A DNA stretch of 62,316 nt, filler included, from Actinomycetota bacterium (GTDB lineage Bacteria > Actinomycetota > Acidimicrobiia > IMCC26256 > VFJJ01), in assembly GCA_009886115.1 (NCBI GenBank). It is 4 parts of 4 records of this genome, joined end to end, with 100 filler letters (N's around TTAATTAATTAA, not from the genome) between each part and the next. Parts side by side here need not be neighbours in the genome. Positions count along the whole stretch, not along the records: positions 24,094 to 41,018 come from VFJJ01000222.1; 3 more parts are not named here. The stretch is one strand, 5' to 3'. Below, piece after piece: positions 1 to 62,316 of the stretch; the stretch's first letter is position 1, and each line of letters begins with the position of its first letter. A program made the translations under genes and the position numbers. The notes beneath the pieces are model-generated. The model searched no databases, was not told where the DNA came from, and saw only the letters and a list, made by a program, of their open reading frames with translations.

Positions 1-1011
1 CGTCGCGGGCCAGGTCGAACACCCGCTCGGCGCCTGACGGCCCGGGCCTGGCGCGCCCGGGAGAGCGCAGCGGGATGGGCGTGATCGCCGGCACCGATGG
101 GATCGGCCGCCGTCAGCCCGTCACCGTTGCCGGCGTCGGCATCGGCTCCCAGGATCGCCGCGGCCCGCGCCAGCGCAGCCTCACGTCGGGCGTAGTCGAC
201 CGCGATCTCGTGGGCCCGAGCGAGATGCAGCAGCACGCCGGGATGAGCGGCCACCGCCTCGTCGGAGAGACCGTCGACGATGGCCCCGACGTCGACCGCG
301 TCGAGACCATCGATGCGGCCGGCCGGCATCGCGGCCATGACCTCAGCGGCCCGATCCGCGTCGCCTGCCGCGATGAGTGTGCGCAGCGCCACCAGGAGCT
401 CACCTCTGAGCAGGTAGCGGTCGGCCGCTCGGCGGGCCACCGCGGGATCGAGCGTCCCTTCGAGCGCCAACCAGGTCGACGACCGGGCCGGGGAGCTCCC
501 ACCAGCCGTCGCGTGTGGCCGTGAACGGCAGGCCGGCATCCAACGCTCGGGCGAACAGATCGTCGGGATCACACGCCTCGCCGGTCCCCGTCATCGCCGC
601 GATCTCCGGCGACAGCAGCGGGAGATGCGCGAGCCGAACGCACGCCGCCGATCGGCTCGGACCGAGGCGCTCGAGGATCCGTTCCACGAGGAAGCCGAAC
701 ACGGTCGGCTGTGCCGCCAGGATCGCAACCTCGACGCCCGGGTCGGCGGCCTGCGCGAGGCGGGGCCCAGCCAGCACCACGGCTGCGGCCCAGCCGCCCG
801 TCGCCTGGTGCAGCGCTCTCACCTCGACCGGGGCCAGGGCGACAGCGAAGCGATCCCGGCAGACCGCACCGACCTCGTCGACGGCGGCCCGCACGTCGGC
901 CGCCAGGGTCGACTTGCCGTAGCCGCTCCCCGCCTCGACGACCGCGACCGACGCCGAGGCCAACCGCTCGACGAGTCGTACGCGAGCGAGCCGGCCTTCC
1001 CGGACGTTCAC
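1..1011 (-). pseudogene. MalT-like STAND ATPase/regulator, internally shortened and frameshifted, running off the window start
   Basis: From GTG 1011: RVRLVERL...VVEAGSGYGKSTL (Walker A), then LHQATGGWAAAV and FLVERILE, motifs typical of MalT-like N-termini. The frame stops at 400, but a different frame from ~470 continues ARRAADRYLLRGELLVALRTLIAAGDADRAAEV to the window edge. Confidence 0.6.
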
Positions 1012-1142
1012 CCCCGCATCATGCCGACCATCCACTCGGCCGATGTGCCACGCGGCCAACGGCCCGAACCACCCCATGGAGCCGAGTTGCACCGATTCCG
1101 GCATGGTCCCTCAGCACCGCGTCCCCTGGATACGCTGCCGGG

Positions 1143-1820
1143 ATGAACGTCGCGATCCAGTACGACCCCGCCTACTCGTTGGCCACCGTTACTTTGACGG
1201 CCAACGAGCGCATCAAGTCCGAGTCCGGAGCCATGGTGTGCCACTCAGCCGGGTTTCAGGTCGAGACCTCCTCCGACGGCGGCTTCATGAAGGGCCTCAA
1301 GCGAGCGGCGCTCGGCGGCGAGTCTTTCTTCGTCAACACCTGGGTCGCCCCGGCCCAGGGTGGCTCGATCAGCTTCGCTCCCCCATACGTGGGTGACATG
1401 GTGCACGCCAACATCGAGGGCGACACGCTGTTCCTCCAATCGGGCGCGTTCGTCGCTTCGTCACCGGCATTGGAGGTCGACACCAAGTTCGGGGGCGCCA
1501 AGTCGTTCTTCAGCGGGGAAGGGCTGTTCCTGCTCAAGATCTCGGGGACGGGCGACCTGATCTTCTCGAGCGTCGGCGCCATCCACACCGTCGAGCTCGC
1601 GGCCGGCGAGGTGATGACCGTCGACACGAGCCACATGGTCGGCTTCAGCGGAGGGGTCACCTACACCGTTCGCAAGGTCGGCAACTGGAAGTCGACCCTG
1701 CTCGGCGGCGAAGGCCTGGTCTGCGACTTCAGCGGCCCGGGAATCTTGTGGATCCAGACCCGCAGCCCGCAGGGCATGGCCGGCTGGATCCAGTCGCTCA
1801 TCCCCGGTGGCCAGCAGTAA
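1143..1820 (+). CDS. AIM24 / TIGR00266 family protein
   Basis: MNVAIQYDPAYSLATV..ESGAMV..LGGESFFVN..FFSGEGLF..LLGGEGLVCDFSGPG..IQTR. A TACGCT -10 lies 6 nt before ATG 1143. Confidence 0.9.
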   Translation: MNVAIQYDPAYSLATVTLTANERIKSESGAMVCHSAGFQVETSSDGGFMKGLKRAALGGESFFVNTWVAPAQGGSISFAPPYVGDMVHANIEGDTLFLQSGAFVASSPALEVDTKFGGAKSFFSGEGLFLLKISGTGDLIFSSVGAIHTVELAAGEVMTVDTSHMVGFSGGVTYTVRKVGNWKSTLLGGEGLVCDFSGPGILWIQTRSPQGMAGWIQSLIPGGQQ

Positions 1821-2136
1821 CCGCGTCGCCGCTCGACGCCGCTTCGGTGTCACGCGCAGCCGGAGGCGATCGCCAGGGCTCGACACGCCGCCGTCATCGT
1901 CTCGGGACGGCCCCTTCCGACTCGACGCACCAGCCGTTGCCGGTCGGCGAGCTACACGTTGTCGAGGTTCGCGACCGACGCGACCCTGATCCCGTCTCCG
2001 GGTCCGACGGGCTACCTCGGTCGAGAGGCCCCGAAGCGTTCGCCGACGCACAGCCCATCGTTGGCGGCGCGTCCCGTTCGTCGCTGCTCCCATTCGTTGT
2101 CGGCGCTCGCCGGTGGCACCGGTAGCCTCCAGCGCC

Positions 2137-3117
2137 ATGCGCGTGTTCTCGGGGATCCAGCCGTCGGGTGAGATGCATCTGGGCAACTACCTGGGCGCCG
2201 TGAGCAACTGGGTCGGCATGCAGCACGAGGACGCGGTGTTCTGCGTCGTCGACCTCCACGCCATGAGCATGCCGTACGACGCCGCCGAGCTGGCCGACCG
2301 AACCGTTCGAACCGCAGCGCTGCTCATCGCCGCCGGTCTCGATCCCGACCGCTGCACCCTGTTCGTGCAGAGCCACCTCCCCGAGCACTGCGAGCTGTCG
2401 TGGATCCTCCAGTGCACGGCCACCATGGGCGAGCTCAACCGGATGACCCAGTTCAAGGACAAGGGCCGCGGCCAGGAATCGGTCTCGACGGCGCTGTTCA
2501 CCTACCCCGTCCTCCAAGCGGCCGACATTCTCCTGTATGACACCGACCAGGTGCCCGTGGGCGACGACCAGCGCCAGCACATCGAGCTCACCCGCGACGT
2601 CGCCCAGCGGTTCAATGGCCGCTACGGCGACACGCTCGTCGTACCCGAGCACGTGATACCTCCCACCGGCGCCCGGATCATGGACCTGCAGAACCCGCAG
2701 GCGAAGATGTCGAAATCGGCCGACACCTCGGCCGGGTGCGTGCTCCTGCTCGACGACGCCCGCACGGTCACCAAGAAGATCAAGTCGGCCGTCACCGATT
2801 CGGGACGAGAGGTCGAGCACGACCTCGAGGCCAAGCCCGGCATCTCGAACCTGCTCTCGATCCTCTCGGGCGTGACCGGGCGTCCGATCGCCGATCTCGC
2901 TGCGGAGTACCACACCTCCGGCTACGGGACGTTCAAGTCCGCCGTGGCCGACGCGGTCGTCGAGCACCTGGCCCCGATCCAGTCCCGCTACGCCGAGCTC
3001 GTCGGCGATCCTGCCCAACTGCGGGCGCTGCTGGCCCACGGCGCCGACAAGGCCCGCGCCGTCGCCCGTCCCGTACTGGCCCGGGTCAAGACGGCCGCCG
3101 GTCTGCTCGCCGGCTGA
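2137..3117 (+). CDS. trpS: Tryptophan--tRNA ligase
   Basis: FSGIQPSG..HLGNY (HIGH-like), YPVLQAADIL, VPVGDDQRQH, KMSKS. Confidence 0.97.
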   Translation: MRVFSGIQPSGEMHLGNYLGAVSNWVGMQHEDAVFCVVDLHAMSMPYDAAELADRTVRTAALLIAAGLDPDRCTLFVQSHLPEHCELSWILQCTATMGELNRMTQFKDKGRGQESVSTALFTYPVLQAADILLYDTDQVPVGDDQRQHIELTRDVAQRFNGRYGDTLVVPEHVIPPTGARIMDLQNPQAKMSKSADTSAGCVLLLDDARTVTKKIKSAVTDSGREVEHDLEAKPGISNLLSILSGVTGRPIADLAAEYHTSGYGTFKSAVADAVVEHLAPIQSRYAELVGDPAQLRALLAHGADKARAVARPVLARVKTAAGLLAG

Positions 3118-3248
3118 ACCCCCGACCAGGAGCCGGCCGAACCCTGACCAGGAGTGAGTACTCCGGCTCATGGGGGGTACAACTCACTCTTGGTCGGTCG
3201 GACGTGCGCCTCGGACGTGCGGTCCGGTGCCCCGCCAGCGCCAGCGCG

Positions 3249-3800
3249 TCAGTCGTCGTCGGCTGCGACGAGCGCGTCGACGACGGCCGACGGGATGCCC
3301 GGGACGGGAGCACCGCGGGTGATCACGATCGGGTTCTGGTGCATGCGGGCCCAGGTGACCACCTCGGGCGCCGAGCCGGCGAGCGCCAGTCGCTGGGCGC
3401 CGAGCTCGGGATGGCGCACATACAGGCCGAACCGTCGACGCAGACCCCGGGTGCGCGTCCACTCGGCGACCCGGTCATAGCCGCCGACCCGGGCCACCAA
3501 CGTGGCTCCCACCCGCAGCACCACGCCCAGGCCGGCGTCGAGCTTGCCGACATCGTGCACGAGCGCGGCGGCGATCCACCGCCGCTCGCCCGCATGCTCG
3601 CTTCCGGCGAGCGCCGCCTCGACCCGCCGGGCCACCGTCGCCGCGTGACGGCGGTCGTACCTCGGGAGTCGCTGCCAGAGCGTCAGCTCCTGGGGTACGA
3701 GCACGGTCTCGATCCAGGCCACGTCGGCCCGGCGGGGCGGGCCGGGCCACAGCGATCCCAATCCCCGCTTGGCCAGATGGCCGAAACGCGCCGCCATCAT
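3249..3800 (-). CDS. HD-domain metal-dependent phosphohydrolase-like protein
   Basis: DRRHA..AALVHDVGK..HPELGA..MHQ..ADDD. ATGA overlap with the upstream protease stop. Confidence 0.8.
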   Translation of the reverse strand: MMAARFGHLAKRGLGSLWPGPPRRADVAWIETVLVPQELTLWQRLPRYDRRHAATVARRVEAALAGSEHAGERRWIAAALVHDVGKLDAGLGVVLRVGATLVARVGGYDRVAEWTRTRGLRRRFGLYVRHPELGAQRLALAGSAPEVVTWARMHQNPIVITRGAPVPGIPSAVVDALVAADDD

Positions 3801-4426
3801 CGCCCGAGCATCAGGTCGACGAGCGGGTCGAGGAACGGATCGGTGACGGTGCGGAGGATGTCGGTGGCGAACAGGAGCAGGAACAGCACGACGAAGCCGT
3901 ACGGGCGGAACTTCCACCACGCCTGGAGATGCTTGGCCGGGATGAACCGCTCGATGAGCGACGCCCCGTCGAGCGGCGGGATCGGCAACAGGTTGAACAA
4001 CCCCAGGTAGCAGTTCACCACTGCGAAGAAATAGAACGTCTTGAACAAGAGAGCGCCGCTCAGGTCCGAAAGGGGGTCGGGCCGAACGAGCAGGGCGCCG
4101 ATCACGCCGAGGGCCATCAGCGCGAAGTTGCACCCCGGGCCGGCCAGGCTCACGAAGAGCATGTGGTGACGGGGCTTGCGGAGACGCCCCGGGTTCACGG
4201 GTACGGGCTTGGCGTAGCCGAAGCCGGGGAAGCCGCCGATGGCGGCCATGGCGGGCAGGATGATCGACCCGAACGGATCGACGTGCGGGATGGGATTGAG
4301 CGTGAGTCGCCCGGCCCGCTTGGCCGTGTCGTCGCCGAACATCAGGGCCACAGCGCCGTGGCTGATCTCGTGGAGGATGACCGCAACGACCAGGCAGGCG
4401 AAGAAGATGATCTTGTCTTCGGTCAC
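3797..4426 (-). CDS. Site-2 protease (M50 family)
   Basis: HEISH zinc motif, AGP, FNLLPIPPLDG, hydrophobic segments. Confidence 0.93.
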   Translation of the reverse strand: MTEDKIIFFACLVVAVILHEISHGAVALMFGDDTAKRAGRLTLNPIPHVDPFGSIILPAMAAIGGFPGFGYAKPVPVNPGRLRKPRHHMLFVSLAGPGCNFALMALGVIGALLVRPDPLSDLSGALLFKTFYFFAVVNCYLGLFNLLPIPPLDGASLIERFIPAKHLQAWWKFRPYGFVVLFLLLFATDILRTVTDPFLDPLVDLMLGR

Positions 4427-4457
4427 GAGCGAGCTCGCACCGCCGGTGTCATAGACG

Positions 4458-4805
4458 TCATCGGCGCTTCGACGCGCACGTGATGCACAAGGTTGCCACC
4501 GGGTTGGCCTCGAGCCGGGCCTCGGCGATCTCCTGTGAGCACTTCTCGCACGTGCCGTAGGTGCCGCCGTCGAGCTTGGCCAGCGCCCGCTCCACGTCGC
4601 CCCGGTGATCTTCGAGGGTCGATGCCAACGCCTCGACCTCTCCGCGTTCGGCGGTGACCTGGCCGTGATCGGCGAAGTTCTCGTCGAACTCGAGATCGGT
4701 GCTCGCCTTGCCGTGTCCGTGACCGAGCGCGACGAGCTGCTCGTCGAGGCGCGCCAGATCGGCGACGAGCTGGGCGCGGACGGTCTGATGCGAGACAGCA
4801 GCCAT
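4458..4805 (-). CDS. TraR/DksA C4-type zinc-finger protein
   Basis: Helical N-terminus, then GTYGTCEKC..I..ARLEANP.ATLCITC. Confidence 0.88.
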   Translation of the reverse strand: MAAVSHQTVRAQLVADLARLDEQLVALGHGHGKASTDLEFDENFADHGQVTAERGEVEALASTLEDHRGDVERALAKLDGGTYGTCEKCSQEIAEARLEANPVATLCITCASKRR

Positions 4806-4876
4806 GACCGTGAGTGTAGATCGCCCGGCCGCCGACGCCACCGACGTTCGCCCGGAACGTCCGCGGTCGGGCGCTG

Positions 4877-5824
4877 TCACCCCTTCGAGCGCGGATGGGC
4901 CCGGTCGACGACCTGGCGCAGGTGCTCGACGGTGATGCGCGTGTAACGCTGCGTCGTGGAGATCCGGGCATGACCGAGGAGCTCCTGCACGACACGCAGG
5001 TCGGCGCCGCGTTCGAGCATGTGCGTGGCGCACGAATGGCGCAGCACGTGCGGCCAGACCTTCTCGGCCAGGCCCACTCGTCGGGCATGGCCTTCGACGA
5101 TCAGCCAAGCCCCCTGCCGGGTGAGACGACCGCCCCGCTGGTTCAAGAAGACAGCCTCGGCGTCGCCGCGCCGCGCCGGACGCGACGGCATCATCTCCGG
5201 ACGGCCGACGGCGAACCAGGCCTCCAGGGCGCGAATCGCCAAGCGCCCCATGGGAACCACGCGCTCCTTCGACCCTTTGCCCATCACGCGCACGAGCCCG
5301 GCCTCCAAGGTGCAGGCGCCCACGTCGAGCCCGGTGAGCTCGGAGATGCGCATGCCCGTCCCGTAGAGGAGCTCGAGCATGGCCCGGTCGCGCAGCGCCA
5401 CGGGACCGTCGCCTTCGGGCGCGTCGAGCAGGCGCACGACCTCGGGCTCGTGCAGCGCCCGGGGGATGGCGTCGGGCACGCGGGGCGCCTCCACCGACGC
5501 GCTCGGATCGCCGACGACGAAACCCTCGATCACGGCGAAGCGGTGCAACGAACGCACGGCGGCCACGATCCGGGCGATCGAGGATGCCGCCAGCCCCTCG
5601 CTCGAGAGCGAGCGCACGAACTCGAACACGAGCTCCTCGGTCACCTGCCCGGCGTCGGTGACACCCCGCTCAGCCAGGAACGAACGGTAGCGGCGCAGAT
5701 CGCGTCGGTAGGCGTCGAGGGAGTTGACGGCCAGGCCCCGCTCGACCCGCAGCCAGGTTCGGTGCTCGTCGAGCAGCCGACCCAACGCGTCGACGGTCGA
5801 CCCGTCATCGAGCACGTCGGCCAC
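4877..5824 (-). CDS. xerD: Tyrosine recombinase XerD (start approximate)
   Basis: LRVERGLAVNSLDAYRRDL, TGMRISEL, GKGSKER, HVLRHS.ATH, LGHARISTTQRY. Position after pyrG-NUDIX-ald is the usual actinobacterial one. Confidence 0.9.
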   Translation of the reverse strand: MADVLDDGSTVDALGRLLDEHRTWLRVERGLAVNSLDAYRRDLRRYRSFLAERGVTDAGQVTEELVFEFVRSLSSEGLAASSIARIVAAVRSLHRFAVIEGFVVGDPSASVEAPRVPDAIPRALHEPEVVRLLDAPEGDGPVALRDRAMLELLYGTGMRISELTGLDVGACTLEAGLVRVMGKGSKERVVPMGRLAIRALEAWFAVGRPEMMPSRPARRGDAEAVFLNQRGGRLTRQGAWLIVEGHARRVGLAEKVWPHVLRHSCATHMLERGADLRVVQELLGHARISTTQRYTRITVEHLRQVVDRAHPRSKG

Positions 5825-5913
5825 CTCGGCCCGGGAGCGGGCTACCGAGGGAGGCGCCGAAGGGGATGCCGGACCGGGCGACCTTGCCCGTGGCGCCCCA
5901 GCGCCCGAGCGCG

Positions 5914-7032
5914 CTACGACCACGCCTGGGCGACCGGCACCGGCACCCGTCCGAGGGCCTCGGCCACCGCCGCGTTCACGACGTGGCCCCCGACGGTGTT
6001 GACGCCGAGCCCGAGCGCCGGATCGGCCGCGGCCGAGGCGCGGGCGCCGTTCACTGCGAGGTCGGCCAGGTAGGGCAAGGTGGCGTTGGTGAGCGCGTAC
6101 GTGGAGGTGTGCGGCACTGCGCCGGGCATGTTGCCCACGCAGTAGTGGAGCACGCCCGAGACCTCGTACACCGGGTCGGCGTGCGATGTCTCGCGTGTCG
6201 TCTCGACGCAGCCCCCTTGGTCGACGGCCACATCGACGATCACCGCTCCCGGTTTCATCCCCTCGACCATGGCCCGGCTCACGACCTTGGGGGCGGCCGC
6301 TCCGGGAACCAGCACGGCACCGATCACGAGGTCGGCATCGGCGACGGCGCGGGTCACCGATCCCCGGTTCGAAGCCAGGGTCATGATGCGGCCCTTGTGG
6401 ATCTGGTCGACCCACCGCAACCGGTCGAGGTTCCGGTCGAGGAGCACGACCTCGGCCTCCATGCCCTGGGCGATCCAGGCCGAGTTCCAGCCCACGTTGC
6501 CGGCCCCGATGACGACGACCCGGGCCGGGCGCACGCCCGGCGCCCCGCCGAGGAGGATGCCGCGACCGCCGTGGGCCCGTTCGAGCCAATGGGCGCCGAT
6601 CTGGGGCGCCATCCTTCCGGCGACCTCCGACATCGGCGCGAGCAGCGGCAGGGCGCCCGACGAGAGCTGGACGGTCTCGTAGCCGATCGCGGTGGTGCCC
6701 GCCGCGAGCAGCGCCGCGCCGACCTCCGGATAGGCGGCGAGATGCAGGTAGGTGAACAGCACGAGATCGGAGCGCAGGTAGCTCAGCTCGGATCCTTGCG
6801 GCTCCTTCACCTTGCAGACCAGGTCGGCGCTCCAGGCGTCCTCGGCCCGCGACACGATCTCGGCACCAGCGGCCCGGTACTCGTCGTCGGTGATCGACGA
6901 GCCCAGCCCGGCACCGGATTGCACGAGCACCCGCACCCCGTGGTGGTGCAGCTCGCCGACCCCGTCGGGGGTCACCGCCACCCGGTACTCGCTCGACTTG
7001 GTCTCGGTCGGCACTCCCACGACGAGGGTCAT
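5914..7032 (-). CDS. ald: Alanine dehydrogenase
   Basis: VGVPTETKSSEYRV, KVKEP, FTYLHLA, PMSEVAGR, GAGNVG, DVAVDQGGC, YCVGNMPGAVP. Confidence 0.96.
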   Translation of the reverse strand: MTLVVGVPTETKSSEYRVAVTPDGVGELHHHGVRVLVQSGAGLGSSITDDEYRAAGAEIVSRAEDAWSADLVCKVKEPQGSELSYLRSDLVLFTYLHLAAYPEVGAALLAAGTTAIGYETVQLSSGALPLLAPMSEVAGRMAPQIGAHWLERAHGGRGILLGGAPGVRPARVVVIGAGNVGWNSAWIAQGMEAEVVLLDRNLDRLRWVDQIHKGRIMTLASNRGSVTRAVADADLVIGAVLVPGAAAPKVVSRAMVEGMKPGAVIVDVAVDQGGCVETTRETSHADPVYEVSGVLHYCVGNMPGAVPHTSTYALTNATLPYLADLAVNGARASAAADPALGLGVNTVGGHVVNAAVAEALGRVPVPVAQAWS

Positions 7033-7667
7033 CGGGCACCCCGGGGAGCGGGTGCCGGGTTCGGCGCGAGGGCGCTCGGCAGCCAGCGTTCGAGGTGGCG
7101 CTGGGCGAGCAGCAGGCCGATGATCGACTTGCCGTCGGTGAGCTCGCCCCGGGCGATGAGGCCGTCGATCGCCGACAACGGCACCCGTTCGACGGTCATG
7201 TGCTGCTCCTCGGCCTTGAGATCGTGGACCTCGGCGACCGGCTGGAGGTCGGTGGCGAGGAACACATGCGTGTGCTCGTCGGTGAAGCCGGGCGAGTTGT
7301 AGAACTCGGCCAGCTTCACGATCGTCAACGGGCGCAAGGCGATCTCCTCCTCGCACTCTCTGACGGCCGTCACCTCGGGCGCTTCGCCGTCGACGTCGCG
7401 CTTGCCGGCGGGCACCTCGAGCATCGAGACCCGCACCGCGCTCCGGAACTGGCGGACCATGACTGCGACCGGCCCGTCGGGTGTGAGCTCGATCGGAACC
7501 GCGACGACGGCGCCGGGGTGGCGGACGGTCCAGCGTGCGATCTCGCCCTCGGGCCCGAGGAAGCGGTCGTCGGCCACGCTGAGGAACCCGTGCTCGCCGA
7601 CGACAGTCGACGACACCAGCCTGAAGACCTCATCGTGACCACCGGAGATCCCGCCGGGGGATGCCAT
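7029..7667 (-). CDS. NUDIX hydrolase (ADP-ribose pyrophosphatase-like)
   Basis: HPGAV, RQFR, EVPAGKRD..GEAPEVTAVRECEEE, SPGFTDE. Confidence 0.92.
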   Translation of the reverse strand: MASPGGISGGHDEVFRLVSSTVVGEHGFLSVADDRFLGPEGEIARWTVRHPGAVVAVPIELTPDGPVAVMVRQFRSAVRVSMLEVPAGKRDVDGEAPEVTAVRECEEEIALRPLTIVKLAEFYNSPGFTDEHTHVFLATDLQPVAEVHDLKAEEQHMTVERVPLSAIDGLIARGELTDGKSIIGLLLAQRHLERWLPSALAPNPAPAPRGAR

Positions 7668-9313
7668 CAGTTGATGGTCGACTCGAGCCGGTCCGGGGAC
7701 AGGTCTCGCAGGACCGCACGGGCCGTCGCGGCCTTGACGAACTCACGGAACAGCGGATGGGCCCGATCGGGTCGGCTCTGGAACTCGGGATGGGCCTGCG
7801 TGGCCACGAAGTACGGATGGACCTCGCGGGGCAACTCGATGAACTCGATGAGCCGGTCGTCGGGCGAGACGCCTGAGCACACCAGACCCGAACCCTCGAG
7901 CCGGTGCCTGTAGCGCAGGTTCACCTCGAAGCGGTGCCGGTGACGCTCGAAGACCACCTCGGTGCCGTAGGCCTCACGGACGATCGTGCCCGCTGCGAGC
8001 TTGGCCGGATAGGCGCCGAGCCGCATGGTGCCGCCGAGATCGACGATCTCGCGTTGGTGGGCCATGATGTCGATCACCGGGTGCGGGCTGAGCGAGTCGA
8101 ACTCCGACGAGTTGGCCCCCGTGAGCCCGCAGACGTTTCGGGCGTACTCGATCACGGCGCATTGCAAGCCGAGGCACAGTCCCAGGAACGGAACCTTGTG
8201 CTCACGGGCGTAGGTGATCGAGGCGATCTTGCCCTCGACACCACGCACACCGAAGCCGCCGGGCACCACGATCCCGTCGAGATCGGCCAGCAGCCCGTCG
8301 GCCAGCATCCCTTCGAGGTCGTCGGCCGAGATCCACTCGATCTGGACCTTGACGCCGTGGTCGTAGCCGCCGTGCTTGCAGGCCTCGACGACCGACAGGT
8401 AGGCGTCGGGCAGGTTCACGTACTTGCCGATGAGCCCGATCTTGACGATCTGCGTGGCCGACTCGACCCGGCGTACGAGGGCCTTCCACGACTCGAGGTC
8501 GGGTTCGGTGTCAGCGAGATTGAGGACCCGACACACGTAGTTGTCGAGGCCCTCGTCGTGCAGCACCAAGGGGATCTGGTAGAGGTTCGGCGCGTCGATC
8601 GCCGAGTGGATCCCCTCCTCGGGCACGTCGCAGAGCTTGGAGATCTTCTCCTTGAGGTGCGTCGAGATCGGGCGGTCGCTCCGGCAGACGATGGCGTCGG
8701 GCTGGATGCCGCGGCTGCGCAGCTCGGTCACCGAGTGCTGCGTGGGCTTGGTCTTCTGCTCGCCCGAAGGCCCGATGAACGGCACCAGCGTGACGTGGAT
8801 GTAGAAGACGTTGTCGCGTCCGACGTCCTTGCGGAACTGCCGGATGGCTTCGAGGAACGGGAGGATCTCGATGTCGCCGACGGTGCCGCCCACCTCGGTG
8901 ATGACCACGTCGATGTCGTCGGTGGCCAGGCGGTTGATGCGGTCCTTGATCTCGTCGGTGATGTGGGGGATGACCTGGACGGTCTGGCCGAGGTAGGCCC
9001 CCTTGCGCTCCTTGGCCAGCACGGTCTGGTAGATGGAACCCGTGGTGGCATTGGACTCGCGGTACAGGGGAACGTCGACGAAACGCTCGTAGTGACCGAT
9101 GTCGAGGTCGGTCTCGCCGCCGTCGACGGTGACGAACACCTCGCCGTGCTGGAAGGGGTTCATGGTGCCCGGGTCGACGTTGATGTACGGGTCGAGCTTC
9201 TGCATCGTGACCCGCAGGCCCCGGCACTTGAGCAGCCGCCCGAGCGACGACGCCGTGAGGCCCTTGCCCAGGCTCGATGCCACACCACCGGTCACGAAGA
9301 TGTGCTTCGCCAT
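7667..9313 (-). CDS. pyrG: CTP synthase
   Basis: [43 protein letters not shown]. Confidence 0.98.
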
Positions 9314-9454
9314 GGATCCACGGTCTCCTCGTCGATAGGACTGCCGACCCGACAGGCGACCGCACCATGGCGGTCAACGGACGGTACCACATGCCCCGGC
9401 CCGGCCCCGGGACTCGTGGAGCCGTCGAGCCGCCCCGGTGCACGGGGTTTGAGG

Positions 9455-11122
9455 TCAGCCGGCTCGGGCGTTGGTGCGCTCTCGCGAAGCGGTCTGGAGG
9501 AGCTCCCGGGCGTGCTTGCGAGCGGAGTCGCTGGGTGCACCCGAGAGCATCCGGGCCACCTCGGCGACCCGGTCGGTGCCCGTCACCGGCGAGGCCTGCG
9601 AGATCGTGCGCCCGTCGACCTCGAGCTTGGTCGCCACGACCTGCTGGTCGGCCCACACCGCGACCTGGGCCAGGTGCGTGACGCACAGAACCTGGTGATC
9701 GGTCGCCAGAGCCGCCAGCGTGCGCCCGATGGCCACGCCGGCCTCCCCGCCGATCCCGGCGTCGACCTCGTCGAACACCAGCGTGGGCGGAGCCTCCGAG
9801 AGCACCCGCCGGGCGGCGAGCATGCATCGGGCGAGCTCGCCTCCCGAGGCCACCTTGGCCAGCGGCAACGCGGGCTCGCCGGCGTTGGCGCTCAGGAGGA
9901 ACGTGACCGAGTCGGCACCGTCGTCACCGGGCTCGCCGTCGTCGACAGTGACCTCGAACGTGGCCCGGGGCATCGCCAGGTCGCGCAGATGGGCGCTGAC
10001 GGCCGGCCCGAGCCGGACTGCTGAGGCGCGCCGAAGGCTCGAGAGGGCCCGGGCCGCGGTCTCGATCGCCTGAGCGTTGTCGAGGAGCTCGTGCTCGAGG
10101 GCAGCAGCTCGTTGCTCCCAGCCCACGAGCTCGTCGAGCCGGGCGCCGATCTCGGAGCGGTACACGAGCACCGACGCCAGGTCGTCGCCGTACTTGCGCC
10201 GCAGCTCGGCCAGGGCTCGACGCCGCTCCTGCGCCTGGGCCAGCCGCTCGGGATCGTCGCTGATCGCATCGGCACGATGACGGAGCTCGGCCGCGACGTC
10301 GGCGGCCTCTTCTTGGAGCGTGTGCAGCCGCTCGGCCAGATCGGCGAAGGTGCTTCGTCCGGCGAGCGCGGCGATGGCCGCGCCGATGGCGTCGCGAGCA
10401 CCATCGGGTCCGACCAGGGCCGAGCCCGACCGCCCGGCGGCGTCGCGGAGCGCCTCGGCATCGGCGAGCACCTCGACCTCCAATGCCAGGCGCTGGTCCT
10501 CGTCGACGCCGGTGGGCGCGACGGCGTCGATCTCGGCGGCCTGGAACCGGAGCAGGTCGATCTCGCGCGCTCGGGCCCGGTGGTCACCCCCCAGCGCGCC
10601 GAGGTGCTCGACGATCGTGCGGCGGGCGGCCCGCGCGGCCCGGTAGGCCCCGAGCGCATCGGCGGCTTCGGACCCCGCGAAGCGATCGAGCGCCGCGCGC
10701 TGCACGGCCGGAGCGAGCAGCGACTGATGATCGTGCTGGCCGTGCAGATCGACCAGCCGGGAACCCAAGTCGGCGAGCACGCCAACGGGGACCATCCGTC
10801 CGTTCACCGCGGCCCGGCTCCGACCGTTGACCGGTACCACCCGGCTCACGACGACCTCGCCGTCGGCGTCGTCGAGCGCCTCGATCTCGAGCCCGTCGAG
10901 CGCTCCGGGAGCGAACGAGAACCGGGCCTCGACCCGGGCGGCGTCAGCTCCCGGACGGACCAGCGCGGCATCGGCCCGTCCTCCGACCAGCAGCTCGATG
11001 GCCTCGACGAGCAGCGTCTTGCCGGCCCCGGTCTCGCCGGTGATGACGGTCATCCCGCCAGCGACCACGAGGTGCAAGTCGGCGATGACCCCGAGGTTCT
11101 CGACCCTGAGCTCTTCGAGCAC
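9455..11122 (-). CDS. recN: DNA repair protein RecN
   Basis: TGETGAGKT, HGQH, coiled coil, ASGGELAR, FDEVDAGIGG, CVTHLAQVA. Confidence 0.97.
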   Translation of the reverse strand: MLEELRVENLGVIADLHLVVAGGMTVITGETGAGKTLLVEAIELLVGGRADAALVRPGADAARVEARFSFAPGALDGLEIEALDDADGEVVVSRVVPVNGRSRAAVNGRMVPVGVLADLGSRLVDLHGQHDHQSLLAPAVQRAALDRFAGSEAADALGAYRAARAARRTIVEHLGALGGDHRARAREIDLLRFQAAEIDAVAPTGVDEDQRLALEVEVLADAEALRDAAGRSGSALVGPDGARDAIGAAIAALAGRSTFADLAERLHTLQEEAADVAAELRHRADAISDDPERLAQAQERRRALAELRRKYGDDLASVLVYRSEIGARLDELVGWEQRAAALEHELLDNAQAIETAARALSSLRRASAVRLGPAVSAHLRDLAMPRATFEVTVDDGEPGDDGADSVTFLLSANAGEPALPLAKVASGGELARCMLAARRVLSEAPPTLVFDEVDAGIGGEAGVAIGRTLAALATDHQVLCVTHLAQVAVWADQQVVATKLEVDGRTISQASPVTGTDRVAEVARMLSGAPSDSARKHARELLQTASRERTNARAG

Positions 11123-11134
11123 GACAGCCCCGCC

Positions 11135-11989
11135 TTACCGGTCGGGGAGGCCGAATTTGGCCTTGAGCACCTGGTGGAAGTCGCGCCGGGTGAGGGTGAC
11201 CAGACGCGCGCTCCGGTCGGAGACGCGACAGCTCACCCAGTCGCCCTCGACGAGGTCGCCGACGGCGCGCCCGTCGACGATGAGCCGGACCGTCCGGTCC
11301 TCCTGGACGGTGAACTTCACCACCTCGTCGCCGGCGAGCACCAGCGGCCGGTCGAAGAGCATGTGGGGCGACACCGGGGTGAGCACCATGCATCGCACCC
11401 GGGGCGACACGATGGGTCCGCGTGCCGAGAAGGAGTAGGCGGTCGAGCCTGTGGGGGTGGCCATGATCACGCCGTCGGCCACGTAGGTGGTGAACGCGGC
11501 CCGGTTGATCTCGACGTGCAGCCCCACCATGTGCCCGCCGGGGCCCTTCTCGAGCACGGCGTCGTTCAGCGCCCACCACGTGCCGGCAGCCGGGCCGGCC
11601 GAGGTGGCTTGCAGCTCGAGCATCAGACGCTCGTCGACCGAGTAGTCGCCTGCGAGCAGCCGCTGCAGCGCGTCCTCGATGCCTTCGGGCTCGACCTCGG
11701 TGAGGTATCCGAGGTGTCCCACGTTCACGCCCAGGACCGGGGCCCCGCTCGCGGCCACGAGGTCGATGGCCCGCAGCATCGTGCCGTCGCCGCCGAGCGA
11801 GACCGCCAGATCGAGACCGACCGCAAACGCCTCGACATCGCAGCCGCGTCGAGCGAGGCCGGCGGGAAGGTCGCCGTGCTTGGGCACCCGCACCTCGGAG
11901 CCGTGGGCCTCGAGCCAATCGGCGACCCACTCACCCAGGCTGAGCGAGATCGGCCGTTGCGGATGTACGACGATGCCGACGACGGTCAT
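11135..11989 (-). CDS. nadK: NAD kinase
   Basis: LGGDGTML, GVNVGHLGYL, LND, DGVIMATPTGSTAYSFSARGP. Confidence 0.96.
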   Translation of the reverse strand: MTVVGIVVHPQRPISLSLGEWVADWLEAHGSEVRVPKHGDLPAGLARRGCDVEAFAVGLDLAVSLGGDGTMLRAIDLVAASGAPVLGVNVGHLGYLTEVEPEGIEDALQRLLAGDYSVDERLMLELQATSAGPAAGTWWALNDAVLEKGPGGHMVGLHVEINRAAFTTYVADGVIMATPTGSTAYSFSARGPIVSPRVRCMVLTPVSPHMLFDRPLVLAGDEVVKFTVQEDRTVRLIVDGRAVGDLVEGDWVSCRVSDRSARLVTLTRRDFHQVLKAKFGLPDR

Positions 11990-12807
11990 GACGCGCCTCC
12001 GGTGGCCAGAGCCTCGCCATGGGCTTCTTCGACCACGGCCTCCAGCCCGGCCCGGGAAATGATGGCGTTCGGCCCGTCGTGACGGGCCAGCGCGAGGAAC
12101 TCGATGTTGCCTGAAGCGCCTCGGATCGGCGAGGGCATCAGCGACTCGACGACCACCCCGTGGCCAGCGAGCCCCTCGACCACCGCATCGAGGGTGTCGA
12201 GATGGACCGAGCGATCGCGCACGACGCCACCCCGCCCGACCCGCTCACGTCCGGCCTCGAATTGCGGCTTCACCAACAACACCATGGGTTTTCCCGGGGC
12301 CGTGATGTCGCGCAAGACGGGCCCGACGAGCACGAGCGAGATGAACGAGAGGTCGGCGACGGTGACGTCGAAGGGCAACCCGCCGAGCGTCTCGAGCGAC
12401 ACGGTGCGCAGGTTCGTCTCCTCGTGCAGCACGACCCGGGCATCGGTGCGCAAGGCCCAGGCGAGCTGGGCCCGGCCGACGTCGATCGCGTGCACCGACG
12501 CCGCGCCCCGCTGCAGGAGGCAGTCGGTGAAGCCCCCCGTGGAAGCGCCGGCGTCGACCGCCCGAGCGCCCGCGACGTCGACGGCGAATCGCTCGAGCGC
12601 GCCCTCGAGCTTGTCGCCGCCACGCGAGGCGAACCGGCGCGCTGGACCGGCCAGGCTGATCGAGTCGCCGTCGCTGACCAGGCGCGAGACCTTGTCGGCC
12701 GAGGCTCCGGCCACCCTGACCCGGCCCGAGGCCACCACCTCGACGGCCACGGCCCGGCTGGGAACCAGCCCGCGTCGCACCAGCTCGACATCGAGTCGAC
12801 GTCGCAC
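11986..12807 (-). CDS. tlyA: TlyA family rRNA 2'-O-methyltransferase (start could be ATG 12858)
   Basis: RRRLDVELVRRGL (S4 domain), SRGGDKL, DAGASTGGFTD, DLSFISL, VKPQFE, GNIEF. Confidence 0.95.
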   Translation of the reverse strand: MRRRLDVELVRRGLVPSRAVAVEVVASGRVRVAGASADKVSRLVSDGDSISLAGPARRFASRGGDKLEGALERFAVDVAGARAVDAGASTGGFTDCLLQRGAASVHAIDVGRAQLAWALRTDARVVLHEETNLRTVSLETLGGLPFDVTVADLSFISLVLVGPVLRDITAPGKPMVLLVKPQFEAGRERVGRGGVVRDRSVHLDTLDAVVEGLAGHGVVVESLMPSPIRGASGNIEFLALARHDGPNAIISRAGLEAVVEEAHGEALATGGAS

Positions 12808-13005
12808 CGTCAGGACGCCCCGTCGCCAGGGTGGACGAGAGCGTGCGGCAGAGGCCATGCGTCGTGCACGGACCTCGTTTTCGGGGCGGTCATGGCCACC
12901 TCCAGGGGCGGAGTTCAGGCTACCAGTGGCCTGGGACAACTCGAACTACCCTGCCGGCCAAGGTTCGGCCTCTTTGGGCCACGATCTCAGAGGGTGCGCA
13001 CGATC

Positions 13006-14316
13006 ATGAACCCCCAGCAGCTCGTTCGCGGCCAGCGGACACGACTCGACCATCTCACCGACGCCACCGTCATCGAGGTGACGGTCACCGCGGGCCACGG
13101 CGCCGGCCCCGTCGACGTGTCGTGCGTCGCCCTGTCGGCCGAACGACGGGTGATCGACGATCGCTACGTCGTGTTCTTCAACCAGCCGGCGAGCCCTGCC
13201 GGCGAGATCCGCCTGAGCGCCCAGGCCGACGATTCGGTCACGTTCACCGTCGATCTCGAACGGCTCCCGGGCTGGACGCAGACGATCGTGCTCACGGCGA
13301 CGGTCGACGGCGACGACGCCTCGCTGAGCACGATCGACACCATCGACGTCGCCGTCGAGGCTCCGGCGGGGGCGGTCGCATCGTTCACCGTCGCGGGTTC
13401 GCAACTCGATGGGGAGCGTTCGCTGATCCTGCTCGAGATCTACGACCTCCAAGGGTGGCGCATCAACGCCGTCGGCCAGGGCTTCGCCGGCGGTCTCCGG
13501 GTCCTGATGGAGTCGTTCGGCGTCGAAGTGCTCGACGACATCTCCTCGGCGGAGCCCTCGGCCGATCCTCCACCCGACCTCCGATCCGACGACCCGTCCG
13601 ACACCGCTGCGCCGCTCCCCGAGCCACCGTCAGTGCCCGAGTCGCCCCTCGTGCCCGCTCCACCAGAGCCGGTGGAGGCAGTGGTCGTTCCCCCGGTTCC
13701 CGAGCCTGCCTCGGCGGGGGAGGCGCCGGCCGCCACGCAAGCACCCGTCGCCGCCGGCATCTCCGGGCCCCCTGGTCATTGGAGCGAGACGGCACTCGAC
13801 CTCACCGGCGGGTTCGGGAGCCAGAAATCGGTGTGCGACTCGATGGGCGATGCGATCGGTCCCCAGGAGTGGGCGCTGGTCGCCGCGGCACCGGGACGGA
13901 TCGACGCGCCCGAGCTGTCGGGCAAGAACGGCACGGTGATGGTCACGAACCACCGCCTGTTCCTGTACGGCTCCGGCGGTTTCAGCAAGACCCCTCGGCG
14001 AGCGGCGCCGATCCTCGCCACGTTCGGCTCGGTCGACGTCGAGCCGTCTCGACTCTCGTCGCTGCCGTGGATGACCACGCTGATCGACGATCAGGGCACC
14101 GGCACGGCGCTGTACTTCACCGACCAACAGGTCGCGGCCGCAGTCGCCGAGGCACTCGGCGCCGCGATGCGAGCGGTACGGTCCGGAGCAGCGCTGGCGC
14201 GCCCGCCGGCCGGCCAGCCGTGGCGACCTTCAGCCGTGCCCCCACCCCCTGCGCACCTTGCGCCCCCGGCCTACCCGACGGACGCTCCGTCCTCCACCGA
14301 CCCGGCGCCGGCGTGA
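13006..14316 (+). CDS. TerD-domain protein with Pro-rich linker and a C-terminal globular domain
   Basis: LVRGQR..DVSC..VVFFNQP..LEIY..WRINAVGQGFAGGL (TerD), Pro/Ala/Glu linker, then GTVMVTNHRLFLY. Confidence 0.8.
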   Translation: MNPQQLVRGQRTRLDHLTDATVIEVTVTAGHGAGPVDVSCVALSAERRVIDDRYVVFFNQPASPAGEIRLSAQADDSVTFTVDLERLPGWTQTIVLTATVDGDDASLSTIDTIDVAVEAPAGAVASFTVAGSQLDGERSLILLEIYDLQGWRINAVGQGFAGGLRVLMESFGVEVLDDISSAEPSADPPPDLRSDDPSDTAAPLPEPPSVPESPLVPAPPEPVEAVVVPPVPEPASAGEAPAATQAPVAAGISGPPGHWSETALDLTGGFGSQKSVCDSMGDAIGPQEWALVAAAPGRIDAPELSGKNGTVMVTNHRLFLYGSGGFSKTPRRAAPILATFGSVDVEPSRLSSLPWMTTLIDDQGTGTALYFTDQQVAAAVAEALGAAMRAVRSGAALARPPAGQPWRPSAVPPPPAHLAPPAYPTDAPSSTDPAPA

Positions 14317-14325
14317 GCACGTCGC

Positions 14326-14748
14326 TCAACGGGGCAACATCCCGTAGGCCCGCTCGGGTCTGATCCGCATCAGCAGACGGCCGTCGGCCACCATCGCCCG
14401 CCGGTAGTCGTCCCAGTCGGGGTGCTCGCCCGAGACCGCCCGGTAGTACGCCACGAGCGCGTCGACCGTGGCATCGGCGGGATCAGCGGCCACGGGCATC
14501 AGCTCGGCGGTCCCGTCGACGACGACGTAGCTCCAGAAATCGGACGACGTCACGTGCAGCGAGACCCGGTTGTCGCGCCGGGCGTTGGCCGTCTTGGCCC
14601 GCCCGTCGGTGACCGAGATCACGATCATGGCGTCGGGCTCGACGTGATACGCGATGTTCGAGAGCTGCGGCCGCCCGTCGCGGCGCATCGTCACCAACAC
14701 CCCACGCGTCCGATCCTTCACGTACCCCAGGCCAGCATCGATCTCCAT
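14326..14748 (-). CDS. PPOX-class (putative F420-dependent) oxidoreductase
   Basis: VLVTMRRDGRPQLS, RAKTANARRDNRVSL, GEHPDWDDYRRAM. Confidence 0.9.
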   Translation of the reverse strand: MEIDAGLGYVKDRTRGVLVTMRRDGRPQLSNIAYHVEPDAMIVISVTDGRAKTANARRDNRVSLHVTSSDFWSYVVVDGTAELMPVAADPADATVDALVAYYRAVSGEHPDWDDYRRAMVADGRLLMRIRPERAYGMLPR

Positions 14749-14790
14749 CCCCTGATCGTACGCCCTGGGCATGAGTATCCTGAGCCCTCC

Positions 14791-15585
14791 ATGCTGCCGA
14801 TCCGCGACGAGAACCCGACGGTCCGCACGCCCTACGTCACGCTGGCCCTCATCGCGCTCAACATCCTGATCTTCTTCGCCTGGCAACCCCGATCGTTCAT
14901 CTCCGGCATCGGTTCGATCGACGAGGCATCCGAGCAGGAGGTGTTCCTCTATCAGCACGCGCTCGTTCCCTGCGAGGCCGTCGAGGGCCATCCCGTCTCG
15001 GTACCCGAGCTCCGGACGAACGACTGCGATGCCCCCGACACGCCCACACCCGGTGCGCTCGACCCCGACAAGCCCGTCCGCCTGGCTGCGATCGTCTCGA
15101 TGTTCCTCCACGCCGGGCTGTTGCACCTCGGCGGCAACATGCTGTTCCTGTGGATCTTCGGGAACAACGTCGAAGACCGTCTGGGCTCGCTGTGGTTCGT
15201 CGCCTTCTATCTCCTCGGCGGCATCGCAGCCACGGTCGGGCACATCCTCACCGATCCCGGCTCCTTGACGCCGGTCATCGGAGCATCGGGCGCCGTGGCC
15301 GCCGTGATGGGCGCCTACCTGGTCTGGTACCCCAGGGCCAAGGTGACGACGTTGTTCTTCTTCTTCCTGATCACCTGGTTCAAGGTCCCGGCCTGGATCG
15401 TCCTGGGCGTGTGGTTCGGGCTGCAGTTCCTCACGAACCCTGATTCGGGCGTGGCCTGGGTGGCCCACGTGGCCGGGTTCGCCTTCGGTGCGCTGGTCGC
15501 GCTCCCGCTCCGGGGACGGGGACCGGGCGGGACCGTGCCCCCGGCGGCACGCGATCCGTGGGCGCCGTACCGGTTCCCACGCTGA
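14791..15585 (+). CDS. Rhomboid intramembrane serine protease
   Basis: [41 protein letters not shown]. Confidence 0.94.
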
Positions 15586-15589
15586 GCCG

Positions 15590-15619
15590 GTCGAGCTACG
15601 TCGAGCTACGTCGAGCTGC
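15590..15619. repeat. 10-bp tandem repeat, GTCGAGCTAC x2 plus GTCGAGCTGC
   Basis: Read directly between the convergent rhomboid and HAD genes. Confidence 0.7.
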
Positions 15620-15655
15620 TCGAGCGCTCGAGCCGCGCCGACGCTGCCCGAGGCG

Positions 15656-16456
15656 TCAGACCGTCCCGACGCTCCAGGCCATGATGGGCCCGACGAGCTC
15701 GGCCAGGCTGTCGGCCTCGAAGGCCACCGGCACCGTCGACGCCAGCTCGCCCTTGTCGGAGCCGACATCCGACCGCACCAGCGCGAACGGCCAACCCAGA
15801 GCCTCGGCAAGCGCCCCGTCGGTGGTCTTGCGATCGCCCACCATCATCCCCACGTCCGGATCGGCTCCCCGTTCCAGGAGGCGGGCCCGGAGCAGCTCGA
15901 CCGTGGCCGGATAGGGCTTGCCGGCGACGATGGGCTCGATCCCCGAAGCCGCCGCCGTCACCGCCGCGACCATCGAGCCCGCGCCGGGGACGAGCCCGCC
16001 CGGGGACGGATAGGTGGCGTCGAGGTTCGTGGCGATGTAGCGAGCCCCGGCCCGGATCGCCGCCGCGGCCCGGTCGAGCAGCGGGTAGTCGAAGTGCCGG
16101 CAGATGCCCACGATGACCGCGTCGCAGGCACCGTCGACGACGACCTCGAAACCCTTGGCCGCCAACGCTTCGCGGATTCCGTCCTCACCCACGACGAGCA
16201 CCCGGGCACCCGGCGGGCATTCGCGCTCGACGACGGCCGCCCCGGCCATGGCCGAGGAGATCACCTCGTCGGCCACGGCGGGGATCCCGAAACGGCCGAG
16301 CTTGGCGAGGTAGCCGTCGACGACCACAGATGAGTTGTTCGAGAGGAACACGACACCGAGCCCGGCCCGACGCAGCGCCGCCACGGCCTCGGCTGCACCG
16401 TCGAGCGGCTGATCACCGAGCCAGAGCACCCCGTCGAGATCGAGCACGACCGTCAT
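15656..16456 (-). CDS. HAD-IIA family hydrolase (NagD-like)
   Basis: DLDGVL, LSNNS, ATNLD, AGKP, VGDRKTTDG. Confidence 0.93.
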   Translation of the reverse strand: MTVVLDLDGVLWLGDQPLDGAAEAVAALRRAGLGVVFLSNNSSVVVDGYLAKLGRFGIPAVADEVISSAMAGAAVVERECPPGARVLVVGEDGIREALAAKGFEVVVDGACDAVIVGICRHFDYPLLDRAAAAIRAGARYIATNLDATYPSPGGLVPGAGSMVAAVTAAASGIEPIVAGKPYPATVELLRARLLERGADPDVGMMVGDRKTTDGALAEALGWPFALVRSDVGSDKGELASTVPVAFEADSLAELVGPIMAWSVGTV

Positions 16457-16611
16457 GGGTCCAGGCTGGCACGTGACGTCCCGGCGCTCCGCAACGGACG
16501 CGCCCGGGGCCTCGAAGCACCGTCGAGGGGACGGATGCACCTCGGGCGCGTGTCCCGGGGCTGCAGAGGTGCTGTGCCACAATCGGCCTCCCCCAACCCC
16601 GGAGCCCGTTC

Positions 16612-17859
16612 GTGCCTGCGTTCTCACCTTTTCGCGGCCTCCGCTACGACGTGACACGACTTGGCGTCGCGCTCGACACGCTCGTGACGCCGCCGTACGA
16701 CGTGATCGATGCCGGCCAGCAGGCTGGCCTCGAGGCCCGGCACGAGAACAACGCCGTGCACCTCATCCTGCCGCGAGAGGCCGGCCGCCTCGACGCCTAC
16801 CAGCAGGCGGCTCGGCTCCTCGACCGGTGGCGCTCCGACGGGACCCTGGTGCACGATCCGACCCCGCGCCTGTACCGGTACCGCATGGAGTACCGGGTGG
16901 TCGACGGATCGCCCCGTCACACGCTCGGGGTCATCGGGGCCCTGGGGCTGGCCGAGTTCAGCGAAGGCACGATCATCCCGCACGAGCAGACGCTCCCCAA
17001 GGCCAAGACCGATCGGCTCAACCTGATCAGGGCCACCCGGGCCAACCTCGAGCCGATCTGGGGTCTCACCCTGGCCCACGGCTTCACGGAGCTGGCCGAA
17101 GGCACCGGAGCGGCCATCGCCGACTGTGTCGATGCCGGCGGGGCCTGTCATTCGATCAGCCCGATCGACGACCCCGAGCAGATCGAGGCGCTCCGGGCCG
17201 CGGTGGCGTCGGCCCCGTTGGTGATCGCCGACGGCCACCATCGGTACGAGACCTCGCTCGCCTACCGACGTGAGATCGCCGCCCTGGGTGGCCACCCCTC
17301 GGCGGCCGACGCCATCATGTGTCTCGTCGTGGAGCTCGACGCCGACGAGCTGTGGGTGCAGCCCATCCACCGGACGATCCATCGGACGGGCACGGGCACG
17401 GGCGACCTTCGTGATCGCCTCCGCGCCAGCGGCTTCGACGTGATCGCCGTCCCCGGACCGGCGACCCCGGCGACGATCGACGCTCTCGCCATCGAGATGC
17501 GCCGACGCCGGGCTCTGGGCCTGGTCGACGCGGCCGGAGCCGCCCTGCTCGTCCCCGGCGACGGTGCCCGCGACGCGCTCGAGCGCTGGCCGGCATCGGT
17601 CCGAGATGTCGACGCCGCCCTGTTCGAGAGCACCGTGGTCCCGGCCCTCGATCCCGGCGAGTCGGTCGGCTATCGCAACGACGCCCATGAGCTCGCGGCC
17701 TCGGTCGCGCGAGGCGAGATCGATGCGGCGTTCCTGCTGTCACCGGTGACCGTCGAGACGATCGAGGCTGTGGCCGCGGCGGGCGAGCGGATGCCGCAGA
17801 AAACGACCTACTTCGCCCCCAAGCCCTGCACCGGCTTGGTGATGCGCACCCTCGACTGA
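16612..17859 (+). CDS. DUF1015 family protein
   Basis: PFRGLRY, PPYDVI, PHEQT, IADGHHRYET, MPQKTTYFAPK. Confidence 0.92.
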   Translation: MPAFSPFRGLRYDVTRLGVALDTLVTPPYDVIDAGQQAGLEARHENNAVHLILPREAGRLDAYQQAARLLDRWRSDGTLVHDPTPRLYRYRMEYRVVDGSPRHTLGVIGALGLAEFSEGTIIPHEQTLPKAKTDRLNLIRATRANLEPIWGLTLAHGFTELAEGTGAAIADCVDAGGACHSISPIDDPEQIEALRAAVASAPLVIADGHHRYETSLAYRREIAALGGHPSAADAIMCLVVELDADELWVQPIHRTIHRTGTGTGDLRDRLRASGFDVIAVPGPATPATIDALAIEMRRRRALGLVDAAGAALLVPGDGARDALERWPASVRDVDAALFESTVVPALDPGESVGYRNDAHELAASVARGEIDAAFLLSPVTVETIEAVAAAGERMPQKTTYFAPKPCTGLVMRTLD

Positions 17860-17879
17860 AGGGGCCCGTCCGCGGCAGC

Positions 17880-18911
17880 TCAGTTGGCGTTGATCTCCCA
17901 GACCGGGGCCGATTCGATCAGGCGGCGCAGGTCGCCAGGGCCGGCCTCGCTGGCCTCCATCAGCTGCTGCTGCACCATCTGGCCGTAGTGGGGTCGCTCG
18001 ACGGCACGGAAGACCCCCATCGGGGTGGGCATCGACGGACCCGTCGACAGGCGTGACAGCGCGAAGGCCACGGTGGGGTCAGCGCGGGTCTCGTCGTGCA
18101 CGAGCAGGCGGTCCTCGCCCACGTCGGCGATGTCGACCACTTTGGCTTCGCCGTACTCGTTGAGCATCACGCCCTGCTCGGCGTCGACGCCGAAGCGGAT
18201 GGGCTTGCCGTGTTCGAGCGGGATGAGCATGCTCGAGCGCTTGTCCTTGGCGGTGATCCCCTCGAAGGCGCCGTCGTTGAACACGTTGCAGTTCTGGTAC
18301 ACCTCCACGAACGCCGAGCCCCGGTGCTCGTAGGCCCGCTTGAACATGGCCATCATGTGGTTGCGGTCCATGTCGTGGGTCCGGGCGACGAAGGTGGCTT
18401 CGGCTCCGAGCGCCACCGAGATCGGGTTGAACGGGGTGTCGACCGAGCCGAACGGCGTCGACTTCGAGATCTTCCCGAGCTCGCTCGTGGGCGAGTACTG
18501 GCCCTTGGTCAAGCCGTAGATCTGATTGTTGAGCATCAAGACGTTGAGGTCGACGTTGCGCCGCAGGGCGTGAATGGTGTGGTTCCCGCCGATCGAGAAC
18601 ATGTCACCGTCGCCTCCGATGACCCACACGTGCAGGTCGGGTCGGGCCACCGCAACACCCGTCGCGATCGCCGGCGCCCGACCGTGGATCCCGTGCAGCC
18701 CGTAGACGTTCATGTAGTACGGGAACCGGGCGGCGCAGCCGATGCCCGAGATGAACACCTGATCCTCGGCCTTGGCGCCGAGCTCGGCCAGGGTCATCTG
18801 GGCAGCTTGGAGGATGCCGTAGTCGCCGCACCCCGGGCACCAGCGCACCTCCTGGTCGGACATGAAGTCCTTGCGGGCGAGCTTGACCGGGGTGGTTTCG
18901 ACATCAGCCAT
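17880..18911 (-). CDS. korB: 2-oxoacid:ferredoxin oxidoreductase beta subunit
   Basis: WCPGCGDY, SGIGC, HGIHGRA, GGDGD..IGGNH, NNQIYGLTKGQ. Confidence 0.93.
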   Translation of the reverse strand: MADVETTPVKLARKDFMSDQEVRWCPGCGDYGILQAAQMTLAELGAKAEDQVFISGIGCAARFPYYMNVYGLHGIHGRAPAIATGVAVARPDLHVWVIGGDGDMFSIGGNHTIHALRRNVDLNVLMLNNQIYGLTKGQYSPTSELGKISKSTPFGSVDTPFNPISVALGAEATFVARTHDMDRNHMMAMFKRAYEHRGSAFVEVYQNCNVFNDGAFEGITAKDKRSSMLIPLEHGKPIRFGVDAEQGVMLNEYGEAKVVDIADVGEDRLLVHDETRADPTVAFALSRLSTGPSMPTPMGVFRAVERPHYGQMVQQQLMEASEAGPGDLRRLIESAPVWEINAN

Positions 18912-18933
18912 GACTTTGTCTCCAGGGTCGGGA

Positions 18934-20814
18934 TCAGGCGCCGCGGGCATCGAGCGCTTCGAGCGCATCGACGATGGCCTGTTCGATCTCGTACGTGCGG
19001 AACGGAATGCCCTTGATCTTGGTGACCGACTGGGCATCGACCAGATACTCGGCTCTGATGAGCTTGACGAGCTGACCGAGATTCATCTCGGGGATCAGCA
19101 CCGTACGGTACCGGCGAAGCACGTCGCCCAGGTCGGCGGGGAACGGGTTGAGGTGGCGCAGGTGCGCGTGGCTCACCTGACGACCTCTCACCCGGACCCG
19201 TCGAATGGCTTCGCGAGCGACTCCCCAGGTGCTCCCCCAGCCCAGCACGAGCAGATCGGTCCCGCCGTCCTCGTCGTGCTCGACCCCGGGGATGTCGTTG
19301 GCGATGTTGGCGATCTTGGCCGCGCGCAGCCGCGACATCTTGTCGTGGTTGTCGGTGTCGTACGAGATGTTGCCGGTTCCGTCTTCCTTCTCGATCCCCC
19401 CGATGCGGTGCATCAGACCCGGGGTACCCGGTATGGCCCAGGGTCGAGCCAGGGTCTCCTCGTCGCGCAGGAACGGCCAGAACACACCGTCGGGGCGGTT
19501 CGGCTCGGTGGTGAACGGCACCGAGATGTCGGGCAGTGCGTCGAGGTCGGGCATCCGCCACGGCTCGGCGCCGTTGGCGATGTACCCGTCGGACAACAAG
19601 ATCACGGGGGTGCGGTACTTGAGCGCCAAGCGGACCGCCTCGATGGCGGTCTCGAAGCAGTCCGACGGGGTCTTCGACGCCACGATGGGAAGCGGCGCCT
19701 CGCCGTGGCGGCCGTACATGGCCAGCAGCAGGTCGGACTGCTCGGTCTTGGTGGGCAAGCCCGTCGACGGCCCACCCCGCTGGATGTCGATCACGATGAG
19801 CGGGAGCTCCAGGCTGATGGCCAGGCCCATGGCCTCGGACTTCAAGTCGACACCGGGCCCCGAGGTGGTGGTCACCCCGAGCTGACCAGCGAACGAGGCA
19901 CCGATCGCCGCGGCGATCCCGGCGATCTCGTCCTCGGCCTGGAGCGTTCGGACACCGAAGTTCTTGTGCTTGGAGAGCTCGTGCAGGATGTCGGACGCCG
20001 GCGTGATCGGATACGAGCCGAGAAAGATCGGCAGCTTGGCGAGTTGCCCGGCCGCGACGAGCCCGTACGAGAGCGCCGTGTTCCCGTTGACGTTGCGATA
20101 CCTGCCGGCCGGGAGCTTGGCCGGACGGATCTCATAGGGATGGTCGAACAGTTCGGTCGTCTCGCCGAAGTTCAGCCCGGCCTTGAACGCCGAGACGTTG
20201 GCTTCTTTCACCATCGGGTTCTTGGCGAAGCGCTTCTCGATCCAGCTGACGACCGGGTCGACCGGCCGGGTGTACATCCAGAACACCAGGCCCAGCGCGA
20301 AGAAGTTCTTGGACCGCTCGGCGTCGCGCGGCTTGACGCCGGTGTGCTTCGACGCTTCGATCGTGAGCGAGGTCATCGGGATCTCGATGACCCGGTACCC
20401 CACGAGCGATCCGTCGTCGAGCGGGTTCGACGTGTATCCGGCCTTGTGGAGATCACGCTCGGAGAAGTTGTCGGCGTTGACGATCAACGTTCCGCCGGTG
20501 ATCACGTCACGCAGGTTGGCCCGCAGCGCCGCCGGGTTCATCGCCACGAGGACCGCCGGCGCGTCGCCCGGGGTGAGGATCTCGTGATCGGAGATGTGGA
20601 CCTGGAAGGCCGAGACCCCGCCCACGGTCCCGGCCGGAGCCCGGATCTCGGCGGGATAGTCGGGCGCGGTGGCCAGGTCGTTGCCGAACTCGGCGCTCAC
20701 GTCGGTGAAGCGGTCACCGGTGAGCTGCATCCCGTCGCCGGAGTCTCCGGCGAAGCGGATGACCACCGCTTCGAGGACCTCGATGTCCCGGCGAGGGCTG
20801 GTGTCAGTGGACAC
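18934..20814 (-). CDS. korA: 2-oxoacid:acceptor oxidoreductase alpha subunit
   Basis: AGDSGDGMQLTG, YPITPAS, QAEDEIA, TTTSGPG, QRGGPSTGLPT. Confidence 0.95.
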   Translation of the reverse strand: MSTDTSPRRDIEVLEAVVIRFAGDSGDGMQLTGDRFTDVSAEFGNDLATAPDYPAEIRAPAGTVGGVSAFQVHISDHEILTPGDAPAVLVAMNPAALRANLRDVITGGTLIVNADNFSERDLHKAGYTSNPLDDGSLVGYRVIEIPMTSLTIEASKHTGVKPRDAERSKNFFALGLVFWMYTRPVDPVVSWIEKRFAKNPMVKEANVSAFKAGLNFGETTELFDHPYEIRPAKLPAGRYRNVNGNTALSYGLVAAGQLAKLPIFLGSYPITPASDILHELSKHKNFGVRTLQAEDEIAGIAAAIGASFAGQLGVTTTSGPGVDLKSEAMGLAISLELPLIVIDIQRGGPSTGLPTKTEQSDLLLAMYGRHGEAPLPIVASKTPSDCFETAIEAVRLALKYRTPVILLSDGYIANGAEPWRMPDLDALPDISVPFTTEPNRPDGVFWPFLRDEETLARPWAIPGTPGLMHRIGGIEKEDGTGNISYDTDNHDKMSRLRAAKIANIANDIPGVEHDEDGGTDLLVLGWGSTWGVAREAIRRVRVRGRQVSHAHLRHLNPFPADLGDVLRRYRTVLIPEMNLGQLVKLIRAEYLVDAQSVTKIKGIPFRTYEIEQAIVDALEALDARGA

Positions 20815-21023
20815 GGGCAGGACTCCGTTTTGTTGGGCCGCTCGTGATTCGGGCAGCCCGGATCACGAGTCGTGGTTACGTGTATGCCGCCCCGGCTCTG
20901 ACCCACGGGCCGGGACGCGGAGCCTATCGCCGCGTCGCAGCCGTGATGGGCACCGAGGCCGGCTCCGCGTGCACCCCCGGCCCGCCTCGGGTCGGGACCC
21001 GCCCCAGGAGCGACCCGGGCGCC

Positions 21024-21377
21024 TCAGGCCAAGGCGTCGAGGGCACCCTCGACGACCCGACGAACTCGGGCCCGGCCTCGCCGGTCGGAATCCCGGGCGA
21101 CCTGCTCGGCGACGACCTCGACCCGCGACGCCCGCCCGCCGGCGAGCGCGTAGAAGCGCCTCACCACTCGGCCCGCAGCGACCAGCCCGACGCCCGCTTC
21201 GAGCTCGCCGACCCACGGCGGAGGATCCCACATCGTGATGGGCAGCGACATGGCTCTGCCCTGTTCGGTGGCCTTGACCCGAACCGTCAGCACAGCCAGC
21301 ACCGAGCCCGACTCCAAGGTCCGCATCTCGGGCCCCTTGGCCAGCTCTCCTGCGATCATGACGAGACTGCAATCCAT
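21024..21377 (-). CDS. Single-stranded DNA-binding family protein (OB fold only)
   Basis: VMIAGELAKGPEMRTLESGS..LPITMWD..GRVVRRF..SRVEVVAE. GGAGGT RBS upstream. Confidence 0.8.
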   Translation of the reverse strand: MDCSLVMIAGELAKGPEMRTLESGSVLAVLTVRVKATEQGRAMSLPITMWDPPPWVGELEAGVGLVAAGRVVRRFYALAGGRASRVEVVAEQVARDSDRRGRARVRRVVEGALDALA

Positions 21378-21454
21378 CTCCGTACGACCTCCCCCGTCGG
21401 CGCGCGGCACGACGATCTGCGTGCGATGACCGGGGGAAGTGCACCGTCGCCGCG

Positions 21455-21476
21455 AGCATGACAGGGGGGTACGACA
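21455..21476 (-). promoter_or_regulatory. PafBC/RecA-NDp-type DNA-damage promoter motif for the ssb-like gene
   Basis: Minus strand TGTCGT-ACCCCCCTGT-CATGCT, compared with the consensus TGTCGG-N10-TANNNT. Confidence 0.65.
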
Positions 21477-21529
21477 CTCAGAAGCCCGCCGGGGCGATCG
21501 TCGCCCGACTCGGGACGAACAGCGGCCCG

Positions 21530-23338
21530 CTACCTGAGGTTGGCGAGCCGCTCAGCCACGTCGAAGAACGACGGGTCGATCGTGCGCACCTTCACGAAGA
21601 GTCGACGGGCACCTGGCAGATCGCCGGCCCGCTCGGCCAGATCGGCCATCGCGTACCACTGCCGCACGTGGTACTCCGACACCTTCCGAGGCTCGAGCGG
21701 GACCCGCGACAGCAGCCGCATGGCGTCGTCGAAACGACCCCGATCGCCCAGTGCGCCGGCGGCGACGATACGGCCCTCAGCCACCAGCTCGGGTGACGGG
21801 GAGACGTCGCGGAGGTCGGCCCAGTATTCCTCGAGCCGACCGTACCGGCGCAGGGCGCGGCAGCAGTCCATGAGCACCGGGTGCTGATCCGTCGAGCCCG
21901 ACAGCGAGACGAACACCTCGAGTTCCTCAATGGCCTCCGCATACCGGCCCTGCCGGTACAGGATCAGCCCCATGAGCTCCCGCACCCCGCTCGCCTGCGG
22001 ATATCCACGATGCAGGGCGCCGAGCATCCGCTTGGCGTCGTCGTAGCGCTCGCGTTGAAACGCCTCGCTGGCCCGGTGGAGCCGCTCGATCGCCTTGGAC
22101 GCGTCGCGTCCCGCCACGAGACGGAGCTCTCCGTCGGCATCGGTGGGGATCCGGCGACGCTGCCTGACGACCGCAGCCCGGGGATCACCGGGCGAGGTCT
22201 CGCTCGCGCGACGGGCCGAGCTCGTACCGGCGCCTGCTCGCCGACGCAGCGATGAAGCCGGCGTGCTCGGCGCCGCGCCGCCGTCGCGGCCCACCGTCGA
22301 CCGAGCAGGGCCCTCACCCGGAACGGCTGAGCGGGCCGAGCGGACTCCGGGACGATCACGGAAGCTCTCGCCCTCCCACGGTCGAGGCCTGCGTGTCGCG
22401 CTCTCCCTCCGGTCGTCGGCCTGCTGGCCCGACCCCGAGGATCCGGCCCGGGACGACGGCCCACCACGACCAGCCGAGTCGGATCGACGTGCTCCGGGGG
22501 ATCGGCCGGCGCTCGACGGGCGCACCCCCCGGTCCCCACGACCGTCGGTCGCGTCGGGACGCCCGGCATGCGGCGTCCCACCCCGACCACCAGGACCCCG
22601 GGCCACACCGTCAGAACGAGCCGGCCGCTCCCCACTCGGGCTCGCCGAGTTTGTCGTCGTGCGCGAGCCTCGGCCCTTGTCGGACCCGGAACGCGCTCCA
22701 GCGCCTGACGACGATCGGTGGCCCGCCGAGGGGCTCTGTGCGGCCCGATCGTCGCGCGTCAACCCCGAACGGTCGGTGGCGCCCGAACCGCCTGCTTCTG
22801 AGGCTCCGCCGCCGCGACGCGTGTCCTTGCGAGGCCCGCCAGACGGAGTGCCTGACGACGGACGACGCGGTCGCTCGTCGCGCTCCACCGGACCGTCACG
22901 TCGAGGAGATCGCTCCGTCGAGCGGGCGTCGCTCCGCGCGGCCCCAGGTTTGCCGGCGCGCGATCCTTCACGTTCAGAACGCTCGCCGACGCCCTCGCGG
23001 CCTCTGGGCGCTCCCGCACGCGACCGGGCCGTCGTACGGTCGCGGCCCGCTGCGGCCGGACCGGGCTTCGCCGATCCCCGCCCGCTCGGGCTCTCCTCGC
23101 GCTCATCGCTCCGAGATGAGCCCGCACCACCCTTCGAGCTCGCTGCAGGCCGCCCAGCCCGAGACGGTCGTGCCTTCGGACCGTCGCCGCGGCCGAAGCT
23201 GCCCCCGTCGGCTCCCGCTCCCGACGAACTCGGCGCGGAACGATCGGACGTCGGCCCTGAGGCCCGACGGGACCCTGTTGCGCGGCGCGCCGGGTCGGAG
23301 CCTCCTGTGCTACGACCTCGACCCTCACCTACTGCCAT
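21530..23338 (-). CDS. TPR protein with long R/G/S/P low-complexity N-terminus (start uncertain)
   Basis: C-terminal VRELMGLILYRQGRYAEAIEELE, HPVLMDC, EGRIVAAGA..WYAMADL. Such genes typically follow the 5S gene in Actinobacteria. Confidence 0.8.
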   Translation of the reverse strand: MAVGEGRGRSTGGSDPARRATGSRRASGPTSDRSAPSSSGAGADGGSFGRGDGPKARPSRAGRPAASSKGGAGSSRSDEREESPSGRGSAKPGPAAAGRDRTTARSRAGAPRGREGVGERSEREGSRAGKPGAARSDARSTERSPRRDGPVERDERPRRPSSGTPSGGPRKDTRRGGGASEAGGSGATDRSGLTRDDRAAQSPSAGHRSSSGAGARSGSDKGRGSRTTTNSASPSGERPARSDGVARGPGGRGGTPHAGRPDATDGRGDRGVRPSSAGRSPGARRSDSAGRGGPSSRAGSSGSGQQADDRRESATRRPRPWEGESFRDRPGVRSARSAVPGEGPARSTVGRDGGAAPSTPASSLRRRAGAGTSSARRASETSPGDPRAAVVRQRRRIPTDADGELRLVAGRDASKAIERLHRASEAFQRERYDDAKRMLGALHRGYPQASGVRELMGLILYRQGRYAEAIEELEVFVSLSGSTDQHPVLMDCCRALRRYGRLEEYWADLRDVSPSPELVAEGRIVAAGALGDRGRFDDAMRLLSRVPLEPRKVSEYHVRQWYAMADLAERAGDLPGARRLFVKVRTIDPSFFDVAERLANLR

Positions 23339-23386
23339 GAACTGAATCCTCTCGACCACGGGGTTCACTCACCGGGGTGCGCACGC

Positions 23387-23422
23387 GAACGAGCGCCTCC
23401 CCACAAGGGGAGGCGCTCGTTC
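23387..23422 (-). terminator. Putative rrn operon terminator hairpin
   Basis: Perfect 16-bp stem GAACGAGCGCCTCCCC-ACAA-GGGGAGGCGCTCGTTC just 3' of the 5S gene. Confidence 0.8.
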
Positions 23423-23430
23423 AAGAGAAT

Positions 23431-23549
23431 CCCCGGCGGCGACCTACTCTCCCAGGGGGCTGCCCCCCAAGTACCATCGGCGCTGGCAAGCTTAACTGCC
23501 GTGTTCGGAATGGGAACGGGTGTGACCTCGCCGCTATTGCCACCGGGAA
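23431..23549 (-). rRNA. rrf: 5S rRNA
   Basis: Minus strand CCCGGTGGC..CACACCCGTTCCCATTCCGAACACGGCAGTTAAGC..GATGGTACT..GGGAGAGTAGGTCGCCGCCGGG. Confidence 0.97.
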
Positions 23550-23620
23550 ACCTGTTGTCAAGGACGCGCTCCGAAGAGCTGCGGTCCTCGAGACCTTGAC
23601 AGCGAGCACAAACAATTGGG

Positions 23621-23993
<373 letters not shown>

Positions 23994-24093
23994 NNNNNNN
24001 NNNNNNNNNNNNNNNNNNNNNNNNNNNNNNNNNNNNNTTAATTAATTAANNNNNNNNNNNNNNNNNNNNNNNNNNNNNNNNNNNNNNNNNNNN
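23994..24093. other. Artificial contig linker
   Basis: N44-TTAATTAATTAA-N44 (stops in all frames). Confidence 0.99.
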
Positions 24094-24108
24094 GGTTCAC
24101 ATCGGGAA

Positions 24109-24552
24109 CTACAGCCTCTCGAAGATCGCCGGCGAGGCAGTGGTGCAGTTCGCCCGGTCGCCGGGGAGCTCGTGGAGGTTCTGGAGGCGTACCTGGCCGC
24201 GGGCGACGAGCTTGCCATCGGTCCGGCGGGTGATCTCGACCATCCAGATCTGCTGCGACCGTCCGACGTGCACCGGTGTACCGACGACGTCGACGATGCC
24301 CTCGGAGTGGGTGCGGATGAAATCGGTGGTATTCGAGACGCCCACGACACCCTTGACGCCGAAGGGGCGCCCGGCCTTGGCCGCACCGTGCGACGCGACC
24401 GACTCCACGATCGAGCAATAGACACCACCGTTGACGATCCCGTACGGCTGGTGGTGGCGAGGACCGATCTCGACCGAAGCCAGCACCCGGGTCTCGGTCC
24501 ACTCGCTGATGACGAGCCCGACCACATCATCCCAATACGTCGCTTCAGTCAT
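24109..24552 (-). CDS. PaaI family thioesterase
   Basis: HHQPYGIVNGGVYCSIVES, GVSNTTDFIR, GRSQQIW. Confidence 0.9.
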   Translation of the reverse strand: MTEATYWDDVVGLVISEWTETRVLASVEIGPRHHQPYGIVNGGVYCSIVESVASHGAAKAGRPFGVKGVVGVSNTTDFIRTHSEGIVDVVGTPVHVGRSQQIWMVEITRRTDGKLVARGQVRLQNLHELPGDRANCTTASPAIFERL

Positions 24553-24626
24553 GGCCGGGACGCTACCCAGGGGGTCCAGCCGTGCATCAACTCGGCGCGA
24601 CACGCGTCCTCGTTCCGTCGACCGGA

Positions 24627-25385
24627 TCAGGTGACGACACCGCGGGCGCCGTCGATGGCGATCGTCTGGCCGCTCACATAGCGGGAATCGTCGGACAGCA
24701 AGAACGTGACCACGTCCCCGATGTCGCTGGCGCTGCCCCAACGCCCGAGCGGCACGCCACCAGCTGGCGCAGCGACGCCCGGCTCGGAACCGAAGCGCCC
24801 CATGGTCATCGGGGTGTCGATCCCGCCTGGGCACACGGAGTTGGCCCGGATCCCGTGCGGGCCGTACTGCACGGCGACGAGGCGCATCAAGGCGCTCACC
24901 GCGCCCTTGCTCGCCGTGTAGCCCGACCCCATCCCGGAGCCGTGCAGGGCAGCGGACGACGAGATCGCCACGACCGACCCGCCTCCAGCGGCCATCACGT
25001 GAGGGAGGACGTGCTTGGTGAACAGGAACGTTCCGTCGAGGTTGACGCGCAGGATCCGGTGGAACTCGTCGAACGGAACCTCGTGGACGGGCACGATGTC
25101 GCCCCCGCCGGCGACTCCGGCCGAGGTGACGAGACCGTCGAGACGACCGAAGGTCTCGATGGCCGAGCCCACCGCCCAGGCCACGGCGGCCTCGTCGCCC
25201 ACGTCGGCCTCCAACGCCATGCAGCCGTCGGGCAGCTCGGCCAGGGTGTCGCCGAGGGTGTCAGGGTTGCGGTCGACGATGGCGACCCGGCCACCGTCGG
25301 CTGCGATCCGCTGCGCCGCTGCCTGGCCGATCCCCGATGCCCCGCCGGTGACCAGGAAGGCCTTGCCCGAGAACCGCATCGTCAT
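24627..25385 (-). CDS. Short-chain dehydrogenase/reductase
   Basis: TGGASGIG, VNLDG, YTASKG, PGGIDTPM. Confidence 0.93.
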   Translation of the reverse strand: MTMRFSGKAFLVTGGASGIGQAAAQRIAADGGRVAIVDRNPDTLGDTLAELPDGCMALEADVGDEAAVAWAVGSAIETFGRLDGLVTSAGVAGGGDIVPVHEVPFDEFHRILRVNLDGTFLFTKHVLPHVMAAGGGSVVAISSSAALHGSGMGSGYTASKGAVSALMRLVAVQYGPHGIRANSVCPGGIDTPMTMGRFGSEPGVAAPAGGVPLGRWGSASDIGDVVTFLLSDDSRYVSGQTIAIDGARGVVT

Positions 25386-25465
25386 GTCTCCCTTGTCGCT
25401 CGGCGTCCATGGCTCGGGTCGGTCGCTGGTGTCCGACGGTCGCCCGTCGAGCAGCGGCCCGCCGA

Positions 25466-25912
25466 TCAGGGCATCGGTGGCAACCGGGTCCGGTAGCTCG
25501 ACGGCAGCAGCTCGAGCAGTTGGCCGTCGGGGTCGCGTACGAACACGGCCATGCCGCCGTAGTCGGTGTCGGCCAGCACCTCGCCGCCGTGCTCCTCGAC
25601 CAGCGCGCACGTGGCCGCGATGTCGTCGACCGCGATCGACAGGTGGGTGAGGCCGGGCTCGTTCATCACCCGCTCCCGGTAGGGGACCGTGGTGCCGGAT
25701 GCGGCGAAGTGCAGCAGCTCCAACACGAGACCGTCGAGGACGAGGTACGTGGCCGAGAACCCCAGCGGGGGCTTCACCCGCAGCAGCGCCGCCGAGCGGT
25801 CGTCGGTGTCGACGAACTCGAACCAGTACCGAAAGCCCAGAACCTCCTCGTAGAAGCGGCGGGACCGGGCGAGATCGGTGACGACCTGACCGGAGTGGTT
25901 GTAGGCAGGCAT
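25466..25912 (-). CDS. VOC/glyoxalase family protein
   Basis: NHSGQVVTDLARSRRFYEEVLGF, LELLHF, THLSIAVDD, RDPDGQLLEL. Confidence 0.9.
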   Translation of the reverse strand: MPAYNHSGQVVTDLARSRRFYEEVLGFRYWFEFVDTDDRSAALLRVKPPLGFSATYLVLDGLVLELLHFAASGTTVPYRERVMNEPGLTHLSIAVDDIAATCALVEEHGGEVLADTDYGGMAVFVRDPDGQLLELLPSSYRTRLPPMP

Positions 25913-26081
25913 GGAGCGTCCTCCGCTGTGTCTCCCTGGCGCGTCCCCGGGGTGGTGTCGTCAGGCGCGACGCTAACGTGACCGCGCTCCGGCTTCCACG
26001 TCTCGGCGCGTCTCGGCCTCGAGCGCCGCTCCGGGTCGGCGGCCGGCCACCGCAGCAGCCCTCTGAGCGCAAGGACGATCC

Positions 26082-26918
26082 GTGACCGATCCGACGCCCA
26101 CACCGTCCGAGCCCACTGCGCCGATCATCCTCGTTGACATCGCCGATCGGGTGGCCGTGGTCACGCTCAATCGTCCGCATCGACGCAACGCCCTGAACTC
26201 GGCGCTGTACGCCCAGATCGCCGAGGTCATGCTCGAGCTCGACGCGGACGACGCCGTTGACGTGATCGTGCTCACTGGCACCGATCCGGCGTTCTCGGCC
26301 GGGGTCGACCTGAAGGAGTTCGGCGGGGTGTTGACACGCGGCGAGGGAGCCCCCTCGGCCCCCGAGGGGGCTCGCGGGGGAGGACGCACCCCGTGGAACG
26401 GCCCCATCCCGCCCGTGGCCAAGCCGATCATCGGCGCCATCAACGGACCCTGCGTGACCGGGGCCCTCGAGCTGGCGTTGGCGTGCGACTTCCTCGTGGC
26501 CTCCGAGAGGGCCCGTTTCGCCGACACCCATGCTCGCGTGGGGGTGATGCCCGGCGACGGGGTGACCGTGAGGCTCCCACAGGCCATCGGGATCAGACGG
26601 GCCAAGGAGATGAGCGTCACCGGCAACTACGTCGACGCGGCGACGGCGCTCGCCTGGGGCCTCGTCAACCACGTGGTGGCCCACGACGACCTGGTCCCGT
26701 TCTGCCGCCGGCTCGCCGCCGACATCGTCACCAACGACCAGGCCGGCGTGCGCACGATGATCGACACCTACGACCGGGTCTGCGCAACAACTGAGGACGA
26801 GGCCTGGCCGATCGAGCTGGCCGTCAGCGTCGGCTGGGAGGGCGCCGGATACGACGGAGACGAGATCGCTCGACGGCGTACGTCGGTGATCGAACGCGGG
26901 CGCAGCCAACAGCGCTGA
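26082..26918 (+). CDS. Enoyl-CoA hydratase/isomerase family protein
   Basis: LNRPHRRNALN, FSAGVDL, AINGPCVTGALELALACD, FADTHARVG. Confidence 0.92.
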   Translation: MTDPTPTPSEPTAPIILVDIADRVAVVTLNRPHRRNALNSALYAQIAEVMLELDADDAVDVIVLTGTDPAFSAGVDLKEFGGVLTRGEGAPSAPEGARGGGRTPWNGPIPPVAKPIIGAINGPCVTGALELALACDFLVASERARFADTHARVGVMPGDGVTVRLPQAIGIRRAKEMSVTGNYVDAATALAWGLVNHVVAHDDLVPFCRRLAADIVTNDQAGVRTMIDTYDRVCATTEDEAWPIELAVSVGWEGAGYDGDEIARRRTSVIERGRSQQR

Positions 26919-26962
26919 GGCATTCGGCTCCCCGCAGCGGCTTCGGCAGCACGCCCGGCTTT

Positions 26963-27033
26963 GCCGCAGGCAGACTGGCAGCGCATTGGACCGCATGCGG
27001 TTCGCGGCGCTGCCAGCTCGGGAGTCGGCGCAC
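26963..27033 (+). repeat. Palindromic element, copy 1 (direct repeat of 28075-28146)
   Basis: GCCGCAGGCAGA-CTGGCAGCGCATTGGACCGCATGCGGTTCGCGGCGCTGCCAGCTCGGGAGTCGGCGCAC. 67 of 72 aligned positions match copy 2 (hand alignment). Confidence 0.95.
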
Positions 27034-27061
27034 CCGCGGAGCGGCGCGTTGAGAGCGTTGT

Positions 27062-27083
27062 TGTCGTACCCGGATGCGAACAT
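27062..27083 (+). promoter_or_regulatory. PafBC/RecA-NDp-like promoter motif with a weak -10, leaderless spacing
   Basis: TGTCGT-ACCCGGATGC-GAACAT, then 6 nt to ATG 27090. Same geometry as the uvrB motif. Confidence 0.55.
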
Positions 27084-27089
27084 CGGGCG

Positions 27090-28016
27090 ATGAGCGAGAA
27101 CGAACGGGACGTGCTGGGCCTGGCGACATGTCAATGGGGTGTCATCACCCGGCATCAGGCAGTCGAGCGAGGGCTGTCTCCGACGACCGTGAGCCGGCGC
27201 GTCCGCGACGGCCGGTGGGAGATCGTGCATCCGAGGGTGTACCGGATCGCCGGCCATCCCGTGTCGTTCCGGCAGCGGTGCATGGCGGCGGTCCTGTGGG
27301 CGGGCGACGATGCGGTGATCTCGGGAGTGACGGCCGGGCGTCTCTGGGGCCTCGACGACGTGACGAGCTCCCATGTCGAGGTCACCGTTCCCCGTTCTCG
27401 AACCCGGACGCCCATCGCCGGGGTGTCGGTCACGGCCACTCGTCATCTCGATCGGCTCGACATCGCCGAACGTGATCGACTTCCCGTCACGAGCCTGGCC
27501 CGAACGGTCGTCGACCTGGCCCGGTGCCTCGGTCCTGACTCCTTGGAGGTGGCGCTCGACGCAGCGCTCCGCGGTGGCCGAACCTCGACCACGGCGATCC
27601 TCCATCGGGCGAAGGTGGTCGCGCCCTCCGGCCGGGCGGGTGTCGGTGTGCTGCGAGAGCTGCTGGCCGAGCGTCGGGGTGGGAAGGCGGTGTCGGGGAG
27701 CGCGCTCGAGACCAGGGTTCGCCGCTTGTTCATCAATGCCGGGCTGCCCGTGCCCGTCTCGCAGCATCGCATCCACGATCGGGGACGGCATGTGGCGCGA
27801 GCAGACTTCGCGTACCCCGAGCTGAAGCTGGTGATCGAGGTCAAGGGTTACCGGTGGCGCAGTGGGCGGGCGGCTTGGCTGCGAGACGCCGTGCGCGACA
27901 GCGAGATGGCAGCGCGGGGCTGGAGGGTCATCACCATCACATGGGACGAGGTCTGCTCGTCACCCGGCGAAGCCATCGGCCGCGTTCGTCGGGCGCTCGG
28001 GTCGAATGCGGCGTGA
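27090..28016 (+). CDS. AbiEi-like N-terminal domain fused to a DUF559/Vsr-like nuclease domain
   Basis: QWGVITRHQA..GLS..GRWEIVHPRVY, AAVLWAG..S..TAGRLWGL, LPVTSLARTVVDLA, SALETRVRRL..GLP.P..Q, DFAYPELKLVIE, RD..GWRVITITW. Confidence 0.88.
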   Translation: MSENERDVLGLATCQWGVITRHQAVERGLSPTTVSRRVRDGRWEIVHPRVYRIAGHPVSFRQRCMAAVLWAGDDAVISGVTAGRLWGLDDVTSSHVEVTVPRSRTRTPIAGVSVTATRHLDRLDIAERDRLPVTSLARTVVDLARCLGPDSLEVALDAALRGGRTSTTAILHRAKVVAPSGRAGVGVLRELLAERRGGKAVSGSALETRVRRLFINAGLPVPVSQHRIHDRGRHVARADFAYPELKLVIEVKGYRWRSGRAAWLRDAVRDSEMAARGWRVITITWDEVCSSPGEAIGRVRRALGSNAA

Positions 28017-28074
28017 CAGCCCCGCCCCCGCGCCCGCCCCGCGCCAGCGTCCCCGCCCCGCCCCGCCCCGAGCC

Positions 28075-28146
28075 GCCGCAGGCAGAGCTGGCAGCGCATT
28101 GGACCGCATGCGGTCCACAGCGCTGCCAGCTCGGGAGTCGGGGCAC
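28075..28146 (+). repeat. Palindromic element, copy 2
   Basis: Core 28085-28132 is GAGCTGGCAGCGC-AT-TGGACCGCATGCGGTCCA-CA-GCGCTGCCAGCTC, a 48-bp palindrome with one 2x2 mismatch. Confidence 0.95.
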
Positions 28147-28198
28147 GCTCGCCGCCGGTCGCTCGCCGCCGGGGCGCCCAGCTCGTAGCCTGGGAGTC

Positions 28199-29437
28199 AT
28201 GAAGGCACTCCTGTATGGCGTGGCGCCCGACCCGTCGGTCGCTGTCCCCGACACCGACAACCATCTCCTGCGCAGCTTGGCCTGCACGCCGATGCGGCTC
28301 GAGCCCGAGATGGCCGATCCCGGGTTCCTGCTGCCCGACTGGGTGATCACCCGACCCCGGCTCACCGGGATCTGCGGCTCCGACTCCAAGCAGGTCTTCA
28401 TGGACTGGGGCCGCGAACTGCCTCCGACCGGCAACCCGATGAAGGCGTTCTTCTCCCTGCCGCAGGTGCTCGGCCACGAGGTCGTCGCCGACGTGGTGGC
28501 CCTCGGGCCCGAGGCGCAGGGCCTGGAGATCGGTGATCGGGTCGTGCTCAACCCCTGGCTCAGTTGCGGGCCCCGAGGCGTCGAGCCGATGTGTCCCCCG
28601 TGCCGCACGGGCGACTACAGCCTGTGCGCCAACTTTGCGGTGGGCCCGATTGCTCCGGGGATCCACACCGGTACGAGCCGTGACGCCAGTGGTGGCTACG
28701 CCGAGCTGATGCCGGCGCACGACTCGATGCTGTTCAAGGTCCCGGCAGCGATGCCCGACGAGGTCGCGGTCTTCGCCGACCCGTTCGCCGTCATGCTCCA
28801 CGCCATCACGCGCAACCCTCCGCCCAACGGGGGCAAGGCGATGGTCTACGGCGCGGGCGCGCTGGGGACGTGCGCGACGGCCATCCTCAGAGGCCTGTAC
28901 CCCGATGTCGAGGTGCTCGTGGTGGCTCGCTTCGAGGCTCAGGCGGCCATGGCCCGAAAGCTGGGGGCGACGGTCATCGGCCACGAGCCGGCGATCAGGG
29001 TCATCGAGGAGGCTGCGGCCTGGTCGGGCGGGGTCTTGCAGGCGAGCGACGGGCTGCCCATGTGCTACCCCGGCGGGATCGACGTCGTGTACGACACCGT
29101 CGCCAAGATGGAGACCTTCGAGGTCGCCGCCCGGGTGCTCAAGGCCCGCTCCACGCTGGTGAAGGCCGGCGTGCACGGCCCCACCGCCTGGGAGGACACG
29201 CCGCTGTACTTCAAGGAGATCGCCATGGTCGGCTCGAACGCGTTCGGGTTCGAGGACGTCGAAGGCGTTCGCCAGCACGGCATTGCGCACTACCTCGACC
29301 TGGTGGCCGACGGCCGGATCGACCTCACGGGCATGCTCACCCACACGTTCGCCCTCGACGCGTGGCGCGATGCGTTCGGTGCGTTGGCCACGCAGGACGC
29401 CAGCGGGGCGATCAAGGTGGCGTTCGACTTCAGATGA
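28199..29437 (+). CDS. Zn-dependent medium-chain dehydrogenase
   Basis: GICGSD, LGHE, four structural Cys (C..CPPC..C), GAGALG. Confidence 0.92.
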   Translation: MKALLYGVAPDPSVAVPDTDNHLLRSLACTPMRLEPEMADPGFLLPDWVITRPRLTGICGSDSKQVFMDWGRELPPTGNPMKAFFSLPQVLGHEVVADVVALGPEAQGLEIGDRVVLNPWLSCGPRGVEPMCPPCRTGDYSLCANFAVGPIAPGIHTGTSRDASGGYAELMPAHDSMLFKVPAAMPDEVAVFADPFAVMLHAITRNPPPNGGKAMVYGAGALGTCATAILRGLYPDVEVLVVARFEAQAAMARKLGATVIGHEPAIRVIEEAAAWSGGVLQASDGLPMCYPGGIDVVYDTVAKMETFEVAARVLKARSTLVKAGVHGPTAWEDTPLYFKEIAMVGSNAFGFEDVEGVRQHGIAHYLDLVADGRIDLTGMLTHTFALDAWRDAFGALATQDASGAIKVAFDFR

Positions 29438-30329
29438 CGCCCGCCGACCGGGCCAGCAGCTCGAGCGAGTCGGGGGTGAATGGACGGGGCAGGGTGAGGA
29501 TGACCCGCTGCACGCCCACGGCTGCGTAGCGCTCGATCTCGCCCCGCAACTCGTTCGGAAAGCCCACGAACATGCCCGACGCGCCCTCCTCGGACGGCAG
29601 CCCCATGCGGGCCTGAGCTGTCGCCAGTCGGGTCACGGCCGAGGCCGCCAGGCGCGCCCTGATGCGCTCCAGAGCGGGCTCGTCGTTGGCCAGCACGGCG
29701 ATGAGGTTGAGCGTGGCCTCGACCGGCGCCGCCGAACGGCCCACCTCGCGCTCGGCGAGCCGGAGCCGGGCGATGCGATCGGCCATGTACGCGGGGGTCC
29801 CCAGCCCGTTCCAGGCCACGGCGTGACGGGCGGCGATCCGCAGTGCCGCGGACGACGCTCCCGCCACCAGGACCGGCGCCGGCTGTTGGATCGGTCGAGG
29901 GTTGATCGTCGCCCAGCGGCTGGCGATGAACGCGCAGGCGTCGTCGAGCGCCTGCAGCCGCTCGCGGGTGGCCGCGAAGTCGAAACCGAAGTCGGCGTGC
30001 TCCTCGGGGTCCCAGCCGGCGCCGAGACCGACGATGGCCCGTCCACCCGAGATCAGGTCGAGGGACTGGAGCTGGCGCAGGAGGATCGCCGGATGCCGGA
30101 ACGACACCGGCGAGACCAGGCATCCCAGGCGGATCCGGCTGGTGAGGGGAGCCAGCGCGGTCACGAGCGACACGGCGTCGAGCAGCCCCAGACGCTCGTC
30201 GAAGCCGGCCACCGCCCTGAGGTGATCGGATGCGTACAGCTCGTCGAAGCCGAGCTCCTCGGCCAACAACGCGGCGCGCCGAGCCTCGTCCCACGTGAGG
30301 TTCATCGTGCCGGCGACGCTGAAGCGCAT
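29430..30329 (-). CDS. LLM-class flavin/F420-dependent oxidoreductase
   Basis: AEELGFD..SDH, IRLGCLV..FRHP, LDLISGGR..GLGAGW. Confidence 0.9.
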   Translation of the reverse strand: MRFSVAGTMNLTWDEARRAALLAEELGFDELYASDHLRAVAGFDERLGLLDAVSLVTALAPLTSRIRLGCLVSPVSFRHPAILLRQLQSLDLISGGRAIVGLGAGWDPEEHADFGFDFAATRERLQALDDACAFIASRWATINPRPIQQPAPVLVAGASSAALRIAARHAVAWNGLGTPAYMADRIARLRLAEREVGRSAAPVEATLNLIAVLANDEPALERIRARLAASAVTRLATAQARMGLPSEEGASGMFVGFPNELRGEIERYAAVGVQRVILTLPRPFTPDSLELLARSAGVI

Positions 30330-30340
30330 GCCGGGCACCG

Positions 30341-31231
30341 TCAGCCTCCGAGAGCGTCGGACAAGCGACGCCAGCCTTCGACGGGCATGTCGGTCCATTC
30401 CTCGGTGAGGAGTTGCACCGCGACGTGCGAAGCGCCGGCATCGAGATGAGCCTCGATCCGGGGCACGAGGGAGTCGATCGAGCCCCAGGCCACGATGGCG
30501 TCGACGAGCCGGTCGCTGCCGCCGCCGTCGAGGTCGTCGTCGCTGAAACCCTGACGCAGCAAGGAGTTCCGATAGTTCGGCTGGCCGAGGTAGCCAGCGA
30601 GGTGCTTGCGGGCGATCGCCCGGGCGGTGGCCGGGTCGGTCTCGAGCACCACCTTCTGGTCGGGAGCGAGGATCTTGCCCGCACCGAGGACAGCGCGGGC
30701 GCCGGCGGTGTGCTCGGGGGTCGTGAGATACGGATGCGCGCCGTCGGCGCGGTCGCGGGCGACCGCGAGCATCTTCGGGCCGAGGGCGGCAATGACCCGC
30801 GGGCGCACCGGGGCGTCCTCGGGGTACGCGGTGTACGGCGCAGCGTCGAGCGCGTCGAGGTACGCCCGCATGGCGGACAGCGGCGGCCCGTAGCGGCCAC
30901 CGCGCACGTCCTCGACGAGCCAGGCATGGCTGACGCCGAGCCCGAGCAGGAACCGGTGGGGGAACACGGCTTCGAGCGCCCGTTGCCCGTTGGCGGTGGC
31001 GGTCGCGTCGCGATTGTGGATCGGCGCGATGCCCGTCGCCACCTTCAGTCGTGACGTGTTCGACAGGAACAGCGTGGCGTTCACGAACGCGTTGCGATTC
31101 GTGGCCTCGGGGAACCACAGGCAGCCGAAGCCGCGCATCCCATCGAGCTCCTCGAGTGCGGCGCGGGCCTCGGGCCAGGGTTGACGGTCGAAGGCGAAGG
31201 TCCACAGACCGATACGGCCGAGGTCGATCAT
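30341..31231 (-). CDS. LLM-class putative F420-dependent oxidoreductase (TIGR03620-like)
   Basis: VATGIAPI, RFLLGLGVSH, AALGPKML..ADGAHPY, AGASHVAVQ. Confidence 0.88.
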   Translation of the reverse strand: MIDLGRIGLWTFAFDRQPWPEARAALEELDGMRGFGCLWFPEATNRNAFVNATLFLSNTSRLKVATGIAPIHNRDATATANGQRALEAVFPHRFLLGLGVSHAWLVEDVRGGRYGPPLSAMRAYLDALDAAPYTAYPEDAPVRPRVIAALGPKMLAVARDRADGAHPYLTTPEHTAGARAVLGAGKILAPDQKVVLETDPATARAIARKHLAGYLGQPNYRNSLLRQGFSDDDLDGGGSDRLVDAIVAWGSIDSLVPRIEAHLDAGASHVAVQLLTEEWTDMPVEGWRRLSDALGG

Positions 31232-31386
31232 GCGTGCGCGTCCTGACTGGGTGACATCTGGGCCGACTGGCGCCACGGTGGGATCGGTGCCAGCCGCTGC
31301 CGCGGGAGGCTAGCGATGCGCTCCGCTCGCGGGCGAGGGCTCCTCCGGGCGGCGGCCCTGGCGCCACGGGGCCTAGCGTGGGCTCC

Positions 31387-31830
31387 ATGGCCTCTGATCC
31401 CGCACGGAACCGACAGACCGCCGACCGTCTCTACGCCGCGCTGTATCGGCGTGACTTCGACGGGGTGGGCGCACTGTTCGCCGAGGACGGGCACTACACC
31501 GACGTGGCCACGCCGGGGCCCGGCGCGTACGGTCCGCGTCAGATCGCCCAGCGCCTGCGCATCGGGCTCGAGCCGCTCAGTGCCATCTATCACCATCCCC
31601 GCAACACCGTCGCCGAGGGCGATCTCGTGATCGTCGAGCACGCCGAGGAATGGCACTGGGGTCCCGACGCCTCGGTGGTGCTGCCGTTCATCTCGGTGCT
31701 CGAGTTCCGCGACGACGGCAAGATCGTGCGTTGGCACGACTACTGGGACACGCCCACGCTCATGAACGCCGCGCCGAAGTGGTGGCTCGAGCACGTGATG
31801 GCCCAAGCAGGAACGCTCGACCAGGCATGA
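31387..31830 (+). CDS. NTF2/SnoaL-like protein (limonene epoxide hydrolase-like)
   Basis: FAEDGHYTDV, VIVEHAEEW, FRDDGKIVRWHDYWD. Confidence 0.85.
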   Translation: MASDPARNRQTADRLYAALYRRDFDGVGALFAEDGHYTDVATPGPGAYGPRQIAQRLRIGLEPLSAIYHHPRNTVAEGDLVIVEHAEEWHWGPDASVVLPFISVLEFRDDGKIVRWHDYWDTPTLMNAAPKWWLEHVMAQAGTLDQA

Positions 31831-31882
31831 CACGCCAGGACCAGGCTGGACACGGCATCACACGGGTAGGAGGGACGCACCC

Positions 31883-33610
31883 ATGCTCGACAGTGTGATC
31901 ACGGGCGGGACGGTCGTCGACGGGACGGGGGTCCCGGCCCGGACGGCCGACGTGGGCCTGCGCGACGGACGGATCGTCGTCATCGCCCCGACGGGCACCA
32001 TCGACGAGCCGGCCCGGGAGACGATCGCAGCCGACGATCTCGTCGTGGCGCCGGGCTTCGTCGACCCGCACACCCACTATGACGCGCAGTTCTTCTGGGA
32101 TCCGCTGGCGACCCCGTCGAACCTGCACGGGGTCACGTCCGTGATCGCGGGGAACTGCGGCTTCACCCTGGCGCCGCTCGCTCCCGAGCATGCGGCGTAC
32201 ACCCGCGAGATGATGGCCAAGGTCGAGGGCATGCCGCTCAAGGCGCTCGAGGCCGGGGCCGACTGGAGCTGGCGCAGCTTCGGCGATTACCTCGCCCGTT
32301 TCGACGGGCGCCTGGCCCTGAACGCGGCCTGGCTCGTGGGCCATTGCGCCTTGCGCCGCATGGTGATGGGCGAGGACGCCGTCGGAAACGCGGCCTCCGA
32401 GTCGCAGATCGTCGAGATGCAACAGCTGCTCCGCCGCAGCATCGAAGAGGGCGGGATGGGCTTCTCGACCTCGTTGGCGTTCACCCACGCCGACGGCGAC
32501 GGTCAGCCGGTGCCGTCGCGCTGGGCCAGCCACGACGAGGTGCTGGCGCTGTGCGACGTGGTCGGCGAGTACGAGGGCACCACGCTCGAGATGATCATCG
32601 ACGGCTGCCTCAAGGGCTTCACGCCTGAGGAGGTCGACCTCATGTCGGGCATGTCGATCAGGGCTCAGCGGCCCGTCAACTGGAACGTGCTGACGGTCGA
32701 CTCGGCCGACCCCGCTCGGTACCGGGCCCAGGTATCGCTGGGCGACGAGGCGGCTCGCCGGGGCGGCCGGGTCATGGCGCTCACCATGCCCATCATCGTG
32801 GGCATGAACATGAGCTTCAACACGTACTGCGCGATCTTCATGCTCCCGCGTTGGTCGGAGGTGATGAACCTGCCGGTGCCCGAGCGGATGGCCCGGCTGC
32901 GTGACCCCGAGACCCGCCAGTGGATGCTGGCGAACTCGCACTCGCCCGAGGCCGGCGTGTTCACACGTGTGGCCGCCTGGGACCGCTACCAGATCGGCGA
33001 CACCTTCGCCCCGGTCAACGACGGCCTCACGGGCCGCGTGATCGGCGACATCGCCCGCGAACGGGGCATCGACCCGTTCGACTGCCTGCTCGACATCGTG
33101 CTGGCCGATGAGCTCCGCACCGTGCTGTGGCCCCTACCGCCCGACGACGACGCCGAGAGCTGGCGCCTGCGGGCCGAGGCGTGGAACCACCCGCACGTGA
33201 TGCTCGGGGGTTCCGATGCCGGCGCGCACCTCGACCGGATGTCGGGCGCCCAGTACCCGACGGCGTTCCTGGCCGACTGCATCCGAGGCCGACAGCTCAT
33301 CTCCATGGAGCGGGCCGTCCAGCTCATGACCCAGCGGCCGGCCGAGTACTTCGGCCTCCGGGGCCGGGGCACGATCACCGTGGGCAACCATGCCGACCTC
33401 GTGGTGTTCGATCCGACGACGGTCGACGCGGCCATGTCGAGCATGCGGCACGATCTCCCCGGCGGTACGGCCCGGTTGTTCACCCCGGCCGTCGGCGTCG
33501 AACGGGTGATCGTGAATGGCGTCACGATCACCGAACGGGGCGAGGCCACGGGAACCACGCCCGGGACCGTCATGCGCCCCGGGCGCGATACTTCGACCGT
33601 CACGCCCTGA
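31883..33610 (+). CDS. N-acyl-D-amino-acid deacylase family amidohydrolase
   Basis: GGTVVDGTG, PGFVDPHTHYD, GNCGF, SDAGAH, ADLVVFD. Confidence 0.92.
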   Translation: MLDSVITGGTVVDGTGVPARTADVGLRDGRIVVIAPTGTIDEPARETIAADDLVVAPGFVDPHTHYDAQFFWDPLATPSNLHGVTSVIAGNCGFTLAPLAPEHAAYTREMMAKVEGMPLKALEAGADWSWRSFGDYLARFDGRLALNAAWLVGHCALRRMVMGEDAVGNAASESQIVEMQQLLRRSIEEGGMGFSTSLAFTHADGDGQPVPSRWASHDEVLALCDVVGEYEGTTLEMIIDGCLKGFTPEEVDLMSGMSIRAQRPVNWNVLTVDSADPARYRAQVSLGDEAARRGGRVMALTMPIIVGMNMSFNTYCAIFMLPRWSEVMNLPVPERMARLRDPETRQWMLANSHSPEAGVFTRVAAWDRYQIGDTFAPVNDGLTGRVIGDIARERGIDPFDCLLDIVLADELRTVLWPLPPDDDAESWRLRAEAWNHPHVMLGGSDAGAHLDRMSGAQYPTAFLADCIRGRQLISMERAVQLMTQRPAEYFGLRGRGTITVGNHADLVVFDPTTVDAAMSSMRHDLPGGTARLFTPAVGVERVIVNGVTITERGEATGTTPGTVMRPGRDTSTVTP

Positions 33611-33655
33611 CCCACACCCGATGCCGGCGCGGTGTCGGCCTGACAGGATGCGTCG

Positions 33656-34837
33656 ATGGGACCGCTCGCGGGTGTGAAGATCCTCGACCTGTCGACGGTG
33701 CTCTCGGGCCCGGTGGCCACGTCGATGCTCGCCGACCAGGGCGCCGACGTGATCAAGATCGAGCCTCCGGGAGCGCCGGATCTGGTGCGCCAGGTCGGCA
33801 GCCGTCGCGCCGGCGTGGCCGCGATGCACCTCAACGTCAATCGGGGCAAGCGTGCGCTGGCGCTCGACCTGCACCGGCCGGCCGGTGTCGACGTGCTGTT
33901 GCGTCTGGCCACCAGAGCCGACGTGGTCGTGCAGAACTTCCGGCCCGGGGTCGTCGAGCGCCTCGGCGTGGGTTGGGATGGCGTGGCGGCTGTCAATCCC
34001 CGGATCGTCTACTGCTCGATCGCGGGGTTCGGTTTCACCGGCCCGCTGTCGACGGTGAAGGTGTACGACAACATGGTTCAGGCCGCTTCGGGGTTCGCTG
34101 TGGTCCAAGGGGGGACGGGCGATCCGCAGTTCGTGCGTACGTTGGCGTGCGACAAGATCACGGCGTTGCACGTCGCCCAGGCGATCACGGCCGCGCTGTT
34201 CGCCCGGGAGCGGGGAGCGAGCGGGCAACACGTTCGTATCTCGATGCTCGACGCCGCGGTGGCGTTCCTCTGGCCCGACAGCGGCGCGCAACACACGCTC
34301 CTCGGGGCCGATGTGGTCGCATCGCCCGTCGGCGGAGCGTCGGAGGTGATCCGCTTCGCCGACGGCTGGGGGACCGCCATCCCGTTGCTCGACGAGGAGT
34401 TCCGCGCCTTCTGTCGTGTCCTCGAGGTCGAGCACGTCGCCGACGATCCCCGCTTCGCCACCATGGCCCAGCGGCTCGCTCACCCCGAGTACGCCTCGGT
34501 CTACCGCGACGTTGTGCTACCGGCCGCCCGCTCGCGCTCGATCGCCGAGGTCGAGACCGCGCTGGCTGCTGCTGGCGTCGCTGCGGCGCGGGTGGCCAGC
34601 TTGGCCGAGGTGGCCGACTCGGCCCAGGCGCTCGCCAACGCGACCTTCGTGGAGGACGACCATCCGGTGGCCGGCCGGATCCGTCAGCCGGCGCCGGTGG
34701 CCCGGTTCGGCGCCACACCGGCGGTGCCCGGCCGCCCGGCGCCGTCGACCGTGGGCGAGGACTCGGTCGAGATCCTTCGTGAGCACGGGTTCGACGAGGC
34801 CGAGATCACAGCCTTGCGCGAAGCTGGCGTGATCTGA
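33656..34837 (+). CDS. CaiB/BaiF class III CoA transferase
   Basis: LAGVKILDLS, GADVIKIEPP, NRGKR, NFRPGV, YDNMVQAASG. Confidence 0.94.
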   Translation: MGPLAGVKILDLSTVLSGPVATSMLADQGADVIKIEPPGAPDLVRQVGSRRAGVAAMHLNVNRGKRALALDLHRPAGVDVLLRLATRADVVVQNFRPGVVERLGVGWDGVAAVNPRIVYCSIAGFGFTGPLSTVKVYDNMVQAASGFAVVQGGTGDPQFVRTLACDKITALHVAQAITAALFARERGASGQHVRISMLDAAVAFLWPDSGAQHTLLGADVVASPVGGASEVIRFADGWGTAIPLLDEEFRAFCRVLEVEHVADDPRFATMAQRLAHPEYASVYRDVVLPAARSRSIAEVETALAAAGVAAARVASLAEVADSAQALANATFVEDDHPVAGRIRQPAPVARFGATPAVPGRPAPSTVGEDSVEILREHGFDEAEITALREAGVI

Positions 34838-34859
34838 CGCGGCGGATACCACCGGCATC

Positions 34860-35405
34860 GTGAGCCAGGGCACGAGCCACGCCACGCACGACCGAAGGGC
34901 TCGAATGGGTCGACGATTGACGTACGCCGTGTCGGCACGGTCAGCGGCATCACCGGAGATGGTCTTCGACATCGTGGCCGACGGTCCCGGCTGGGCCGAG
35001 TGGACGATGGTGAAGCACTCCACCTACGACCTCGAGGGCGTGCCGGCGCCACACGGCGTGGGGGCCGTCCGCAACTTCGCGATCGGTGGACGTCGAGGGC
35101 GATATCGCACCGTGAGTCGCGAGGAATGCGTGGGCTACGACCGGCCGCACCGGTTCTCGTACGTGCTCCTGTCGGGCCTGCCCGTGCGCAACTACCGGGC
35201 CGACGTCGACCTCACACCCGACCTCACACCCGACCCGCCCGACCCGCCCGACGGAACGGGTACGAGCATCTCGTGGACGGGCGGCTTCGAGGCGAAGATC
35301 CCCGGGACAGGCTGGCTCCTCCAGCGCTTCCTGCGTTCGACGGTGCAGGGTTTCGCCACGAAGCTCGCCCGGCGCGCCGAAGCGGTGGCGGCTGAGCGCG
35401 ACTGA
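34860..35405 (+). CDS. SRPBCC/polyketide cyclase family protein (start may be 34905)
   Basis: SPEMVFDIVAD..W.EW, GVGAVR, FSYVLLSGLPVRNYRA. Confidence 0.85.
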   Translation: MSQGTSHATHDRRARMGRRLTYAVSARSAASPEMVFDIVADGPGWAEWTMVKHSTYDLEGVPAPHGVGAVRNFAIGGRRGRYRTVSREECVGYDRPHRFSYVLLSGLPVRNYRADVDLTPDLTPDPPDPPDGTGTSISWTGGFEAKIPGTGWLLQRFLRSTVQGFATKLARRAEAVAAERD

Positions 35406-35489
35406 CGCCAGAATCACAGAACGCGGGCTCCGACTGCGCCCCGATCGACCATCCCACACCACTCGCGTCCCACACGGAGGTCGTCTCGC

Positions 35490-36677
35490 ATGGAACCCGA
35501 CGTGTTCTACGAGGTCGCCAGCATCGACTATCCGATCATCGATTCCGACGCTCACGTGAACGAACCGCCCGATCTCTGGCAGACCCGGGTTCCCCGCAAG
35601 ATGCGCAAGCGGGCGCCCAAGGTGCTGCACACCGAAAAGGGCGACATCTGGTCGTTCGACGACGGAACCCGCTTGCGGCCCGTGGGTCTCACCGCCACGG
35701 CCGGGCTGAGCTACCTGCAGTTCGCACCGGCGGGCCTCACGTACGACACCATGCGCCCGGGGAGCTTCGAGACCTCGGCCCGCCTACGCGATCTCGACAT
35801 CGACGGGATCTGGGCCCAGGTGCTCTATCCGAGCGTCACGCTCTCGGGCGCCCAGACCTACACCAACGACCGCCCTCTCCAGCTGGCGTGTGTGCGGGCC
35901 TACAACGAATGGCTCCTCGAGTTCTGCGAGGGTTCCGACGGGCGGCTCGTCCCCCTGGCGATCATCCCGACCACGGGGATCGACGACGCGCTCGCCGAGC
36001 TGGCCTGGGCCCACGAGCACGGGCATCGGGGCGTGGTGATCTCGGCCCATCCCGACGGGGCGCTGGAGCCCGCGCCCGCGGACGAGCCGTTCTGGATCGA
36101 GGCCGGAGAACGCGACCTCCCCGTGAGCGTGCACATCGGCAGCTTCTTGCCCTCGTTGTCGCAGAAGGGTCCGAGCTTCAACACGCTGTTGTTCTGCGGA
36201 AAAGCGGGCAGCACCAAGGCCGGCGGCAACACGATCCCGGTCGTGTGCGACCTCATGTTCGCCAACGTCTTCAACCGCTTCCCCGACGTGAAGTGCGTGC
36301 TCGTCGAGTCGAACATCGGCTGGATCCCAACCCTGCTCGAACAGGTCGACGACATGTTCCTTCGCTACCGGTTCTTCACCAATGCGGTCGACGAGATGGG
36401 CGACCTCATGCCGAGCCGCTTGTTCCACAACAGTTTCTGGGCCACGTTCATGATCGACACCGTCGGGATGCGCCTGCGGTACGCCATGAACCTCGACCAC
36501 ATCATGTGGTCGACCGACTATCCGCACACCGGCTGCGACTGGCCCAACTCGCGCCAGGTCATCGAGCGGGTCTTCCGTGGCCTCCCCAAGCACGAGGTCA
36601 AGAAGTTCCTCCACGACAACGTCAAGGCGCTCTACAAGCTCGACCACATTCCCGACCGACTGCCTCGGGGACGCTGA
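35490..36677 (+). CDS. Amidohydrolase-2 family protein
   Basis: IIDSDAHVNEP, DLDIDGI, AYNEW, VHIGS, VESNIGW, WSTDYPH. Confidence 0.93.
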   Translation: MEPDVFYEVASIDYPIIDSDAHVNEPPDLWQTRVPRKMRKRAPKVLHTEKGDIWSFDDGTRLRPVGLTATAGLSYLQFAPAGLTYDTMRPGSFETSARLRDLDIDGIWAQVLYPSVTLSGAQTYTNDRPLQLACVRAYNEWLLEFCEGSDGRLVPLAIIPTTGIDDALAELAWAHEHGHRGVVISAHPDGALEPAPADEPFWIEAGERDLPVSVHIGSFLPSLSQKGPSFNTLLFCGKAGSTKAGGNTIPVVCDLMFANVFNRFPDVKCVLVESNIGWIPTLLEQVDDMFLRYRFFTNAVDEMGDLMPSRLFHNSFWATFMIDTVGMRLRYAMNLDHIMWSTDYPHTGCDWPNSRQVIERVFRGLPKHEVKKFLHDNVKALYKLDHIPDRLPRGR

Positions 36678-36701
36678 GGCACCACGAGAGGCGCCCCTCA
36701 C

Positions 36702-37526
36702 ATGGAACACCAGCCGCTGCGCGACCAGGTTGCCGTCGTGACCGGAGGAGGAGGGGGGATCGGCGGCGGGATCTCGCGCCTGTTCGCCCGGGCCGGGGCG
36801 ATCGTCGTGCTGAACGACATCGACACGGAGCTGGCCGAGACGGCCCGGGCCGAGATCGTGGCCGACGGCGGTCACGTGATCATGGTCGTGGGCGACATTC
36901 GAGACCGGGTCGTGGTGGCTGCTGTTCGCGACGCCGCGCTCGCCGCGGGCACGGGCCGCATCGACGTGCTCGTCAACAACGTCGGCGACTATCGCCCCAA
37001 CGGGCGCTTCGTGGCCACGACCGAGGACGACTGGGCGGCGTTGTACGCCATGAACCTCGAGCACGTGTTCCGCTGCACCCACGCCGTGATCCCCACGATG
37101 ATCGAACAGCGCTCGGGAAGCATCGTGAACGTCTCGACGGTCGAGGCCTTCCGGGGCATCCCGGGGAACGCGGTGTACAGCGCGTTCAACGCCGGGGTGA
37201 ACGCGTTCACGAAGAGCCTGGCGGTCGAGCTCGGGCGCGACGGGATCCGGGTCAACGCGATTGCTCCCGACATGGCCGACACGCTCCAGACACCGGCTTC
37301 GGCCATGCTGCGCGGCCGTGACCCGTCGCTCGTCGAATGCTGGATTCCCGTGGGGCGCTTCGGCCGTCCCGACGACTACGCGCAGGTCGCGCTGTTCCTG
37401 GCGTCCGACCAGTCGCGCTACGTGACCGGCCACGTGGTCCCGGTCGACGGAGGCACGACAGCAGCGTCGGGGTGGTACGGCCGCCCCGAACGCAAGGGCT
37501 GGACCAACCTGCCCGACAGCCCGTAG
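36702..37526 (+). CDS. Short-chain dehydrogenase/reductase
   Basis: TGGGGGIG, LVNNVG, NVS, YSAFN (atypical), VDGG. Confidence 0.9.
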   Translation: MEHQPLRDQVAVVTGGGGGIGGGISRLFARAGAIVVLNDIDTELAETARAEIVADGGHVIMVVGDIRDRVVVAAVRDAALAAGTGRIDVLVNNVGDYRPNGRFVATTEDDWAALYAMNLEHVFRCTHAVIPTMIEQRSGSIVNVSTVEAFRGIPGNAVYSAFNAGVNAFTKSLAVELGRDGIRVNAIAPDMADTLQTPASAMLRGRDPSLVECWIPVGRFGRPDDYAQVALFLASDQSRYVTGHVVPVDGGTTAASGWYGRPERKGWTNLPDSP

Positions 37527-37529
37527 GGC

Positions 37530-38297
37530 TCAGCGGCGGTCTTGCAGGAAGGGGAAGCGGTCGCGGGTCTCGGCCACGACCGATGCCTCGACCTCGGTGA
37601 CGAGCACGGCTTCGCGCCGGCTGGCCGTGGCCAGAAGGCCGCCCGTCGGGTCGACGATCCGGCTGTCTCCGCTGTAGGTGAGCCCGCCACCCTCGCCGAC
37701 GCGGTTGGCGCCGATCACATAGGCCTGGTTCTCGATGGCCCGGGCCTGCAGGAGTGCCATCCAGTGCCGGCGACGGCTCTCGGGCCAGTTGGCGACGACC
37801 ACGTACACGTCGGTGGCTCGGGCCAGCGCCCAGAACTCGTCGGCGAAGCGCAGGTCGTAGCAGACGAACAGGCTCACCCGCAGGCCCTCGATGTCGACGG
37901 TCACGAAGTCGCGACCAGCGTCGTAGTGCTTGTCCTCACCGGCGTAGGTGAACGGGTGGATCTTGCGGTAGCGGTGCACGGTTCGATCGGGACCGGCCAA
38001 CACCAAGGTGTTGAAGGGTTTCGCGGTCGTCGGAGCGCCCGGCGCCCGTTCGGGTACCGAGCCGCACACCCACACCCCATGGAGCTCGGCCTGCTCGACC
38101 AGGAAACACGACGACGGCCCGTCGGCGTCCTCGGCGATGCGGGCCGCGTCGAGGCTGAACCCGGTCGAGAACATCTCGGTGAGCACGACCAGCCGGGCCC
38201 CGGCTCCGGCCGCGCCGGCGATCATCGGCGCCAGCCGGGCGTGGTTGGCGTCGCGGTCCTCCCAGACCACGTCGTGCTGCACCGCTGCGATCTTCAT
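37530..38297 (-). CDS. Carbon-nitrogen hydrolase (omega-amidase-like)
   Basis: E-K-C triad in TEMF, YRKIH, CYDLRF, plus ARAIENQ. Confidence 0.92.
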   Translation of the reverse strand: MKIAAVQHDVVWEDRDANHARLAPMIAGAAGAGARLVVLTEMFSTGFSLDAARIAEDADGPSSCFLVEQAELHGVWVCGSVPERAPGAPTTAKPFNTLVLAGPDRTVHRYRKIHPFTYAGEDKHYDAGRDFVTVDIEGLRVSLFVCYDLRFADEFWALARATDVYVVVANWPESRRRHWMALLQARAIENQAYVIGANRVGEGGGLTYSGDSRIVDPTGGLLATASRREAVLVTEVEASVVAETRDRFPFLQDRR

Positions 38298-38307
38298 CGT
38301 CGACCCC

Positions 38308-38347
38308 TCGGTCCTTCAGTTCTTCGGTCCTTCGGTCCTTCAGCTCT
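38308..38347. repeat. 8-bp tandem repeat, five units of TCGGTCCT-like sequence
   Basis: TCGGTCCT TCAGTTCT TCGGTCCT TCGGTCCT TCAGCTCT. Confidence 0.7.
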
Positions 38348-39509
38348 TGAGCGAGCCGAGACGGGCCACGGCGTCGTCGAGCACCTCGTCGCGCTTGCAG
38401 AACGCGAAGCGCACGAGATGGCGGCCTTCCTCGGGACGCTCGTAGAACACGACGCTGGGGATGGCCACCACGCCGCAGCGGTGGGGGAGCGCTCGGCAGA
38501 ACGCCATGCCGTCGGTCGCTCCCACGCTGCGCACGTCGACGGTGGCGAAGTAGGTGCCCTGGGGGACGAACACCTCGAACCCTGCGGCGGCGAGGCCCGC
38601 GCACAGGCGGTCGCGCTTGGCCCGCAGCGCATCGGCCGTCGTGCGGTAGAACTCGTCGCTCATGCTCAGGCCGAGGGCGATGGCGTGCTGGAAGGGCCCA
38701 CCGTTCACGTAGGTGAGGAACTGCTTGGCCGTGCGGACGGCTGCCACCAGGGCCGGCGGCCCGCAGACCCAGCCGATCTTCCAGCCGGTGCAACTGAAGG
38801 TCTTGCCGCCCGACGAGATGGTGAGCGTGCGCTCGCGCATCCCCGGGAACGTCGACAGCGGGATGTGCTCGCCGTCGAAGACGAGGTGCTCGTACACCTC
38901 GTCGGTGACGGCGATGAGATCGTGCTCGAGGCACAACTCGGCGATGCCCTCGAGCTCGGCCCGGGTGAACACCTTGCCCGTCGGGTTGTGCGGCGAGTTC
39001 AGCAGGAGCAGGCGGGTCTTGGGGGTGATGGCCGCGGCGAGCGCGGCGAGGTCGACGGTGTGGTCGGGGGGGCGCAGGGTGACCGAGCGGGGCGTGGCCC
39101 CGGCCAGCGCGATGCAGGCCGAGTACGAGTCGTACAGCGGCTCGAACACGAGCACCTCGTCGCCCACCTCGCACAGCGCCAGGATGCACGCCGCGATGGC
39201 CTCGGTGGCCCCGGCGGTCACGAGGACCTCGCGATCGGGATCGAGGTGGAGCGCGTAGAACCGCGCTTGGTGCGCGGCGATGGCCTCACGGAGCTGGGGG
39301 ATGCCGGGCCCGGGCGGATACTGGTTGTGGCCGGCCCTGATGGCTGCCACGGCGGCCTCGAGCACCTCGGGCGGACCGTCGGTGTCGGGAAAGCCCTGAC
39401 CGAGGTTCACCGATTCGGTCTCGATCGCCAGTGCCGACATCTCGGCGAAGATCGTCGTCCCGAAGCCCTGGAGCCGGGAGGTGAGGTAGGGGAGGCGTCT
39501 CGCAACCAT
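38340..39509 (-). CDS. PLP-dependent class I aminotransferase (YbdL/DapC-like)
   Basis: NLGQGFPD, NSPHNPTG, TDEVYEH, SSGGKTFSCTGWKIG. Confidence 0.94.
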   Translation of the reverse strand: MVARRLPYLTSRLQGFGTTIFAEMSALAIETESVNLGQGFPDTDGPPEVLEAAVAAIRAGHNQYPPGPGIPQLREAIAAHQARFYALHLDPDREVLVTAGATEAIAACILALCEVGDEVLVFEPLYDSYSACIALAGATPRSVTLRPPDHTVDLAALAAAITPKTRLLLLNSPHNPTGKVFTRAELEGIAELCLEHDLIAVTDEVYEHLVFDGEHIPLSTFPGMRERTLTISSGGKTFSCTGWKIGWVCGPPALVAAVRTAKQFLTYVNGGPFQHAIALGLSMSDEFYRTTADALRAKRDRLCAGLAAAGFEVFVPQGTYFATVDVRSVGATDGMAFCRALPHRCGVVAIPSVVFYERPEEGRHLVRFAFCKRDEVLDDAVARLGSLKS

Positions 39510-39639
39510 TACCGGCAGCGTAGATCGCGGATAACTCCGGGCGAACTCCGGACGAAGTGGTCGATCCCGCGTTGCAATCGGGGAAACACCCCGGTACGTT
39601 CACCCCCCGCCACCTTCCCCCACGTCTGGTGACCATTTC

Positions 39640-41018
39640 ATGCTGCCCACCGTGTTGCGGTCGATCGTCTCGCGATCGTCGTCGTCCCGTTCGGCATTCT
39701 CCCGAGCCCGGGGGTCGCGGACCGGCCGCGCGCTCTCGCTCGGTCTGGCCCTGGCTTCCAGCGTCGCTGCGATCGCCCTGATCGCCGGACCTTCCACCGC
39801 CGCTCCACCGGTGGCCACCGTGCTGGCCAGCGCACGCGTCGGCACGACCGCGGAGGCCGGCCGCCAGAGCAGCGGCGCCTCGATCTCGGCCGACGGCAAC
39901 TTGGTGGCCTTCCTCTCGCGAGCCACGAACCTGGTTCCCGGCTTCGTCGACAACAACGGGGCCAGCGGCGACGACGCCTACCTGCTCGACCGGTCTTCGG
40001 GCGCCATCGTGCTGGTGTCAGGCGCCACACCGACGTCGGGGGCCAACGCCGACGTGTACCGGGTCCAGGTGGCCCGCGGCGGTCGCTTCGTCGTGTTCAA
40101 CACGGCGGCCACCAACGTCGTGGTGTCGCCGGTGGTGGCCGCGCCGAACTCGAACCGCCACGTGTACCGCTACGACCGCCTGGCCCCAGGCGCGACCGTC
40201 ATGGTCGACGTCACACCGGCGGGCCTTCCCGGGGGCGGCACCGCCGACGACCCCACGGCGTCCGACGACGGCCGCTACGTCGCCTTCGACAGCACGGCCG
40301 CCGATCTCGTGACTGGCCAGATCGACTCCGACGCCGTCACCAACCCCTCCTACGACGTCTTCCTCCGTGACATGAACGCCGTGCTCCCCTCGACGGGCAT
40401 GACGATCGTGAGCCATCTCGCGTTGTTACCGGCCAGCGCATTGGCCGCGACCGACCCTCAGCCTCTGATTGACGCCCAAGGGCTGAAGCACCCGCGAGAC
40501 GGATATGGCAGCCGTGCGCCATCGCTATCTGCCGATGGGTGCTTCGTCGTCTTCTACACGCGGGCCAACCTCGCGAACCTGAACCCTGCGATCACCGACT
40601 CGACGGGCCTTCCCGATGTCGTACGCCTGTCGCGCTGCGGCGCCGGCGACGTCTTCGAGTTGGTGAGCCATCGGGATACAAGCACCCCGGGGGCTCCCGT
40701 ATCGGCCAACCAGTGGAGCGACGACGCGACGGTCTCGGCCGACGGGAACTGGGTTGTGTTCGAGACCCATGCGACCAACCTCGTCACCGATGTCATCGAT
40801 GCCAACGGCGGCGCTGAGGACGTGTACCTGCGTGACATGGCCGCCGCCCAGAACTACTTGATCAGCGCCGACTTCAACGATCCGACGACGACGACCGACG
40901 GCTACAGCGACACGGCGTCGTGGCTGGGGCCCAGCGGGCGCATGGTGTCCGACGACGGCCGCTACGTGGTGTTCCAATCCCGCTCGAACACCGCGTACCC
41001 GGGGCTGGCCGATCCCAA
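39640..41018 (+). CDS. Secreted TolB/PD40-type beta-propeller protein, truncated at the contig end
   Basis: Basic-hydrophobic signal-like N-terminus and repeated blades ISADGNLVAF, ASDDGRYVAF, LSADGCFVVF, VSADGNWVVF, VSDDGRYVVF. Confidence 0.82.
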
Positions 41019-41118
41019 NNNNNNNNNNNNNNNNNNNNNNNNNNNNNNNNNNNNNNNNNNNNTTAATTAATTAANNNNNNNNNNNNNNNNNNNNNNNNNN
41101 NNNNNNNNNNNNNNNNNN
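41019..41118. other. Artificial contig linker
   Basis: N44-TTAATTAATTAA-N44. Confidence 0.99.
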
Positions 41119-41569
41119 GAGCATCCAGATCGACGATCCAATACCAGGCCAGACCCTCGGCCGCGTACTTGGCGCGCTTGACGATCCGGTCCTCGGTCCG
41201 CGTCGACGGCGACAGGACCTCGACGATGAGCAGGGGCGCCACCGATTCGAGGATGACCGTGTCGGGAACGTCGATGGCGATCACCATGATGTCGGGCTCG
41301 AACAGCCCGGAAGCGGTCGACCAACCCCACTCCGCGATCGCCGTCATTCCCGGCGGACAATGATCGTCGAGCAGGCGGGTGAGGATCTTCTCAGCGACCG
41401 CGTGCCTTCTGGTGGGTGGATTCACGATGCACGTCCCGTCGTACCACTCGTGGTGCTTCGTCTCGCCCAGGGCGAGGAAGTCATCGAATGACATCGGGAT
41501 CCGCAACGAGGATCCGCCTCGGAGGCCACCGCTCACGGCCTCGACGGTACCACCGCGCCCGCCGGCCAT
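41119..41569 (-). CDS. Uma2 family endonuclease, 3' truncated by the contig end
   Basis: HEWYDG..VNPP..H, EPDIMV, LIVEVLSPST..DR..KRAKYA..YWIVD. Confidence 0.9.
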
Positions 41570-43662
41570 CAGCGGCGCCGACGCCCGGTGGCCGACCCGG
41601 CCGTGCCCCCGGCCGCGGCGCCGCCTGGAGATCCCTCCTTGCCGAGCAGGTCGGCCCGGAGGTCGGCGATCTCGTCGCGCAGCCGAGCGGCATCCTCGAA
41701 GCGGAGATCGCCCGAGGCCTCGTGCATCTCCTCCTCCAACGTGCGGATGATGCGCTCGATCTCGTCACGGGGCATGCCCTTGAGCTCGGACCGGAGCCGG
41801 GCGCGAGGCGGGCCTCCCCGACCGGCCCGGCCCCGGGAGCCGTTCTCGGAGCCGTCGTCGCCCGACGAGCGCAGCATGTCGAGGATGTCGGACACCTTCT
41901 TGCGGATCGTCTCGGGCTTGATGCCGTGCTCGGCGTTGTACGCGAGCTGGCGCTGCCGGCGGCGTTGGGTCTCGGAGATGGCCCGTCGCATCGACTCGGT
42001 GACCTGGTCGGCGTACATGATCACCTGACCGTCGACATTGCGGGCCGCTCGGCCCATGGTCTGGATGAGCGCGGTCTCGGACCGGAGGAACCCCTCCTTG
42101 TCGGCGTCGAGGATGGCCACGAGCGCCACCTCGGGCAGGTCGAGGCCCTCCCGCAGGAGGTTGATGCCCACGAGCACGTCATACTCGCCCAGGCGCAGAT
42201 CTCGCAGCAGCTCGATGCGTTGCAGCGTGTCGATCTCGGAGTGGAGGTAGCGGACGCGGATGCCCAGCTCGAGCAGGTAGTCGGTGAGGTCCTCCGACAT
42301 CTTCTTGGTGAGCGTGGTGACGAGCACGCGTTGGTCGCGTTCGGCCCGGAGGCGGATCTCGGCGATGAGATCGTCGATCTGACCCTTCGTCGGACGCACC
42401 GACGCCTCGGGGTCGACGAGACCCGTGGGGCGCACGATCTGCTCGACGATCTGGGAGGAGACCTCGACCTCGTACTTTCCGGGCGTGGCCGAGAGGAACA
42501 CGATCTGCTTCGCCAGGCCCATGAACTCTTCGAAGCGCAACGGCCGGTTGTCGAGCGCCGAGGGGAGCCGGAAACCGTGGCCCACCAACGTGTCCTTGCG
42601 TGAACGATCGCCCTCGTACTGGCCGTGGAGCTGCGGGACGGCCACGTGCGACTCGTCGATCACGATGAGCAGGTCGTCGCCGAAGTAGTCGAGCAGCGTG
42701 AACGGACGGGTGCCGGGCTCGCGGCCGTCGAGATGGCGGGAGTAGTTCTCGACGCCCGAGCACGAGCCGACTTCACGGAGCATCTCGAGGTCGTACGCGG
42801 TGCGCATCCGCAGGCGCTGGGCCTCGAGCAGCTTGCCTTCGCCCTCGAACCAGGCCAGGCGCTCGTGCAGCTCGGCCTCGATGGTGATGCAGGCCCGCTC
42901 GATGTGCTCGCGCGACGTGACGTAGTGCGAGGCCGGGAAGATCACGACCCGGTCGGTCTCCTCGGTCATCTCGCCGGTCAGCGGGTCGATCCAGGAGATC
43001 CGCTCGATCTCGTCGCCGAACATCGAGACCCGCAGGGCCCGTTCCTCGTAGGCCGGGAAGATCTCGAGGGTGTCACCCCGCACCCGGAACTTGTTGCGGG
43101 TGAAGCCGATGTCGTTGCGGTCGTACTGCATGTCGACGAGACGGCCGAGGATCTCGCGCTGCTCGTGCTCGACGCCGACCTCGAGCACGAGCATGTTGGC
43201 CCGGTACTCCTCGGGCGCACCCAGGCCGTAGATGGCCGAGACCGATGCCACGACGATGACGTCGTTGCGTGACAAGGCCGACGACGTGGCCGCGTGGCGC
43301 AGCCGGTCGATCTCGTCGTTGATCGCGCTGTCCTTCTCGATGTACGTGTCGGTGCTCGGGAGGTAGGCCTCGGGTTGGTAGTAGTCGTAGTAGGACACGA
43401 AGTACTCGACGCGGTTGTCGGGGAAGAACTCGCGGAACTCCGAGGCGAGCTGTGCGGCCAGCGACTTGTTGGGCGCCAGCACCAGGGTGGGCCGGCCCGT
43501 CTGGGCGATGACGTTGGCGATCGTGAACGATTTCCCGGAGCCGGTGATGCCGAGCAGGGTCTGGAACCGGTCGCCCCGCTCGACGCCGGTGACGAGGTTG
43601 ACGATGGCGGTCGGCTGGTCGCCGGCGGGCTCGTAGTCGGCCACGAGGTGGAACTCAGGCAT
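41569..43662 (-). CDS. uvrB: Excinuclease ABC subunit B
   Basis: [55 protein letters not shown]. Confidence 0.98.
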
Positions 43663-43668
43663 GGGTGG

Positions 43669-43690
43669 AGCGTACCGAGGGGGTACGACA
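43669..43690 (-). promoter_or_regulatory. PafBC/RecA-NDp-type promoter of uvrB (leaderless)
   Basis: Minus strand TGTCGT-ACCCCCTCGG-TACGCT, then 6 nt to ATG. Confidence 0.8.
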
Positions 43691-43703
43691 GTTCGGGGGC
43701 CGA

Positions 43704-43742
43704 TCAGCCCGACATCCGGGTCAGCCCGACGTCCGGGTCAGC
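43704..43742. repeat. 17-bp tandem repeat, two full units plus a partial
   Basis: TCAGCCCGACATCCGGG TCAGCCCGACGTCCGGG TCAGC. Confidence 0.75.
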
Positions 43743-43754
43743 GCCTTGGAACGA

Positions 43755-44369
43755 TCAGCGCCTCGGGACGATCAACGGGACGAGCGCCGCGACGGCCCGC
43801 TCCAGATCGGCGACCCCGCCGCCGTTGTCGACGAGGTGGGTGGCGAAGGCGTTGCGCTCCTCGTCGGAGGCCTGAGCGGCCATCCGGGCCGCCGCATCCT
43901 CGCGCCGGAGCCCTCGCGCCTCGAGGCGGTCGAGCCGCACGTCGACCGGGGCCCCGACCACCACGATCACGTCGTAGTTGCGCTCGGCCCGCGTTGGGTC
44001 TTCCACCAGGAGCGGGACGTCCATGAGGCACACACCCTCGGGCGGCGTGGCTTCGACCCGGGCCATCATCACGGCGCTGATCGCCGGATGCGTGATGGTC
44101 CGGAGAGCGAGGCGGGCGTCGTCGTCGTTGAACACGATGTCGGCCAGGGCCTGACGATCGAGACGGCCGTCGGGGGCGACGATCGCACTGCCGAAACGTT
44201 CGACCAGCTGGGGGAACGCCGCACCGTCGGGTTCGACGACCTCCCGGGCGATCAGGTCGGTGTCGACGACGATCACGGCGACGCCGGCGGCGGCCAGCCC
44301 GTCGTGCAGCAGCCGGGTCACGGTCGACTTGCCGGATCCGATGCCGCCGGTGATACCCACTCTCAGCAT
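43755..44369 (-). CDS. coaE: Dephospho-CoA kinase
   Basis: GITGGIGSGKST, DTDLIAREVV, LDRQALA..F, ITHP, DVPLL. The coaE-uvrB order is the usual one. Confidence 0.95.
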   Translation of the reverse strand: MLRVGITGGIGSGKSTVTRLLHDGLAAAGVAVIVVDTDLIAREVVEPDGAAFPQLVERFGSAIVAPDGRLDRQALADIVFNDDDARLALRTITHPAISAVMMARVEATPPEGVCLMDVPLLVEDPTRAERNYDVIVVVGAPVDVRLDRLEARGLRREDAAARMAAQASDEERNAFATHLVDNGGGVADLERAVAALVPLIVPRR

Positions 44370-44559
44370 GGGCGGGGAGTGTACGGGCCCCGACCGGCGA
44401 CCCGACGGTCCCGGCGACCCGTCGGTCCCGGCGGAAGGACCTCGACGATCGCCAACCCGGGTTCGGTCTCGATGACCGACGGGCACCTCAACCCGCCGGG
44501 CTCCGGAGCCGATCCTCCAGGGGGGAAGCCGCCGAGCCGTCGAAAGCCCGACGTCCATC

Positions 44560-46257
44560 GTGATACTCCGCAGCCTGAGACGGCTCGCGCTCCATGCGGC
44601 ACCACGCTGCGAAGACGACGCCGCCGCCCGTGACGGGGTGGTCGACGTGTTCGGTCGGCTGGTCGCGTGGTTGCGCTGGACGGGGGTCACCCTCGGTTTC
44701 GTCGTCGCCATCGATGCGGGCGACGTTCGGGGAACCTGGTTTCCGCTGGCTGCGACCCTGCTCGTGCTCGACAGCATCTGGCGGACGGTGCGTCCGGTAC
44801 GGCTCGCTCCCGATCGCCCAGCGGCATCCCTGCCATTCGTGACCGATCTCGTGTCGGTGCTCGGGGCCGTGGGCCTCACCGGCGGATGGGAGAGCCCCTT
44901 CGTCCTGCTCCTGCTCGTGAGCGTGCTCGTCGCCGGCTTCGGTCGCGGGTACATGGCCGCGTTCTCGATCGCCGGAGCGGCCCTGGCCGGCGTCGCCGTC
45001 CCGGCCATGATCGTCGGCCATGGGAGCGACCCTACGAACACCGCCGCCGCCGTGGTGTTGGTGCTCACCGCCACCGCGGCGATCGCCGGGTACAGCCGCG
45101 GCCTGTTCGTCGAGGCCCACCAACGACAGCGGGCGACGACCGACGAGCTGACCCGTCTGGGCGAGGTCAACCACCACCTGCTCCTGCTGTACCAACTCGC
45201 CCAGGCCCTCCCGGCCTCGCTCGACCTGAACGAGGCGGTCGTCGCCTCGCGCCGGCATCTCGGCGAGCTCGCGCAGTTCAGCGTGTTCGCTGTGTTGACC
45301 ACCGACGACGCCGGCGACGAGTGGCGCGTGGAGCTGGCCGAGGGACTGCGGATCCCCGAGTCGCTCACCAACGCCGATCTGCCCGATCCCGTCCGACGGG
45401 CCGTCCATGCCGCCGGTGGCGTGGTCTGCGAGGATCTGACCCAGGAGGGGCCCGGGCTCGACCCGGCCTCGACCACCGGCGTGTACGTCGCGCTCCACTC
45501 CCGAGGCCGGGTGCTGGGCGTGCTGGCGGTGGAACGCACCGGCTCCGAGCCATTCGGCCTCACCGACCTGCGAAGCGTCGTGGGCGTGGCCGACCCGCTG
45601 GCGCTCGGCATCGACAACGCCCGCTGGTTCCGACGGCTGCGGAGCCTCGGCGCCGAGGAGGAGCGGGTGCGCATCGCTCGCGACCTCCACGACCGGCTGG
45701 CCCAGTCACTCGTCTACATCTCGTTCGAGCTCGACCGCGTCGTGAAGCGCCGCGGCCCCGACGAGCAGCTCGAGCAGCTCCGTGACGACGTCCGCCGGGC
45801 GGTCGGCGAGCTGCGGGAGACCCTGGTGCAGCTCCGGTCGACCGTGAGCGTCGAGCGAACGCTCGACGTGCTGATCCGAGAGCACACCGAGCGCTTCACC
45901 AGGCGGACGGGCATCGGCGTCGGCCTCCGTCTCGACGGAGCTCGCCGGTTCCCTCCCCGGGCCGAGCAGGAGGTCCTGCGGGTCCTCCAGGAGGCGCTCA
46001 CGAACGTGGAGAAGCACTCGGGAGCCCGCAACGTCACCGTCCAGTGGCAGTCCCGAGCGCCCCACGCTCGACTCGTCGTGCACGACGACGGCTGCGGCTT
46101 CGACCCCGGGGGGCCACCCGAGCGCGACGACTCCTTCGGGATCATCGGGATGCGCGAACGGGCCGAGACGCTCGGCGCCACGCTGGCGGTCGACAGTCGA
46201 CCCGGCTTCGGGACCCGGCTCGTGCTCGACCTCGAACGCGCCGACGTTCCCTCATGA
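44560..46257 (+). CDS. Membrane GAF-domain sensor histidine kinase (HisKA_3 / NarX-like)
   Basis: TM helices, GAF-like region, EERVRIARDLHD, QEALTNVEKHS, DDGCGF, FGIIGMRER. Confidence 0.92.
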   Translation: MILRSLRRLALHAAPRCEDDAAARDGVVDVFGRLVAWLRWTGVTLGFVVAIDAGDVRGTWFPLAATLLVLDSIWRTVRPVRLAPDRPAASLPFVTDLVSVLGAVGLTGGWESPFVLLLLVSVLVAGFGRGYMAAFSIAGAALAGVAVPAMIVGHGSDPTNTAAAVVLVLTATAAIAGYSRGLFVEAHQRQRATTDELTRLGEVNHHLLLLYQLAQALPASLDLNEAVVASRRHLGELAQFSVFAVLTTDDAGDEWRVELAEGLRIPESLTNADLPDPVRRAVHAAGGVVCEDLTQEGPGLDPASTTGVYVALHSRGRVLGVLAVERTGSEPFGLTDLRSVVGVADPLALGIDNARWFRRLRSLGAEEERVRIARDLHDRLAQSLVYISFELDRVVKRRGPDEQLEQLRDDVRRAVGELRETLVQLRSTVSVERTLDVLIREHTERFTRRTGIGVGLRLDGARRFPPRAEQEVLRVLQEALTNVEKHSGARNVTVQWQSRAPHARLVVHDDGCGFDPGGPPERDDSFGIIGMRERAETLGATLAVDSRPGFGTRLVLDLERADVPS

Positions 46258-46355
46258 CGACACCCTCGACACCCTCGACACCCTCGACACCGACGACACC
46301 GACGGCGGCACTCGCCCCCGCGCTCACGTCACGAACGCCGAAGGACGCTCCATGA
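46254..46355 (+). CDS. 33-aa mini-ORF built on a 9-bp tandem repeat, bridging kinase and regulator
   Basis: MTTPSTPSTPSTPTTPTAALAPALTSRTPKDAP*. ATGA overlaps at both ends. GACACCCTC x3 plus GACACCGAC x2 at 46259-46303. Confidence 0.35.
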   Translation: MTTPSTPSTPSTPTTPTAALAPALTSRTPKDAP

Positions 46356-47068
46356 TCCGCGTACTCCTGGTCGACGACCACCAACTGCTGCGCCACGGGC
46401 TCCGTCTGTCACTCGAAGACGCCGGGTTCCTGGTGATCGCCGAGGCATCCGACGGCGAGGAGGCGGCTCGCCTGGCCGAGGAGCTCTCGCTCGATGTCGT
46501 CCTGATGGACGTCACGATGCCCGTCCTCGACGGCATCGAGGCCGCTCGCCGGATCCATCGGTACGACCCGGCGCTTCCCATCGTGATGCTCACCATGCAC
46601 GCCGATCCCGAGACCGCCAGACGGGCGCTCGATGCCGGGGCCATCGGCTACCTGATCAAGGACAGCTCGATCGAAGACGTGGCTGCGGCATTGCGCCTGG
46701 CCACCGACGGAGAGACCGTTATCTCGCCCGACGTCGCCGTGGCGATGCTGGCCGAGGTTGACGCCCTCGACCTCTTCGAGCCCCGCATGGCAGCGGCAGG
46801 AACAGGCGCCGGCATGAGCTCGAACCCTGCGCCGACCGGCGGCACCTTCGCGTTCGACGGCTCGACCGGCATCCTCACCCCCCGCGAGCGGGAGGTGCTC
46901 CAGGCCATCGCCGAAGGCCACTCGACCAAGGACGCCGCCCGCACCCTGTTCATCAGCGTCAAGACCGTCAAGAACCACCTGGCGTCGATCTACGAGAAGC
47001 TCGATGCCCGTGACCGGACCCAGGCGGTTCTCGGCGCCGCCCGGCTCGGGATCATCAAGCTGCCGTAA
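46352..47068 (+). CDS. NarL/LuxR family response regulator
   Basis: LLVDDH, LMDVTMP, LTMH, YLIK, LTPREREVL..KTVKNHL..KL. Confidence 0.95.
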   Translation: MIRVLLVDDHQLLRHGLRLSLEDAGFLVIAEASDGEEAARLAEELSLDVVLMDVTMPVLDGIEAARRIHRYDPALPIVMLTMHADPETARRALDAGAIGYLIKDSSIEDVAAALRLATDGETVISPDVAVAMLAEVDALDLFEPRMAAAGTGAGMSSNPAPTGGTFAFDGSTGILTPREREVLQAIAEGHSTKDAARTLFISVKTVKNHLASIYEKLDARDRTQAVLGAARLGIIKLP

Positions 47069-47179
47069 CCATGGCTCACCCAGCGTGACCAGATTGGGCC
47101 CATCGGCCTATGAAGCCCGACCACCGTCCGTGACGATGAATTCCCTACCACTGCAACCAACCATGGAGGGGAATTCCCA

Positions 47180-47286
47180 ATGGACCTGTTCATCCTGAAG
47201 ACCTGGCTCGAGGCCAAGTTCACCCCCAAGAACGACGAAACGGGCGCCAGCCTCGTCGAGTACGGCCTCCTCGTCGCCCTCATCGC
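47180..47286 (+). CDS. flp: Flp family type IVb pilin, truncated at the contig end (absent from the ORF track)
   Basis: MDLFILKTWLEAKFTPKNDETG/ASLVEYGLLVALI carries the G/xxxxEY Flp motif. GGAGG RBS upstream. Confidence 0.9.
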
Positions 47287-47386
47287 NNNNNNNNNNNNNN
47301 NNNNNNNNNNNNNNNNNNNNNNNNNNNNNNTTAATTAATTAANNNNNNNNNNNNNNNNNNNNNNNNNNNNNNNNNNNNNNNNNNNN
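47287..47386. other. Artificial contig linker
   Basis: N44-TTAATTAATTAA-N44. Confidence 0.99.
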
Positions 47387-48249
47387 AGGGCGCCCCGGGC
47401 CGCGAGGTACTCGACGAGGCTCTCGGTGACCGTCATGGCCTCGCGCTGGCGCACGCCCAGGGTCGAGAGGATCACCTGACCCACGACATCGGGATCGGCG
47501 AGGGGCCCCAGCTCCACCAGCCACGCACCACCGGCGATCTCGGGGGCCAGCTCGGCCGCCACCTGCAGGGCCAGGCGGGTCTTGCCCACCCCGCCGGCCC
47601 CGGTGAGCGTCACCAGACGCTCACGGCGAACGAGGTCGGCGAGCTCGGTGACCTCACGCTCACGACCGACGAAGCTCGTCACCTGGAGCGGCAGGTTGCC
47701 CGGCGACGCGTCGACCGTCCTCAACGGTGGGAAGGCGGTCCGGCCCAGCTGGTACACCCGCTCGGGAAGCGAGAGGTCGCGCAGCCGTCGCTCGCCCAGA
47801 TCGACGAGCGCCTCCCGATGCTGCCCGCCGAGCAGCTCCTCGGTGGCCAGCGACACGAGGATCTGACCCCCGTGACCGGCGGCCATCAGCCGAGCGGCCC
47901 GGTTGACGGCCGGCCCGAAGTAATCGCCGTCACGCTCCTGCGCCTCTCCCGTGTGGACGGCCATCCGCACACGTAACAACGACGGCTGTGTCTCGGTTGC
48001 CGCGAGTTTCGCCTGCGCTCGCTGGGCGGCGTCGACCGCGTCACCGGCCCGGTGGAACGCGGCAGCGAACCCGTCGCCCCCGGTCGAGAACACCTAGCCG
48101 CCGTGGGCCTCGATCGAGTCGCGCACCACGGCGTCGTGTACCGCCAACGCGGCCCGCATCTCGTCGGGCCGTTCCTCCCACAGCCGCGTCGAACCCTCGA
48201 TGTCGGTGAACAGGAACGTCACCGTGCCCGACGGCCGTCCGGTACTCAT
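47387..48249 (-). pseudogene. Class III nucleotide cyclase + STAND ATPase, in-frame TAG at codon 52, cut by the contig end
   Basis: MSTGRPSGTVTFLFTDIEGST..HGG*VFSTGGDG..GPAVNRAARL..TSFVGRE..GAGGVGKTRLA. TAG at 48094-48096. Confidence 0.85.
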
Positions 48250-48324
48250 GCGCTCATCCTCGCGCGACCGGTCCGCCCCGTCGACGTGCCCGTTTCGTCG
48301 GGCCCCGACTCGTCACACCCTCAT

Positions 48325-48367
48325 TTCTTCGCGATCTCGCGCACCCCCGGTGAAAAATCGCGAAGAA
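48325..48367. repeat. Intergenic inverted repeat
   Basis: TTCTTCGCGAT-N21-ATCGCGAAGAA. Confidence 0.75.
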
Positions 48368-48384
48368 TCGAACACACAAGGCGA

Positions 48385-48795
48385 TCAGCCGTAGTCCCAG
48401 CCGACCTCGGCGTTGCCCTGGGGGATCGACGCGTGGGTCTGCACGAACTTCCAGACCCCGTCCTCCTTGTGGAAGACCGACGACCAGCGGGGCGTGAGCC
48501 GGGTGTCATCGGGCAGCGTGATCGTCAACCTGGTGGCCGCCCAACCGACGCCGGCTTCCTCGTAGGCCTCGGTGTCCGACGGCGTGAAGCGGACGTTGCC
48601 GGCGGCGCCCTCGACCTCGCCGGTGAGGAAGGCCGCCACAGCTGGTCCACCCTGTAACCACTCCTCGGCATCGCTGCCGATCAGCCTCACCGCCGGATCG
48701 GCGGAGACGTGCCGGGTGACCAACGATCCGTCGCCCGCCGTCGCCGCGGCGAACCAATCGTGAACGAGTGCTTCGAGCTCGGCCGATCGCCTCAT
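48385..48795 (-). CDS. NTF2/SnoaL-like protein
   Basis: IGSDAEEW, AYEEAGVGWA, RWSSVFHKEDGVWKFVQTHAS. Confidence 0.85.
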   Translation of the reverse strand: MRRSAELEALVHDWFAAATAGDGSLVTRHVSADPAVRLIGSDAEEWLQGGPAVAAFLTGEVEGAAGNVRFTPSDTEAYEEAGVGWAATRLTITLPDDTRLTPRWSSVFHKEDGVWKFVQTHASIPQGNAEVGWDYG

Positions 48796-48886
48796 GGTGC
48801 GCCTCCCTCGACGCGTGGTGGATGAACCGTGTTCGTGCTCCGAGGGTAAGCCGGATCACCGTGTCGCACGAGCGGGACCGTCAGGG

Positions 48887-51332
48887 CTACAACCCACGCG
48901 CCTCCTCGGCGGCGATGGGCCCGAGGGCGTCGCAGATCCGGCGGCGTAGCTGGGCGACGGGCTGCCTGCGGTGCTCGGCCAGCCGAGCCTCGAACGCCGC
49001 CGCGCCGAGCGCCTGCACAGCCAGCTCGGTGGCCGCCGCGCGATGCTCGCGCTGCCAGGGACGACCCCCGTGTCCCGTCTCCTGCCGAAGGATCTGCCCC
49101 GCGGCAAGTGCTGCGACCGCGTCGTCGACGCTCCCGGCTGAGGCCAGCACAAGCGCGCCGAGCTCCAGGAGCGCCATGATGGGGAACGGCGCGGTGGCAC
49201 CCGGCGCGAGCCCGCGCCAGCAGTCATCCGCTGCTCCTGGCAGGTCCCCGGCCGCCATGCGGACGGTGCCCCGGTAGCCGAGGCCGAACGTCACGTTGTC
49301 GGGTCCGAGCGCGTCGCCGAGCCGGACGCCCTGGTCCAAAAGCGCGAGCGCCCGCTCAGGATCGACGCTCCGATACGCGAACCCGAGACAGTCCCACGGC
49401 CAAGGTCGCCAGGAACCCCAGAGCCCCCAAGGCGCGGATCCGGACGTCGTCGTCGACGTCGATTGCCGACCCCACCGCGGCATCGAGCGCCGAGTAGACC
49501 ATCCCCGGGCCCAGAGGCATCGTCCAGTTCTTCAGGGCCAGGGCCATCTCGCAGGCGCGGGTCAGCTCGTCGACGGCGACGAGATGGTCGAGGGCGGCGA
49601 GGAGGTCGTCGCGGCACGCGGTGAGGATGGCGAAGGCCGGGGCGCCGTCCTCACGGATCACCTTCGGGCCGAGCTCGATGGCCCGATCGGCGAAATACTC
49701 CGCGTGCCTGAGATACCAGCGCGGCGCATCGCTAACGAGCTTCTCGCGAGCGAACTCGCGCACCGTCTCCAGGAGGCGGTACCGGGCGAGCCCCCCATCC
49801 GCATCTCGAGCGACGAGCGACTTCACAACGAGCTGCGACACGAGGTCCACGACGTCAGGGCCGTCCATGCCAGCCGTGCCATCCCGCACTCGACCGCCGC
49901 CGTCGGAGCCGTCCAACTCCGGGCCATCGAGGTCGGGCCCGCCCAGGATGGCCTCGACGTCGGCCAGGCCGAACGATCCGGCAAACACCACCAGGCGGGC
50001 CAACACGAGCTGCTCGGCCCGTGAGAGCAGCTCGAACGACCAGTCGAGTGTGGCCCGCAACGTCTGGTGACGTTCGACCGCGACCCGACGACCACCCCGC
50101 AGGAGCTTCAAACGGTGGTCGAGCCGGGTCACGATGTCCTGCGGCGACATCGACCCGGCTCGCCCGGCAGCCAGCTCGATGGCCAACGGGATGCCATCGA
50201 CGTGGCGGCAGATCTCGTTGATCACCTCGAGATCGGCGCCGCTCGGGAGCCGACCTCCGGCGTCGATCGACCGTTCGATGAACAGCCTCACCGCGGGGCT
50301 GTCCCACCCCGCCGACCCGTCCCCGGTCGCGCCGGCAGTGGCGAGCGAGGGGACGCGAACGACCCGCTCGCCCATGACCCCCAACGGTTCCCGGCTCGTC
50401 GCCAGCACCCGCACCCCCGCCGTACCGGTGATGAGCCTGTCGACGAGCTTCGCCGCCGCTTCCACCACGTGCTCGCAATTGTCGAGCACCACGAGCATCG
50501 ACGCCGCTGCCAGATGCTCGGCCAGGTCGTCAAGGGCTTCCCTTCCTGGCCGTCGAGGGCACCGCACCAATGTCGCCAGGTGCCCGGCCACCTCGTGGGG
50601 GTCGGTGACCGGCGCCAGCTCGCACAGCCACACCCCGTCACCGAGCTCACCCAGCAGCGTCGCCGCCGTGTGCACGGCCAGGCGGGTCTTGCCGATCCCG
50701 CCCACCCCGCACAGTGTCACCAGTCGAGCCTCCCCCAGCTGGCCGGCCAGGTCGGCGACGAGTTCCTCGCGACCCACGAACGACGTCACCTGGATCGGCA
50801 GGTTCGTCTTCGACTCGTCGACGCTCCGGAGGCGGGGGAACGACCCGTTCCCCAACTGCCACATGCATTCCGTGCCCGACAGGTCGCGTAACCGGTGCTC
50901 GCCCAGGTCGACCATTCCCGCGTTACCCACGATGCCTGCGGTGGTCGCCGACACCAGCACCTGCCCACCATGACCCGCGGCCATCAGCCGAGCGGCCCGG
51001 TTCACCGCCGGCCCGAAGTAATCGCCGTCGCGCTCCTGCGCCTCGCCGGTGTGGATACCCATGCGCACCCGGATCATCGGATGACCCGCCAGTGCTGTCT
51101 GCGCCTCTGCCGCCGCGGCGACACCGTTGGCCGCCCGGGCGAACGCCACCGCGAACCCGTCGCCACCGGTCGCGAACACATACCCGCCATGAGCCTCGAA
51201 CGCCGCGCTCAACAGCGAGTCGTGCTCGGCCAACGCGGCCCGCATCTCCTCGGGCCGTTCCTCCCACAACCGCGTCGAACCCTCGATATCAGTGAACAGG
51301 AAGGTCACCGTCCCCGACGGCCCTTCGCTCAT
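48887..51332 (-). pseudogene. Class III cyclase + STAND ATPase + TPR-like tail, frameshifted near 49390
   Basis: MSEGPSGTVTFLFTDIEGST, GVGGIGKT, LDNCEH, TSREPL, DGIPLAIELAA, RHQTLRATLDWS, YRLLETVREF. The frame stops at 49356, while the helical tail (GFAYRSVDPERALALLD..ALGAAAFEAR) continues in another frame to 48887. Confidence 0.8.
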
Positions 51333-51394
51333 TGCGGCACGGTAGCTCCGACCCGCGGGCCGAGCATTCCCAACCGCTCCGAGCGCGATTCCTT

Positions 51395-51757
51395 GCTCGT
51401 AGCCCCGAGGGGGCCCGGGCCTTCGCCGAGCAGCACGGCATCGCGACCATGCACCCGAGCTACGAGGTGCTGATCGCTGACCCGTCGATCGAGGCGATCT
51501 ACAACCCCCTGCCGAAAAGCCACCAGTGCGAGTGGACACTGCGGGCCCTGGCCGGTGGCAAGCACGTGTTGGTCGAGAAGCCCTTCGCAGCCAACGCTGA
51601 CGAAGCCCGGCAGATCGAGTCGGCCGCCACCCAGACCGAGCTCGTGGTGATGGAGGTCTTCCACTGGCGCTTCCACCGGCAAGCCGACCGCATGCTGGAG
51701 CTCGTGCGGTCGGGTGCGATTGGTGACATCCGCCATGTCAGAGCCACCGTCTGTTGA
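51395..51757 (+). pseudogene. Gfo/Idh/MocA oxidoreductase remnant
   Basis: SYEVLIADP.IEAIYNPLP..H.EW..AL.GKHVLVEKP..MEVFHWRFH..GAIGDI. Both the N-terminal Rossmann motif and the C-terminal domain are missing. Confidence 0.85.
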
Positions 51758-51807
51758 GCCAGATAGTTTCGAGAATTCCCTTGTGTTTGTTGGGGATTCT
51801 GGTATCA

Positions 51808-51823
51808 TCGAACACATGTTCGA
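51808..51823 (+). promoter_or_regulatory. LexA (SOS) box overlapping the -10 region and start codon
   Basis: TCGAACACATGTTCGA matches the actinobacterial consensus TCGAAC-N4-GTTCGA. TATCAT at 51803-51808. Confidence 0.9.
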
Positions 51824-52997
51824 GGCGTTGCGGGAGGTGGTCGAGACACTGGAGATACCCCCGACCGGCGACGCGCTCCGCGAGACCTGGCGGCTGGTCG
51901 ATCAACTCACCGCCCGGGCCCGAGAAGCCACCGCCGAGTTCGACGCCCTCGACGGCCCAGCCACCGAAGGGGCCTTATCGACGCTGTCGTGGCTGAAGCA
52001 CCACACCGGGATGGACGACACCGTCGCCGGCCGGCACCTCAAGGCGGGGCGGCGATTACGGCACTGGCAGATCACCGCGACCGCAGCACGATCCGGGGAA
52101 CTCTCGGGTTCGCAGGTCGAGGTGATCTGCGCCCAGGTCCCCACCCGGGCAGTCGAGCGGTGGGCCGAGCACGAACCGCTGATGGTTCCGACGCTGGTCG
52201 GTGGCGACGTCGCCCAGACCCGGCTGGCGATGGGCCGCTGGCGTCAGGTCATCGACGGTGTCGACGACGAGAAGCCACCAGCCGAACGGAACGACCTGTA
52301 CCTGTCGGTGTTACCCGATGGCGGGCAGCGGATCGACGGGAACCTCGACCACAAGACCGGTGCCGTCGTCGGCGACGCCATCCGGGCTGCGATGCGTCCC
52401 GACCTCGACGGTGAACCCGAACGAACCCCGGCCCGCCGCCGAGCCGACGCCCTCGGCGACATCTGCGCCTTGTACCTGGCGCATCAGAACACCCCGGCTA
52501 CGGCTCGGCAACGTCCCAGCGCGCATGTGGTCATCGACTGGGACGCACTCACCGGCATGGCCCGGCCCGGGTCGAGTCACTGGCTCGACGGGACACCGAT
52601 CTCCAACGCAGCGATCGCCCAGGTCCTCTGCGACGCCAACATCCACCGGGTCATCGTCAGCGGTGCCAGCGCCATCCTCGACTACGGGCGAGGCACGAAA
52701 GCCGTCCCCACCAACCTCTGGACCGTCATCGCGCTCCGCGACCGGCACTGCCGCTTCCCCGGCTGCGACATGCCCATCCCCCGCTGCGACGCCCACCACG
52801 TCAACCATTGGCTCCACGGCGGCCCCACGAACCCGACCAATATCGTGCTCCTGTGCGAACGCCACCACACCCTCATCCACCTACCCGGCTATGAGATGAA
52901 ACTCCTCCCCGACGCCACCGTCGAGATCACCCTCCCCAACGGCCGCACCCTCACCAGCCACCCCCCACCCCTCACCCGCGCAGGCCCGGGACCATGA
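51816..52997 (+). CDS. DUF222 + HNH endonuclease protein (REP13E12-like, putative mobile element)
   Basis: SWL..TGM, RRRADAL..C, LCDA, ILDYGR, RDRHCRFPGC..CDAHHV.HW..GGPTN..N..LLC..HH. Confidence 0.92.
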   Translation: MFEALREVVETLEIPPTGDALRETWRLVDQLTARAREATAEFDALDGPATEGALSTLSWLKHHTGMDDTVAGRHLKAGRRLRHWQITATAARSGELSGSQVEVICAQVPTRAVERWAEHEPLMVPTLVGGDVAQTRLAMGRWRQVIDGVDDEKPPAERNDLYLSVLPDGGQRIDGNLDHKTGAVVGDAIRAAMRPDLDGEPERTPARRRADALGDICALYLAHQNTPATARQRPSAHVVIDWDALTGMARPGSSHWLDGTPISNAAIAQVLCDANIHRVIVSGASAILDYGRGTKAVPTNLWTVIALRDRHCRFPGCDMPIPRCDAHHVNHWLHGGPTNPTNIVLLCERHHTLIHLPGYEMKLLPDATVEITLPNGRTLTSHPPPLTRAGPGP

Positions 52998-53200
52998 ACC
53001 GAACGGGTCTCGCGCCTGCTGGCGCTGGCGCCGCTCGGTGGTCAGGATCAACCTGACCATGGTGCGGGAGGTCTCGTGGCGCAAGAATCGATCCTCGTGA
53101 ATATTGGCGCGGCCATGCAGCGATTCTCGTTCAACGACAGTTGGGGGCACCGCGTGGCGATCTCGGGACACCCTTGGGATACTTCCGACAGGTTCCGCCG

Positions 53201-53240
53201 CGGACATTGACCCGAACGCTCGGATGCCGTACAATGTCCG
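53201..53240 (+). promoter_or_regulatory. Sigma-A promoter of the TA operon with an inverted-repeat operator
   Basis: TTGACC(53207)-N17-TACAAT(53230), overlapped by CGGACATTG / CAATGTCCG. Confidence 0.8.
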
Positions 53241-53255
53241 GCGGAGGTGGTGGTG

Positions 53256-53537
53256 ATGGCCGGTCGCACCGATCGTATCGAGGCTCGAATCGAGCCGGAG
53301 CGGGCTGAGCGGATCCGGTTTGCTTGTGAACTGGTAAACGAGTCGGTGAGCTCCTTCATGGTGCAAGCCGCCGCTGAACGAGCCGAACAAGTCATCGCCG
53401 AGCACGCCTTCACCGTTGTCGACCGCGACTACTTCGACCGGCTCATCGAGGCACTTGATCAGCCGCCGACGCCCGTGACGGCTCTCACCAGGGCGGCCCG
53501 TCGTGTCGCCGAAGCACCGGCCTTCGACCGGCACTGA
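53256..53537 (+). CDS. DUF1778 (TacA/AtaR-type RHH) antitoxin
   Basis: RTDRIEARI..I..A..SVSSFMVQAA..AEQVI..FDRLIEALDQPP.P..L. Confidence 0.9.
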   Translation: MAGRTDRIEARIEPERAERIRFACELVNESVSSFMVQAAAERAEQVIAEHAFTVVDRDYFDRLIEALDQPPTPVTALTRAARRVAEAPAFDRH

Positions 53538-53542
53538 CCCCT

Positions 53543-54103
53543 GTGCCCTACCGGTCCCAACGGCTCGCGGCCGATCACGACCTCGGCACCTTCACCACCG
53601 GCGAAGCCACCTTGGACACGTGGCTGCGCAACAGCGCCGCCAACGCCGACCGCATGGGGACCGCACGAACCTTCGTCTGGGCCGACGACCAACGACGCGT
53701 CGTCGGGTACTTCAGCTTGTGCCCCCACGAGATCCGTCGAGATGCCCTTGCGACCAAGATCGGCCGGGGCTCGCCCGACACCATCCCGTCGATCCTCCTG
53801 GCCCGCCTCACCCTCGACCGAGACCTCCACGGCCAAGGTCTCGGCGCCCAGCTCCTCGTCGACGCCATCGGCCGCGCCGTCGACGCCACCCGAGTCGCAG
53901 GCGGACGGTTCATCGTCATCGACGCTCTCCACGCGACCGCCGTCGCGTTCTACGCGCATCACGGGTTCGCACAGACTTCGAACAACCCCCTCCGCTTGGT
54001 CATGAAAGCCTCCGACGCCGCCACGTCGCTCGGACGCAACGCCCCCCCTGACCACCCCCTGGCCCGATCGCAAACAGGTCCGAGCACGGCCGATTCTGCA
54101 TAG
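53543..54103 (+). CDS. GNAT acetyltransferase toxin (TacT/AtaT-type)
   Basis: HD..F..G..LD.WL, VVGYFSL, P..LLARL.LD..HGQGLG..LL.DA, IDA..AFY..HGF. Confidence 0.9.
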   Translation: MPYRSQRLAADHDLGTFTTGEATLDTWLRNSAANADRMGTARTFVWADDQRRVVGYFSLCPHEIRRDALATKIGRGSPDTIPSILLARLTLDRDLHGQGLGAQLLVDAIGRAVDATRVAGGRFIVIDALHATAVAFYAHHGFAQTSNNPLRLVMKASDAATSLGRNAPPDHPLARSQTGPSTADSA

Positions 54104-54189
54104 ATGCTGGGCTAGATGCCCATGAGCTCATCGTGGCACAGCCCGTCCGCCCGGTCGACGCCCAGGTCAGCTCCGCGGGCCGAGTTGTT

Positions 54190-54849
54190 CTATTGGCTGG
54201 CGCGGAGGCGTATGGCGTCGACGTCGACGAGGGCGATATCGCGGCCGCGCGACGTGATCCACCCCAGCTCCCGCATGGTGCGCAGGGCCTTGACGACCGC
54301 CTCGCGCGACAGCCCCATCCACGACGCCAGGTCGGCCTGCGAGACCGGCAGGTGGACCTCGGTTGACGATCCGGCCAGTTCGACCAGGCGTGCGCACGTC
54401 CGCGAGAGCGCATCGGCACTGCCGAACTCGACCTGCCGTCTCGTGGCGCCCCGCACCCGGTCGGCCAGCGAGCGCGTGAGCTCGATGGAGACGCGGGCGT
54501 TGCCGGCGAGGAACCCCAGGAAGTCCTCGTGGCGGACGTGGGCGATCTCGACACGGTCGAGCGTCGTAGCGGTGGCCGAACGAGGCCCACCGTCGATGGC
54601 CGAGAGCTCGCCGACAATCGAACCCGGACCGAGCACGTCGATCACCACATCGTGGCCGTTCGCGGTCGAGACCGACACCTTCACCCTCCCAGACAGCACC
54701 ACCAGGACCGTGTAGCCGTCGTCTCCCTCGAGGAACAAGGTCGTCGCCGGCCCGTACGAACGCCGCCGGGCCAGCTCCAGCAACGCCCCACGGTCGTCGT
54801 CGTCGAGCCGATCCAGGAAGGCCTGCCCAACGTGTGCGTCACGCTCCAC
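54190..54849 (-). CDS. Crp/Fnr family transcriptional regulator (start uncertain)
   Basis: LFLEGD, SGRVKV, GELSAIDGGPRSAT, SQADLASWMGLSREAV. Confidence 0.92.
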   Translation of the reverse strand: MERDAHVGQAFLDRLDDDDRGALLELARRRSYGPATTLFLEGDDGYTVLVVLSGRVKVSVSTANGHDVVIDVLGPGSIVGELSAIDGGPRSATATTLDRVEIAHVRHEDFLGFLAGNARVSIELTRSLADRVRGATRRQVEFGSADALSRTCARLVELAGSSTEVHLPVSQADLASWMGLSREAVVKALRTMRELGWITSRGRDIALVDVDAIRLRASQ

Positions 54850-55028
54850 AGCTCCGCACGATAAGCCCAGCACGACGGCTCGAGCCGCCCCGGCCGAACG
54901 TGGCTGGGTACGGATACCCAATCCGCAGTGCCATCGTCCGCTGCACGACCGGCCGAGAATGGGCACCATGGAGACATCGAGGTGACCAACGGCCTCCGAA
55001 CGAGGCCTACCGAGACCAGGAGAAACCC

Positions 55029-55457
55029 ATGCGTCGAGCCCTGTCCACCAAGAACGACCGTCTGTTGGCCGTCCCGATGTTCTCAGCCTGCACCCGCAAG
55101 GAGCTCGACCTCGTGGCCAAGCTCACCACCGAGACGGAGCTCCCCGAGGGCAGCGTCCTCATCGCCGAGGGTCAACCCGCCCACGAACTCGTGATCATCC
55201 TCGAAGGTGACGCCATCGTGACCCGCAAGGGTCTCGAGGTTTCCCGGATCGGCGCCGGCGACTTCGTCGGAGAGGTCGCCCTGCTCGACAACGGCCCCCG
55301 GACCGCCACCGTCATCGCCACGTCTCCCCTACGCGTCGAGGTGATCGAAGCACGCGACTTCGAGCAGCTCATGCAGGAGGTCCCCACGGTGACCCGGAAG
55401 GTCGCCATCGGCCTGGCCCGTCGCCTCCGGGCCTCCGACGAGATGCTGACCGGCTGA
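55029..55457 (+). CDS. Stand-alone cyclic-nucleotide-binding domain protein
   Basis: VPMFS, EG, GDFVGEVALLDNGPRTATV. AGGAG RBS upstream. Confidence 0.9.
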   Translation: MRRALSTKNDRLLAVPMFSACTRKELDLVAKLTTETELPEGSVLIAEGQPAHELVIILEGDAIVTRKGLEVSRIGAGDFVGEVALLDNGPRTATVIATSPLRVEVIEARDFEQLMQEVPTVTRKVAIGLARRLRASDEMLTG

Positions 55458-55485
55458 GGTACCGACCAACGGGGATCGGGTCGGC

Positions 55486-55683
55486 TCAGGGTTTCCGTCC
55501 GAGCGCGCCGAGGAGGCGCGCCTGGGCTGGGTCCTCGGATGCTGCGGGTTGCTCGGAGCCGAACATGCCGCTGCCCGCGAGCATCGACTGCTCGCGCGTC
55601 GGGTCCCGGCCGATCCCGAGGACGAACCGGCGAGTCGAGTCCAGGGCCCGCCGATGGAGGGCCGCAACGTCAATGGACGTCAT
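55486..55683 (-). pseudogene. TIGR03086/MDMPI-like protein remnant with an internal deletion
   Basis: N-terminal AALHRRALDSTRRFV.GI is joined directly to a C-terminal-like SGMFG..QARLLGALGR. Only 65 aa. Confidence 0.6.
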
Positions 55684-55685
55684 CG

Positions 55686-56066
55686 TCAGCCCTTCACGTA
55701 GGAGAGCTTCTCGCACACCTTGTTGGCTCTGACCCGGAACAGGTCGACCCCTCGGATGTGACCACCGTCCCAGGAGTAGCGCCAACGCTGCACCACCCGA
55801 TCGCCGGCCGCCACGATCTCCTCGACCTCGAAGCGGCTCGCCGGATCGTCGAAGATCGTCTGCCACGCCGTGCGGATCGCGTCGGGACCAACGTGCATGA
55901 CACCGTCGGGGGCAGGACCCGTGGCGTCGAAGCGGCAGTCGTCGGTCACCAGCGCCAGCGTCGCTTCCAGATCGTGCGTGCCCCAGGCGTGATTGAACGC
56001 GTCCACCACGGCCAGCACCCCGTCGTTGGAGCTCACGTCATTCGCCTCGTCGTCTCGCGTCTTCAT
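55686..56066 (-). CDS. SnoaL/NTF2-like protein
   Basis: FNHAWGTHDL, TDDC.F..TGPAPDG, RGVDLFRV..KLSYVKG. Confidence 0.88.
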   Translation of the reverse strand: MKTRDDEANDVSSNDGVLAVVDAFNHAWGTHDLEATLALVTDDCRFDATGPAPDGVMHVGPDAIRTAWQTIFDDPASRFEVEEIVAAGDRVVQRWRYSWDGGHIRGVDLFRVRANKVCEKLSYVKG

Positions 56067-56170
56067 CTCGCGCCACCGCCGACGATCCTGAGCATCTCGA
56101 CCCGTCCATGGGGGAACGCTCCTGTCTCGTCGGGTTCGTCAACGCTCCGGTGCTCGGTCTCGTGCATCAT
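56063..56170 (-). pseudogene. Probable cupin-protein N-terminal remnant (35 aa)
   Basis: GGAGG RBS, then MMHETEHRSVDEPDETGAFPHGRVEMLRIVGGGAR*, which resembles the 'S..PDE.R.F..G.VE' start of small actinobacterial cupins. ATGA overlap with the SnoaL gene. Confidence 0.5.
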
Positions 56171-56263
56171 CAACCTCCGTGCCGTCTTGTCGACTCGAAC
56201 GCTCGATCGATCCGGCCCGCTTCTGCAGACGGGTGCTCGTGGGCTCCGACCCGCGGGATATGG

Positions 56264-56281
56264 TGACCTACTAGTAAGTCA
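56264..56281. promoter_or_regulatory. Putative TetR operator
   Basis: Near-palindrome TGACCTACTAGTAAGTCA, AT-rich, between divergent genes. Confidence 0.75.
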
Positions 56282-56329
56282 GGTGTCAAGGCCCATCCGC
56301 TGGTTCATCGTGACCCTGGGAGCCCGATC

Positions 56330-56923
56330 GTGACGACCCCTCGACGTGGCAGCGGCGCGACCGCAGCCCGGGTGCTCGACACCGCCGAGCGCCTCGTCCA
56401 GACACGCGGCTTCAACGCCGTGAGCTATGCCGACATCGCCGCCGAAGTGGGTATCACCAAGGCGGCGCTGCACTACCACTTCCATGGCAAGGCCGAGCTC
56501 GGCGCTGCGCTCGTCAACCGTTACACCGCCCGGTTCACCGCAGCCCTCGAGGCGATCGATCGCGACCTCACGGCCACACCAGCGAAGATCGCGGCGTACG
56601 CGGGCATCTACGTCGACGTGCTCCGAGACCATCGAATGTGCCTGTGCGGCATGCTCGCCGCGGAGTACCAGACCCTCCCGTCGCCGATGCAGAACGCCAT
56701 CGTCAACTTCTTCGACATCAACGAGGCCTGGCTCGAAGCAGTCCTCGACGACGGCCAACAGAAAGAATCGGCCCACTATCGGGGATCAGCGAGGGAGGCG
56801 GCACGCATGATCATCGGAAGCCTGGAAGGGGCCATGCTCGTCGCTCGCCTGCACGACGACGTCACCCGCCTCGAGATCACCGTCGATCAGATGCTCACCA
56901 CGCTCAGCCACCCCACTCCCTGA
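56330..56923 (+). CDS. TetR/AcrR regulator (NemR-like)
   Basis: LDTAERL..RGFNAVSYADIA..GITKAALHYHF..K, MCLCGMLAAE, LEGAML. Confidence 0.93.
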   Translation: MTTPRRGSGATAARVLDTAERLVQTRGFNAVSYADIAAEVGITKAALHYHFHGKAELGAALVNRYTARFTAALEAIDRDLTATPAKIAAYAGIYVDVLRDHRMCLCGMLAAEYQTLPSPMQNAIVNFFDINEAWLEAVLDDGQQKESAHYRGSAREAARMIIGSLEGAMLVARLHDDVTRLEITVDQMLTTLSHPTP

Positions 56924-57113
56924 CTCCCTGGCCGGGGCATGAGACGAGGGGTTCGAGTTGGTATCGCACAAGAGCAGGATGAGCGCATGGGAACGCCGGG
57001 TTGAGGTACAGGGCACCTGGTGGTAGCGAGTGGGCACATCGCTTCGACCGGCAGGCCCACCGCCCGCCCCGCCCGCCCTCGCTTCCAAGGGCCGGGGGGC
57101 AGCGGGATGGGCC

Positions 57114-59963
57114 TCAGCCGGCGACGCCGCTGCGTTGGATGGCTCTCGTGTCGGTGCCGAGGTACGAGGCGATCACGAGCGGGTTGGCCCGTACCTCCGC
57201 CGGGGTGCCCTCGGCGATGACGGCGCCGGCTTCGAGGCAGTAGATCCGGTCGCTGATGGCCATGACCATGGGCATGTCGTGCTCGATCACCAGGATCGAC
57301 GCGCCCAGCTCACGCTGCACCTGCTTGATGATCGGCCCGAAGGCTTCGGTCTCACGCTGGGCCACGCCGGCGGTGGGCTCGTCGAGCAGCATCAGCTTGG
57401 TGTCGAGGGCCATGAGACAGCCCAACTCCACGATCCGCCGGGTACCCGTCGACAGCTCGGCCAGCAACGAGTCGGCGTAGCGCCCCAGGCCGAAGTAGGC
57501 GATGATCTCCTCGGCCTCGGCCCGCTTGCGGCGTTCGGCGAACGGTGACGGCGGCAGCGCCAGCATCGACGGCAACAGGATCGAGCGCTCCCGGGCCTCC
57601 AACGCCACCATCAACGTCTCGCGCACCGTCAGCGCCCCGAACAGCTTGGCGTTCTGGAACGCCCGTCCGATGCCCAGCCGGGCCCGCCGGTACGGCGCCG
57701 TGGCGTCGACCACGGTCCCGAAGAGCTCGACGTGGCCGCCCGAGCGCACCAACCCCGACACGGCGTTCATGAGCGTGGTCTTGCCGGCGCCGTTGGTGCC
57801 GATGAGCCCCACGATCTCGCCCTGCTTCACGGTGATCGAGACCTCGTCGACCGCGACCCGTCCCCCGAAGCGGACCGTGAGCGCCACGGTCTTCAACGCC
57901 GGGACCTCGGCTGCATCGACATCGACCCCGGGCTCGGGGCCGGCGCGATCGCCGCCCCGGCGCGACAGCGTCGTGAGCCCCTCCTGCACCTTGCGGGCAG
58001 GAGGCGTCCAGCCGGTGCGCTTGGCGATGCGGGCCAGCAACACGTCGCGTCCCTGATGCACCAGCCCGATGAGACCCGACGGGAAGTACAAGACGATCAC
58101 GAGCATCCCGAGCGAGCTGGCGAAGAGGCGCACCTGGTCGGTGCCGTCGAGGATCGTGGGGATGCCCACGATGAGCAGCGTCCCGAGGATCGCTCCCGTG
58201 ATCGACGTGATCCCGCCCACCACGGCCACCGACATCACCCGCAGCGACTCCGACGGGGGGAACTGCGTGGGCTGGGTGGTGGAGTTGGCCAGGGCCAGCA
58301 GACCCCCGCCCAGCGCGGCGATGCCTCCCGAGACCGCAAACGCGATGAGCTTGGCCCGGGTGGGCGACACCGTGTAGGCCGAGGCCGTGGCCTCGTTCTC
58401 GCGCACGGCGATGAGCGAACGCCCGATCCCCGTGCGGCGCAAGCGGCTCACGATCACCAAGGTGAGCAGCAACACGATGAGGCACAGGAAGTAGAAGTCG
58501 CGCTTGTCGCGCAGGTTGAGGGGCCCGATCGTGGGCGGTTGGAGCTTGGCCCCGAAGCCGCCGTCGGCGTTGTTGAGACGGCCCAGGCCGAGCAGCCAGC
58601 CCTCGACCATGAGCGCGAACCCCAGCGTGACGACGGCGAGATACAGCCCGCGGATGCGCAACGCCGGCACGCCCATGACGACGGCGATCCCCACGCCCCA
58701 GGCCACGCCGAGCCCCAGCCCCACCAGGTACGGCAACTCCCTGGCGTAGTAGATCGTGAAGTACGCACCCACTGCTGCGAAGGCGAACTGGCCCAACGAG
58801 AGCTGGCCCGCCCATCCCGTCAGCACCGTCGCCGACACGGCCACGATCATGAAGATCAGGACCTCGGCGTACTTGATGTGATCGGTCGGCTTGTCGATGA
58901 GGAACGGCGCGACCACGCCGGCCGCGAGCAGCACCGCGCTGCCGCTCCAACGGGTCCACCGGGCCAGCGGATGCCGGGCCAGGTCCTGTGAACCGGCGCG
59001 CAGACGGCCGGTGAGGCTCCACGACTGGTCGTCGGACGCCTGGGCCCGTCCCCGGGTGAGCACCAGCACCACCAGGATGACGAACAGCACCAGCTTGTTG
59101 AGACCGGGATTGTCGGGGCTGTTCGAGAGCGTGAGCTGATCGATGATCCCGACCGCCACCCCGCCGACGAGGGCCAGCGGGAACGACGTGAGCCGTCCGA
59201 ACATGGCGGCGGTGAGCGCGAGCAGCAGCAGGTTGGGGCCCAGCGCGATCTGCACGCTGCCGGCGTCGAGGTTCTGGACGGGCCCGATGAGCAAGGCGCT
59301 GATGGCCGACAGCGCTCCGGCGAGCACCCACACCTTGGTCGAGACGGCCCGCACGCTGACCCCGCCCAGCGAGGCCGCACTCGGGTTGTCGGCCGCACAG
59401 CGCACCGCGAGCCCGAAGCGGGTCCGTTGCATCAGATACGCCAGGAGCATCACGAGGACGGGCACCACGATGAGCACCGCGAGTTGGCTGCCGCGCACGT
59501 CGATGTCGAGGCTGTCGATGCGCCAGCGCCCGTCCGAAAGACGCGGATACTGCGTGTACTCGTCGATCCTCGGGAGCTTGAACTGCACGAACAAGATGAG
59601 CTGGGAGACCCCCAGGGTGGCCACGAACAGCAGCAGGCGGGGCTGCTTGAACAGTCGTCGCACGATGAGCAGCTCGGTGAGCCCGCCCCAGGCCGCTCCG
59701 GCGATGATCGCCAACGGGAACGACAGCCCGTAGGGGACGTCGTAGTTCACCAACAAGACGGCCATCAGGTAGCCGCCGAAGGCCCCGATCTGGCCGTGCG
59801 CGAAGTTGATGACGCCCGACGCCCGGTACACGAGCACCAGCCCCAGCGCCACCAGGGCGTAGATGAGCCCGTTGATCGCGCCCTTCCAGACGATGTCGTT
59901 GCTGTAGGTGAACGCCAGCAGCGGGCTCATGACGGCATCCACGGCGACGCTCGACGGGCCCAT
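57114..59963 (-). CDS. Fused ABC transporter: LivH-like + LivM-like permeases + LivG-like ATPase
   Basis: GVINFAHG, GQLSLGQ..GLYLAVVTL, GTNGAGKTT, LSTG, LLDEP, IEHDM. Confidence 0.92.
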   Translation of the reverse strand: MGPSSVAVDAVMSPLLAFTYSNDIVWKGAINGLIYALVALGLVLVYRASGVINFAHGQIGAFGGYLMAVLLVNYDVPYGLSFPLAIIAGAAWGGLTELLIVRRLFKQPRLLLFVATLGVSQLILFVQFKLPRIDEYTQYPRLSDGRWRIDSLDIDVRGSQLAVLIVVPVLVMLLAYLMQRTRFGLAVRCAADNPSAASLGGVSVRAVSTKVWVLAGALSAISALLIGPVQNLDAGSVQIALGPNLLLLALTAAMFGRLTSFPLALVGGVAVGIIDQLTLSNSPDNPGLNKLVLFVILVVLVLTRGRAQASDDQSWSLTGRLRAGSQDLARHPLARWTRWSGSAVLLAAGVVAPFLIDKPTDHIKYAEVLIFMIVAVSATVLTGWAGQLSLGQFAFAAVGAYFTIYYARELPYLVGLGLGVAWGVGIAVVMGVPALRIRGLYLAVVTLGFALMVEGWLLGLGRLNNADGGFGAKLQPPTIGPLNLRDKRDFYFLCLIVLLLTLVIVSRLRRTGIGRSLIAVRENEATASAYTVSPTRAKLIAFAVSGGIAALGGGLLALANSTTQPTQFPPSESLRVMSVAVVGGITSITGAILGTLLIVGIPTILDGTDQVRLFASSLGMLVIVLYFPSGLIGLVHQGRDVLLARIAKRTGWTPPARKVQEGLTTLSRRGGDRAGPEPGVDVDAAEVPALKTVALTVRFGGRVAVDEVSITVKQGEIVGLIGTNGAGKTTLMNAVSGLVRSGGHVELFGTVVDATAPYRRARLGIGRAFQNAKLFGALTVRETLMVALEARERSILLPSMLALPPSPFAERRKRAEAEEIIAYFGLGRYADSLLAELSTGTRRIVELGCLMALDTKLMLLDEPTAGVAQRETEAFGPIIKQVQRELGASILVIEHDMPMVMAISDRIYCLEAGAVIAEGTPAEVRANPLVIASYLGTDTRAIQRSGVAG

Positions 59964-62212
59964 CAGGCACCTTCTCCCGAGAGGAAGACGGCCCGCAGCA
60001 GGTCGTCGCGTTCGAGCAGCTCCTGAGCCGGGCCCTCGAAACGGATCCGGCCCCGTTCCATGAAGATCGCCCGGTCGGCCACCGCCAAGGCCACGTTGAC
60101 CGACTGCTCGACGATGACCATCGTGAGACCCTGGGCCTTCAGGCCCTCGACCACCCCGAGCAGCTCGGAGACGACCAGCGGCGCCAGACCGAGCGAGAGC
60201 TCGTCGATGAGCAGGATCTCGGGTTCGAGGAGCACCGCCTTGGCCAGCGCCAGCATCTGCTGCTGGCCTCCCGACATCGAGCCCGCTCGCTGGTCGAGCC
60301 GATCGCGGAGCTGGGGGAAGGCCTCGTACACCAGCTCCATCCGCTCGCGCACCCGGCCCGGATCATCGCCGAGCTGCCAGCTCCACACCTCGAGGTTCTC
60401 GCCCACGGTGAGCGTGTTGAACAGCGCCTCGCCGCCGGGAACCTTCACCATCCCCAGCTTCACCCGGTACTCGGGGTCGACCAGGGTGATCGTCCGGCCC
60501 CCGAGGCGCACCACGCCGCGGTCGGGCATCATCAACCCGGAGACGGCGCGCAGCAGCGTCGACTTGCCGGCGCCGTTCGTGCCCAGCAGGGCCAACGTTT
60601 CGCCCCGCGCGACCTCGAAGCTCACGTCGAAGAGCACCTGCAGGGTTCCGTAGCTGGCGTCGAGGTTGCGCACCTGGAGCAGCGGGACGTGCGTGGGGTC
60701 CTCGGCCATCCGCCGGTGCTCGGCCTGGTCCTCGATGAGCTCCTCGACCACGAGCGAGATGTCGTTCTTCATGTAGCGGGCGCCGTTCACGATGAGGAGC
60801 CCGCCGATGATCGCCGCCGGCGGCACCACGATGGTGAGCGCGGTGCGCTCGCCGAACGAGTCGCTGAACGCCCCGGCGAGCAGCCCGCCGAAGAAACCGC
60901 CCATGAGGAAGATGTAGACCCCGATGAGCGAGAAGGCCTGGGCCCGCATGCGATACGGGATCACCGCCGAGATCGTGGGGCCGATCTGCGTGAACGCTGC
61001 ACCCTGGCAGGCGTTGGCCGCGGCCACGAACGCCACCATCACCGGGGCCGAGTCGAAGCGCAGCCCGATGGTGATCAGCACGCCGTAGGCGAGCACGAGG
61101 ATGCCCATCATCCGAAACGACGAGCGGGGGTCGCGGCGGAACAGGCGATCGCCATAGCGACCGGCGAAGGGGATGGCCAGCAGGGCCGCGCCCCACGTGA
61201 TCGAGCCGATCCAGCCCCGCTTGAACGCGCCGTAGTTGTACTCGTCCTCCAGCAGGAGGTTGAAGGCACCGGGCACGGCAACCAGCGCGAAGCCGAGCAC
61301 CCCGATGCCGACGACCAGGAAGTAGAACGTCCGCACCTTCTTCAGGCGCTGGAAGGCGGCCGAGAGCCGGACGGGCGGTTCCTCGACCGTCGTCTCGAGC
61401 ACGCCGCCGAGCACGGCTTCCTGCTCGTGACGACCTCGGGCCGGCTCCTTCAACAACGCCGTGGCGATCACCAGGATCCCCGCCGGGATGGCGAACACGT
61501 AGAACGCCAGGCGCCAGTCGTCGGGGTCGTCACCAGCCAGGGCCACGATGCCGCCGGCGATGAACGGCCCGATCACCTGACCGGCCGGGCGCCCGAGAGC
61601 CTCGAAGGCGAACACCCGAGCCCGCACCGCGATCGGATAGCGATCGGCGAGCATCGACGGCGAGATCGGGATGCGGGCCGAGCTCCCGAACCCCGTCCCG
61701 GCCCGCGTGACGCCCATGAGAAAGGCGTTCGAGACCGCTCCGGTGAAGGCCGCGAAGACGGCCCACAGCCCCGTGGCCCCGGCGAGGAGCTTGGTGCGCG
61801 AGTAACGGTCGGCCAGCCAGGCGAACGGCAGGGTCGACAACACCAGCACGACCCCCCCGAAGCTCTGCAGGCCCAGCAGCATGGTGTCGGAGATCTCGAG
61901 CGAATCCTGGATGTCGGGGCCGAGCACCTGGATGGCGACCCGGTCGAACTCCTCGACCAGCGTCAACAACAGGACGACGATGGCCAGCGAGGGGCCGCCG
62001 GCGCGCAAGCCCTCACGCAGCGACATGGTCTCGGTGCCCACTCCGGGCAGCAGGTCATCGGGCAGGAGGACCCCGCGCTCGCTCGCTCGTTGCGCGTCGC
62101 GTCGCTGTTCCTCCTCCTCGAAGACGACCGCGGTGAGCGCGGCCGCTGAGCCCAGGTTGTCCTCTTCGTCAGCCACGCTGCCCCCCGGCACGGCACTCGG
62201 TCGGACCGCCAT
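59963..62212 (-). CDS. MFS permease fused to a LivF-like ABC ATPase (start may be GTG 62176)
   Basis: AWLADRYSR and GRYGDRL MFS loop motifs with many TM segments, then GTNGAGKST, MSGGQQQM, LIDE, VEQS. Confidence 0.88.
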   Translation of the reverse strand: MAVRPSAVPGGSVADEEDNLGSAAALTAVVFEEEEQRRDAQRASERGVLLPDDLLPGVGTETMSLREGLRAGGPSLAIVVLLLTLVEEFDRVAIQVLGPDIQDSLEISDTMLLGLQSFGGVVLVLSTLPFAWLADRYSRTKLLAGATGLWAVFAAFTGAVSNAFLMGVTRAGTGFGSSARIPISPSMLADRYPIAVRARVFAFEALGRPAGQVIGPFIAGGIVALAGDDPDDWRLAFYVFAIPAGILVIATALLKEPARGRHEQEAVLGGVLETTVEEPPVRLSAAFQRLKKVRTFYFLVVGIGVLGFALVAVPGAFNLLLEDEYNYGAFKRGWIGSITWGAALLAIPFAGRYGDRLFRRDPRSSFRMMGILVLAYGVLITIGLRFDSAPVMVAFVAAANACQGAAFTQIGPTISAVIPYRMRAQAFSLIGVYIFLMGGFFGGLLAGAFSDSFGERTALTIVVPPAAIIGGLLIVNGARYMKNDISLVVEELIEDQAEHRRMAEDPTHVPLLQVRNLDASYGTLQVLFDVSFEVARGETLALLGTNGAGKSTLLRAVSGLMMPDRGVVRLGGRTITLVDPEYRVKLGMVKVPGGEALFNTLTVGENLEVWSWQLGDDPGRVRERMELVYEAFPQLRDRLDQRAGSMSGGQQQMLALAKAVLLEPEILLIDELSLGLAPLVVSELLGVVEGLKAQGLTMVIVEQSVNVALAVADRAIFMERGRIRFEGPAQELLERDDLLRAVFLSGEGA

Positions 62213-62316
62213 GCAACCAGTTCGTGGGTGCCTGACGCAACGTCGGGACCCGCCGCCAAGGACGTGCTTCGCTGCGCCGACGTGCGCGCCAGGTGCGCCG
62301 CGCCGTGCGCCGCGCC

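Follow-up and report, generated by a model that had tools for sequence, protein, structure and literature searches.

The closest described counterpart of the gene-and-palindrome arrangement analysed here is given by the REP/RAYT systems, whose features (REPtrons, TIRtrons) were used for comparison as set out in the accessible parts of 10.1101/2021.07.10.451892 and PMC3733652. Similar to these systems, the arrangement comprises a single chromosomal gene for each repeat family, with cognate repeats on both sides and paralogues that are at most 68% identical, as well as many extragenic solo repeats, near absence from phages and plasmids, and no sign of self-duplication of the gene. In contrast to RAYTs, the focal protein has neither an HUH motif nor a catalytic tyrosine, since an AbiEi module and a Vsr/EDxHD nuclease domain cover its two halves. 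Moreover, the repeats are single palindromes of 48/49 bp instead of 20-40-bp GTAG/CGTC-tagged REPs or doublets, and the system occurs in Actinomycetota, with a putative DNA-damage promoter and with cassettes that differ between sister species.

The operator of the AbiE type IV toxin-antitoxin system consists of a perfect repeat of 11 bp on either side of N27 that extends to 23-3-23, and the AbiEi winged helix has been proposed to sit on its outer 11 bp (accessible parts of PMC3985639, PMC7319586). The resemblance to AbiEi and Rv2827c (COG5340) includes the whole two-domain fold, a site of 48-49 bp, and outer 11 bp that are best kept. However, an AbiEii toxin is lacking and a nuclease is fused instead, and the sites are situated at both gene ends, leave the promoter uncovered, and are dispersed genome-wide. 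With Vsr and the EDxHD homing endonuclease I-Bth0305I, a dimeric enzyme with a pseudo-palindromic target and H213 as putative general base (available text of PMC3239194), the protein shares the catalytic fold, the order of N-terminal reader and C-terminal nuclease and, as far as predicted, a dimer on a long palindrome; the E-D-x-H-D residues are shared by its family. Homing endonucleases of this type differ in that the gene studied here is free-standing and intergenic, without intron or intein, its neighbours being intact and adjacent in a sister genome, and in that the presumed target is retained at either end of the gene rather than disrupted and the reader is a different one. In addition, the His is replaced in the focal copy and, compared to Vsr, a methylase partner is missing. 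DUF559 has been grouped with Vsr and 3r3p in PMC3424549, the available portion of which makes no mention of palindromes. IS200/IS605 elements, MITEs, and classical IS are set apart by the lack of a transposase and of any second copy above 69% identity, and by solo flanks that are unshared between nearest neighbours. The M. tuberculosis stem-loop families Myt-1 and Myt-8 (72 and 92 nt, 75 and 33 copies, unassigned) are likewise dispersed structured repeats, but no partner gene is named for them in the accessible part of PMC2267715.

In a literature search confined to papers outside subscription and bioRxiv supplements, no description of such a gene-palindrome system and no paper with both DUF559 and AbiEi was found. 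The system is set apart as new because each known family fails on a defining feature, and not because movement was shown. Taken by analogy, it converges with REP/RAYT in logic while using unrelated parts. The position of the gene between two palindrome copies, together with the separate scattered palindrome family of each of its paralogues, suggests a type of selfish repeat system that has not been described in actinobacteria before.

The cassette and its promoter

The window is a stretch of 62,316 nucleotides made up of four contigs with runs of N between them, along which all coordinates are counted; the cassette is located entirely within contig G000:C70 of its genome, G000, and all features are given on the plus strand. 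Two direct repeat copies, at 26963..27033 (71 nt) and 28075..28146 (72 nt), are identical at 67 of 72 positions with one gap, are spaced by 1113, and form the top-ranked direct family in a repeat search of positions 24000-31000, so that the direct copies of about 72 bp noted in the preliminary description are real. Copy 2 carries a 48-bp palindromic core (28085-28132) with 22 of 24 pairs formed, one 2x2 mismatch, and a DNA fold z of -4.25. As had been described, the core of copy 1 (26972-27019) is degenerate and the poorer palindrome (z -1.51). Family-wide, the conserved unit is the 48/49-bp core instead of the 72-mer originally taken as the unit, the 10-12 shared flanking bases being specific to the focal pair.

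The only ORF between the copies (27090..28016) encodes an AbiEi-DUF559 fusion protein of 308 aa with domain matches to AbiEi_4, AbiEi_1, and DUF559, and to MTES_1575 below the cut-off. It is followed by a low-complexity, C-rich spacer from the stop codon to copy 2 (28017..28074). Outside the element, a crotonase gene (ECH_1, 26082..26918) is situated on the left and a zinc-binding dehydrogenase gene (28199..29437) on the right. In agreement with the initial account of a single gene between metabolic genes, no transposase, integrase, or AbiEii gene occurs between these two, nor does a DUF1814 nucleotidyltransferase toxin gene adjoin the focal gene. Rfam gave nothing at gathering level at the locus, the two matches obtained being at chance level.

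Upstream of the gene, TGTCGT-N10-GA-N3-T (27062..27083; -26 element and -10, the first -10 base being G) is located 6 nt before the ATG, and thus the transcript is probably leaderless. The palindrome of copy 1 ends 42 bp before the -26 element and therefore does not cover the promoter in the way known from AbiE operators. Judged by its sequence, this is a PafBC-type DNA-damage promoter: the PafBC consensus is tGTCgg(N10)tA(N3)T, with PafBC being activated by single-stranded DNA (accessible text of PMC8635444), and variants of the consensus are given in the available part of PMC8151990. A sigma-70 -35/-10 promoter was considered for the focal gene and none was found, so that the promoter motif noted earlier persists in its PafBC-type form only. 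In G000 the motif precedes recA, radA, uvrB, sbcD, xseA, and AddB-like and UvrD-like genes (of the 53 motif sites listed, many are due to chance). A pafA-pafB-pafC-like operon is present as well, in which a pafA-like gene is followed by two WYL genes. Promoter geometry, regulon content, and the presence of pafBC-like genes thus resemble the PafBC regulon of mycobacteria. The core motif was found at 32 of 81 homologues compared to 60 of 3204 background windows; for the complete motif, the same sets gave 16 and 50, respectively. Either form is present at 6 out of 7 G000 paralogues; phylum-wide, just 5 of 44 loci carry the motif. The focal gene hence carries the promoter motif of the G000 DNA-repair genes. 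Rv3517, Rv3714c, Rv1482c, and Rv3555c are presumably members of the AbiEi-DUF559 gene family. Rv3517, labelled Abi_Ei_antitoxin, is mitomycin-induced and a PafBC candidate (tables S5 and S7 of PMC8151990), and the other three are PafBC candidates as well (Table S7); a link to palindromes is not drawn in the accessible parts of this source.

Gene-palindrome pairing and solo palindromes

Seven full-length paralogues, 33-68% identical, are encoded by G000, and each of them (7/7) is bracketed by a pair of palindromes (48/49 bp) of its own family, the same palindrome being scattered over the genome as extragenic solos. Homologues are present in 37 of 41 genomes of the order and, by profile, in 60 of 151 genomes across the phylum, a tally that takes in the three unpublished genomes G382, G264, and G311. 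From 85 distinct loci, 76 with full flanks were retained, and 59 of these share an upstream and downstream repeat (E<1e-5) compared to 2 of 150 random G000 ORFs. A general lack of flanking palindromes among homologues, the outcome that the preliminary description had regarded as contrary to its proposal, was therefore not observed. A loop-outward hairpin finder scored 31 upstream and 35 downstream flanks out of 76 and missed many pairs, which is why the shared-repeat count is preferred; a stricter palindrome score was passed on both sides at 25 of the 76 loci. In an independent phylum-wide set (drawn from 47 loci, of which 3 had short flanks, and excluding two unpublished ones), 22 of 44 loci share a flanking repeat and 12 of 44 pass the palindrome score in both copies, many of the best profile matches having no flanking repeat. 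Bracketing is thus typical of the order and of some distant lineages, and not universal.

Among 46 loci, 15 pairs are direct, 15 inverted, 12 ambiguous, and 4 unscored, so that the direct orientation of the focal pair is not the rule; a pure direct-repeat or target-duplication model was rejected, as inverted pairs are equally common. The anticipated relation between flank sequence and protein was recovered: across 40 loci, the outer arms become more alike as the proteins do, their identity increasing from 0.40 to 0.89, with rho 0.12-0.22 and kin that are not independent. For the winged helix, rho amounts to 0.19, which does not clearly exceed the value of 0.12 obtained for the nuclease domain. 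The underlying tree of 40 proteins is a quick version, for which six loci with mis-centred or longer palindromes were dropped.

Palindromes of the cassette geometry number 189 in G000, compared to 7 after shuffling, and 160 of them fall into seven clusters, of which six match G000 cassettes and one a cassette that occurs in the sister genome G001 only. A seed scan returned 214 sites (64, 39, 34, 27, 19, 15, 13, and 3 per family, the family with 34 being an undercount with 52-60 members by other counts), and none in the reversed genome among the seeds listed. The solo copies predicted at the outset therefore exist, at about 200 sites in G000. The proposed blastn search with the 72-mer retrieved only one solo, whereas the genome-wide families only emerged from the geometry scan. 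Unlike the dispersed populations of the other families, the focal family is the smallest with just 3 sites, the two cassette copies and one solo at C107, and in 264 genomes of the order its pattern occurs only once more, in G001, where it is a solo. Matching solos also accompany the cassettes of G022 and G026. In genomes without the gene, 2 palindromes were counted in 313 kb, compared to 4 in unselected stretches, 240 kb in total, from two genomes with the gene; these counts are too low for a comparison, and GC differs.

Only 17 of the 214 sites are located inside ORFs (crude gene calls). Solos are mostly found after stop codons (median distance 30 nt) and not at promoters, and they lie between convergent genes in 67 cases and between divergent genes in 19, against a background of 674:673. 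This preference for gene ends would also suit an ordinary gene around which a terminator-like hairpin was locally duplicated, and so would the chance presence of a solo on each side of a housekeeping gene (C52 twice, C120). We nevertheless regard such a duplication as extremely improbable: a T-run intrinsic terminator was not found at the focal locus, copy numbers are reciprocal between sister genomes (see below), and the palindrome length is fixed across unrelated sequences. As an account of the gene-repeat pairing it is already refuted by the seven out of seven paralogues with their own family and by the excess of shared flanking repeats over random ORFs. The solos may be RNA hairpins secondarily.

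The gene itself does not multiply, as there is one gene per repeat family. A near-identical cassette at two sites was not found, and the next relative is 68-69% identical. Since metagenome and genome scans (38 and 32 loci) yielded no near-full match above 42% identity, we presume that the focal cassette has no second site. One near-full match was obtained in 72,556 plasmids, and no match in 50,697 phage records. Relatives total 11,154 clusters at 50% identity (E up to 1e-10), not all of which need be full-length members.

Turnover between sister genomes

G001 belongs to a sister species in the same genus, with flanks that are 85-89% identical. Its crotonase and dehydrogenase genes are about 150 bp apart, with neither gene nor palindrome between them. 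The focal gene is therefore not fixed in its position across relatives, and the fixation that had been named as contrary to a mobile cassette does not apply. A 10-nt match to one palindrome arm is present after the stop codon, although in a post hoc comparison an equally good match was obtained for 17 of 2000 random 150-mers; this possible remnant and the solo in G001 suggest loss rather than recent gain of the cassette. An empty site with a single palindrome, as expected in the preliminary description, was thus not found at the focal locus, but solos do occupy three other orthologous sites: that of the C76 cassette in G001, and those of two G001 cassettes in G000, one of the latter solos being diverged with compensating changes. 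Regarding the remaining G000 cassettes, the site of C178 is empty and lacks a palindrome in G001, C196 and C131 are common to both genomes, C61 is present at a rearranged locus, and C74 was not found in G001, only its right flank being syntenic.

For 17 G000 palindrome sites that could be resolved in G001 by script, 8 are shared and 9 absent (760 kb of 5.8 Mb were compared; visual inspection revealed one error in each direction), and two of these comparable sites hold a different palindrome in the other genome. Copy number follows the gene in two reciprocal families (52 vs 4 and 0 vs 43) and does not do so in three (16 vs 20, 12 vs 7, and 3 vs 1). Cassettes and solos thus come and go at orthologous sites. 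The focal cassette was also found in near-identical and about 96% identical strains (contigs of four public runs, one of which may stem from the source sample); the excised junctions suggested in the preliminary description were not recovered, no joint skipping the cassette being present in these contigs, which alone cannot show absence.

At the shared cassettes dS amounts to 0.67 and 0.97, values above those of two genes neighbouring the focal site (0.37 and 0.44), which lower codon bias could explain.

Protein fold, palindrome geometry, and proposed mechanism

According to an AlphaFold2 model (pLDDT 95, 78-row alignment), the focal protein combines a full AbiEi module with a Vsr/EDxHD nuclease domain, for which I-Bth0305I is the closest solved fold. 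Residues 3-196 (27096..27677), a complete COG5340 module of winged helix and C-terminal domain, match 6y8q with Z 13.3, rmsd 4.2, and 185 aligned residues (Foldseek E 2.5e-7; PADLOC AbiEi E 9.8e-36) and are the predicted reader of a 23-24-bp half-site. Residues 204-308 (27699..28013) match 3r3p, the catalytic domain of I-Bth0305I, with Z 13.4, rmsd 2.1, and 95 aligned residues, a relation also detected by profile (E 2.6e-6). The tie between a non-HUH nuclease gene and a dispersed palindrome family that had been proposed from the locus is supported. Non-templated G tailing by the AbiEi C-terminal domain was also considered, with nothing in its favour.

Prediction of the protein in two copies gave a homodimer score of 0.49, compared to 0.00 for the best of three controls; the mark applied is reached by 20 of 30 solved homodimers and 1 of 23 single chains and is roughly applicable with the protein's own alignment. 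The runs agree in at least 84% of contacts with pLDDT of at least 81, and all named interface residues lie within 250-305. The prediction supports a homodimer via the nuclease domains, although likeness to solved Vsr-fold structures may be a cause of the score.

Among 151 sequences, E207 is kept in 150, D239 in 151, H257 in 144, and D266 in 146. The focal domain retains E207, D239, E250, D266, and R269, whereas D252 and H257 of the family are replaced by K and R, respectively, a combination found only in this protein and in paralogue C74; paralogues C131 and C178, for instance, have an intact His. As dN/dS between the two is 0.22 (0.17 for the nuclease domain; crude count), the K252/R257 variant appears to be constrained. 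From the residue pattern, D239-E250-x-K252 could be a canonical PD-(D/E)XK site; alternatively, the domain may have been kept for dimerisation only, and we consider an inactive state of the focal protein's own putative nuclease about as probable as an active one. The palindrome family of C74 still has 11 solos. The focal copy is a genuine but atypical member with one solo copy, its nuclease site being rewired or weakened (D252K, H257R).

Constraint despite the missing catalytic His is what would be expected of a domesticated DNA-binding regulator or repair accessory, with the palindromes as host-selected operators or loading sites and the nuclease incidental or dead. Repression by AbiEi proteins via 23-bp inverted repeats and the place of the gene within a putative DNA-damage regulon are compatible with this as well. 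We hold it to be quite unlikely, since the catalytic residues are kept in 144-151 of the 151 relatives and solos occur after stop codons and between convergent genes instead of at promoters. Furthermore, about half of the 17 comparable solo sites differ between congeneric genomes, two of them holding a different palindrome, and seven genes with seven unrelated, turning-over site families are hard to square with a stable regulon.

The pairing profile was drawn from 46 loci with two palindromic copies, out of 65 with a shared repeat, and these loci were chosen for pairing. Pairing amounts to 0.83-0.93 at 14-24 bp from the centre, 0.60-0.72 at 9-13 bp, and 0.40-0.51 at 2-3 bp, and falls outside the palindrome to 0.54 at 25 bp and 0.37 at 27 bp; a similar profile was obtained for 210 genomic palindrome copies. 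A half-length of 24 with a sharp edge is thus fixed across unrelated palindrome sequences. Considering the match to the AbiE operator geometry and the I-Bth0305I dimer, we infer that the simplest fit is an AbiEi reader on the outside with the nucleases meeting at the dyad. By analogy with these systems, the fixed 2x24 geometry with best-kept outer arms would suit duplex AbiEi-box binding at least as well as a hairpin.

Could the substrate be a folded single strand instead, as envisaged in the preliminary description? In the same system, the Vsr-like domain would then nick a stem mismatch or the loop, as RAYTs do with REP hairpins, the 48-mer forming under DNA damage a stem of 22-23 bp, equal to one AbiEi half-site. 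PafBC responds to single-stranded DNA, and the preference of solos for convergent gene pairs against an even background is also consistent with it. Covariation of the inner stem exceeds the null in C131 (0.80 vs 0.70) and C178 (0.94 vs 0.80), with none of 500 nulls reaching either value, but it is absent in 5 of 7 families, C61 being below the null, and it could arise passively, as template-switch correction of imperfect palindromes can produce arm covariation. Pairing dips at about 8-11 bp from the centre, and an asymmetry of 3 nt is retained there in the sister family C74, a pattern expected of a conserved bubble; however, the poorest pairing is found close to the loop and the best at the outer ends, and a predicted dimer joined by its nuclease domains suits a two-fold duplex site. 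Altogether we consider a folded substrate unlikely.

A GTAG/CGTC tag is not present in any of eight half-site consensus sequences. Co-mobilisation of flanks, with cutting 10-15 bp outside the palindrome, was rejected, nearest-neighbour flank identity being barely above random. Short tandem repeats near palindromes, considered as possible repair scars, were counted in 6 of 91 vs 102 of 4778 cases, five of the six being from the focal genus.

On the duplex reading, which we prefer, this is a widespread gene-and-palindrome system of REP/RAYT-like character, and it is more likely than not nuclease-driven and damage-induced. DNA damage would induce the AbiEi-DUF559 gene through PafBC, and each AbiEi module would read one 23-24-bp half-site, with its winged helix on the conserved outer 11 bp. 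At the palindrome centre, two subunits would be held together by their nuclease domains and would introduce a nick or a cut. Palindromes would be copied, moved, homogenised, or deleted when such breaks are repaired, and occasionally the gene between two of them would be gained or lost. It is tempting to speculate further that an AbiEi operator has been turned into a replicating element, in which an AbiEi-EDxHD fusion, induced by the host DNA-damage regulator, dimerises on its boxes and cuts their centre. This would amount to a phylum-wide class of selfish repeats independent of HUH, DDE, and tyrosine/serine enzymes and would supply a natural collection of proteins paired with their 48-bp sites, in the thousands, with the K/R swap of the focal copy as a return to a canonical PD-(D/E)XK site; we put this forward tentatively, as possible but on balance doubtful.

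If the proposed system is real, it would provide a function for a very large unexplained protein family that currently goes under the names ‘AbiEi antitoxin’ or ‘DUF559’, and would explain where the dispersed palindromes of actinobacteria come from. It would also offer an independent test of the persistence of REP-like populations, with unrelated chemistry and a defined inducing signal. With a predicted site beside each gene, specificity rules and long-site nucleases would be readable directly.

Palindromes and cassettes in the window, the sister species, and distant homologues

In the sister species G001, the cassette at L125:2180-4300 (contig C200) occurs with two palindromes upstream of the gene and approximately 900 bp of additional DNA ahead of the last palindrome. 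The matching site of the source genome G000 contains a single palindrome, the left part of which corresponds to the first copy and the right part to the last copy of the L125 cassette. Cassettes of different families are clustered in G001, with two of them within 2 kb and three within 20 kb (L126 on contig C24; L123 on contig C113). Solo palindromes of two other families, named after the cassettes on G000 contigs C61 and C76, are located in the window at 3146-3194 and 48321-48370. At two solo sites, the palindrome in G000 differs from that in G001. The end of G000 contig C69 (window about 23500-23990) reads in the ORF output like 5S and 23S rRNA ends.

Longer palindromes of 63-82 bp were observed beside some distant homologues, i.e., L109, L112, L113, and L066 from Blastococcus and a metagenome contig, and also beside L307. 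These flanking palindromes are reminiscent of the Rv2827c sites with a wider, 13-bp spacing.

AbiEi-like proteins and shared promoters

Within the AbiEi C-terminal domain (protein residues 78-142), S78, E97, T134, R138, and D142 are kept family-wide; two conserved histidines of this domain, H79 and H115, are likewise missing from the focal 308-aa protein (gene at 27090-28016). A shorter AbiEi-like gene of G000 (C128:66059-66661) has no flanking palindromes and is followed by a frame that, judged by eye, resembles a toxin-type nucleotidyltransferase and contains a stop. Both probably constitute an ordinary AbiE pair.

The PafBC-type promoter of the focal gene is shared by uvrB (window 43691, minus strand, contig C71) and by a multi-copy ORF family, mostly of 280-460 aa, on G000 contigs C39, C42, C113, C132, C140, C148, and C219. 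For one tested member of this family no NCBIfam match was obtained; presumably, these ORFs resemble DUF222/13E12 proteins.

Flanks of the palindromes and a possible repair route

For the 214 palindromes of G000, the 5'-side flanks are C-rich (C 2580 versus G 1058 in the 12 nt outside each arm), a bias that 286 control hairpins lack (C 2407, G 2277). Compared to the window, a strain in sequencing run X4 carries 4 substitutions over approximately 1.6 kb, yet 18 gap positions, of which those listed are situated immediately outside copy 1 (window 26948-26974). A 14-nt difference is located immediately outside copy 2 (window 28146). Judged from these sequence differences, the outer flanks of the focal cassette look hypermutable. 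The host genome encodes Ku (G000:C36:4069-4617), which makes repair through end joining possible.
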